Part shown: piece by piece, positions 1-64,000 of the stretch
How positions within the stretch are numbered: the first letter of the stretch is position 1
Layout of the letters: each line of letters begins with the position of its first letter
Assembly: GCA_043228905.1 (NCBI GenBank)
Contig: JBHGNT010000069.1
Location: 62,001-126,000, forward strand
DNA: 64,000 nt
Reading direction: 5' to 3'
Source: Azolla caroliniana
Lineage: Eukaryota > Plantae > Polypodiophyta
Notes under the pieces: model-generated
Seen by the model: only the letters and a program-made list of their open reading frames with translations
Databases searched by the model: none
What the model was told of the DNA's origin: nothing
Made by a program: the position numbers and the translations under genes

Positions 1-45
1 CCCCACCCTAATGTAATTCGAGAGTAGAAAGCGTTGAATGAAGGA

Positions 46-296
46 GTTCTCTAGAAGGTTCTAGAAGAAAAAAGAAGTCTTTGGCAGAAATCAACGGCGG
101 AGCGAAGAGTGGGTAGCACGGCGCCACGTGGCAAACTGTCCACCGACCAACTTCCACAGTATATGTGTATATATAGCGCCATACAGCCCACCCCGATCTT
201 CATCATATTTGCTCGTCTTCTTCAATCGCCTGCCTGTTGACGGAAACCCTAACCCTAACACCTCCCCGAAGCAGTAGCTGCTAACCCTAAACCTAG
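46..296 (+). promoter_or_regulatory. Polyubiquitin promoter/5' region: heat-shock element, G-box, TATA box, telo-boxes
   Basis: aGAAg-gTTCt-aGAAg at 53-67 with an extra gTTCt at 46-50 (HSE). Palindromic GCCACGTGGC at 123-132. TATATATA at about 168-175. AAACCCTA(A) motifs at about 245-296. All lie upstream of the ATG at 418. Confidence 0.75.
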
Positions 297-333
297 CAAG
301 GAAATCTTCCCTAACCGCGTCCCCCGGCCCTGA

Positions 334-1794
<1,461 letters not shown>

Positions 1795-4700
1795 AGTCAA
1801 ATGTCTTTTTATGTTAAGTTCTCGTAGTAATGCTTTTCATGTTGGGACTATGAAAATCTTGTTTGGAAATACTTTGCTACTGGCTAAATTGTAGTAGTGC
1901 TGCTTTTCTCTGCTACATGGAATAATATAATACACTTTTTGACATCGTTCTGTTCTGATTATCATAACTTAATTAAGTTTGGATTATATCTATACTATCG
2001 TGTTAATTGTCACTAATCCATTAATGATACCATTTTTGTTACATCGCTTGCTAATTCATACATGTTAATCATCGAAAAGGAAAGTTACCCTAGGGTTTGA
2101 TCATTGTGCCTTTATGGGGTTTTTGTTCTGGAATTGCATTGCCAAAATATGATATCTATGTAGACGTTATTGTTTGTTCTTCGTGCACTTTTCATTTGGA
2201 TTTGAAGTTGGCAATCGGACAGGCAGAATCTTTGTCAGATTAATGATTCAAAATTAGGTTCATCTTGTGCAACAAAACAGATATATTCAATATATTGATC
2301 ATAATGGTATTATATAGCCTATTAGATAGGAGCCATTACAACAGCCAGCTCTTGCCTCAACTTCTCTTCCTATTAAGCATTCTTCTCTCACACCGTTTAC
2401 ATAAGCCCTGTTCATAAGTAGATAACATCATTGAAGCTATTGACTAAAAGTGTGTCAGCATCATGCCAGTCAGTGTCCATACGTTGGAGCATTTGGTATG
2501 TGATCTTATTATTTACCAAATGCCCATCCGTTGTATGTAGAATAAATCCCAATCTATTAGCTACAGCTTATAGAAGAAGAAAATAAAAAACTACCTTCAT
2601 AAAGTTTTGCTTTATTGGGCCTAGCATGTAAAGAGTTGGGGTTTTTACTTCATTTTCCATGATAATACATGTTTCTTGATCTTGTTAACATAGATTACTT
2701 TAATCTTGAAAGCCTTCCAATAGTTTTTCTTTGAAGAGCTCATAGATGGTCTTGATGAAGATCAAACTTCATAGTATGTCTATGATTTTTGGAAACTAAA
2801 CATATTTCTAGGTCAAATAATAGTTTATGGTTAGACAATTTGTCCCAAACAAATTAGTTTTTGCCAATTAAATCTGGATGCTTTATATTTTATGGAAGGA
2901 ATGGAAGGATTATCTTTCACATAGTTTGTTAATTAATGTGCATTCATCTTGATTTAAGAATGGGATGCTTATCTTTCACAATCTTCATCAATTACCTATG
3001 ATATAGGTTCATGTTAACTTACAGGTTTTAACCACATGCATCTATCTTGATGTCTTTCCATTGGGATCGTCAAACCACTCTTGTAATTTCTTTATCATTA
3101 GAATGCTATCAACATGCTCAAATTCGTGCGTCTTTGCATTGTCAAGATCACCCACTTATTTTTTTCTACCCACATTTGTACATGGTTTGTGAATCAAGCT
3201 AGTTGTCTAGTGGCCAACAAATGGAACTATATTACATGGAATATAAGATTGTGTATGCTTTTGCATTATCCTCTAGTTGTACATATTCATTTCAATGACT
3301 TTTTATTACAAATGTCCCGTGAAACTACAATAGCATACAAGTGATGACAATGGAGACCAAATAGTTATATGTTTGATATGTTTTAGAATTAGTTGACATT
3401 GATGCATACGTGCTTGGGCTATAAATTTCATTATTGCTAGGAAATAACATAATTTAACACTGGATTAATCAATCAAAGATGGACAAACTCTAAATTCACA
3501 AGCCTCATTAACTACCTAGACTTCTGGATGCTCATATATTGTTATCTACCTTGTATCTTGGGTTTGGTTTGAGCACAATATGATGGAAATGTAGTCAACA
3601 AAATCTGTGAAGGTGACCCATATACATTAGAGAATGTGTCAATTTATTAATTATAGTAACACATATTATTCATGGAGAACCTCAAGACAAGGTTAAAGCC
3701 CGCAAAATATACTAATGTACAAAGTTCCACTCAAAAGCATTGAAAGAAAATTTGAAAATTGTCGATAGAAATGCCATGTAGCTAGAGACAATGATACAAT
3801 TCTTGCCTCGAAGAGTGTTTGAAGAAACGACCATGAAAAATGGCTTGATGGAAATTATGGAGTTGAGTGATAAAACTGAAGAAAGCAATGCCATGAGAAT
3901 AGTCTTTCGTTTAACATGGTAGTGTGCAAAATTCTAGCTAACCACAATATTGTGATTCTACTCTAATATCTATGTTCCCTAATCCCAAAAATATTAAAAA
4001 ATATAGATATTGAAAATTTGGATGCATCGCTAGGCGACTCTCAGAATGAGACCAAATATTCAAAAATACTTATCAAAATGGAGTATTAGAAACAATGAGA
4101 AAGGTGTTGTGAGTAATAAAACCCAAGTAGGCAAATGCCATGAGAATAGTAGAACTACGGGCAGTCTTTTGTGAGCGCAACATCGGCACAAAGGGAGTGT
4201 CATCAATCCTAGCTAACCGTTGGTTGAACACGAATTCATGGGCAGGTACCGATGAAGTGGCTCACTTACCACCAGCTCGCTCATCGGAACCTCAAGTTTG
4301 TCTTCGAAGATAAAGAGCGCAGATTGGCCAAAAGGAAAGTAAGCAACAATAGTCTTTCGTTTAACGACAAGGTAGTGTGCAAAATTCTAGCGAACCACAA
4401 TATTGTGACTTATTTATCCATTGGTGATCATCATATTGCTTTATCCAAGGAGTGGGACAAAGCAACATATGTACCTTGCTTGCTCTATCCATGGGTACAT
4501 ATTTAGAGACAACAACCAATTCCAATATTGCAACCTATTTTGTGTCTCAAGTAGTGGAAAATGCACCTAACCATGGACCGAATCCTCTATTTTATGCCAT
4601 ATATCTCTTTGGGAGATAGACACAATTTGCACCAATTATCACCCTTCATAGATGACATCAAATAGCCATAGATTGTTGTTAGGTGCTTAATGTGATAAAC

Positions 4701-5319
4701 ACCCTTTTTAGAAATGAAGATCATCTAGGTTATACACTAATTAATGCAAACCACAACAAAGGACAAATATGAGGTTCACAAGAGCAATTTGCCATTGATA
4801 TGCGATAACCCTAAAGCTACGTATCCACACAACATTCATCCATTATTGTGGTCTAGCTAGCTAACATGCCTATTCTAAACCATCTAAGATAGTGGAGTAG
4901 TTTGTCTGCTCCTAACGATAATAACCAAGAGTCACTAGGTTAAAGCCATATGTATATCACTTCATCTACACAAAACACATGATGCATCCATACCCCTCAA
5001 ATGCTACATGCTCGACAATCCATGAGTACATATTGTGGAGAAGGACTCGGTCAACGATCAAATTGCATGGTAGGCCAAGCTCCGGGTTTATGAATCCTAT
5101 TATACTGTATAAGACGAGACAATGGAAGGCCAAGAGAGGTCACGTTGTTGTCGTTGTCCGCTCTCATTCCACTAGGGAGTGTACCATGGTTTTGGACACG
5201 TGAAACAAATACACATATATGTATTATGTACATTGTACATACAATACCTAGTCAATGAAGGAAGCATTGGTAAAATGGCAGGAAGCTAACTCTCTCATAT
5301 CTTTCTCTGCACATGAATC

Positions 5320-6774
5320 ATGATGGTGGATGAAGAAGAAGAAGAAGGAGAAGAAGGAGAAGAAGAAGAGATGGTGGAGACGTTATTTTCACCCCCCTCT
5401 CCGTTGATGGAAGCCACCATTCCTGCATCTGTTGTCGACTCCCTCCCAACCATTTCGAAACGCCAGAGACGCCCAAATGTCCGATTGAACGAGATTGGGG
5501 TATATACTGCTCCTCATAGCAATCCTTCTTCGAACGACTGTTTCCTCAAAAGGAAAGGAGCAGAAGGCATTAAACTGGTCCCCTCTGTTGTTCTCCTTCC
5601 TCCTCCTTCTCCGTCATCGTCATCAGGTGAAAGACTCAAACACATCCCTAAATCGATTAATAAACGTGGTAAAGATGGTGATTTTGATGAAAATGATGAT
5701 GATTCCTTCTCCAAATTAGCCCTCGTTGATAAAATTGGGGGTAAGAAAGTATCCAAGAGAGCCTATATTAGCAAGGGCAACTTCTCTAAGAGGCATCAAA
5801 CAACACACCCTCATTCTGATGACTTTAACCATCTCCCTCATGAAGAAAACCATCGCCCAGTTCATTTGATTGAAGAAAAGAGTCACCCTTATGAGTTTAA
5901 TCATCATCAGTGTGAAGATAACCGTTATCCACTTGATGATTGCGAAGATAATATTCACCCAAATGAGTTTAATGATCGATCACTTCATCATTCTCAAGAA
6001 AATCACAGCCATAGATTGATGTATTGTAAGAACATGTCCGGAGTCACAGATGGTTTCTTAGAAGCTGCTGATGGTGCTTGCTCTGGCACTGAGAAAGGAA
6101 CTATTAGAAGTCAACTCACAATGTCCAATCATGATGATATCCAGCCAGTTGGATTGAGCTTCAAGAAGGACTCTCTCAAGGTTTTGGATGGACAAATCCC
6201 ATCCACAAAGTTGATGAAGAGCAAGACAAAGATCAATCCCAAGGCCAGGACTAAGCCCAATGCCAACATAAAGACCAAGACAAATGTCAAGACCAAGACC
6301 ATTGCCAATGCCAATGCCAATGCCAACATAAAGACCAAGTCAAATGCCAAGACCAAGACCATTGCCAGTGCCAAGACCATGACTGTGATCAAGACTAGGA
6401 ATAGAAGCGGTCATGTCCCAAAGGATATCATACAATCCCCGCCTAAAGATGAAATTGAAGAGAGGGAGGAACCCTCTCGTAGTGATGTTCACGAACGACT
6501 AATCTTGCAACATCCCTCTATATGTCTTGTGCCGCCACCGCCCCTTGATGATAAGGTGAGAGATTGGTTGAAAAAAATTGGACTCGAGAAATACTCTTCA
6601 GTATTTCAGCACCATGAAGTCACAAATGATGTCTTTCCTCTTTTAACCATGGACGACCTCAAGGAGATGGGTGTAAGTGCCATCGGATCCCGGCGTAAGC
6701 TTTTCTCTGAAATCACGAAGCTCCGGCAACCTCTTAGAATGCTTGTGGATGAATCTTTGTCTGATGGAAAGTGA
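5320..6774 (+). CDS. Sterile alpha motif (SAM) domain protein, intronless
   Basis: 484-aa ORF. N-terminal SKRQRRPNVRLNEIG motif typical of plant SAM-only proteins. C-terminal SAM domain VRDWLKKIGLEKYSSVFQHHEV...LLTMDDLKEMGVSAIGSRRKL. Disordered middle with KTK-rich repeats. Confidence 0.9.
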   Translation: MMVDEEEEEGEEGEEEEMVETLFSPPSPLMEATIPASVVDSLPTISKRQRRPNVRLNEIGVYTAPHSNPSSNDCFLKRKGAEGIKLVPSVVLLPPPSPSSSSGERLKHIPKSINKRGKDGDFDENDDDSFSKLALVDKIGGKKVSKRAYISKGNFSKRHQTTHPHSDDFNHLPHEENHRPVHLIEEKSHPYEFNHHQCEDNRYPLDDCEDNIHPNEFNDRSLHHSQENHSHRLMYCKNMSGVTDGFLEAADGACSGTEKGTIRSQLTMSNHDDIQPVGLSFKKDSLKVLDGQIPSTKLMKSKTKINPKARTKPNANIKTKTNVKTKTIANANANANIKTKSNAKTKTIASAKTMTVIKTRNRSGHVPKDIIQSPPKDEIEEREEPSRSDVHERLILQHPSICLVPPPPLDDKVRDWLKKIGLEKYSSVFQHHEVTNDVFPLLTMDDLKEMGVSAIGSRRKLFSEITKLRQPLRMLVDESLSDGK

Positions 6775-8959
6775 AACCAGTTTTTTCAAGAAATCGCATA
6801 TTTTGCCCACATATAGACAAGGTTTGCTTCTTGAGGTTTGTGATAATGGATGACAGTCTTTTAACTTGTATCTTGTAACATCAATGCTTATCATGTTGCT
6901 GTATTCCAGTGTAGATCAGAACAAAAAAATCTAGTATTCAAGTTATCGTGGTTGTAGCTTATAATATTTATTAACATCAATGCTTATCATTGTGGTATAT
7001 TCCTGTGTGGATCATTAGACCATGTACACTTTAATTGCAACTTTAATGGCATGAATATCACGCAGATGTAGTTCTTGAGTCTTAACTTCTGGGAAAATAG
7101 ATCATTAATCTCTAATATCAAATGAATTGGTGATACAAGCCGGATGATGCATCCACCGTTACGTTATTATATGCCTAGAACATCCTCTACAACATAGTTT
7201 TTCCAATCTTGGCCATTGGTTACACTCATAATGATTTAGGTACTTGGGGTGTGGTCTTCTGAGAAGAGATTGCACGTCTCATAGGTTTCAAAATTTATAT
7301 AACATTACGTCCTTAGGATTTGGGTCTAGAGATTTGTAATTGCTGCCTATTACTCTTGATATAGGGGAGAGACGTGGCAATTGATTAGTGCAAAGAATAG
7401 TAGATATTGAATGTCTCATTCGACCTTTGACAAAATCAGTCTTTAAAGACAAATCTGCACAAATTTCTCTAGTGAACTGAAGTGAATCATGCCACATGTA
7501 TAAAGACACATTTCAGTTGAAAATGTCATAGTTCTAATAGCCAAATATGCCAGACCTGATGAGACTAGACTAGTGGGTCAAACTAATGAGAAATCCAGTA
7601 TCAATTTTATACTCTCACTCCAATCATTAAATCCAATTTAATTAAGTATCAAAAGGAAACCAGGAAAACTTTGTTCTTATAAGTCCTGAATGTGTTTATT
7701 GAATACAAAATTAGGTGCTGTATAGACCAAAACATTTGCATACTAGCCTCTAATCTCATCTTTAAAGACAATGGAAAATCTATCTATTATAACAAAAAAT
7801 AGTTCCATACCAATGAAAAGCTTGCTTATTAATATTGAGCAGATGCTTAATTCCACGACAGAACCACCAAAGAGAAGAGTTTTGACCTCCACACAATACA
7901 TTTCATGTTGCTCTGATGCCTCAAGTCTATAGATATTGGACGATACAACATTTGGGTATTGCATATCAATCATTACATAGAAGGAGCATACATATGAGAA
8001 GAGTTAAACCAAAATTTACACATTATTTCTACCAACAAAAAAACCTGCAGTTGTGGCTTCTTCTACAGGACAAGGCCGATTGATACAATCGTTTTGATCA
8101 AAATAATGTGGGCACGTTTTTGGATAGGAAGGCATTATTTATTGAAAAAAAATTGCATTATGGATTATAATTTGCAAATCAAAACAATAAGAAAGATCAA
8201 AAAACAAAGACTCGATTAAAAAGTAGTAGAAAAAACATGCAATTACAACAACGAGAAACATAGAAACAGATCAGTGGTGAAGGGAACAAAAAGAAAAGAA
8301 ATGAATTTGTAGAACAATGTCTCTGATATCCAGATGCTAATAAATTAAAGAAGTAAGCATCTTGTTCTCTAAAATTCCATATCTAGCCGAATCCAATTTC
8401 CTTTAACTCTAAATCTTATGTGACTTTTCTTCATCTATTTCCTTCTTCATTGACTTTTTTCTTCCTCTTTCTCCTTTCTAATCCTCCTCAGAGCTTATAA
8501 TGCCGCTGTCTCTCTCTTTCTCTCTCTCTGTCATGCCTCAGCAAAGGAAGTCTTCACGTTGCTAACCTGAACCAAAACATGGAACCTCAGGGATATATCA
8601 TATATATATACATATTCATTCATACTTTTCGAAATGTTAAAAGAATTGCAAGTAGTATTTATGGTGATGTAAGACATTTATCCAGAAGTAGATCTATGGA
8701 ACAAACAAGAAGCAGAAAAAAGTATCTTCAGCAAGGCAGTTATGGAGCAAGGGTTCAATTTTATCTTCAAAAGCTCAAAAGAACAAAGTATGGAGCTTCG
8801 ACATCATGACCCATGAAACAGGTTTAATCAGTTGGATAATATGACAAAATTACCACACATCAAAAGTACACAGTACACAAAACAAGAAAAATGGTTCGAT
8901 GGCTTTAACACCATAGAGCAAAAAAAAAAGGATTGAATATTGACAATGCTAAATTGTAC

Positions 8960-9345
8960 ACCAAGGGCACATGGGCAAAGATCCATCTGCGCAGAAAGAT
9001 GGACACATATGCATGGACATGGAGACATGGGTAAGGAGACACATGAACAGGAACAGGGACATGGACAGTGAGTGACATACAAGCATGGTCACATGAGCGT
9101 ACATGGACAAGGACATATGGACACATGAGCTGTGTTACATTATTGACACATGAAGCCATTACAAGACCCAGTAAAACACACGAGGATATATGGACACATG
9201 AGCTGTGATACATGGACACATTGACATATGAAGCCATTACAAGACCCAGTGAAACACACTGAGGACATATGGACACGTGAACTGTGTACACGGACACATT
9301 GACACATTGACACATGAAGCCATTACAAGACCCAGTAAAACACAC
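8960..9345. repeat. Composite tandem repeat downstream of RPL12 (GGACA(C)ATG short units, then three ~80 bp units)
   Basis: Many GGACATG/GGACACATG copies; ATGAAGCCATTACAAGACCCAGTRAAACACAC recurs at about 9150, 9228, 9314. Confidence 0.85.
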
Positions 9346-9397
9346 GAATTAAAAAATAAATAAAACCAAAGGAAAGATTTGAGTGCAATTTGACCTC

Positions 9398-10015
9398 TTA
9401 TTTGACAGAGCACTTGGCTCCAGCAGCTTCTAGCTGTTTCTTAGCTTCATCAGCTTCTTCCTTAGTGGCGCCTTGCTTGAGGGGTTTAGGCAGGCCTTCG
9501 ATGAGATCTTTGGCTTCTTTGAGGCCAAGGCTAGTGAGGGATCGGATAGCCTTGATCACTGCGATGCGTTGAGCTGTGGGGACCTCATCGATGATGACAT
9601 CGAATTCGGTTTGTTCTTCGACTGCAGGGGCAGCTTCAGCCACTGCGGCGGCGGCACCAGGCGCGGCTGCAGCAGCAGGAGCAAAGGCGGCAGCAGTGAC
9701 TCCGAGCTCGGTCTGCAGCCAATCAACCAGGTTCCGTGCCTCCTCCAGGGTTAGGGACTTTATCTCACCCCCCAACTTCTCCAGCTTCGCAGTGTCGACG
9801 GCCGCCCTTACTGCAAGGGATGAAGCAGGCGCGGTGCTTGGGCGGCCCAGGTATGGCTTCTTCGTCTTCATGCGCAGGGCCGGCCCGAACAGGGAGCTCC
9901 GAGATAGGGAAGGAGACGAGGATGGAGGGGATTGCGAGGAAGATGATGGTGATTGCGATGTGGAAGAAGCTGTGGGGAGGATGAGGAAGGACGAACAAGC
10001 TAAAGCAGCAGCCAT
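9398..10015 (-). CDS. RPL12: Plastid-targeted 50S ribosomal protein L12 (bL12c), intronless
   Basis: Ser-rich transit peptide ending AVRA, then [12 protein letters not shown], an Ala-rich hinge and EEQTEFDV...[15 protein letters not shown]...[10 protein letters not shown]. Confidence 0.96.
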
Positions 10016-10261
10016 GGCTCCTTCTTGCCCTGTTTCTTGAATGCAGACTTCTCTCTGTGTGTGTGTAAAACTGGTACTCTAGAGTCTTGAGAGAAGGAAG
10101 AAGGAAGAAGAAGGGATAAGGCGTGGTGTTTATTTTGCACCCTTCACAGATAAGCCTTCGGTTTTGCACCCTTCACTATCTATAACAACAGATAGGGTCC
10201 GTTTCACACTACTCGGACATAATGTTATATCATCCACCATCTCAAGTGGATTAGACCCTCT

Positions 10262-10266
10262 GTCTT

Positions 10267-10325
<59 letters not shown>

Positions 10326-10380
10326 GGACACACGTAGCGGACGATTTCCGTTGCTTATATCGATATAACTTCATCAGTAT

Positions 10381-10448
<68 letters not shown>

Positions 10449-10596
10449 GTCTTTTGTTGCTTGCACCGATATAACTCAGTCTGTATGCAATGAGTGAGAG
10501 AGATTTCTGTTGGTTATACTTATATAACTCGGTCTGTATGTTGTGAGTGAAAGAGAAATTTCCATTGCTTATACCAATATAACTCGCTTTGTATGT

Positions 10597-10633
<37 letters not shown>

Positions 10634-10720
10634 CTTTATCTTGTAGTGAGAAAGAGAGAGATTTCGATTTCTTATACCGATATAACTGGGTCCGTATGTA
10701 GTGTGTGACAGAGAAATATC
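10262..10720. repeat. (TC)n microsatellite followed by a ~54 bp minisatellite with embedded (TG)n/(AG)n expansions
   Basis: (TC)n at 10269-10320. Five diverged units of TTGCTTATACCGATATAACTCGGTCTGTATG...GAGAGATTT. (TG)n(AG)n at 10383-10448 and (AG)n at about 10600-10630. Confidence 0.85.
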
Positions 10721-12617
10721 ATTGAGACCGTGAGGTTGTCCACCAAACCACCACACTCCATGTTGGCATGCACTATTATGGGTTTAGTTTGAGGGATTTG
10801 AACCCTCGTATAGTTGTTTCACAGAGAATATATTTAAAGCCCTGCATTCTGCAATGACATGTAGTGTGACAATTGAACCGACATATGGTTGTTTAATGAA
10901 TACTATCAAATTGTGCACTTGCTTGTTACATTCCACAATGGCATTCAATAGAGGCAATGGGATTTGCACCCCCCCGACCCGTTCATGTATGAGGACATGT
11001 CCTTATCAATAAGCTTCATCAGGAATGACTTTTTTCCTTGGGTCAGATGAAGAGATTTCTAAACAATCTATTGTGTCATGAACCCCATTGGGGATGATGA
11101 GAAGGTGGTGGTTGAGGTACAAGTCCAATTTTTATGTTGAAGGAAACAAATTGGAATACGGAACTTTGTGACTTGTTCCGGAATGCGCCTCGCTACCACT
11201 TGCTCATTCACATTACTTGATTTTTTCTAGGATATCTTTCATGATTAGAGTAATAGCTTTCACGGAGTCTTTCCTCCATGTGGAAATCATTAAGGGATCC
11301 TTGATCAATCTCTACCTTTGTTCTAACAAATTGGGGTATATGAGGTTCCAATTTTGTCCGAAGCATATTAGCACTACTAGCAATCACTTAACTAGGCTAT
11401 CCTTAAGAATACTTAAACTTGACGATTCTTAAAACCAAGTGATGGAAACAAGCTATTATGTATGTTAATCTATACATAAACAATAAAACAATACATTGAA
11501 GGCAATCACAATATTCTATTAACAAATTCTTCATCAACTTCATACAAACCAAGTCCTTAGGTTGGGATACTTGTGACACATATTTTTTTCCAAAAAAGGG
11601 GTTACTTTCCCATTAGTTGGGAGATTTTTAGAGAAATATTATACAAGAAATGGGGGAATCACCTCCCACCCTCCCTCTGTTGAAGGCCAGCTCTAGATAC
11701 CTACTTACATTAAGTAGAAAGTAAGAGAGGATATGTACGCAGTCTCGAATTCTTGAACTTAACAGATGTAATATCATATTCTTTGGTTTTGATATCCATA
11801 TGAGTTGTACTATCTTCAATGTAGAATATTGGTCATAGGCTAAAAATATACAAAAACATGTTTATCTTGGAAATTATGGTGATTTACCCTTTATTATGGA
11901 GGAATCGTTGATGCTTGATGGGCTTGTAATGCCGAAATAACCCTTAAGGGTTTCCAAGTCCAACTCATATAAACGGCCTAGAGCTCTTATGTAAAAGGGG
12001 CCTTTGGGGCTACACTTTGGTCCTCATTCTATAACTTTGCATCCACTAAGAACCACTTTCTTTCACTCAAAAATCCCATTCTAATCAATCAAGATATACG
12101 TGTATTATTATTTTATTTTCCAAAAAAACCTACTTCCATTAGTTAAGGCAATGTACGTAGGATAATATACAACTCATATCTTACAGGCCAACTTGCATGG
12201 GGAAAAGAAAACAACATGCGTAAAGGAAACAACAAAAACACTCCAAAACACCACATCATTCAATGAGCATAGCATTATTCAACCGCATACCCTCCACGTG
12301 AGCCTCATACAACCCGAATTCAGCATAGACATCCTCCAATCTCTTCTCGTGGCAGCACCCATCTATATGTTAGGTACACTTGGAGGGAACAACCCCCGTG
12401 GTGGTTGATAATTCCACTTCGTTTTGCCATCCACCATCTGCAACATCGGAGAACCTCTCCATTTCAGAAGGAACCGAGCTCTAGCTTCTTCACTTGCGTC
12501 TGAGGGCCCTTGAAGGCTTTCAAACTCTCCTCATAACGTAGAAATAAGATTAAACTAGATCATCATTAAACTCTCAGTCGGTGGGGTTCGCTTACCTGAG
12601 AAAGTCTCCTTGCACCT

Positions 12618-15600
12618 TATTAGAGGCATGAACTAATGTAAGCATTAGACAAGGATAGAATATATATAAATAGATAGAAAGGAGAGAGAGAGAAAGAAGG
12701 GTGTCGATCCACCCGACCACCCCCCAGCGAAGGAATCAAGACGGACTCGAGCCTCGATCAGCGTCCCATACCACCGTCGTGGCGTCGAGTCATACCTGGT
12801 GCTGGCGCGCTCGCTACAAGAGTTGACCCACCACAAGATAGAATCTCGACGTAGTCAACAAGATGATCAAATGAGGGTAGTTAGGCCTCTTATTTATAGT
12901 GATACCCAAGGCCCCCCATGCAAGTTCACACTTGGCCTAATGGGTTGTCTCAATCCTGAGGATTAAAAGTAATCCTCCCCTTCTTTACACTCTCATTTAA
13001 CCCTCACAGTTATCCACGTGTATAGAATACTACGGTAAATTCTCACTACGAGATATTATATGGTCATGCCCGTAACACACTCCCCCTCTTTAAAACATTG
13101 CACTCTTGCAATGGAAAGTTAGGGAAGTTAGTTCCGAGAGAATTTTCGCGTTCCCATGTGGCATCTTTTATTGATTTATCCATCCATTTATTTCCCCAAA
13201 GTTCGGAGCCCACGCCACCAGGCGGCGGCCTTACCCCCTAGTTCTCGGCCGACGTATGCAATCTTCGTACTATCTGGCGTGGGATAGAGCTCAAAATGAG
13301 ACTCCCATCGGCCCAACCACGTGCAAATTGCTTCTTCGGTTCTTTCCTTTTTTTCTCCCATAAATGGCTTAACGACAAACGATGTTTCACCCTATCGCTC
13401 ATCAAGTCTATTAGTCTCACGTTGTAAACTAATGACACGTGCCTTGAGAGCACTTTGAGATTGCTGAAGTTCGGTCATTTGTTGAGCGGTGAAACTAAGG
13501 TATTGGGTTATTTGTGAAAAATACATCTCAATGGACATTTGTCCAGGAGAATTTCCTTGAGTTCCTTCCGCTTGAGCGGATGACATCGGGTCGTTATTTT
13601 GAGCCATTGAATGATTATTTCTGGCAAAGAAATAGGATAAGGTCAGACAAATAGTCATAACATCATGTCGTGATGTAAACAAATCATGGACAAACATTAA
13701 TCGATATCATGATCTCACGTCAATACCCCTCTAGACGTATGAGATGAGGTTCAAGATCAGGTTACTATGGTAACACAAAGGTGTTTTAAAAACCACGGGG
13801 GTGACAAATTAATGTCTTTCCCTTATCTCTATATCGATTTTTTCATGGCGGCTCCCCGAGGCTCAACCATGTATGTTCGCGTCATGAATAGTTTATACAC
13901 GAAAAAAATGTTAACAATAAACTATGTTTCTGTGCCCACATATGTGGTTTCGGCTCTTTAAGTCCTATTGCAAGGACCCCGAAGTGTACTTAGACCTCAA
14001 ATCTAAACATGTGTTATAGTCATATGTATCAACGATGTTGTATGGTCTTGGTTATATTTGAACTCGAGACCTCGAGAACAAATGCATTAAACACTTGAGC
14101 CAACCAAGTAAGTTGCTCTTCTTGAATGTTTGATGTTTCATGCGTATAAGAGATATGCGAGGCATTTGCCCATATATGTTTTTTTAAAAGAAACACATAT
14201 GTCAAGAGTCCTTATTTCCCCCTCGTTTACTACAAAATATGTTGGTATGTTACTTAACCCCAAGTCTCGTAATTACGATAGCATACGCCAAAGTGCAACC
14301 TAATGGTCATGCCAAATGAGCCCTGTTTTTGCAGTAGACCAACGTGGCCTATCACATGGTTACGTCATTACGAATGCCTTTCGTAAGAATGATCTCATGG
14401 TGGCATCTTATCCATGTAACGAGGGAGGGATGTTGGATATGTGTGTCATAGGAGCGACCTACATGAAGTGGGTCAAGCCCTACGTTCTAACCTTCATTGT
14501 GGCTATAAGCATTTCTTTACGTAATAAAATCGAAGTCACCGACTGGAATGTCAACAATAAAAAATTGTTGAAAAAAGGGATGGTGACAACGTCATCCTCA
14601 CAAAAATGTGAGGACGGCCACCAAGATCCTTTCCCCGAAAAGGAAAACATTCGATACTAAAAGGAAATTGATAAATTCATAGTTTTTTGGGGGGGATGGA
14701 ATCTGTCTATCATTTGTAATCATATTTCTGAACTAAAAAAAAAACTGTGAATTTACCAATTCCCTATTAAAATCACGTAATAACTTATATATACATATGT
14801 ATATTATCACATGTATACGATCAAATACGTATACACGTGATCACATATGTGTATATTAAACAAATCGTTACATCAAATAGCCATAAATGATATAATCGAG
14901 ATACGTAATCGAGGCATATACCTCTACGCAAATGAAACATCCAAAAATAGGGGTTCATCGTAATACGCAATTGAGGTATTGACCTCTTACGCATACGACA
15001 CCAAACGCATATCATTTATAACGAAATTGAGGTATTGACCTCATACGCATACATAACATATGTACGTGAACGTAATACGCAATTGAGGTGTTAACCTCGT
15101 ACGCATACGACACTAATCACATATTATTTATATGTCAAATGAGGTATTGACCTCGTGCACATATGTAAACGTTTCATACAACCAATTAATTACCACTACA
15201 ACATCATTAAATTAATGAAAACAATTACATATAGACTATACACATGATTAGATGGGAGAAGAAAAAATAGAAAAAATAAAATAAGGAAAGCGTTACCGAA
15301 GTTCCTTTGTTGATCGTTGTCTAGATCAAGGCCGACCGCACATCGATCGATCACCATCAATCAACAAAACAAAAGACAACAAAAGAAACATTAGAACATA
15401 GGCTCTAATACCAACTATTAGAGACATGAACTAATGTAAGCATTAGACAAGGATAGAATATATATAAATAGATAGAAAGGAGAGAGAGAAAGAAGGGTGC
15501 CGATCCACCCGACCACCCCCGAGCGAAGGAATCGAGACGGACTCGAGCCTCGATCGGCGTCCCATACCACCGTCGTGGCATCCAGTCGTACCTGGTGCTG

Positions 15601-15872
15601 GCGCGCTCGCTACAAGAGTTGACCCACCCCAAGACAGAGTCTCAAAGTAGTCAACAAGATGATCAAATGAGGGTAGTTAGGCCTCTTATTTATAGCGATA
15701 CCCAAGGCCCCCAAGCAAGTTCACACTTGGCCTAATGGGTTGTCTCAATCATGAGGATTAAAAGTAATCCTCCCCTTCTTTACACTCTCGTTTAACCCTC
15801 ACAGTTATCCATGTGTATAGAATACTACGGTAAATTCTCACCATGGGATATTATATGGTCATGCCCGTAACA
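12618..15872 (-). mobile_element. Non-autonomous internal-deletion derivative of the Ty3/gypsy chromovirus family
   Basis: LTRs at 12618-13077 and 15416-15872. TSD CACCT at 12613-12617 and 15873-15877. tRNA-iMet-type PBS at 15401-15413 and PPT at about 13080-13093. A gag 5' fragment ([15 protein letters not shown]) is fused at about 13190 to the chromodomain-encoding tail. Confidence 0.95.
14661..14767. mobile_element. Small MITE nested in the leader of the deleted LTR element
   Basis: Absent from the homologous position (about 37614-37620) of the intact copy. Imperfect TIRs GGAAATTGATAAATTCATAGT / ACTGTGAATTTACCAATTCCC. TAA on both sides (14658-14660, 14768-14770). Confidence 0.7.
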
Positions 15873-16399
15873 CACCTAGATACCCACACTTGCCAAACTG
15901 TAAGGCCGACCACTAATAACCATATGTCCACGTATTGTTCCTGTATGTAGAATGAACCTCCTTGCGTTGAAGGTTGTACAGCTCCTTGCATTACCTTTAA
16001 AGAAGGATTATTTCCTATCCCCCCTTGAAAACCACGCAACCGATTCAGTGGCCACCCAAGTGACTGTTGCGCTCGATACATGAACATCAACCCCGAATAG
16101 AGCCAAGATTCTTAAGCTCCTCGTCCAAACTTTTTGGGCTTGTGGGCAGCTCCACAATTACTTAGCAATTCTATATCTAATCAAGACATGTTTTATGTTT
16201 CTTATTTGGTGGTTATGTATTTAGTTAAGTCGAATATATTTCTTAATTGTGGAGTATTTAGGTGTGTGTTGTCGTTATTTTAAATTAAGAAACCCTCAAG
16301 GCTTCCTCAATTGCATGGAGTAGTGAGGTAAGTGCTTTATGATGTTGATGCATGGAATGGGATTTGTCATTGGGGAGTGTCACAATCCCTTGGTTAGTG

Positions 16400-17900
16400 C
16401 ACCATGAGGAAGGCAACTTTTGAAGACTTCGTAGTCACCCTTGGGTGTGCAACATTGTAATGTATGAGTCATGTTGGCTTTTAGAGAAACTCAACTCACT
16501 TGAACCTTTGGATTAGACAAAGATAAAGCTACGATAATTGAGGAGAGAGATTCAAGGAAGAAATCATTGGCTCTACAAATGAAGAGATCAAGAAATAAGT
16601 GGCCAAATGGGGGAGTGTCTTGTCTGGTATGTACTTAACACCCTTTGCCACAAGTTACTTCAACTCAACCTTTGAACATAATGGGTTTTTGGATTAGAAG
16701 CCAACCAATACTATGTATCATAGACTATTATGTAATCATGCTTAGTTACATATGCAAGTGTCAAAATGTTTGGAAAATGAGAAAGATGGGGCCTCAAAGG
16801 CCAAACATTTTTTAGAGTGGGTGGCATCATGGTCTCCCTTTTTGGGAATAAAGTATTCATTTGGCGGCTTATTGTCAACAATTTGCCAATGCCAATGCCT
16901 TACAAATATGGCAAATGAGAAAGATAAAGGCATGGTGGCTATGAGTCAGTGATAAAGGGTTCCACTACCATATGTTTTTAAGGTAATGTGTCATGTGGTG
17001 AGTTATGGTTACCATGGCTTACAAAAGTGATATAATTGCAATGGCATGTCCTTCTAATGTCTCCTCAATACATGACATTGAGAGTTTCTTTGTTTTTCAA
17101 TAGGTTGACACATTTTTTCATATTTATGCTTCGTATGGTTTCCCTTGACAATTATTTGCCTAGGGGAGGACTTGTATATCATCTTGAAAGTATATTTGTG
17201 TTTTTAAATCAATTTGATTTTGCTAGTCATGGTATCATTGGGGCCTGGGGTGTGTGAAATACATTCCATTTTTATGGAAAACATGGCTTTGTTGAACCTT
17301 TTTTTCCATTATTTGTCATTAAATGCAATCTTAGTTAGAAAGTGCATATTCCTTGGCTATTTGCATCTGTGCAATGTTATGAATACCTACAACACGATGG
17401 GGAATGGTTTATTTTCAGGCAAACCATATTCTATTGTCGATGTAACATTTCCTTTATGAACCAACTTTCCTCTACACCATCAATAATAGTGTCATAGGGC
17501 TTTTCAATGGAGATCTAAGTACTTATTTGTATAACCCAATCACTCACAAAAAATATACTTCATTGTTGGGTAGATTTCATATGTACCAACATTTTGTGTT
17601 GTGCATTGATGCCTATATTATTCTTAAATATTTAGGTGAGCTTGTTAGGACATGTCTTTAACTCGGTGCAAATGGCATGGATGATGTGTTCATGTACATA
17701 CTTTGGCCTAGGATGAGTTACACAACTAAAAGGGTGTGTGAGCATAGGGTTAATGTGTTTTGAGATTCCCATTTGAACGATATTAAGAAACTAAAGATAA
17801 TGTACGAGTCTTCTTTAGGGTGGGGATTTATCACGATAGGAATTTTGCTTGTATTATATTCAGATTAAAGATGAGGATTCATATGAATGGTTATTGATAA
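16400..17900 (+). mobile_element. Possible highly degraded LINE ORF2 remnant
   Basis: Only scattered motif-like fragments (LD.DKA near 16510, NHILLS near 17420, KYLG near 17625); no open frame. Confidence 0.3.
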
Positions 17901-18406
17901 GGAGAGAGAGTTACTCAACCATGTGCATTACCCAAACTAACATCCTAATATCCCTTATAACGATAGGCATTGATTATGAAATGAATCCTTTGAGCAACCA
18001 ATCTTATTCATGCGAATGATGATGTGATTTGCAAAAGTTAGTTGCCATTGGCATGTTATTCATTGTTGGTGTTGCTAGTAGATATATAGTGAGAATTTAG
18101 GAAGCTTGAATACTTGTGCTTTGATTGTTGGGCCTTTTTTTATCGAGGGGAAGAATCAACGTGCTAATTCATGTTAGAAGCAAAATGGTCAATTAAAAAT
18201 GATAAGAGTCTATAATTGAAAAACAACTAAGCAAAACAAATTATCAAGTTACTTGAAGCAGCTTGGTAATGTATTACTACATTAAATTATTAGGGTATTA
18301 TAGACTTAATTTCCTTAGTGAAACATAGGGACAAACTCATGATAGACCAATGTGGAGATGTCTCTATAGCAAGAAAAGTGTCTAGTATTTGTAAATGTGT
18401 TCCTTG

Positions 18407-19110
18407 TATTTTTTTTTTCCCAAAAAAACATCTACTTCCATTAGTTAAGAATGTACAAAGGAATCATTTACAACTCATATCTTACAAGACATCTTGCATG
18501 TCAAAGAAAAACAATGTGTAGATGAAACAACATAAAAAAAACAACTCCAAAACACCACATCATTCTATGTGTATAGCATTACTCGAACACATATTCTCCA
18601 CGTGAGCCTCATACAAAACAGAATTCAGCATAGATGTCCTCCATTTGCTCCTCATGGCAGCACCCATCTAGATGTTAGGAACACTTGGAGGGAACAGCCA
18701 CCGCGGTGGTTGATAATTCCACTTCACTTTACCATCCAGTATCTGCAGCATCGGCGAACCGCTCCATTTCCGAAGGAATCGAGCTCTAGCTTCTTCACTT
18801 GCATCAGATGGCCCTTGAAGACTTTCAAACTCACCTCGCAACGTAGAAATAAGATTAAACCAGATCATCATTAAATTCTCAGCCGGTGGGGTTCGTTTAC
18901 CTGCGAGGGTCTCCTTGCACCGAGATACCCACACTTGCCAGACCGTAAGGCCGACCACTAATACCCATATGTCCACGTAGCGTTCCTGTAAGAAGAATAA
19001 ACCTCCTTGCGTTGCTGGTTGCACAGATCCTTGCTTCACCATTAAAGAAGGATTGTTTCCACAATGCCTTCAAAAGGGGAATACTATCATTTTTAACCAT
19101 TAGGTGACTT
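18407..19110 (-). mobile_element. 5'-truncated LINE 3' end (copy B)
   Basis: ORF 18668-19042 (VWQVWVSRC...KVKWNYQPPRWLFPP) resembles a plant L1 ORF2 C-terminus, followed by a ~250 bp 3' UTR and an oligo-A tail (T-run about 18408-18418). Homologous to copy A. Confidence 0.75.
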
Positions 19111-20285
19111 TGTGGCAAAGAGGAGAGATAGAGAAGAAGCATTGGTCACAACTATTTAGAATAAGAGAGGTTAAATTTGCAAGTTATATGAATTAATGTT
19201 GGATCTCATCATTCCAAGATAGCATTGCACAAAGGCCAAAGGAGCATCACAAATTTATGATGAGAATCATCACCCATGCCCACCTCGACATTGAAATTTG
19301 GAAGTATAAAACATAATGTTTACGAAAGCTAACAATAAAAAATAGTTGCCTAGTGATATACGTATACTTTGTTAATGTCAACTTGACAACCACTACACTT
19401 GCATGCTTATCACATTTTGCCATTGACTTTGTTTCCTTCTTAATGTTGGGTTGATCCATGGCATTGACGAGGTTTTAAAGTAAAAGGCACAATCCATAAA
19501 ATCTACAAATAAGAGCACAATGATGGGACGAGCAACATCATTCTCGATGTAAATTGCAGTCGTTACAATGGCAATAACTTTTGTGAGTTGATGCATGCAT
19601 GTTTCTAGTGTATTTCCATTTTGTTATAGAGGGCATTGTAAGTGCAATCTTGTGTATGATATATGGATATATGTATGGACAAGGGCATGATGAGCCAAGT
19701 GTCAATCGTGCTCAACTTAGAGCTAGAGGGCGAGGCGAGATTGGATAAGACTGTGCACCTTATGTGCTCCCTCCTCAAGAACCACGACGATAAGTGAAGA
19801 ATGGCCACCATGTATGCCATCTTAGGCAAGGTAGCAATGTTGAAAACATATTGGTTGCTCCTTGCTCGATTCATGGAATGTCTGCCGTGCTCACCAATTT
19901 GTCTCGAGGCCACATGAAGAAGGTGGGAGGTATGACAGGCATTGTAAGCATAGTGAGGTACAAGCAGAGTTGTATCGCAAACAGACGAGACGGGACAAGA
20001 CAGGACAAAACAGGGCCATGAGTACACACGATAGAATGTCCGACAAACGTGTGAGACAATGTTAAAGAGCCATGATCCATCCATGGTACTAGTGAAATCC
20101 TAATTTAGTTAAAGAAAATTATTGTTGGTGAATGAAACCCCCCGTGTCGTTTTGTTGCCGTGTGAAAGAAACCCTAGCAAAACCTCGGGCATTTCTGGCT
20201 ATGGCGACTCTCTCCTTCGCCTTCTTCCTCTGACACAATCGATCGCTTCATCGTCCTGTCTCGCATCTTCCCTTCCTTCTTAGCG

Positions 20286-23200
20286 ATGGCACTACTTCAT
20301 CGTCTCGCTCGCCAGACCTTGATCTTTCGTCGCCTCTCGCATCCTAGCCCCCTCCCTTTCTCCACTGACAGAAACCCTAACCCTAATTCCAATAAACGAG
20401 AAGAAGAAGAAGAAGCAGGTTTTTCTATACCTATCGTCTCTTACGAGCCATTACCGGAGGATGGATCAATTCCTCCTCCTCCTCGCAGGCGAGACAGAAG
20501 AGACGATATAATTATTTCTGCAGACGCGATAGCCGCAGACAGAGAGCTTTCTCCAAGCTTCTCCTCAAGTGTTATACCTGCTGCGTACGAGGTTAAGCCG
20601 AAAGTTGCTCCACTTCCTGAGTATAGACCTCAGGAAGAAGAACAGGTTTCTTCTATTGACAGGAAAACCCCTGGTCGGCCTAAGATTCCAAGATTCCATA
20701 GCTTCGTTGCAGAAGATGACCTTAATATACCTTTGCCGTCCAAAGTGAAGGTTGAGACCAAGCCTCGCCCTGATCCAATCAGTCTGGTTGAAGCTATTCG
20801 CCAAGTCAAGGTACCTTTCGTTTGTATGTCTTATATAGATGCTTGTTTTATTATGCGTCGAACTGGTGATGGAAAGAGTTGCTTGGTAAGGACTCAGAAT
20901 GTATCCAGAAATAATGGGAAAGAGGTTTATATGTAAGGATTCTTAGATGAATGTAAAAATGACGATGTGGAGGGCATGTATAAGGATTCTTGGATGTTAT
21001 AGCAATGATGATGTGAAAAAGGTTATTTGATAGAGGATTCTAGTATGTACATAGACGTGGTACTGGAAATGAGGTTCATTGCAAGAAAAGGTTATTGGAC
21101 GTAAGTAGAAGTTGTGATGGGAAATATGTTATTTTTAAGGATTTTTCTATGTATGTACAAATGTTCACTTTTTTATCATATTTTTGCAAAGGTTGACCTT
21201 GTGATCCGTCTGTGTTTCACTCTATAACAAAGTTATTAAGATATGATTAGCACAGGGGCCAGAGGTGTTACTCAATTGAATGGAGGGGCTTTCTCCAAAC
21301 CCAAAATAAGCCTTCCAGTTTATTTGTGTTCGGCTTTGTTTGACGGGCAGGTGTGTGTATCTGCAAATTGCATGAGGCACGGCATACATGCACCCACCTT
21401 TAATATCAATGCCAGAGATTTGACTCTATTTAAAGGATTATTTCTTGAGATGAGGCCCTACATATGAAGTGAGGTTTATCCATGTCCCACGGATGCTATA
21501 AAAGGGAAACACTTGGTGTTACCTTTGAAAATGCTAGTGCTGTGATTAATGCAGAACCATACAATTGCCACAAAGAGGGAGTGTGTATCTGCAAATTGCA
21601 TGAGGCACGGCATACATGCACCCACCTTTAATATCAATGCCAGAGATTTGACTCTATTTAAAGGATTATTTCTTGAGATGAGGCCCTACATATGAAGTGA
21701 GGTTTATCCATGTCCCACGGATGCTATAAAAGGGAAACACTTGGTGTTACCTTTGAAAATGCTAGTGCTGTGATTAATGCAGAACCATACAATTGCCACA
21801 AAGAGGGAGTGCAACTTTCAAGGTTACTGAGAGGAATGTACAATAGGGTAAATGGCTAATATATATTGCAATGAACTCTCAAGTTTATTGCCAGAGTTCA
21901 GACCCTAGTCCTCTGGCCTATGCCTGTTTATATGATCCACCATGTGCCAATGATCTTATCAATGGTATTCACAGATCCTCTAATGTATAAAAAACTGTAT
22001 TCTGGTAGCATTCTTGAACTTGACAAGCACTTGCACACTCTTCATGGATAAAATCTTCTCTTATGTTTTACATATCAGGAAAAAGCAAAAGCTAAGTTTG
22101 ATGAAACTGTTGAAGCTGCGATTCGGCTGGGCATAGATCCAAAACGATCTGATCAGGTTTTACTACTTTCCGATGATTAACTTCAGACCATTGGTGCAGT
22201 TTGAATTTGATCAAGAAACATGGTCAACGCAAAACATTTCTTTTTTACAGCTAGTTCGAGGTGCGGCTACTCTACCACGCGGTAGAGGGAAGGTTTGCTG
22301 CCTGAACCTTACATGGATAATTCTCCATCATGTGTGCATTGAAGATTAATGCTGATAATCTTTGTGCATTCTTTGCAATAGACTGTGAGGGTGGCGGTGT
22401 TCGCAGAAGATGATGAAGCTGAAGAAGCAAGATCTGCTGGTGCAGACCTTGTTGGAGCTGAAGAGCTTATTGATAAGATACTGCAAAGTAAGGAATTCTT
22501 ACCTTTGGAACCTCAATTTAGCTACTGTATTTTGTCTTTACCAGGGCAGTTATATAACAGATGATTGTGCTGTGGCACAGAAAATCTTCAGGTGGCGGCA
22601 AGCTTGAGTTTGACAAATGTTTGGCTACCCCTGCAATGATGCCCAGGCTTAGCAAGGTAAGTATGTGCTTAATGTTTTGCAGTGGCGTTTCTAAAAGTCT
22701 ATGCCACTGTATGCCAAATTGAGTTACATTAGATATCGGATGCAAAATTAAGAGTGTTGAAGTGCTTTATTCGCTGTTGTATAATCTCACAAAGTCAATT
22801 TAGTGTCTTTATCCCTGATGTTGAATTGTTGTTGGCACAGCTGAGAAATATGTGCTTTTGGTATTAGCAGTCTCCAATATTATGTCTTCTGAATTTTCTT
22901 TTGAAGGGAGTTTGTTTGCAAGAGCTGTATGTTCTTGGTTGATTTGTTTCTGATATATATTTTTACTAACTTCATGCCATGTGCAGGTTGCTCGGATTCT
23001 GGGACCACGAGGTTTGATGCCTAATCCAAAGGTGAATATTTATATAGTTTGACAGTATTATTTTGTCATCTGTCTATTGCATTGCTATGTTGAAACGTTT
23101 CGGTCCTACACAAATGCGATTGAAGTCTAACTTATGATTGTCAAGGAAGGATAAAGAAGTAGTAAAAAAATACTGGAGTTCTCATTGAGAATGTGTTCTC

Positions 23201-24620
23201 ACGTACGTGCAATATCGATTATCATTTATGCTTGTCTTATTTATTGGGGGTCTGTTTTTCGTTGGCATAGAAGCTTAGAAACATAGAATCTAGTCCGGAG
23301 TGGCTATGATCCCCCAACATAACATGCATAATGCCTTGGCTAACATGCAGAAATGTATACCATGATTTCTCCATTCCTTTAAATCACTAGAGCTGAAGCT
23401 GTGGTCAAGGACCATGAGAATAATCGGGGAAAGTTCAAGGAGACCTGAGGGATTTTCTGAAGTGAAGACTTCATGACGGGATGATAGATAAAGGTACAGT
23501 CCAATGCATATAGAGACATATGGTGTATTGCATTAGGCAAACACAGCTTGAGGCTATTTAACATATGTGCTATCCCTGTCATATTTTTCATCAAATATAT
23601 TGATGCAAATCGCTGAAGGTTCGATTAAATGTGATGTGACCTATCTTGAGATTTTTTTAGTAAAATGGAAACTTAGGTTCCTTAAAGTAGGCGTTTCTAA
23701 ATGAAGGTGATATGGAAGGAAAACATTAAGGTCAGAACATTGAAGCATACAAGATAAAACATACATATAGGTCGTACGCAAATTTGGAAATTTACTTTAT
23801 GGAAAATTTCTTTTATGCTTTTTTGTAATAGGTTTTGTTCCAGTTTAATTGCATTTACATCATGTTGATGGCATCTCCTTTTATTGTTGAATGTTACTTT
23901 GTAGGTTGGTACTGTGACGAAGGACGTAGCTAAGTCAGTAAGAAGTCTGAAGGAAGGTAGAGTAGATTTTCGAGCAGATAAGACTGGAATTGTACATGCA
24001 GGAATTGGAAAGGTGCGGTTTCAATTTGTTTAGTGAAGTGCATATTTTTATCTATACTCTTGTGGTACACATTCATTATATATTTTCATTCTAAGCATTA
24101 CTAATGGCTAATTAATCCACCATGAGGGATTGAGGCTGTGAAGAGAATGTGTATAATTTTTACCAGTTGCTATTGACATTAATTTTTGGAAGAACAATAT
24201 TTAATAGGTGAGTTTCAATGAGGATGCTTTGCAAGAAAACATCGCAGCATTTGCAAATGCTGTTCTTGCTGCCAAACCTGCAGGTTTAAAAAAGAGTAAG
24301 TAGTAAAAGAAAACATGGGTTCACCCTTACATATCTCTCAACCTTTGTTGCACTTGTGAAGTTGGTATACTTACATTTTGAGTACACAACTGTTTGCAGC
24401 CTCAAAATATGCAGGATATATGCTCACTTTCACAATATCGTCAACGGTAATGACAAAGAACTTACAATATGTGCATAAGCTTTTATGATTACTAATAGTT
24501 GAACATTATTTTGATTATATATTTCCATAATTTCAGATGGGCCCAGGGATTCGAGTAGCAATACCTTCTATTTCACAAGCTGTTGATAACTATTCAAAGA
24601 TGTTGGGTGTCCCTCAATAG
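20286..24620 (+). CDS. RPL1: Ribosomal protein L1 (uL1), mitochondrial-type, 10 exons
   Basis: Exons approx 20286-20810, 22079-22156, 22251-22292, 22382-22487, 22592-22656, 22987-23031, 23905-24012, 24208-24295, 24400-24446, 24537-24620, with GT-AG introns. Peptides [57 protein letters not shown]. Arg-rich N-terminal presequence. Confidence 0.93.
21353..21811. repeat. Near-perfect 228 bp tandem duplication in RPL1 intron 1
   Basis: GTGTGTATCTGCAAATTG...CAAAGAGGGA repeated with period 228; GTG microhomology at the junction. Confidence 0.92.
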
Positions 24621-25269
24621 GGAAATATAAAATAATTCACTGGACTACTGCTACATTGATTGAGGCTCTATTCCTCCAAAGTGACAAAATTGGATTACTT
24701 TTTTGTTGAGGAGTTTCTCATAAGTGTGTCACAGTTCTAATGGCCCGCTTAGGTTCTACTTTATTTGAATAAATTGACTACAGTGTCATGTAATTCTAGT
24801 GTTGTATTGCTTTGTGTTAGTACAATCAGAGGTTCAAGCAACATGTCAGAAGTCTGTATAATGCTGGAATTTATGACAAGAGACCTGAGCAATATAACAA
24901 GGTAATGCTAGTAATTATATGAGAAACAATTTGTACTAACTCTTATCTACAAGCAGTTTTCGGTGACATGGAAATTGGGAGGAATCAAGCCAAAATTTAG
25001 GAAGAGATATGCTGTGTTATTTTCATGAACATTATCAGTTGCAATTTATCTATTAAATTGGGGCTTTTCTTCTTCATCTTCTTCTCTGGTATGTAAACGA
25101 AGAGTCGTGGTTTGTGTATAAGGATGTTTATTTGAACATGCTCATTTCCAGATCATATTTTACATTTTCATTTTGTAATGCCAAGTTAAAATTTGACCAG
25201 CATTTGGTAACACTAAGTTTCAGTTATGATATAATCCACTGTGCCTGCCCTTGATGAAAGATATAAATA

Positions 25270-25552
25270 GGGAAAAGTACCAAGATACCCCTAGAAGTTC
25301 GTCTATTTACCAAAATGCCCCTAAAAGTTCCAAATTTACCAAACTACCCCTATGTCCAAAAAAAATACTTTATAAAGTAATTATACACTCAAATCTTTGG
25401 TAAATAGGGCTAGTTCGAGTCCATTTCTTCCATCTTTGATAAATAGGGCTTCTAGATTTGAGTGCATAATTACTTTATAAAGTGTAATTTTTTGGACATA
25501 GGGGTAGTTTGGTAAATAGACGAACTTCTAGGGGTATCCTGGTACTTTTCCC
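25270..25552. mobile_element. Foldback MITE, Mutator-like (long TIRs starting GGGAAAAGTACC)
   Basis: Arms of about 100-125 bp, GGGAAAAGTACC...CACTCAAATCT / AGATTTGAGTG...GGTACTTTTCCC. Flanks ATATAAATA and TATAAAATA fit a slightly mutated ~9 bp TSD. Confidence 0.85.
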
Positions 25553-27087
25553 TATAAAATATCCTCTTATGATTATTTATGCATGAACTAGTTACTAATT
25601 TGGAGAATGAGATTTATGTAATGATATTTCATGCTATAGATAATATTTATCTGTGTCTGATGAGCTACATTGGAATTACTTTTTTGACAAATAGACCAAT
25701 TTGGGCACTTGTGTGAACATGTGTTTAATTTAGGTAAAACTTAGTTTAGTCACTGCCATCATGTGGAATTGGTACTGTAGCTTTTTATTTTCTATGGACA
25801 ATATTTATTTTCGTTTGGTGAGCCAAAGTACCATCACTTTTTGGTCGAATAGCCCCATTTTTGTGTGAGTTCGTGTTTAGTTTAGGTGTAACTTACTTCC
25901 ACTCAGTCATTACTATTGTGAAATGCACAAAGGTACACCACACTATCGTAGCTTGTTTTTTTCTTGTATAATGTTTGGATGTAACCTATTTCCATCCATT
26001 ACTGTGTGAACAGAGCTACCATGTAGAATTACCACCATAGCTAGGCTGTGTATTCGCCTGTGAATGTGCCTCTTGTACCTAGGCTGTGCATCTCCATCTT
26101 ATTTGATGGATGATAGAGAGCTTTGGTATGACTGGGTCACTGGATTGTAAAACATTTATCGAATTATTTTCATACATAAATATATAGCCATGCAGTTTAA
26201 AACACAGCATCAGTGAACTACCACAATGCCACATTGTAGATAATCGTTGTTTACAGTATTATGATCATATCATAATAATATATCCATAATCAGAACACAA
26301 CCATTATGGATATATTTTGGTTGCTCATTATTGCTCGTGGTCAAGTTCTCCTAAAACCATCATATACATGGGTAAAATAATTATAGCCAGGTTACTCATT
26401 GTATCAATGACAGTAGCTCTAAGATTAAAACATATGGATCAGACTGGAGCCTGTAGATAATTTAATGGATTGATTAATACGAGTTTACTAACTTTACATG
26501 ATTTTTCTTTTAAATGTGAGCATGAAGGCAAACCTCCAAGGCCATAAAATTAGCCAATAGAGATATATTGAACTGGTTTATAGATTTTCAGCAAAGCACA
26601 AACTTTACTTGTTCGTCACAAGGATGATAAACCAACAAAAAATCAAATCAGCTCGTTAAGCAATGTTATCCTAATTCAAACAATTTGCTGAATGGCATAG
26701 GTGAGTATTTATGGGATACAAATCTTCCGAGAATACACTACCTTCTTTGGTTTTAATTAAATGTTACAAACCAACCCTTAGCAAATATATGGTCTCCTTT
26801 CAATAGAACCAGTCTTTGTTGCTCATTACCAAACCTATATCAAGTTTAAACAGATTTCTAACAAACCGAACCTGTTGCAACCTGCCCAAATCATTGAAAT
26901 AATCATTCATCAGCTTGCTATAAAAGGCTGCTCTCAATCCAGGGGTGTTGCAATGGCATGTTAGAAGACCCATGCTAATGTCTTACACTGTATGGATGAG
27001 TGCATGAATCATTTGAGAGACTAAAGATATGGAATCGAAAACTGGCAAATCCTTCTCCTTTATCAACTTTTCCCACTGTTGGAAATT

Positions 27088-30000
27088 CTAGATATCAAGA
27101 AGTGCAATACCTGCCTTCTTCAAATGCGGAAGTACCTTTTCTGCAACTTGGTTGATCTCTTCTTCTCTCTCTTCAAGAAGTTCTTGATAAGCATTCTCCA
27201 ATTTGCCCTCAGGGTCCATATCCACAGCTGCATCGAGATGTGCTGACCCTGCATCTGTTTTCTTGGCTACACCATCATGAGTATCCATAGGTGATTGCTT
27301 GACCTTGAACATTACAAACGTCCGAGAGCTATCATATTCATTTTCTACATCAACCAATTGCTTATGTTTTCCCACGTTGGAACTCTTTGAGCTTCCGAAG
27401 ACTTCAGTCTTCACAAATGATGATATCAAACTCCGGAACACTGCTACAGCTTCATTGCCTCTATGCATCATATGGAGATAAATGAGCACTTGCCAACAGT
27501 ACAGAAACTGCAGTTTGCAAATTTTTAACCCTTGCTTCACTTTCTCAACAAGGTCATGTGATGGCATCCATTCCCGAGGATTTGTGAGGACTGATTGTGG
27601 CTTATAATTTAGCAATTTTCTAAGAACATCATACAATCCTAATCTTACTGGCTCAAATGTTATTAGACGCATTGTATCCATACACTCCCTAACAACTTGT
27701 AGATCATTAGATGGCTCCTCCATAGTAACCTCAAAGCTACCTCGCTCCAATGCTGTTTTGTAAACTGCTTCCAAGAGGTAGACACCATTTTGCTGATGTT
27801 GATAAGGGGGAAGAACGAGGATCTAAATGCAGCACAACATTTAATCAAAATTATGGAAGATTCTAACAATGGACGATTAAATTTGATCAGGAGTCTAATA
27901 TTGATAACTTGCCTGGCTAACACGAAGCCTCGTGCTGTCAGGATATCTGAAGAATCTGTATACAGTACAAAAGCCAACTAATCTCCACTGGCTCGCAAGC
28001 TCACTTGATTCCTTCTCTAAGCACACATACACCTCCCACCTCGGATCTTTCTTGTCAATGGGCGTTGCAGCTATTAAGAAACCCTTATATTAGATCTTAA
28101 ATTTACAGATTACGAAAGCCCTTAACTCACACAAATTAATCTAGAATAGTTTGTATTTACACCTACCCCAGATATAAATAGAATGCCTAACGGATGAGAA
28201 ATAGTGAAGGATTTATCAACGATATATAATATAAAGAGACTGCCAAACAGATGAAAATAAGAAATTTAAAGAAAAAATAGTAAAGGAAAACTAAATGAAA
28301 GGTATGCATACAAACCAAAAAGTACTATTCATTTCTTGAAATGGAGCAACATTCAATAAGCCAAAAAGTATGATTCATTTCTTGAAATGGAGCAACATTG
28401 AATAGACTTGCAGAATTATAGTTCAGCCTTTTACCAAACAATGATTCAAATCATTGCAACTAAATGATTGCCTAAACAAAAAGTAGACACTAACAGCACG
28501 CAACATTAATTTGACTGAAATGTTCAATCTGAAATCAGTTTTGCACAGAACAAACTGAATATTCAAATTTGGACGATAGCTCTGCCATTATAGACGAGAA
28601 AGGTACACTTCAAAATATATCAAGATAAGTTGCATACATCAACTGGAAAACTAACGTATGGGTTTCAATAGTTTGCAGGAGAACCAGGCAGAACAACCAT
28701 TACCTTCAATGAAAAGAAGTGCTAAGGGTGTCAAACGTGAGTGCCAGTCATTGACTTCACTCATGGTCAAATCATCCATCAAAAGAATCTGTAGGCAAAA
28801 AACGGGATCAATAACTTGATCAAACTCATTGTAATGAATATAACATAGTTCACCTCCAAGTTGATGGATAGACTTCATCGTTAGGTTCACTATTGCAAAA
28901 TCGATAATGCAACTAATATCTAATGTCATATGTTGAATGTCTATTTCATTGTTAATATACATGCAATGCTATATTTTATGCGAGCATATCTTCACGTCAG
29001 GCAAATGTGTGTTGAATATTCAATTATATAATCTATTACATGTCAATTATTCAAGCAATAATCAGATTTTGGGGAAGTTAACAAAAACTGAGCTCAATGT
29101 CCCAAAACCTTAGACATGATCATAACCACAGACACACTTCAGCTGCACTTGCCATAGATATTTGGTGCATTGAATCAGATGCTTCTGATGCAAGCAGATA
29201 GAGCAGTAAGACTTTAGGCCCAGATTTCACAAACCAAATGCCTGTACGTTATCCACCATCAGAACCGTTCTTAAACATTTGGACTTTTTATTTGCATTTC
29301 TAATGTCAAAATCCCCAAATTTTGCACCTCAGGATCATTGATACTCTGATGAATTTCATAGCATGGATAAAAAATCCATTCAGATGTGAATTTATTCACA
29401 TAAAACAACATCCTCTATACATATACAAAACAATATACATACAATATATATCACACAGTTTTAGAGCAATTGTTCCATATGATGTGAACTAGAGGCTTAA
29501 AATGACAATATTATGTATGTTTACTGAATATGAACTAGCTCTTTGAATCCATAAATAACTACTGAGTTTCCAAAAAATTAAACTTTTTACGCCATTAAAA
29601 TTCCCAGATATAAATTATTTCTCTTACCTCCTTTCCGACATCAGTAGAATCATGAGCTGCCTTGATCCAGCCTTTATTGGGCTCATTTGACATCTTCCAA
29701 GCAAATAACCTCTTCCCGTGCTGATGGATAACATCACTGCATTTTGCCAATCATTTAATAATAACAATTCATTGAATAAATAATGGATATAACCATAGAA
29801 CGTAATATACGTGTTCGTGCAAGCATTCAAACGTTTGAAAATGAACACGTTTGAAATGGGAAAAATGTGTGCTCCTTTTTTTTTATAAATTTCATTTATT
29901 GCCATTACAAATAGACTCACCCTAGTGATATGTTGTCATGCTACTGCTGTTTATGTCTTGGGTTCGATTCCCAATTTTCTCACCTTTCTCTCTCTAGTGT

Positions 30001-33000
30001 TATGTCATAGCAAAAATTTTATGTTAGTATCATTTTAGTTTTTTTTTTCTCCTTATTATTAGTAATTAACTCAACCTAATGGTCAATTGTCATGCTACTA
30101 TTGCCTATGTCTTGGGTTCAATTCCCAATTTTCTCATATCCTCTCTACTCAACCTAATGGTCAGTTGACATGCTACTATTGCCTGTCTTCGGTTCAATTC
30201 CAAATTTTCTCATATCCTCTCTTTAGTGTCATGGCATGGTTAAAATTTTATGTTAGTGTCATAATGGTCAGTTGACATGCTACTATTGCCTGTCTTCGGT
30301 TCAATTCCAAATTTTCTCATATCCTCTCTTTAGTGTCATGGCATGGTTAAAATTTTATGTTAGTGTCATAATGGTCAGTTGACATGCTACTATTGCCTGT
30401 CTTCGGTTCAATTCCAAATTTTCTCATATCCTCTCTTTAGTGTCATGGCATGGTTAAAATTTTATGTTAGTGTCATAATGGTCAGTTGACATGCTACTAT
30501 TGCCTGTCTTCGGTTCAATTCCAAATTTTCTCATATCCTCTCTTTAGTGGCATGGCATGGTTAAAATTTTATGTTAGTGTCATGTTCCTTTTTTTTCTTT
30601 CTTTGTTATTAGAAATTACCTCACCCTAGTGGTAAGTTGTTATGCCACTACTGCCTATGTCATATTTTCTTCATATTCTTGAATATACATTTTATGAGTT
30701 TTTGAAAGTTTGATTATAATTTATAATGACATATTTTGATTCAATCTCTATAGTTCATACTCATTTTTTTGTAAAGTTCTAAAGTGAGGAGGATAGAGAT
30801 GTCTTCATTCTTAATTAAGAAGCATCCCAAAGGCATGCATGTGATACGATGCAAATATTGCAACCATACTTACGTTGCTGGTTCACAATGGATTAGAGTC
30901 CACTTATTGGGGTTGAGAGTGAATCAATATATAATATAGACCATAGTCAATCCAAACCAACTTTGAGATGATTTACCATATACACGTTTGATTGAATCAT
31001 TCTCGAATGCGAATGCACGTATGTTACGTATGGTTCATTCTATGGATATAACATTGTAAATGCTACAAGGCATACCTCATGGAAGCACTTGATGTCAGTT
31101 CCTGGAGAAAAGCTTCCCTATCTTCAATTAGACCCTCCCCTAGCAATTCCTAGAAGAACAATTGAATGTAAAAAGATACACTACTTCCATCAATTGGACT
31201 CAACAATATTACCAAGTGTTCTTCTTAAAACATCAACGGCAGTCGATGGAAATGTTACACAAACAGAAAGGGAGATTTTAAGAGCTTAAAATAGAGATCC
31301 ACATAAGTACAGACATTTGTATATATGCATGTAGCCCATATGTAATATTCTGAGCATATTACCAAAATAAAAGATAAAACCAACGATAGCATCATACTTC
31401 AATAAAGACAAAACAATGCCTATTATTTCCATCATAATACCCATATATATTGTTGACAATAATCAACATAAAAATAATATTTAAGCAGCTGTTCTAGCCC
31501 AGCTTGTTGACCAGAATCAACTGCCAAATACAATTCAGGCTGTTCAGAAAAGTTTTGGTCCTTTCGGTGTTTGATGGTAATCAAAAGCTTTTTCTATATT
31601 TCTAAAGTCTAGGTCATTTCCAGTAACTTTAAAATGAACTCACCTTGAAAGCTTTCTTCACATCTGTTACTTTCTGCATCCCACCACTTGATTCCTGTAT
31701 ATCTTCCCAATAACTTTTTAGATGGAATCCTTATAATTTAGCTTTCAGTAGATGGAAATCCTAAATTTGAGGCTTAAAATTATCATGAAAGTTCGACCTG
31801 TGTGATTTCACTATGCACTATCTCCACATGAGCATAAAACGAAAGAGCATGAAACCAGATGATAATCTGCAAATCAATCAGAGAGTTCGCATGAAACCAT
31901 GAAGTAAGTAAATGGTCTACATTTTACAAAATTTTCATCTACTACCTTAAGATCCTTGTAGCCAAATATTTTTCCCTCTTCACCAAAAAGGCGCTCTGCA
32001 AAATCTGGAGCAAACTCTGGGATTCTTCCCAATCCTTCTTCCATATCCTTTCGAGAGTGCACTGCATCATTATCAAAACAATTTCAACAGTACAAAAAGA
32101 ACACCATTGGTACATACAGTCATGACACTGAGGAAAGTAATCAAATGGAACGAAGTCAAGAGATCTAATTCTAACAGTTGAATTCATATAAATAGGTTTC
32201 ACAGAAAAATTTGGAATTATACACAGAATTATAGATTCAGATTTCATAGTCAAAAACAATTTCATAACACAGGAGCTGGAAGCCTATAGTCTGAATAGCT
32301 AAATATTCTATTCTAACATCAACATTAAACCTATCAGACCGTACTCATAACATAACACCATCAAAAACTATTTGACATAAACATCATATTCATCAAATTC
32401 CTTTTAGGATATTGTTGCTGAATATCAATTTGCACCTAACACATGAGAGTTTTCAAAAAAAAACTTAAATGTACAGAAGGCAATGATAGCATTATTCCAA
32501 GCTATAAGCATAACAGTTGCCACAGGAATGATACCCAAATTTGGCATATCTTGTGGTATTCGAATATAAACACAAGTTAGCATGCATAGCAATCTTATCC
32601 CATGAGAAAGTGTCAAATACTACATGCTACAACACATTGACAACTCCATGATCTGGCTTTCCAAATACCTATCAAGAATGATTTGGCGACAAAAACATAT
32701 GAGCATGTGATAAAGGGAGAGCTCAGCACCTATCATATAAAGCCAAATGTTCTTTTAACCTATGTTTACTTTCATTTTTCAACATTATATTCAAACCCTT
32801 ATGGAAGCCATTATATTCCCATGAGAAAGTGTCAAATACTACATGCTACAACACATTGACAACTCCATGATCTGGCTTTCCAAATACCTATCAAGAATGA
32901 TTTGGCGACAAAAACATATGAGCATGTGATAAAGGGAGAGCTCAGCACCTATCATATAAAGCCAAATGTTCTTTTAACCTATGTTTACTTTCATTTTTCA

Positions 33001-34591
33001 ACATTATATTCAAACCCTTATGGAAGCCAGTCTGCTAAGAAGGTTACACTGATATTACTAAACACTGGACCACATCGAAATCCCTTCACAAAGTTCTAAT
33101 CAGTTGAGTGTAATTTATTCTGAGGTTGATAAAAGTATGATAGAGTAGGACAAACAATGTATGATAGAGTAAATTCTTTGAGTAGAGTGCTCGTAAACCT
33201 CTATGTAATGCTGCATGGTCTTCTACATACTTTGAAGTTCTCTTTGTGCAAGCAGTTCATTATTGATCTCATTATACAGTTTTCGAGAATCCATCAAATA
33301 GTTTGACAATAAGGTTAGTACTGGACTATTCAAGAGCAGAATAAATACACCGGTGAATAGAATACAATAAATGCATTTCTTCATTGGTATATTTATTCTG
33401 CTCTTGAATAGTCCTGAGTTTGAAAACAAGATTAGTACGTGCATTGCTATAGTTCATTTCATTACTGTTCACCTTATTCTTCACTTCAAATAATTTAGAG
33501 CACAGTTAGTATGTGCACACAAAGAGAAAGTTCTCACCGAGGCGCAATGTGATGCAGGTATTTGGATCCACACCAACATCTACATGGAGCAAAAAAGAAA
33601 AAGCAATGAGAAGATTAAGAAACTGCGAAGTATACCAATTGACAGCTACTGAATTCAGGGAAATCATATCCAATACAGATTGTGGTACTTACTTGATTCA
33701 AGAAAAGATTAAAAAACTGCAGTGAATGCAGAAGTAATACTTTGATGAGGAAAAAAGAAATGAAATGATATGACAACACCAATGCTACAAAAGCTACTTA
33801 ATACAGAAGAAGAAAATATGAGCATGAAACGGTCCAGCACAGATGATACTGATTAAAAACTGCCTACCATAGAAGAAGGAAACGTGAACATGAAACGATT
33901 CCAGAAACTGCAGATTATAAAGATTGAATGACAACTTAATTCAGAAGAAGAAAAATACAATGGACATGAAATGGTGCTGAAACCACAATATAATACAAAT
34001 TACTTGATTCGGAAGAATAATTATGAAGCAAGGTATTTAATTCATAAAAGCAAAAATGGACATGAAATATTAAGGAATTGCAGAGAATACAGTTTTAAAA
34101 CTCTTAATTCAGTAGAAAGGAGAACTGAAAACTGAAGGCGAAAAAGCCAACAGGAGTTAATGATTAAGAGCTATTCAATTTAGAATAGAAAAAAAGTACA
34201 GGAAAAATGTTTTCTTTTTATTCTGAATTAAGAAACCCGCAGTGAAGAAAAAAAACGCCTCTTAATTTATTCACGGATACAGATAAACAGCTATGTCAAC
34301 TCGGAAGAAATAAAAAAATGAACATAAAACAGGTGTTCTTTCAAAGCTTAATCACGAAATTCGCAAATAGAAAAGAAAACGTCCGCATCTATAACCATTG
34401 ATGAAAAGTTAGAAATGCAATGAAAAGAAGAAGAAAATACATGCAAAATCAGAAGAAGGAAGAACGGATGGAACGAAGCGATGGTGTACTAAGTACTTAC
34501 TCGCAGAAAAGCATACTTTACGCTGGCGTTTCGCGGGTTTTGGTTGGATCTCTGAGTCTTCTGTAGGGTGTATGCGGTCGGAAGAATCCAT
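27088..34591 (-). CDS. HAG2: Histone acetyltransferase type B catalytic subunit (HAT1/HAG2 family), about 10 exons
   Basis: Exons approx 34591-34501, 33579-33538, 32061-31946, 31866-31798, 31694-31644, 31150-31077, 29736-29627, 28788-28703, 28070-27913, 27822-27088. Peptides [77 protein letters not shown]. Confidence 0.9.
29916..30660 (+). repeat. Tandem array (four 107 bp units plus diverged flanking units) with tRNA-type A/B-box-like motifs, in a HAT1 intron
   Basis: AATGGTCAGTTGACATGC units start at 30156, 30263, 30370, 30477. Flanking units have CCTAGTG/CCTAATGG and GGGTTCGATTCCC (about 29960). Confidence 0.85.
32599..33029. repeat. Perfect ~212 bp tandem duplication (period 219) in a HAT1 intron
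   Basis: CCCATGAGAAAGTGTC...ATGGAAGCCA occurs twice, separated by TTATATT filler. Confidence 0.92.
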
Positions 34592-34736
34592 GGGAGCTGA
34601 GAAGAATCGGAGAGTTCAAAACGAAAACAAAACAAAACAAATAAACCAGAAGAAGAATAAGATTTCCCGCGTTCGGGAAAACCTTCGTTTCTGTCTTCTT
34701 CGTGCTGGTCTTTCTTTTCTGCTGAACCTTTCTCTG

Positions 34737-34738
<2 letters not shown>

Positions 34739-34773
<35 letters not shown>
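34739..34773. repeat. (CT)n microsatellite in the HAT1 5' region
   Basis: Direct reading of the dinucleotide run. Confidence 0.95.
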
Positions 34774-34777
<4 letters not shown>

Positions 34778-35649
34778 GCATGTAATTCCTTTAGAGTTTA
34801 CTAGTGAAAACTCAACACACGGAAATAATAACAAAAGGAAATGGGCACTCAAGAAAACACATACAACAAGGCACAAACCTTTGGACACTGCCCTCCAAAC
34901 TTAGAGAACGTTTGCCTAACCAACTTTCCGTCCGAAGAAGACCGTACCATTCACCCAGCCTTGCCCCGCCCATATGTCCCAATGTCCCGAAAAATGTGTC
35001 GCCCACTCTTAGGAGAATGAGAAGCATTGATCGTTCCATTGATTACACCACATTGTTTTTGTCTGGAATTGTTCCCCCTTGTACACCCGAGTAAAACTGA
35101 TGCACATCTTCCTTCGTGCATATGCTTTGTCGGGTGAGCATGTCCATCCATAATAAAAGTGCCATCCAGCCACGTGCCATCGACCCTTGCCGAATAAAAT
35201 GTTAGATGTGTTACTCTCATCCTATATTAGTGCCTCCTTTAGACACCAATTGCGAGATTTGTGATTGGACGTCGAATAAAAAGCAATGTCGTTCCAATTT
35301 ATAAGATTAACGCATATTCTTCTACAAACCACGATGTTGGTGGAAAAATGTGTATGTGTGTATGGAGTTTTGGTCTTCAATTTAAGCCAAGGGTAGACCT
35401 ACAAAAGATGCTTATTGAAAATGTTATATGTTGGTTGATTCTTCAAATGAGAACGATATCTTTAGTCTAATTTGTGTATGATGTGGTGAATGATTGTAGA
35501 CAAGGAGACATCCCATTATAATTCCTTGTGCAATTTTAAGGGATTTGTTTCAAGATGTAGCGAAAAAATTAGCGATGAAGGAAAAGGGGAATTCTCTGAT
35601 CAAATGGACAAAACAAAGTATGATGATCACATAGAATGTGTGATAATTG

Positions 35650-36330
35650 TGCTCTAGATTAAAAATGGACGAGGTTTAGATGGTTGTGTTATGTGAGTCA
35701 TGGGATGTTTTATGTATAGTTGAGCATAAAGATCATCACAATACCATACTAGTTGGTTGTTCTATGTACATTATGTTATGTTGGCAAGTGTTTGAGGGGA
35801 TTATTCAAGGATCGTGACGTTTATTAGAAATAGTTTTTGGCGAAAATATATTGTTTTCAATGGAATTGGAAGATTTATGGTGGTTGAAATATGTTATGAT
35901 CGGCAAGTTCTTAGGTTAGTTCGTGTGTATGCATCTAATGTTTCACAATAATGGAAGTTATTACGGAAGTCGTTAGTTTCGATGCTTGAGAATGGTGGAC
36001 CATGTTTATTGATAGGAGATTTTAATGTTTGTTGTGAGCCATGTCAATCAACATCTATTCATTTTGTTGTGTATGGACCATAGGGTCCCCGGTCAATAGC
36101 GGGGGAAGTTTTATGACCGGCAAGTTCTTAGGTTAGTTTGTGTGTATGCATCTAATGTTTCACAATAACATAAGTTTTTACGGAAATAATTAGTTTCGGT
36201 ACCTAAGAATGGTGGACCACGTTTATTGATAGGAGATTTTAGTGTTTGTTACGAGGCATGTCAATCAACATCTATTCATTTTGGTGTGGATGGACCATAC
36301 GGTCAATAGTGGGGGAACTTTGAGACAAAT
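35650..36330 (+). mobile_element. Degenerate L1-type LINE APE endonuclease fragment with an internal ~217 bp tandem duplication
   Basis: Conceptual peptides WDVLCIVEHK, GRFMVVE, VYASN, GPCLLIGDFN; 35896-36112 is repeated at 36113-36320. Confidence 0.65.
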
Positions 36331-36518
36331 GTTATATTAAGGGATATACGAACATGATAGGATAAGATGTTACTCATGATTGTCTACATAATATTTTCTT
36401 TTGGACTTTCTCTATTTCAATTCATGCATTAAGTGAGATAGTGCAACCCCACACCCCCATTCCACAAAGCAACACTTGAACTACCATAACATCGAATAAC
36501 ATCAACCTCACTTCCCAT

Positions 36519-36973
36519 TGTTACGGGCATGACCATATAATATCCCGTGGTAAGAATTTACCGTAGTATTCTATACACGTGGATAAGTGTGAGGGTTAAA
36601 TGAGAGTGTAAAGAAGGGGAGGATTACTTTTAATCCTCGGGATTGAGACAACCCATTAGGTCAAGTGTGAACTTGCCTGGGGGCCTTGGGTTTCGCTATA
36701 AATAAGAGGCCTAGCTACCCTCATTGGATGATCTCTTGACTACATCGAGACTCTGCTCGTGTGGTGGGTCAACTCTTGTAGCGAGCGCGCCAGCACCAGG
36801 TACGACTCGACGCCACGGCGGTGGTATGGGACGCCGATCGAGGCTCGAGTCCGTCTCGATCCCTTCGCTCGGGGGTGGTCGGGTGGATCGGCACCCTTCT
36901 TTCTCTTTCTCCTTTCTATCTATCTTTTCATTATCCTTATCTTAAGCTTACATTAGTATCTAGATCTATAATA
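36519..36973 (+). repeat. 5' LTR
   Basis: TGTTACGGG...TCTATAATA; TATAAATA at about 36697; followed by the PBS. Confidence 0.97.
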
Positions 36974-37214
36974 TTTGGTATCAGATTTTTGTACTAATGT
37001 TTCTTTGTTTTTCATTTGTCTTTTGATTGATGCTGATCGATCGTTGTGCGGTTGGCCTTGATCCAGACAACGATCAACAAAGAACTTCGGTAACTCTTTC
37101 CAGAATTTTTCTTTCTATTCTCTCTTCTCCCATCTAATCATGTGTTTAGTTTATATGTAATTTTTTTCATTAAGTCAATGATGTTGTAGTGGTCTTTAAT
37201 TGATTATCTAAAAC

Positions 37215-37490
37215 GTTTACATATGTGCACGAGGTCAATACCTCGTTTGACATATTAATAATATGTGATGAGTGTCGTATGCGTACGAGGTTAATACCTC
37301 AATTACGTATTACGTTCACGAACATATGTTACGTTTGCGTATGAGTTTAATACCTTGATTTGTTGTAAACGATATGCGTTTGGTCTCGTATGCGTAAGAG
37401 GTCAATACCTCCATTGCGTATTACGATGATCTCTTATTTGTGGATGTTTCGTGTGCGTAGAGGTATATACCTCGATTACGTATCTCGATC
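37215..37490 (+). repeat. Array of five ~56 bp hairpin units in the retrotransposon leader
   Basis: GAGGT-N4-ACCTC cores at 37231, 37287, 37343 (degenerate), 37398, 37460. Homologous cores in the second copy at 15141, 15085, 15029, 14973, 14911. Confidence 0.9.
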
Positions 37491-38661
37491 ACATCATTTG
37501 TGGCTATTTAATATAACGATATGTTTAATATAGGCATATGTGGTCACATATATACGTATTTGATCGTATATATGTGATAAGTAAACATATGTGTATATTC
37601 GTTATTACGTGATTATATCGAAAGTTGTCCTTGTCGGGAAAAGGATGTTGGTGGCCGTCCTCACATTTTTGTGAGAATGGCGTTGTCACCATCCCTTTTT
37701 CAACATTTTTTTATTGTTGATAACCCCATTGACGACCTCGATTTCGTTACGTAAAGAAACGCGAATAGCCAAAATGATGTTGAGTACGTAGGGCTTGACC
37801 CACTTCAAGTGAGGTCGCTCCAATGACGCACGTATCCAACATCCCTCCCTCGTTACATGGATACGATGCCACCATGAGCTCGTTCTTACGAGAGGCATTC
37901 GTAATGACGTGACCATGTGATGGCCCACGTGAGCCTACTACGAAACGAGGGCTCATTTGGCTTGACCATTAGGTTGCACTTTGGCGTATGCCATCGTAAT
38001 TACGAGACTTGAGGTTAGGTAACGTACCAACATAGTTTTGGTAAATGAGGGCGAAATAAGGACCCTTGCCATATATGTTCTTTTAAAAAAACATATATGA
38101 TCAATTGCCTCGCATATCTCTTATACGCATCAAACATTAAGCATTCGAGAAGAGCAACTTACTTGGTTGGCTCAAGTGTTTAATGTATTTGTTCTCGAGG
38201 TCTCGAGTTCAAATATGACAAAGACCATACAACATCCTTGATACATATGAATATAACACATGTTTAGACTTAAGGTCTAAGTGCACCTCGGGGTCCTCGT
38301 AATAGGACTTAAAGAGCCGAAACCACATATGTGGGCACCGAAACATAGTTTATTGTTAACATTTTTTTCGTGTATAAACTATTCATGACGCGAACATACA
38401 TGGTTGAGCCTCGGGGAGCCACCATGAAAAAATCGATATAGAGATCAGGGAAAGACATTTATTTGTCACCCCCATGGTTTTTAAAACACCTTTGTGTTAC
38501 CATAGTAACCTGATCTTGAACCTCATCTCATACGTCTAGAGGGGTATTGATGTGAGATAATGATATCGATTAATGCTCGCCCATGATATGTTTACATCAC
38601 GACAAGATGTTATGACTATATCTCTGACCTTATCCTATTTCTTTACCAGAAATAATCTTTA

Positions 38662-41600
38662 ATGGCTCAAATTAACGACCCGATGTCATCCGCTCAAGCG
38701 GAAGGAACTCAAGGGAATCCTCCTGGACAAATGTCCACTGAGATGTATTTGGCACAAATAACCCAATACCTTAGTTTCACCGCTCAACAGATGACCGAAC
38801 TTCGGCAATCTCAGAGTGCTCTTGAGGCACGTGTCATTAGTCTACAACGTGAGACTAATAGACCTGATGAGCGACAAGGTGAACCATCATTTGTCGTTAA
38901 GCCATTTACGGGAGACAAAAAGGAAAGAACCGAAGAAGCAATCTGCACATGGCTGGGACGATGGGAGTCTCATTTTGAGCTCTATCCCACGCCAGATAGT
39001 ACGAAGATTGCATATGTCGGTCGAGAACTCGGGGGTAAGGCCGCCGCCTGGTGGCGTGGCCTCCGTACTATGGGGAAATTGCCCGATACCTGGATAGATT
39101 TTGTCACGGTTTTTAAGGGCCAATTTCTGCAACCTCCCTCTCGAACCGAGGCAGCACAAGCTTTAATGAACCTCTCTAGCAGGAAATTTTCCTCGCTAGA
39201 AGACTATGTTCACCATGCTAGAACCCAAATCCAAAAATCGGGTCTAGAAGGGGACAATTGGTTGATAGCTTGTTTTGTCAATGGCATCCCCAATTCGGAC
39301 TATCACTGGATAGTGCACGATAAGGATCCAAAATCCTTCGAAGAGGCCGTTGAAATAGTTCTTCGCTATCAACGCACTTCGAAGAAGGACCATAACAAAC
39401 CCAACGAAGCGCCCGGGACTAAGCAGTCGCAATTTGTTGGGAAACGCAAGACACCCAACGAATTCCTGGATCGCGATTGTAAGCGACAACATCCTTTTTG
39501 TGTATTCTGCAAAAAGAAGGGTCATACAAAAGATCAATGTCGAAAGCTCCAACGGAAAGAGCACGACAACAAAGCTAAAGCTGCAGACCATAAAGGTCAG
39601 ATTCCTAATGTCCTTCAGGTCTATACACATCATTTAAGTAATTGTCAATGTTCTTTCCCTCACTATGTATTGGGTCCCAATGATTTACTACGTGCAAACG
39701 GGTATATCAATGGATCTCCCGTACAATTTTTATTTGATTCGGGAAGCTCACACAATTTTGTGAATGATCGTTTGGTTCAGATATGGGGAATCCAACCCAC
39801 CGTAAGTGATCACACCTACACGGTGCACTTGGCTGATGGAAGAGTACAATACATCAACGGGGCGATTCATTCATTAGGAATTTCTATTGATACTTATATA
39901 GAGGAAGTAGACTTCCATGTAATGAATCTTTGTACCACCGATGTAATACTGGGTTATCCCTGGTTTTATAATAAAAACTCTTCTTTATTTATTGATTGGG
40001 TTCGTCATTCCATTTCTTTTGTACTGAACGATTGTACGCATTTTATTCAATGTGTAAAAAAACAATCCCTCTCGATTGTTTCCTCGTGTCCATCAATATC
40101 CGAGTTGTCTTGTTCTACGTTATTTTATTGTGTACTTGATCCGGACATTCACGTTTACAATATCGATAATGTCCCGATTCAATTAACATATTTTGAACAA
40201 CAACAACTTGATGAAATCTTAAATGATTTTCATGATGTTTTTCCAAGTGAACTACCTGATGGGTTACCTCCTAAACGTAATATAGACCATCGTATAGATA
40301 TTGTACCTGGTGTTGCACCAATAAGTATACCTCCGTATCGCTTAAGTCGATCCGAAGAAGATGAGGTATCTAAGCAACTCAAGGACTATTTACGAATGGG
40401 TTATATACATTATAGTAAATCTCCATGGGGTGCACCAGTTCTCTTGGTTAAAAAGAAAGAGGGCACATGGCGTATGTGTATTAATTACCGACGCTTGAAT
40501 AAAGTGACGATCAAGAATTCGTATCCATTGCCCCGGGCTGACGATCTAATTGACCGTCTCCAGGGAGCTCGGTATTTTACGAAACTTGATCTCCGTACTG
40601 GCTACCATCAAATACGAATAAGTGAGGACGATGTTCCTAAAACGGCATTTCGTACGCGCTATGGCCATTACGAGTTTTTGGTTATGCCTTTTGGTTTGAC
40701 CAATGCTCCGGCTACTTTTCAACAAGAAATGAATGACATTTTCCGAGAACAACTTGGAAAATTTGTCGTTATTTTCTTGGATGATATTTTAGTTTATAGC
40801 CGTACATTACAAGAACATGCTAGACATGTCCGCTTTGTTTTACAAACATTGCGTGACAAACAGTTTTATGCGAAGATCTCAAAATGTGAGTTCTTCAAGA
40901 AATCAATTACTTATCTAGGACATCTCATAACCGAACGAGGAGTTGAAATTGATCCTTCTCGCATTGAGAAAATCAAGCTTTGGCCCACTCTTCGGAATAT
41001 TCGAGAAGTTCGATCATTCCTTGGTTTTGTGGGGTTTTTGCGAAAGTCTCTTCGTAATTACTCCCAATTGACGACGCCGTTTACTGATCTTTTAAAAGGT
41101 CAAACGCGTAAGTCTACAAAACCTATTGTGTGGAATGCTACACTAGACCTTGCATTTAAGGAACTCAAGGACCTAGTTTGCAAGGCTCCTTCACTTCTTT
41201 TACCTGATCCTTCAAAACCTTTTGAGGTTGAAACCGATGCAAGCGATTATGCTATAGGTGCTGTCTTGTATCAAGATGGTAAACCAATAGCATTCGAGAG
41301 TAAGAAACTTGATTCTGCTCAATGTCGGTATACCGTTCAAGAAAAGGAATTATTTGCAGTTATACATGCGCTCAAAACATGGCGCCATTATCTTTATGGA
41401 AATCACTTTGTGGTAACTACGGACCACGAGTCCTTGAAATATTTTTGTGACCAACAAGACCTGAAAGGTCGTAAGGCACGATGGGTTGATCTCATCCAAG
41501 ACTTTGATTTTTCCATACGATATCGTAAAGGTTCCATGAACATTGTCGCTGATGCACTAAGTCGCATCCGTGAAGTTAACACGCTTAGCTTCACTGAAAT

Positions 41601-43095
41601 ATCATCAGATCTTTATGATCACCTTCGAGGAAAGTATCCTGATGACAGTTATTTCGCAAAATACTGGGCAAGAGTTGAGTCTGGAACAGACACCACCACA
41701 TCCTCGAAGGAATACTTCCACATTGCTAACGGTTTGCTCTACCGTAATGGGAAGGTTTGTGTTCCACATTTACCCGAGGTCAAAAAGAGGATTCTTTTTG
41801 AATGCCATGATGCACCCTCAGCAGGGCACCCTGGAATACATCGTACACTCGTTCTCATCTCCACTCAATTTTATTGGCCTAAGATGCGTCCTGACATACA
41901 TAGCTATGTGACTAAATGTCACCAGTGTCAAGTTAACAAAGCCGAGCGACTTAAAGCCGCAGGACTTTTACATCCCCTGGACATTCCCAATAATAAGTGG
42001 GAAAGTATATCCATGGATTTTATTGTTAGCCTTCCTCGCACCCAAAAAGGTCATGATGCCATCTGGGTTGTCGTTGATCGACTAACTAAAATGGCCAGAT
42101 TTATTGCTACTAAAACCACGGTAACAGCTCCTGAATTGGCTTACCAATTCGTTGACGAATTGTTTCGTTTTTATGGGTTACCGATGGATATCATGAGTGA
42201 TCGAGATCCAAAGTTTACTAGTGACTTCTGGACACAAGTCTTTAAGAAGTTAGAAACTACGTTGAGCATGAGCTCCACGGATCATCCTCAATCCGATGGA
42301 CAGACAGAACGAGTAAATCAAATTATTGAGGACATGCTTCGAGCATACGTTGGTGCAAAACCAACAAAATGGGAACGTTATCTCCCAATTTTGGAGTTTG
42401 CTTATAACAGCTCCAAGCATACGTCGACGGGATATAGTCCTTTTATGTTGATGTATGGTTTTCAGCCACGAGCCCCGATTGATGTTAATATACATCATGA
42501 TGAGTTGCGAAGTACGCAAAACTTTCTTCGGGATATGCAAGATATGTTGCATATTGCACGAGATAATATAAAAACAGCTCAAGATAGAGCGCGTTTTTAT
42601 GCCGATCATCATAGGCAACCTCGTGTATTCAACCCTGGACAGAAGGTATTTTTACGTGTACCTCACAATTCTAAGACATTGTCTACGAGTAAGTGCGCTA
42701 AGTTAGCCCCACGTTTTTGTGGACCTTTTACAGTCCTCAAACGCATTGGGTCATCAGCCTATCGTCTCGCTCTTCCCGATGGTGTCGGAATTCATCCAGT
42801 CTTTCATGTGAGTCGTCTAAAAGAACTTCTAGGTTCTGGCGACAATACAGTTACAACTGAAACTCTGGTTACTTCTGAAGAATTATCTTCTAAACCACAT
42901 GTACCAGAAAGAATTCTCGATGTTAAAACAAAAAAATTACGTACTAAAGAAATCCGAGAATTCAAAATAAAATGGATGGATAAATCAATAAAAGATGCCA
43001 CATGGGAACGCGAAAATACTCTTAGAACTAACTTCCCTAACTTTCCATTGCAAGAGTGCAATGTTTTAAAGAGGGGGAGTATGTTACGGGCATGA
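38662..43095 (+). CDS. Gag-Pol polyprotein (Gag-CCHC, aspartic protease, RT, RNase H, integrase, chromodomain)
   Basis: 1477 aa uninterrupted: [14 protein letters not shown]; [11 protein letters not shown]; [10 protein letters not shown]...MPFGL...FLDD; ETDASD; HDAPSAGH...CHQC; SMDF...SDRD...GQTE; GPF; EFKIKW...DATWE. Confidence 0.98.
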
Positions 43096-43536
43096 CCATA
43101 TAATATCCCGTGGTAAGAATTTACCGTAGTATTCTATACACGTGGATAAGTGTGAGGGTTAAATGAGAGTGTAAAGAAGGGGAGGATTACTTTTAATCCT
43201 CGGGATTGAGACAACCCATTAGGTCAAGTGTGAACTTGCCTGGGGGCCTTGGGTTTCGCTATAAATAAGAGGCCTAGCTACCCTCATTGGATGATCTCTT
43301 GACTACATCGAGACTCTGCTCGTGTGGTGGGTCAACTCCTGTAGCGAGCGCGCCAGCACCAGGTACGACTCGACGCCACGGCGGTGGTATGGGACGCCGA
43401 TCGAGGCTCGAGTCCGTCTCGATCCCTTCGCTCGGGGGTGGTCGGGTGGATCGACACCCTTCTTTCTCTTTCTCCTTTCTATCTATCTTTTCATTATCCT
43501 TATCTTAAGCTTACATTAGTATCTAGATCTATAATA
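43082..43536 (+). repeat. 3' LTR
   Basis: Identical to the 5' LTR except at two positions; preceded by the PPT and followed by TSD CCCAT. Confidence 0.97.
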
Positions 43537-44536
43537 CCCATGATCGAGTATCACTCTGGTTACATTGATTGATTCATGAACGTATAATAACTATTCCAAC
43601 CCCTCAACGTCTAGACTCAAAGCATACATTCCACCTATTCGTGGATGAACATCAATACCAATATATTTGAAGCTTTGCCCCATTTGTATTGGTTCTGCCT
43701 TGTATGTAAAGGTGGGGTAGTGTCTTGGTTGTATTAGCTTATATGCTACCATTTTGGTTTTCTCCACATGAAAGTTAGCCCATTGATTTGGCACAATGTT
43801 TCTAATACATCAAGTAAGTGTTGCACATCATCCAATTTATATGAGAATAATCAATAACTTCAAACATATCGGAGATAGATACATAGATGGGTAGATTATA
43901 TTATTGTCTTCGGATGTCAAATATTACCTATGAGACCAAAAATATTACATTTCACATAATACATGTGAAAGTGACTAGTGATTCTCGATGTTCAAGAACT
44001 TTACCAACGAATGTTGCAATTGAGAGTCACACATTGTGGTTGTAAGAGAAATTCGTGCGAGGATTGGGTTTGGTCGAAGACGCATGGAAGGCATTGTTGA
44101 ATATGATCAAAGGCAAAGCATTGTATTAAAGCGTGATACCCGGTCTCTCATACTTGTTTATGGCAAAGTATGCATAGTTGACCACTCTCATCACTTGTGC
44201 CCCCCTAATCTCTCGTCTCACATCACAACGCATGTGAGCTAAGTCGCATGGAAACAATTTGTTCAAATGGGCGACAACTGGATGGGCTCTAGGATGTATC
44301 AATTGTATAGTTCACCAGTTCAGCGAAGAATATGGTTTTTGGAGTTAGTTCCAACAGGTGTAGTATATAATATGCGATTAGCAAGGTTTCCAAATTTGGA
44401 GATGGGCTTAACTAGATTTGGTGGAGCCCACTACTAAGCTACTACTGATTAGTCAGGAAAAGAAGAAAATGACGCACTTGCTTTGCTGCATTCAGAGGAA
44501 AGAAAGGAAATACATACGAGGCAATCAGAAGAGGAT

Positions 44537-44602
44537 ATGATGCAGAGCGAGATGTCGCCATCGCCATCGCCATCCATACCTCGAACCCCCATCGCCAACA
44601 AT

Positions 44603-44646
<44 letters not shown>

Positions 44647-45625
44647 GAGCAGGACTAGTGACAGTAGGAAGCCTCTCTTTCGCGTGGTTCCTGATGACTC
44701 CAAGCCTGTGCTTCGCGACCCGGTAATGACGTATTGTTTGGATTAATCTCTGTAATTTGTGACGTTTTTCTCGTAACCATGTATCTGATTCGGTTTTTAT
44801 ATGTGTATCTTATGTATGTGCTTTTCTTCTTGTGCTGTCCTATCTATGTATGGGCATTCATTTATGCGCTTTTAATGTTATTTTGTACTTATCTCTGCAC
44901 GTACATTCTTGTATATCTACGTATATTCATTTATGTCCTTGACCTATGTACAAGTATTCCTGTATATGTATATGTATCCATTTAGGTACCTTTTGATGGA
45001 TGTGTGTGTATGCATTTATGTACTTATCTGAGTATGTGTCTTCATTCACTCATGTACTTGTATTCATTTATATACTTATCTTCAGTATGTGTATCTACTT
45101 ATGTATTTATCTTTGTTTGCGTATGCATTTGGTTTATTATCTACATATATGTGTTTACGTAAACTGTGTTTTTTGCAAGCCGCAAATCCTAGCTTCTTAT
45201 GGGTTTCTGCACATGTATATATTCGTGTGCGCACTCATCAATATCTTTGTACCTATCTATGTAGGTAGTTATCAATGTATATATATACTCATGTATGCTT
45301 CCTTACCTATGTGTGTATTTCATGTATGCACTTACATATTGATGCATGCGTAGTCATGTATGTATGTACATGCATGTACATGTATTCGTGTGTAACAATT
45401 TGCATGAATTTTTTTTTCCATTTTCTCTGATCAAATGTATTTTTTTTTTTCTGCTTTCTCTCCTCAAATGTATTTTTTTCTGTCTGCTGTATTCATATAT
45501 GTACTACTTATCTCTGTGTGTGTGTGTCTGTGTTTGTGTTTCCTTTGTTTTGTTCGTAGCTTTTAACCTCTGATCCTATCCATACCGAGCAAATCCTCCT
45601 CGAGCCTCCTTCCCTCAATCGATAA
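44537..45625 (+). CDS. Small (83 aa) uncharacterised plant protein with poly-Asn tract, 2 exons
   Basis: Exon 1 44537-44722 ends ...RKPLFRVVPDDSKPVLRDP|GT. Exon 2 45560-45625 reads AG|LLTSDPIHTEQILLEPPSLNR*. From memory this resembles a small plant family with KPVLRDPIL.SDPIETE.A.L.LP; not checked by search. Confidence 0.75.
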
Positions 45626-45729
45626 GATGAGTTTGAGTCTCCTCTTTGTATTCGACACATCCTGGTAATGTTTTGTCATTCTCTGCTTTTATGGTAACAC
45701 ACTAACTGTTTGAATTGAATTCTTTTTAT

Positions 45730-46055
45730 TTTGTGAAAATGTAGCCACATTTTTAGTTGGTGAATAGCCAATGGAAAAAGTATTTGAATCCCAATTCTGT
45801 TAAAAATATGCAACCACATTTTTAATGTAGGAATAGCCAAAGAAACATTCTTGAACAAATTGTTTGAATAATTGGGCTCATTTGAAAATGTAGATTCATT
45901 TTTTCATCAGTGAGTAGCCAATGATCAAAGCTTTTGAATTCCAATTCTCTCGAAAATATGTAACCACATTTTTCGTCTGGTGTAGCCAACGAAACATGCT
46001 TAATCAATTGTTTCAAAATTTGGTTTCTTTTGAAAACGTAGCCACATTTTTTTGT
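45730..46055. repeat. Diverged tandem repeat (~70-80 bp monomer, ~148 bp dimer)
   Basis: Recurring AAAATGTAGCCACATTTTT...TAGCCAA. Confidence 0.7.
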
Positions 46056-47779
46056 CAATCAGCACCAAAGACGCGTGTTGCGAGAAGCATCTATGATCTA
46101 AAACCTTAATATTCTGTCTAAAGTTAATATCAGGCAGTCTGGGAACTGTCTCACTCATCTATACAAAAGGAACTATTATGTTGTGCTCAAGATTCAATAT
46201 TATGGCTTCATATCAAATATGTAATAATATAGCATTTGGCTGTACGAGTTGTGTAAATAATTTGCCTTCATATTCAGATATTTGAAATTGGTGGAATTGT
46301 GAGATTCATTGTGGTAAGTGCTATTATCAGATGCAAATCCCACACATAAAAAGCATTATTTTAGACCCTCAACATTAATTTTAAGGGGGTTTTAAACTAT
46401 TAATGTTTTCATATGATGTTAAGTTTTTGTAGAGATATATAATAAATCTCTCCTTATGTTCCTTATTCTTGATATCTATGTTATTTATATGATAACTACA
46501 TCACATGATTAATCAATTACAGAATGGCATCTTCTAGTTTGAGTAAAATATACGCAACCTTAATATTTATTTATAGTGAAAGATAAAAGAGAGATGGCCT
46601 TAATATTCCATAAGAGATACAGATATGGAAGAAAGAAAGGAAGATATATTAATATATCTTTAGCCTTATCTCCAGGAACAAGTACAATTGTAAAACTTCC
46701 GAAGAGAGAGATCCTGAATAACTCTCCAGCATTTTGGTAGGGTATACACATAGAGAGTCATGCATAGTATCTTAAAGGAATGTGACATTAGATGGACATT
46801 TAACTTATGGCTTCCCAAGATATCCAACATTAACTGGTTCAAGATGATGAGGTTTCTAAAACAAAGCAAATTTGATGCTGGGTGATAATGAATAACATTG
46901 AGTTTTCGACACCAAGGGTGATGAGGCCATGTGGACATGATGTATATGCATGTCAAATACATATTTCTTTATCTAGGCCGAAATGGCAAGGTTTCTAAAG
47001 CAACTTTGATGCTAAGGAACAACCCCATTGTAAAAAGCTATAAAAGTCACCAAAAGGTGACTTTGGTAGCTCCACTTCTTTCTTGGGGTTTCTCCTTTCA
47101 CATAGTCTTTTTTAGAGCTAACTTCATCTCCTCAATCTTTCTCTTCGGTGTAAGAGCAATTAAGGTTAATTGGTAATTAGCCAAAGCCTAATCGCTCTTC
47201 CTCTTGTATGTGTACTGTATACTTTCTTTATAATAGAACTGGTGATAGTTTTTCTTCTATACTCCTCTTGTTTACATATGAATCTAACAGTGACAATCTA
47301 TTAAGAGAGAGAGAGTTAACGCAGGAGAGAGTGAGTGTGAGAAGAATTAAGGTCAGGGTTGCGAGATTAGAGGCTCAAGAGTGATTGACAGTTACTCTTG
47401 CCCGGTTCACTATTAATTGGGTAAACAGAGGTCCGGATCCTTTGGCTAATGATATCGACATGGAGGTAGAACTCTGTTACTACATAGAAGTGTTCTAATG
47501 TCATGTACACAGAAACCACACATGCTGGTTGATAATGAATAACCTTGAGTTTTTGACTCCAAGGATGATGAGATCAAGGTCCATGTGGACACGATGTATG
47601 TACATGTCTACATATTTCTTTATCGAGTATAACCCTTTTAGAATGTTGTTTGTGGTTGAGAGACCCTATGTAAAATGAGAATGATAAATGGATGAAGTGA
47701 TTGATTGTGAAGGTTCTTTGCTGATGTGGGTCTATGACTACATTTGTCATTTTTCTGAACTCTTCTCAATGTCTCTTGA

Positions 47780-47948
47780 TTTCCAAACAAGAACACTGTT
47801 GGTCTTTATTTCAACTTCATAGTGGATTCGACCAAAACCTTGTCATGTGAAGAAGACTTGAAATTTCCAAACAAGAACACTGTTGGTCTTTATTTCAACT
47901 TCATAGTGGATTTGACCAAAACCTTGTCATGTGAAGAAGACTTGAAAT
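47780..47948. repeat. ~84 bp tandem duplication
   Basis: TTCCAAACAAGAACACTG...GAAGAAGACTTGAAAT twice, one mismatch. Confidence 0.9.
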
Positions 47949-49561
47949 TGTCAAACATCATTAATGTTGCTCTTTGCTCCTCACACTGGAAGAATTTGTG
48001 GATAGATCAGATAGAGAAATTCTTAAGTCGATTGACTACAGAAAGAAATGCTTTTAAATTTCTATTAATTACATGCTTCAAATTTTTCTGGTAGAAAGAA
48101 GCGAGGATGAAGAAACCATTAATCAAATTCCAGAATTCCTTTTCCACCATGGGATTAGGAAAGTCACTTTTTGACCAAGCATATGGAAGACTAGTTTTAA
48201 AGGGGGAAAAAAACTTTTTGCATTCTGTAACATAGATATTTATGGTAAATTCTAGGAATCGCCAATGCTTTAGTTTGAGCCAAGTTGAACTGTGAATCTG
48301 TTGCTTGACAACTTAACTAGCTCAGTTCAAGTTTAAAATTTTGTAAATAATTCAGTTTGGCTTGCTCGTTTGGTTTGAGCCTTCATTGTCTTAACAGTTT
48401 GTGTCTATCCGGCTTCAAATTATGGCTTAATGGCTTAATGGTTTGAGGAAACATCATTGAAATCTTTATTAAACATGTAAAATAACTCTATAAATGATGT
48501 AATATGTATATGAAGTTTCAAATTTGAACCCTAACAATTCTTTCAAATTTTGAAAAGATATCCTTCAGAATATCGAAAAGTAATTGTAAAATTGCCAATA
48601 ATTTGGTTCTAGCCAAAACAGTGGCTTAACACCTTAATGGTTTATAAATCTCTTGAACTGATTGGGTGTAAACAGTTTTGGTTTAAATGTTTCGTGGTTT
48701 AGTTTAGGTTTCAAATTGTGACTTCGATATTGAGACTCCCAAACCAATCCGAAATGAGTCAAACCATTCTCAACTGGTAGTAATTTCTCTGACAACAGAT
48801 CCAAAATTTAAACTAGCACTGCAATTGTTATTGTGTTTCAGTGCTTGGAATTGCTGATAATGATGTGTTTAGATTTCATTGTTTGAGAATCAAGTTGTTT
48901 TACCTAGAATGTGTGTTAGATATCAATATTAATGTCTATGGGTCTTGAATGATGATTTTGATGTCTAGGGAAGAACTTTTAACATCAAATAAATATAAGG
49001 AGAATAAAAATGAAATCAATCATGATTTGAATGCTGGAGTGTGTAATATCGGTGCAATATGACAATAATCTGGTGATATATAAAAATGATTATTCACGTT
49101 TTCAATTCAAATTTCAGGAAAAGGGAAGGAGAGCAAGAAAGAAAGAGGGAGTAACTGTTGATTCCTCAATTATGGATGCTAAGTTCTTGCAACAAGGCTT
49201 TGTTTCAAGAGTGATATAGGCTATTTTTTTAAATGGTACGATTTCTAAAAATGAAAAGGTGTAAACCTTAGAATATGTATGATAAAGGGTAAGTTGCATA
49301 ATAAGTCCTTGAAGATAGGATAGAGATGATTGTAGGTTATTTTCTTTAGTATTTTGCAAAATGGATGCTATGATGCAGCATTGGGAATTTTAATTTTGAG
49401 ATATTATGGTATTGTTATCCATCTTGAAACCACATTTCAGTTACAAAAGCATAATTTGAGTACGTTTGAATGTTGTATAGATTATATATCTTTTTAAAAA
49501 TCATAATGTTTATCATTTGATGAAAATGTTGGTGTCCTTAAATTGTCATTAGGAAAACGTA

Positions 49562-49735
49562 TTTCAATCATAATGAAATGCAAGATCTTTTGGACTAACC
49601 TTTGCAATGATCCCCAACACCTTTCAATCATAGTGAAATGCAAGATCTTTTGGACTACCTTTGCAATGATGCCCAACACCTTTCAATCATAATGAAATGC
49701 AAGATCTTTTGGACTAACCTTCGCAATGATCCCCG
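49562..49735. repeat. ~60 bp tandem repeat x3
   Basis: TTTCAATCATARTGAAATGCAAGATCTTTTGGACTA...GCAATGATCCCC three times. Confidence 0.9.
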
Positions 49736-50259
49736 ACTTCACTGAGAAGTTTTTGGTATTGCATAATTATAATAATGAGCAGCAAGGTTACAGCTTAGTG
49801 GGTTTTATTTGAAAACATATCTACCTGCTCCCAGTGTTTTGTGCAAGTGAAGAAATTGTTTGTACTCACAGTATCTTGTTGGGAGCTAATTGACATATGA
49901 AGACATTGCTACTTGTGTAGATCTTCAATATGCAGTCAAGCCCAATGTCATGTATCAAAAAGAGCTTTCAGATTGGAACATTGTTCATGCCTTCACAGGT
50001 AAAATAAAAGATGGGCACTTGCTTGGCTGGTAACTAGATACCAATACTCTTGGATAAGTTTATTACAGAATTTGAAGAGGGGATTGTACCTTAAAGTTTA
50101 ATGAGTTTTACAATTTACAAATAAGTAACAGATTCAAGGCAATTAAATCAATATGGTGTTTGAGCATTCAAAACTATCCTAAATGTTTCTACAAGGGTAT
50201 CCTCAAAGCACAAAGGATATATACATTGGATATCACATATGTTGCTTGGGAAAAGAAAG

Positions 50260-50437
50260 AATATGGTATTCAAATGCAGCACGATAGATGACCATAGAAA
50301 GAATCAGAAGGCCTTTTTCGAACATTCAATTTAGTAGTCGGCATTATGTGGTAAATGCTTGTGGAAGGCAGCTACAGCACCTTCGACCCCATCTTCCCCT
50401 TTCATCACTTCAGCTAGAGCTATTGCATTTTGTTTAA
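50260..50437 (-). pseudogene. Degenerate tandem copy of the UGT80 last exon
   Basis: 50260-50437 matches 50450-50628 with substitutions and small indels; the copy lacks the splice acceptor. Confidence 0.85.
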
Positions 50438-50458
50438 AGATAGATATAAATATGGTAT

Positions 50459-53400
50459 TCAAAAGCAGCACGATAGATGACCATAGAAAGAATTAGGTCT
50501 TTTTGGAGCATTCAATTTAGTAGTAGTCGGCATTATATGTGGTAAATGCTTGTGGAAGGCAGCCACAGCACCTTCAACCCCATCCTCCCCTTTCATCACT
50601 TCAGCTAGAGCTATTGCATTTTGTTTAACCTGTAAAATTTTGAACAAACAGACCTCCCCTTATTGCCATCATACACAAATGAAAAGCTGCATATCTTAAT
50701 TAGCCTTAGTTCCTTTGATTCATGTGAGTTACCCATTTTCATTGGTTAAATCTCTAGGATAAGAGAAATGCTTAGGTTGTAGACTCAGGTGACTGATCAC
50801 ACGACTCATCAATCATCCTTATTTATTACATATAAATAAGTATGATTGATTCATTTGAATTACCCATTTTCATTGGATTAAATGTTAGACTCAGGAGTGA
50901 CTGATCACATTCAAAAAATTGCTACAATAAATGGTTCATTAGGTACAGGAGCTAGGGTAGGAGATGTCCCAAAGCTGTCTATACAAAAGTTTACACATGA
51001 TATGTGTTGTATTATCTCTATGACTGTGGTGCCCCTGTTTTATCCCAAAACTGACTGGGAAACACCAGGGAGCCCTGCCTCTGTTCCAATTGCGGCACCG
51101 CCCTGGGTTGGGAGAACCCAGTCCCAACAGGTAGTGATTAGAGCAAGCCACCCCACTTATTGTATACTTACGAATAATGATATTATGATTACAGAGGATG
51201 ATGGGGAAGAGAAGGAATTTCTAGACAAACATCTCAACAAAGAATTCGAGATGAAGAAATTAGGAAAGCTGAAATACTTCCTTCGAATTGAAGTGGCTTG
51301 CTCTAAACAATGATTTTCCATTTCTCAGCAGAAGTATGTTACAGATTTGATAAAGGACAGAACAGGGAAATTGGCTTGCAAACCAGCTAACATACTGATT
51401 GACCCAAACCACAGATTGGGAGAACATTGGGAAGATGAGTATATAGACAAAGAAATGTACCAAAACTTGGTTGGAAAGCTAATATATACATGAGGCCTGA
51501 TATTGCATTTGCAGTCAGTGTGGCAAACCAATTCATGCATAGTCCAAGGAAGGTACACTTACAGGCAGTACATTGAGTGATGCAATGTCTAAAAGGCAGT
51601 CCAGGACATCTTTTTAGAAGAAGAATAGGGGTTGAAATAGAAGCATATACAGATGCTGATTAAGCAGCTAGTCCTAGATAGCACATAGTTCAGTACAGAA
51701 TGACAGAACGAAACACATAGAGGTGGACAGATATTTCTTCATGGAGGTGGATAGGGATCTGATCTGCATGCCAGATGCCCTATCATCAACTAGTAGCAGA
51801 TATTCTCTCTAAAGAATTAAGTAATCCAACATTCCAAACAATTCTATCCATGCTAGGAATGGCAAGGAAATTCACCAGCTTGAGGGGAGTGTCAAAGTTA
51901 CTAAAACATTCCAAACAAAAGAGGGAAGTAACTAAAGAGGCAAATAATAGTTTCTACTTTTAGACATTGTTTTCTTGTATGAAAGAGGATGACTCCCACC
52001 ACAGAAATTAAGGGAAAACGAACAAGATTACATTGCATTTGTCTCATTACTTGTACCCATGGTTCCTATTTCATTGCACCAACCTTGTTACAAAGGGAAG
52101 CTATACAGTTAAGGTAAAGCTTGCCGTGAAGGTGTTTTGTTAATACTTAGGACTAAGACAAAAAAATCACAAAACCACTGGCTGTATTCTAGTGGTAAAC
52201 CAAAGGTTTATTAATCATGCACCTGAGTTCAATCTCAGTAATTAGATTAATAGGTGTTGGATGCTGCACAAAAAAAACCACTCAAGTTCCAACCATTGCT
52301 CCTCTGAACTAGTAAAAGAAATAGTAAGGACCAAGGCATGAGGAACCTATAGACAAATGATTGGGTTTAACATGACTTGACTACAGAATACTTCCTATCC
52401 AATCCAAGTGAATTAATTCTTCTTGGATCTATTATTGATGGTGACAACTGAAATGCTGTGAGATGGTTAAACAGGCAAGAAACAATTAGCGGAATTATAA
52501 TGCCACTATAAAAGAGACTCAACCCAAGATGAACCAGATGCAATCTATCAATAGACTCTGGTTTATGGATCAACAGAATGTATTGACTCTCCTCTGCAAG
52601 AGGGCTCATAATAAGAATGCAGTGCAACTTCTTCCATATGCACCATATAATCATAGCCGAATATCTCATACTTGCTTGACATAAAAGAATTAAGACAAAA
52701 AATGCCAAGTTGATTTTGGGCTTACAGCAAAAAATGCCAAGACAAAAATCAATATCCAAATATACAACTCAATTATGCTTTCAAATGTTTGGGCAGATCA
52801 AATTAAGGTTTCAAGAACAAGGGCTGGATCAAAGAAAAGACAATCATATTATTGATACAGACAAACAACATCCACCAACAACTTCTTGCACATGCTTGCA
52901 CCTCTTAGGAAAGTTTGCAGAAAGGATGTATTGCATAATAAAGTTTACACATTTCAATTGAAAGAACCTAAAGTGCATGACATAATAAAGAAATAAGAGT
53001 AAGAAATACCTGGGGATTCATCATATAATGTATCGCATGAACTAGCTTATCAAGAGAAAACTCATCCACAGGAATCGGTGGGGGTCCTACACCCTTGGCA
53101 TATACACGATCTCCCCAGAAAGGCTGGTCACCAAAGAAGGGAACAATAGTTGTTGGACACTGCACCAGAAATACCAGTGGATTCAATAACTCTTTTTCTA
53201 GATAACCACAACCCAATAATACTTACTAATGTTGGATAAGGAAAGATTTTACACTATTCTCTACGAACAAGAAAATCACAGCATTGCTGTAAGAACATAC
53301 ATAGCCTCCATTATCATATCACATTTGCCTTATTTTATAAATGTGAGAATGAAGACCCCTTACATGCCCTCCATGTAGTACATTACATATCTCATTTTAG

Positions 53401-56400
53401 CAATGCAGAAAATAAAACCATTGTCTTTCTGTAAGGGCATAAATGCACGTATTATACCACTGTTAGTGCCTCATTTTAGAAACAGAGAAAATAACATCAT
53501 CGTAACGCCATACACAGACTCTGTACAGCAAACTGCAAGTGGCTAACTTAACCAGCATACATCAAGCAATATATCACATTTATTATATCATGATCAAGAG
53601 TCAATTTTTATGCAAATTCTGGTTATCAAACAAAACCAACCACAGAAGTACAAGATTTGTTGTGGGGAATGCTACAAAATACTAAAATTATACTTTCTAT
53701 AAAATAGGGCTGTATAAGTAAAAAAAAACTAGTAGCCAAAAAAATCAGTTATCGTTCTTCATCACCCTGAACTCCTCAAAAAAATATGAAACAGCTCACA
53801 CAAATCATGGTCAAAATGCAATCTGCCACTCATCCCCAGGGACATCACTGGTTATTCCAGCTGCATCATAACGAGAAACTAGCAGCTGTCCATAAGATTG
53901 TATCCATGTGATGATTTCTAAAGCCAGGAGTGGAATCATGTCTAGTGCTCATGTGAATGCCCAGAAACTTTCAACATAAAAAGATGAAATCAGAGAAATG
54001 TCTCTCATAGAGCAAATGAATGGCCAGCACATAGGGTCTGGCGTTCTACATGCATCCATGTGATTAATTTTCAGCAAACCAACACTAGAAGGCTATGTGT
54101 AATCCTGACGGTTGTCTTTCACTTTCTGGGACATAATCAGACTATCTGGAATGTGTTCATTTTTGTTCCCATTTGAGACTGCGGTCCTTTTGGGTCTCCT
54201 TCACATACACTCGCATATCGGGTTTTGGGAATTTTGTATATAACAGTAATTAATATAATTCGATGTCAGACTGAGCATGCAGTTTGTCCCTTCAGTTTCT
54301 TTGTTAGACATCATAGTAATTAATACAATTACCCATCATGAAAAAGAAAAGACAGCATAAGGATTCTTACAGCTGCTCTCAAACCAGCGGCTGTGGTCCC
54401 TGCCCCACCATGATGAACCTGTTTCATGGAGACAACTGAAGCTCAACAATAGAATGTAAGGGGGAAAAGGAATAAACAGTTTCAAGTGTGTTAATTGTTA
54501 ATAAACCCACTATACGAGATGAAAAACATGCAGAAGTCATAATTCATCAAGACCATGGTCAACCTGTGGTATTTTAATGCCATGCATGTATGTCCAGTTG
54601 GTTTGGTGATATTGAGATAAAATATATAATGTAAGCGTGTTTATCTGTACATAGATTTTTCTTTTGATGTCTAACACAAGTCTGCATAACGGTGTCGTTA
54701 CCAGGTTTATTTGCTGGCTGCACAGAATGGCCTTCACATAAGATATATACTTCATTTGTGAATCTCTATGGAAGGCCCACTGCTCTGATATTCTTCATAA
54801 TCAGCATTCCTCCATAATAGAGCCACAAACATAGCTGCCCTCATTTGGAGTGAGTTGATGCATACATTCTGAATTTTATGGATACACATACTGGTTTTCC
54901 TTGGGCTGCCCAGGGGATGCAGTACGTTTCCTCATATTTTTGGATATTATGCATCTTAATGACATACGTCCAGTTTGTGAATGCCACACAATTTGCATCA
55001 TATACTAATCCTAAACAAAATAAGAGGCTACCACTTAATCAGGAGTATGATGCAAGGACTGGTTAAGATCTTACCACTGCTGCACATTGAGAAAATAGCC
55101 AATCATGGGGGCAGTTATCTAACAGATAAATGGAATCAGGTAGCTTCACCACTGTAAAACAAAGGAACAATGTGAGCTCATGCTGTCTTTTATTATGCTT
55201 TATTATGTTCAGGTAATATTTTACAATTCATTAAAGAACACATTAGCGGGCAATGTGCATGCACTTTAAAACTCACAAGTTCCAAGTCCACTCCAGCCTC
55301 TACCAATGATTCCTCTTTGACAAGTGATTTCAAGAGCTTCAATAATTATCTTTGTCATCCCTGCTGCGTCTTCAACAGGCTGTGGAGGATTTTACTTGTT
55401 ATCCGAGTTGCACAACATAAATACAAACATATGCAATTTTCGGTGAAATTTTACAAGCATAAATGAGATACGAAACATGAGAGCGCCAGCACATTACAGG
55501 GAAAACTGAAGTCCTAACAATGCATATGCAAAATAAAAGGATATCATAAAAGATATTCTCAACTTACTAAGCTTCCAAAGCCCACATAAATGGGAGGAGG
55601 CCCTTCTTCAAGCCATTGCACCAGATCTTGGGGGGGTTGATAATCTTGCAAAAGGTCCAAAAAGCAAAATCCAACTACATCTATTTTTGATCCCCAGTCT
55701 GCAATTGCACAAACAATGCAGTTCGACAATTGGTTCAGCCAACTTCTGCGATAGGTATTCAATGCATGATATTACCTATTATAGCATGATAACAACAAGT
55801 GGACGCTTGGGAAAAAAAGTTAACTATACACCTTTCGGTTTTGGAACAAGGTGTGGGCTCCAAATATATCCTGTAGGAAGCTTTGAGACAGACAACTGAG
55901 AACCACTGAGGTAGGTGATTGGACGTAGCCTAAGTTTCTTTTTTCGGAAATCATTAATCAGTCCTTGTATTCCAATCCAAATAAGGGAATCCACCACTTG
56001 GTACGAAATCTGAAGCATGGAATAAATTAGTCAAGTAAGTTAAGAGAAAAACCTAGTTTATTCCTTGGCTTTCCTTAAGAAGTTTAGCTATTTTAAGAAT
56101 GCTCTACCCGGTTTGCTGCATTGTGATGCACTCGAGAAAGAGGATGTGGAAACTCACTTGTTGGCCTGAAAAAATAGAGAAAAGGTAAATGACTGTAGAT
56201 GAATTTGACTACATTTTTCACTTGGGGATCTGTGGTATGCTTCATAAAATATTAAATATATATGAAAAAAATGTGTAAATATACACATGCTGCAAGCAAT
56301 GATCAGTACTATCACATATGAAAGGAATAGCCTTACCAAGCAATTTGAGGAATATATTTGTATGCAGTCCAATGTTTTCAATTCTCTATACTAATATTAG

Positions 56401-59400
56401 TCATATCATGCTCATACTATGAGACATTATAACTAGCACCAGACTTCATGTCCAAGCATTGAAATCAAACATCAGACCACACAAATCCCACATGTCCTGT
56501 TCTCACTGGCATATGGATGATAATGCACTATAACAAGATAGTAGCAAGAATTTGGACGCATTGTATTCATTTTGTCACAAGCACAGAGGCACAAAATCTT
56601 GCATGGATACTTCCTAAATTCACAGCCCCGCACCATTGAATATCAGTTTATCAAACACTGAATTATCAACACGCTTTATTAAATTCTCATGAACTCATTG
56701 TCTTTGCTTTTTACTATCCCTCCTAGTCTCTTGAAGGTCCTAACAAAAACCACACATGCCCGAGTTGAGTGTTAACCCCATGAATAGACATCACAAGCTC
56801 TCTATTCACAAGCTCAAGGGCCCCTAAGAACTACGTATCTATTTTCCTTCTTATTCATCCTTAGTATCATAGCTATTTTGGATGTGGCTCAATGTTCAAA
56901 TCAATGTCAGGGAACATGCAACCAATGGCAATAGGAGGTTTTACAAATCCTAGAACTACCTTCAAGTTTGCATACATGATAGCATTTCTAATGATTTCAA
57001 CAGAAGAAGCATACTTACGTCCAAGGCATAGTAAAGAAAATATGCAAAGGCACGTTCAAGTATTCGGCAACGTGAACATGACCTGAAATCAGTACCAAAC
57101 ACTGTTCTATATTTTAAAACCTTAGCAGCAATGAGTTTCCACGTGTACGAAATCCAAATGCATGTAACTTCACCATATGCTGGAGGATTGGCAATAATTG
57201 CTTGAACTTTGAAAGGCACATTGCTCTTGTCAGGATATGTGCAGGCAGGTAAAAGAGAGTTAATGATGGATTTAAGCTGCTTCCTTTGTATCCTGATCTC
57301 TGATGTTCCCGATGGAAGGAAACCTTTATTCTTTACCATGTCTGTTATACATGATGAACACAGTGGAGCTGTTAGCAGAAATGCATTCAACACCAAAGTC
57401 TACAAGTGTTATGTTTCATAAGTCAACATACATTTGGCAAGAACTTTTGGGTCACCTCCCAATGGATAGAATTCAAGGCCTGCTTGCAAAACAAATTCTT
57501 CAAAGTTTGAATGGGTTGCCAGCCTTACACGGTGCCCATATTCCTAATAAATTATTAAGGCAAAAGGTATTTAGGCATTTTGTATTATAGTATTTATGAA
57601 ACTTGCCATGCATACATTTTGAATTCTAGATAAGAGACCTGCAAACGTTTCCCTATTGCTACAAAAGGCTGAACATCTCCCCGTGTTCCAACAATAAGCA
57701 TGGCAATTTGCAGAGGTAACCGTGTGGAACTGTTCACATCTCCTTCATCATGTGAAGAGTCTTCATATGATGATGTGGAAAATAAGCCAGGTACAAGCTC
57801 AGCACTTTTGTCAGCATCAAACTCAACAGTGCCATCTTTTTGTATTCTGCAAATCCTCTTCACAAGTTTCTTCTAACATCATAAATGACAAGGAAGATTA
57901 ACTTCGTATTTAACAGTAGCGTTAATTCTTTAAGATAAATCATACTTTTTAACAGAATTTCCAATATATATTATTATTCTCTAATAAAGAACTTTTATAA
58001 TCCAAATTACACACCAATTTCCATAAGGTATATAAAAGTCAGTATAGTCAATACATGAATCTGAAATACCTGACAAACTGCAGGCATATAAACTAAGAGA
58101 ATGCATTCTTTGATCGAATAACTTCTATCTTCAAATTTATATTAGTAATCCATTACTCCATACAAGGAGAACATATTTGACCAGTGTTTATACAACATTA
58201 TAAATGACTTGGGCAGATTCATATGGCTGCTAAAACATTAGTGGTTTGCCCAAATCAATAAAGAATAATTATCGTCGGATCCAGATGAACTTCTTATATA
58301 GATTCTCAGATAAGATAGATTCTTGGGAGTTACATACAAGGAGGTTGGCCAACTAGCAAGCTGGCTATTTGAAAGATAAAAATCTCCTTTTCTTTCTCAT
58401 TATGTCATGGTAATGTATTTTATCGCAAGTACAAAATAAGCATTAAATAGTTATTCCTTTCTAAACTGATATTTAGTTAAAACTGGTTCCGGGTCAAGCT
58501 GCCATTCAAGAAACTTTTATTAAACACTGGGAGGAATAAAATCTATGCCCATAGGCAAACTTGTCATGATTCTGCTTTTACTTATGATGGATCATCTTCT
58601 ATGAACTTATCTAGATTTCTTGTCAGTTGTTTCTTTAAAATTTTTGGGGAAATGACTGCGTTACCTGCTTTCTTCTTGACATTTTTGACCCTGGAGATAG
58701 ACCAGTAGTATCTTTGCCTCTGTTGTACTTATCTGTAATTGATCTCTTCAAATCTTCTTTCTTTCTTGATCGGACAATCCCATCAACAACCTCAAAATTT
58801 CCACTGGGCATTGTTTGTGCACGTTTAAGTCCATTTATTTCTACAACAATATTTGAAGAAAAAATATCCTTCTTAGGCTCCATGCAAGACCAGCATTAAA
58901 ATCGACGGATATTCTTGAATAAAGTTGGCATGCCAACTTTATGTTCTTAGCTTAATCATAACTTTAGAGTAAACATACATATGTGATCAGGAAATTTTCC
59001 ACTCTCAATTTCTAATCATTCTACTTTCCCTTAGTTGAAACATTCAAAGCAATCTTGGATATAATTCATAATTCCCAACTGTTTTATTTTTCATCTATTT
59101 CCAGAAAATAGATAAACAGAAGATCTCAAACAGAAGAAACCAAGTAAATAAAAAGAGATCAAGTCGACATGCTATACAATGAGCTCAGCCCCTAAAGAAT
59201 TCCAGTATTGCAAATCAAATCCCTCTCTTCACACTAATCTTGCCAATTCTTGCTACAAGCATTGTCACGCTTCTTCTATGCTGCAACACGAACCGTAGAC
59301 ATAATGTTGCAAAAGTTGAGATGTGTTGATCTACAATAGAAATTAGTTTTCGTATTTTTGTGAAAGGCAGTTCTTTTGACCTCTCATATGAGTATGAATT

Positions 59401-62249
59401 AAAACAAATTTAAGACTGTTTGCTGAAGTTCAGATTTGAAGTGATTTTAATTCATCTGATGAACATCGTGGCTTCAATAAGCATGAAAATAGTCTACAGT
59501 GCACTCCAGGATGATCATGAACAAAGTTCGTGAAGTTGCTTGCTAAAAACCAGTTTCTTGGAGTGGTGGTGGTTTTCTATCGGTGAGATAAAAGCAATAA
59601 CTATAAGGGACAATCACAGTTGTGTGTTATTTTCCTGATTTTGTTAAGTTATATTTATGTTTGATTATCCATCAGGCAACTGAAGACCAGATACATTGGC
59701 AGATGAATTTTGATAGTTTTTGAAAATGGTACGATTTAGGAGCTGTTACATGTCAAATGACTTGAAACAAGTTCACTTTCAAAGTAAAAATCCCTTCCAA
59801 TAGCATGATTAAGAAGCTTGACACAATAGATTACTGTAGAAAGATACAAGAAGCTACCCATTATGTACACCAGATATATATATGTACACAGTAGATTCCT
59901 TCACAAATCTTCCAACCCATTATGGATATATATATGTTGATATTCTTCTTTTTCTGTCCATTTTTTGTCTTGGCCCTATTTGTTTCAGAAAATTTTATTG
60001 TAATAGCTTTCTCATCAATCTTATTATCCATTTTAAACGCCAGGTTTATGCTGCAAACACTTCTTTCCTGTCAACTTTTTTACCCAAAACCTAGATTATT
60101 TTGAGAAAATGTGTTTTATCAGTAATAAATTTTAATGAAAGTTACAAATGTCAAATAGAGCTCTATAACATGTTCCAAGACCTGTCATGCCAACGTTGCC
60201 AAGATGATTTGTTGATTACGTAAAGATTTCTAAAAGAAGAAGACAAAACCTTCCTAACAATTCTATCTTTGCATTAATTGCGCCAGCCTTGATTGCTTAA
60301 AAACCTCGCATAAATTCTAAGTCTAAAATGATGTATTGACATCTGCTGAACACTGCTTTCTGGACGTCAAACTTGTAACACGGTTTAATATATAGTTCAA
60401 ACTATGTAATTTTTTTAATAGCTCTAACTCTAAGGCTGGAAAATGCCTCACATCACCTGCTGTACTCAGCCTACTATCTGGATCCTAGTTTCGCAATTTC
60501 CAGCCTATCAATGTGCAGTTTAATAATGCCTACTAAGTTTATTCATTAAAAAAGGGTATATAATAGGAATTGCATAATTTTTTGAGTTAAGCGAAAATTA
60601 GGCCCATGAGTTTATCAGTGATCCTTTCATCAATCACAGAAGGAACTTCTATGGTTAGTATAGAACTATCTCCCCTGTTTTACTAATGCCTGATCTCTTC
60701 ATACCAGCTACTTCCTTTAATCACATGATTCAGAAGCTAGATCCTTACAACTGGCACTTTGGGTCTTCATTCTAGGAAAACGAACTATTTGACCACGAGA
60801 TTCATTGAAAAAAAACAGTTATAGATTCACTAGATAGGTAAAAGTATACAAGCATACGGCGTAGAATGCAATTAAAAATAGGCTTTCAATTACTCTTATT
60901 CACTAGTTGGAAGAGGATTATTACTGAACTTTAATTTGACAGCCAATCGTATATGATAGCTTATGAGCTAGGAAATGTCATGGCAAATATTCTTGCTCAA
61001 TGACATTGACTTGATTTGGGCACACCATTAGAACATCTTTGATCGTAATCTGATAAGAGTCCAGTATATTGCAATCAATCGAAGTTTAATGGCATCAAAA
61101 GAAAATACCTCGGGGGGTCTGGTCAGGACTGATGGTCGTATTTCCGGAGAAAACTGCTACATTTGATTCTTTCAACTTCAAATATCTCTGAATGGCTATG
61201 GCATCATTACCCTCCAGGTCTAGTGGTTTCTTGGGAGATTCATCTGAAGTATTCTGCATTTTTACGTTTTTCGAAAAATCAGTTCCATCTTCCAAAGCAA
61301 TATCTACTTGAGAAGAAGATGACCCAACACTCTTTTCTAATTCTGGAGCACATAAGGATGTATCGCATGTCCTGTCTCCTCGCAAATCAATAGCATTCCC
61401 TTTAGCTATGTTTTGTGATTTGTCAACATCACAAATATCGTTCGTTCTCATATCTTTGCCTGCCATTGCACTCCTTTCGACATCATCATGTACATTCTCC
61501 ACAGGCGTGCATACTCTGTTATTAAGAGAATCTGCACCTAAAGACATGTGTTCTTGTTTACTAGTATTATAGCCATTTTCTTGATCTTCCTTTGCTTTTT
61601 GCTCCTCTAGGACCAGAACATCACCCATACTCTCCATGGTAACATGATTTTCTGAAGTACTTTCAGTATGGGCCGTGTTAGTATAATTTTCTAAAATGCT
61701 TTTAGTATGGGTTGCTTCACAACAAGCGACAGGGTTGACATCAGTCCAACATTCAGCTGAACCAGTACAAACAGCTGATCTATTACACGCTTCTGGTCCA
61801 TTTAGTCCAGTATGGATACTATTGCTGTCTTCATTTTCACTTAACTCACATGTAGAAACCCTTCCAGTAGACGTTGTTGGCTGAATTTCTTCTTGTACCA
61901 TTGATTGATCTCTTAAGGTGCCATTGCCATCATCAACATGATAATGTGCTTCTTCAATACTAGAATTGGCATTAGAATACTGATAAATACCTGCTATTGA
62001 ACTTGTTGAGGCATGATCGATAGCTACGTTTGGTGGTGGTGAAGAAGGTTCTGAAAATGGCGAAGATGACGATGAAGATGAGCCTGATGCAGAAGAAGGT
62101 GCAGAGATCTCTTTTTGTGAAGATGGAGAAGATGCAAATGATTGTGTATGAGATGGAGAAGAGGATGAAGTGGATGAAGAGGATAATGATGAAGATGAGC
62201 TTTCATGTGGGTTTGTTCCTTCTTCTTCGATAATTTCTTGATTTTCCAT
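50459..62249 (-). CDS. UGT80: Sterol 3-beta-glucosyltransferase (UGT80A-like), about 14 exons
   Basis: Exons approx 62249-61109, 58840-58665, 57872-57639, 57542-57427, 57341-57174, 57082-57018, 56165-56108, 56009-55832, 55698-55567, 55379-55277, 55151-55074, 54418-54371, 53159-53010, 50628-50459. Peptides IVGTRGDVQPF, GHRVRLATH, IIANPPAYG, FFTMPW, YVGFGSL, PHDWLF, HHGGAGTTAAGLRA, PFFGDQPFWG. Confidence 0.95.
51170..51895 (+). mobile_element. Degenerate Ty1/copia RT-RNase H fragment in the last UGT80 intron
   Basis: EFEMKKLGKLKYFLRIEVA, ISQQKYVTDL, RPDIAFAVSV..QFMHSP, EAYTDAD, KHIEVDR, QLVADILSK...SLRG with stops and frameshifts; PPT-like TTGAGGGGAG at about 51880. Confidence 0.88.
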
Positions 62250-64000
62250 GACCTTACAATATGTGAGCCATTTTCACTCTCGTTTTTCTCTCTGTCCGTC
62301 TAATGAATAAATCTCATTACATGGTAGAACGTAGATCTGTAGAGAAAAATGGAACTCTTTACACTCCCCCTCTCGCTCTTCTTACGTACTGAAAAGCTTG
62401 AATTTTGTGAAGAAAACACAGGAATATGATTCCTTCGGATGTGAGAAGCTCAACAAAATCGCCCAAGAAGCTGTATTGGAAGGAAACGCAGATGAAGTAG
62501 GGTTTCATGGGAAGGGAAAGAAGTAATCAGTGGCTCTTGAGGATGATGATGTACAAGGGGGGGGCTGGATTCCGCGAGCTGTTGTTGTCATCATCATCAA
62601 TGTGCCAAAAAAATGTTCATAAATTAGTGTTGCGTATACGTACATAGAGAAAAATCACAGAAATTCTGCGTGTCTTCTTTCATTCCAGGAGATATATGTA
62701 TCAGATTCAGAATGTAGATTGTAAAACTTGTGTAAGGTATGGTATGTATGTCAAAATGACCTACAGATATGCATTTGAAACAAACTATTCACTAATGTAC
62801 ATACATACATACATATTTCGGCCCGAGTTATGACCCGAGGAAGGCCGATTGGGTCAATCGTATCTCGGACACCGAAGTCTATGAATCCTTATACATTCGA
62901 GCAATGACCAAAGAAACCGTAAATAAATAAATAAATAAATAGGACTTGCATATATATTCTTGAACTCTCGTGATTGAAGGAAGTAAATTAGGTTCAAACC
63001 CAAACATTCTAGAACTCACACCACCACCCCTCCACCCCCATTTGAGTGAGGACCCAGGTAACGTAAAGTCGAGTTTGCATTCTCGATGGCCATGAGTAAA
63101 TAACATGTTCCCCAAGTTTGCTTAAAATCTTGTGTGTGTGTGTGTGTGTGTAGTCATGATCTATGGTTATATTCATTCAGGGATAACGTCACTTCTTCAT
63201 GTATGGTGGTGGGTATGCATGCTCGCGATCCTGTCTTGAGGACAATTTTTGGCCATCTCTCATTCCAGAGATTGCCATCCACAATGCAATGTTTTTGTGA
63301 TTTGTTTCTGGAACCTATATATACGTGAAATTATGGTCATAACATCATAACCACCTCTCTATGTGGTAAAGTAAATATTTACCAACCCATGCAGTAGATT
63401 CAAACCCCATTACATGCACTCATTTATAATCTCTCTTTCTTTTTCTTTCTACGGTGTCGTATATTTATTAACTAGTGCATTACGAGTCAAACTCACTACA
63501 TGCACTCATTTTTTACATAACACACGGGATGTTTGTTGTCCAGCAAACATTGTATATTTACTAATGAATTCATTGAATGCCTATGACTCGTTATCCAAAT
63601 GACTCGTTATCCAACCAATGTGTTGCATGCTTCTGTGACTTGTGCCAAAGAAGCTAGGTAGATATCTTCAATTGGTCCGACCGTGAAGAGAGCTTCTTTA
63701 ACATCAACAATCTTTGTAATTGCAATATTAGTGATCATTTATTGGAAAAAACATTAAATAAATAAATATACATTAGTGATTGTGGCTCATGGCCTCAATA
63801 TTGCTAGTGGTTACAACAACTACCATTGATTCAACATTTATAGTGTTATAATGTAACCTGCGTCGCATCGATCTCAAATAAGAGGGGTCACTTTGTGATT
63901 GTTAAGAGAAATGGCATATCGTTTGGTTCTAAGTTCTAACAATCTACAAAGATATGCAATAAACATGATCATATTGTAATTCATGGGGAACTTCCCTTTA

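What the first reader, a model, noticed from the sequence alone, without database searches (positions are those of the whole stretch)
37215..37490. Regularly spaced hairpin array in the chromovirus 5' leader
Seen: five units at 56/56/55/62 bp spacing, about 250 nt after the PBS. Each has a palindromic GAGGT-N4-ACCTC core. Several have extended arms (CGTATGCGTA ... TT(A/G)CGTATTACG) that lengthen the stem with G-U pairs on the sense strand. The units are joined by 20-30 nt linkers that differ from each other. The diverged, non-autonomous copy keeps all five cores with 56/56/56/62 spacing (14911-15154), and its core changes fall in loops or give G-U pairs. Linkers are homologous between the two copies, so this is not spacer acquisition. 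Inference: a repeated cis-acting module, such as a multivalent Gag-binding, packaging or dimerisation signal, a small-RNA precursor or decoy, or a phased palindromic DNA-binding array. I do not know of a description for this family.
Basis: partly seen in the sequence, partly recalled or inferred. Interest (0 to 1): 0.8.

Follow-up and report, generated by a model that had tools for sequence, protein, structure and literature searches.

The report
Hairpin array in fern retrotransposon leader
A jumping gene, likely from a fern, carries five repeated palindromic hairpin units in the long non-coding stretch before its first gene, a stretch predicted to be spliced out of the messenger RNA, so the units likely act as a family-specific protein-binding tag on the full-length RNA that gets copied, a variation on repeat arrays already known from other such elements.

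Summary
The array is real: five units at 56/56/55/62 nt in an intact, young, high-copy Ty3 chromovirus (36519-43536; host likely a fern), also present in a deleted copy. One correction: unit 3 of the young copy is not a palindrome. The array arose by local duplication (56-nt unit, 111-nt dimer). Across the family, cores of units 1, 2, 4 and 5 show no common variant while linkers do (P about 0.05), but the cores show no covariation and the two window copies show no core/linker difference. The motif is absent from relatives. A sister family has a different hairpin array at the same offset after its primer site, while a separate 280-nt block before gag is what is deeply conserved. The leader holds 52 upstream ATGs and lies between conserved donor-like and acceptor-like sites, so it is likely an intron kept only in genomic RNA (no RNA evidence). 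Best reading: a lineage-specific multivalent RNA binding module (0.45). Similar arrays are known (Drosophila gypsy/ZAM, Sireviruses). The scan has not noted this on other DNA.

The parts
36519..36973 (+). 5' LTR of the intact element (copy A), 455 nt, ends TGTTA...TAATA; target-site duplication CCCAT at 36514-36518 and 43537-43541
   Evidence: 2 differences in 455 between the LTRs; sequence
36697..36703 (+). TATA box in the LTR
   Evidence: sequence; block shared with L002
36797..36805 (+). predicted splice donor CAG|GTACGA in the R region; intron would start at 36800
   Evidence: first AG|GT after the TATA box in 6 of 6 LTRs of three families, 22-24 nt before a conserved block; not shown by RNA
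36976..36985 (+). primer binding site TGGTATCAGA (initiator tRNA-Met type, recalled)
37133..37198 (+). 5' arm of a long-range inverted repeat that encloses the array
   Evidence: duplex score 63 against a shuffle maximum of 44.5, 0 of 100 shuffles reach it
37219..37487 (+). the array: five units, cores at 37231, 37287, 37343 (degenerate), 37398, 37460; extended arms in units 2 and 4; dimeric 111-nt higher-order repeat
38219..38268 (+). 3' arm of the long-range inverted repeat
38281..38560 (+). deeply conserved non-coding block before gag, no Rfam family
   Evidence: kept in L001, L002, L007, L010, L011; Rfam scans negative
38624..38649 (+). predicted branch point (CTGAC), pyrimidine tract and acceptor CAG, 12 nt before the gag start
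   Evidence: YAG 8-13 nt before the start codon in 7 of 8 sequences; not shown by RNA
38662..43095 (+). intact single ORF, 1477 aa: Gag-PR-RT-RNaseH-integrase-chromodomain, running 14 nt into the 3' LTR
43068..43079 (+). polypurine tract
   Evidence: sequence
43082..43536 (+). 3' LTR
12618..15872 (-). older non-autonomous copy B, most of gag-pol deleted near 13190, LTRs differ at 21 of 457, target-site duplication CACCT
14911..15154 (-). array of copy B, five cores

Best explanation
The array is a set of five duplicated hairpin units in the 1.7-kb leader of an intact high-copy chromovirus, and it likely works as a lineage-specific, multivalent protein-binding module on the full-length genomic RNA, in a region predicted to be spliced out of the translated message. 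Shown: the anatomy, origin by local duplication, low family-wide variation in four of five cores, absence of the motif from relatives, and a sequence-unrelated hairpin array at the same offset in a sister family. Inferred: that 36800-38649 is an intron, so that primer site, array and conserved block exist only on unspliced RNA; that the units fold as stem-loops on the sense RNA; and that a protein reads stem plus loop. The array would help select or export the family's own genomic RNA, with redundancy that tolerates loss of one unit.
For: Position and leader length match in a sister family: leader 1688 against about 1692 nt, array about 245 nt after the LTR in both (the L002 figure comes from a collapsed contig and the array starts were set by eye). 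The sister unit changes on both sides at 3 of 20 pairs across 3 sequences (20 of 500 shuffles reach this). In our family no variant at 7% or more falls in the 56 core positions of units 1, 2, 4 and 5. Four transitions in paired arms (37305 and 37417; 37356 and 37469 between the copies) all leave G-U pairs on the sense strand, and the conserved extended stem has a G-U pair in 8 of 10 units. Sense fold z -5.7, antisense -3.9. The array sits inside a long-range duplex found in both copies. The leader has 52 upstream ATGs, 0 in the pieces left after the predicted splice. Donor-like sites in 6 of 6 LTRs and YAG before the start in 7 of 8 sequences. Structured leaders act in export in CaMV (PMC8421220, abstract).
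Against: 0 of 5 core pairs covary. Between copies A and B predicted pairs are mostly broken by single changes: 1 double Watson-Crick change among 43 changed pairs, and G-U against A-C outcomes of 14:7 and 5:7. Cores are not better conserved than linkers between the two copies. Unit 3 is degenerate in the young copy and in 63-74% of the depth laid on it in two runs. Much of the leader and gag folds better than shuffles too. The 83-nt sister units show 0 of 23 covarying pairs. L002 has no AG at the acceptor position, and my fixed rule passed only 5 of 8 sequences (background 7.3% of 1676 ATGs). No RNA read supports splicing, and the one long RNA-guess contig runs unspliced across the acceptor (record 23; it may be DNA). 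Loop conservation fits a DNA site equally well.
Confidence: 0.45

Rival explanations
1. DNA-level array: each dyad with its fixed 4-nt spacer and upstream TGCGTA box is a site for a dimeric host transcription or chromatin factor, acting as a downstream enhancer or insulator, as in Drosophila gypsy/ZAM leaders or Sirevirus LTR palindromes.
For: Arms and loops are both conserved and nothing covaries. The upstream box shows 0 variants in 44 positions while the downstream arm region shows 9 in 56. CpG observed/expected is 2.2 in the array against 0.56 in the window, like Sirevirus motifs (PMC2829016, passages). Precedents in PMC8872304 (passages).
Against: Spacing is out of helical phase. G-U-dependent extended stems form on the sense strand only. 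The sister array at the same place is made of long imperfect hairpins with covariation, not short dyads.
Confidence: 0.27
2. Neutral product of template slippage: a palindromic segment was duplicated during reverse transcription, homogenised by switching between units, and carried along by an amplifying family.
For: Dimeric repeat history. Joints that add or drop one unit occur at single-contig depth. Unrelated hairpin repeats occur in L002 and L007. Palindromes promote such indels in Sireviruses (PMC4728375, parts 2-3). No core/linker difference between A and B.
Against: Between units the cores are 86% alike and the outer flanks 27-34%, sharper than even decay would give. Common family variants avoid four cores. 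Unit gain or loss is rare compared with the depth of the five-unit form.
Confidence: 0.2
3. Small-RNA precursor or decoy: units pair with themselves or each other and feed Dicer, producing a small-RNA hotspot.
For: Sirevirus palindrome regions are siRNA hotspots with hairpin potential (PMC4728375). Cross-unit pairing appears in the folds.
Against: Stems are 5 bp, or at most 15 bp with bulges, shorter than a Dicer duplex (recalled). Only chance-level Rfam miRNA matches, and they lie on the neighbouring hairpin. No small-RNA library was offered.
Confidence: 0.08

Closest known systems
Tandem arrays in the 5' UTR of Drosophila gypsy, ZAM, Tirant, accord (PMC8872304, passages)
   Same: Ty3/gypsy element; tandem array with a recurring short motif between LTR and gag; 19 of 49 Drosophila 5' UTRs have tandem organisation
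   Different: Those act on DNA with identified host proteins. Here the units are palindromic hairpins, the host is a plant, and no binding partner is known.
Sirevirus repeated palindromic motifs (PMC2829016 passages; PMC4728375 parts 2-3 of 7)
   Same: Plant LTR element; multiple palindromes with conserved arms; CpG-rich; hairpin-forming; copy-number indels; distinct sets in some families
   Different: Sireviruses are Ty1/copia; their motifs have a CGG-CCG core and lie in the LTR upstream of the TATA box. Ours has a GAGGT/ACCTC core, lies after the PBS, and has long regular linkers.
Retroviral packaging and export signals on unspliced RNA (recalled) and the CaMV 35S leader (PMC8421220, abstract)
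   Same: Structured leader upstream of gag; signal expected only on the unspliced genome
   Different: Here the predicted intron would also remove the PBS and would give the message for the whole gag-pol ORF; nothing is shown experimentally.
Diaspora of soybean, predicted intron upstream of gag (PMC1142308, passages); Ogre and EVADE introns (PMC12786077, PMC5580714, passages)
   Same: Diaspora has predicted donors in the LTR and acceptors near the gag start, with a very long leader
   Different: Diaspora is an Athila-type element and its sites were only predicted; that 2005 paper knew no intron upstream of gag. Ogre and EVADE introns lie within gag-pol (Ogre position recalled). Here the sites are conserved across several families.

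Membership tests
Chromovirus (Ty3/gypsy) | Gag-PR-RT-RH-INT order with C-terminal chromodomain | tested here: met
   Pfam hits in order; Chromo at residues 1414-1459, E 1.3e-6, above cut-off
Chromovirus (Ty3/gypsy) | LTRs, 5-bp target duplication, PBS, PPT | tested here: met
   LTR ends read TG...TA, not TG...CA
Reina / Tekay / CRM / Galadriel / Tcn1 clade | position in an RT-RH-INT tree with reference elements | not tested
   no named reference sequences were available; by eye the chromodomain lacks the first cage aromatic (type II-like; definition)
Sirevirus repeated motif | CGG-CCG core | tested here: not met
   core is GAGGT/ACCTC
Sirevirus repeated motif | located in the LTR upstream of the TATA box | tested here: not met
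   0 units in the LTRs; all 10 lie after the PBS
Sirevirus repeated motif | multi-copy palindrome in a CpG-rich stretch | tested here: met
gypsy/ZAM-type 5' UTR array | tandem motif array between PBS and gag of a Ty3/gypsy element | tested here: met
gypsy/ZAM-type 5' UTR array | bound by host protein as DNA; insulator or enhancer activity | not testable with these tools
   needs binding and reporter assays
Packaging or export signal on unspliced RNA | lies inside an intron of the transcript | tested here: inconclusive
   conserved donor- and acceptor-like sites and 52 upstream ATGs; no spliced read
Packaging or export signal on unspliced RNA | structure supported by covariation | tested here: inconclusive
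   0 of 5 core pairs and 3 of 10 extended pairs change on both sides; two-copy test flat
Packaging or export signal on unspliced RNA | Gag or export-factor binding | not testable with these tools
   bench work
CRISPR-like spacer array | unique acquired spacers that differ between copies | tested here: not met
   linkers homologous between copies and between units 1 and 3
Known RNA family (ribozyme, miRNA, cis-element) | Rfam match at gathering score | tested here: not met
   8 matches at E 0.1-4, all far below gathering score; 0 in L001, L002, L007

The most novel reading that the evidence does not exclude
These fern chromoviruses split their RNA into two pools by splicing out a 1.85-kb leader intron that holds the primer site and all replication signals, and each family writes its own fast-evolving hairpin array at a fixed place in that intron as an identity tag read by its own Gag, next to a shared 280-nt structured core: a two-part, family-specific packaging code.
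Probability: 0.2. Interest if true: 0.72.

Novelty: new variant of a known kind. Interest (0 to 1): 0.42.

Why it matters
How plant LTR retrotransposons tell genomic RNA from messenger RNA, and how they export and package it, is largely open: a 2025 review says export has not been studied directly in plants and that introns are exceptional (PMC12786077, passages). A high-copy family with an intact young copy, a predicted intron spanning the primer site, a replaceable array and a conserved core offers simple tests: one RT-PCR junction, and binding to array against core. If the array proves neutral or a DNA enhancer, it is one more case of a known theme.

Tried and rejected
No whole genome was held, so a family alignment and tree could not be made. 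No relatives in viral contigs or prokaryotic genomes. The unit model found nothing in 16 loci (best 13.5 bits, E 0.77) and the sister-unit model nothing in the window (best 14.7 bits), so a shared GAG...CTC resemblance between the two arrays seen by eye was rejected as unproven. Only L002 (whole leader, collapsed contig) and L007 (about 1.6 kb, no LTR or PBS) are informative for absence; L001 upstream of about position 900 looks like flanking DNA and the other 13 loci do not hold the region. The idea that each unit's flanks pair with separate downstream targets like guide RNAs was not pursued: those matches are 70-76% over 17-23 nt, like many others in the list. A MITE insertion bounded by the long-range repeat was rejected for lack of a target duplication (by eye). 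A ribozyme reading of the conserved block was not supported; its covariation term is +0.36 with 5 of 44 pairs changing on both sides. The long-range duplex was not found in the part of the L002 leader tested (44 of 100 shuffles as good) and is borderline in L007 (1 of 100). RNA-labelled runs held only small shares and were contigs, so expression, strand and splicing could not be read. Tables were cut (464 differences and 169 joints not shown). Earlier scan notes concerned a different, PPT-less lineage.

Full report
Setting. The finding lies in an intact LTR retrotransposon at 36519-43536: 455-nt LTRs that differ at 2 positions, target duplication CCCAT, PBS at 36976, PPT, and one 1477-aa ORF with Gag, protease, RT, RNase H, integrase and chromodomain. 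It is a chromovirus; its clade was not tested. A plastid L12 gene in the window has ferns as its best named near-full-length relatives (62-67% identity), so the host is likely a fern. An older, internally deleted copy lies at 12618-15872 on the minus strand. Public runs of four coded organisms hold the stretch or part of it. Summed contig depth over the array is 100,000-230,000 in run X1, against 33-66 for single-contig joints; the tool warns this is no copy number, but it points to a high-copy family.

Observation. The five units and their spacing are as reported, in both copies, and far beyond chance. Unit 3 of the young copy is degenerate. Only units 2 and 4 have the full extended stem. Linkers 1 and 3 resemble each other and a 111-nt repeat is detected, so the array grew by duplication of a 56-nt unit and then of a dimer. 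It is not a spacer array.

Is it under selection? Between the two window copies, no: 24 of 277 positions differ in the array against 33 of 240 before it and 33 of 561 in the last part of the leader; cores 5 of 70, linkers 7 of 69. Across the family, weakly yes: laying three runs on 37205-37495 gave 23 sites with a variant at 7% or more, 3 in the 70 core positions (all in unit 3), 0 in 44 upstream-box positions, 9 in 56 downstream-arm positions and 11 in 73 linker positions (core against linker P=0.046, or 0.16 without the edges). Caveats: classes were drawn after seeing the data; contigs can land on the wrong unit; and two common variants near the left edge seen (37228, 37230) were missed. The degenerate unit 3 makes up 74% and 63% of the depth laid there in X1 and X4 and 0% in X15. 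Joints that add or drop one unit exist but only at single-contig depth. Between units, cores are 86% alike and outer flanks 27-34%.

RNA or DNA? The region folds better than shuffles on both strands (z -5.7 and -3.9), as palindromes must, and so do many other windows of the leader and gag. No core pair covaries; 3 of 10 extended pairs do, between diverged units. A strand test over the enclosing 1.1-kb domain was flat. In favour of RNA: a conserved G-U pair in 8 of 10 units, four arm transitions that all leave sense-strand G-U pairs, one candidate double change closing unit 1 (37230 and 37245 vary at matching frequencies in three runs, though copy B has the unpaired intermediate), and a long-range duplex around the array in both copies. 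In favour of DNA: conserved loops, fixed spacer and high CpG content.

Relatives. A Gag alignment retrieved 16 metagenome loci. None holds the motif, but only L002 and L007 cover enough leader to count. L002 (Gag 62% identical) has a leader of about the same length and, at about the same offset, an unrelated array of hairpin units. One of its unit types is shared with L007 and changes on both sides at 3 of 20 pairs (3 sequences only); the other type shows none. What is conserved at the sequence level is a different block, 38281-38560, found in 5 of the 16 loci, the others not reaching or lacking that region. So the position and hairpin character of the array seem shared, its sequence is not.

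Leader architecture. From the likely start site to gag there are 52 ATGs, which should block scanning. A donor-like AG|GT is the first such site after the TATA box in 6 of 6 LTRs from three families, 22-24 nt before a conserved block. A YAG lies 8-13 nt before the start codon in 7 of 8 sequences, two pairs of which are close relatives; a stricter rule passed 5 of 8 against a 7.3% background. Splicing 36800-38649 would leave no ATG in the pieces counted (one more ATG sits at 36728 near the likely start site in copy A only). The PBS, the array and the conserved block would then exist only on unspliced RNA. Splice consensus motifs are recalled, and no RNA data support the junction.

Mechanism. 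Best reading (0.45): a redundant, lineage-specific stem-loop array on genomic RNA, likely bound by Gag or a host export or splicing factor. Rivals: a DNA site array (0.27), neutral duplication (0.2), a small-RNA source (0.08).

Comparison with print. Tandem arrays in Ty3/gypsy 5' UTRs are known in Drosophila (PMC8872304, passages) and palindrome arrays in Sirevirus LTRs (PMC2829016, passages; PMC4728375, parts 2-3 of 7). The array works like these in outline but fails the Sirevirus membership tests. An intron upstream of gag was predicted for soybean Diaspora, whose authors knew no example in 2005 (PMC1142308, passages); a 2025 review lists Ogre and EVADE as the notable intron-bearing exceptions (PMC12786077, passages; PMC5580714, passages). 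Chromovirus definitions come from PMC6317226 and PMC3350952 (passages); the CaMV leader from PMC8421220 (abstract). Ten full-text searches listed no description of this family's array; the library lacks most subscription papers and I read no supplements, where repeat libraries or long-read transcript tables could hold it. The scan's own notes had no look-alike.

Verdict. A real feature, a new variant of a known kind. The array alone is of moderate interest; the predicted leader intron and the conserved block beside it are the more testable leads. Interest 0.42.

Noticed in passing
window 38281-38560; L001 1165-1433, L002 595-757, L007 1828-1986, L010, L011: A non-coding block before gag is conserved across families whose Gag is 34-71% identical (82 of 173 columns invariant in 6 sequences), with no Rfam match. 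It is a better candidate than the array for the lineage's basic packaging or translation signal.
   Followed up: partly
window 36800-38649: Predicted 1.85-kb leader intron spanning the PBS, with conserved donor-like and acceptor-like sites in several families.
   Followed up: partly
L002 5985-6440; L007 676-745 and 1095-1310: Sister families carry their own hairpin repeats: two units of about 116-122 nt and three of 83 nt in L002; one homologous unit and a separate 3-4 unit hairpin repeat in L007.
   Followed up: partly
window 36969-36973, 43532-43536, 12618-12622, 15416-15420: All four LTRs of this family end in TAATA rather than TAACA, while L001 and L002 end in TAACA: a family with TG...TA termini that still inserted with clean target duplications.
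   Followed up: no
window 14657-14767: A stretch of about 110 nt present only in copy B folds into a long hairpin with an 18-bp stem, possibly a small foldback insertion.
   Followed up: no
window 12106-19060: Copy B is nested in a repeat pair (12106-12616 plus 15873-16015, against 18407-19060), probably the LTR of another element.
   Followed up: no
window 10355-10724: A 55-nt tandem repeat between microsatellites also carries repeated 5-4-5 dyads.
   Followed up: no
window 418-1794, 5320-6774, 9398-10015: Host genes: six-unit polyubiquitin, a SAM-domain protein, and plastid ribosomal protein L12 whose best named near-full-length relatives are ferns.
   Followed up: yes
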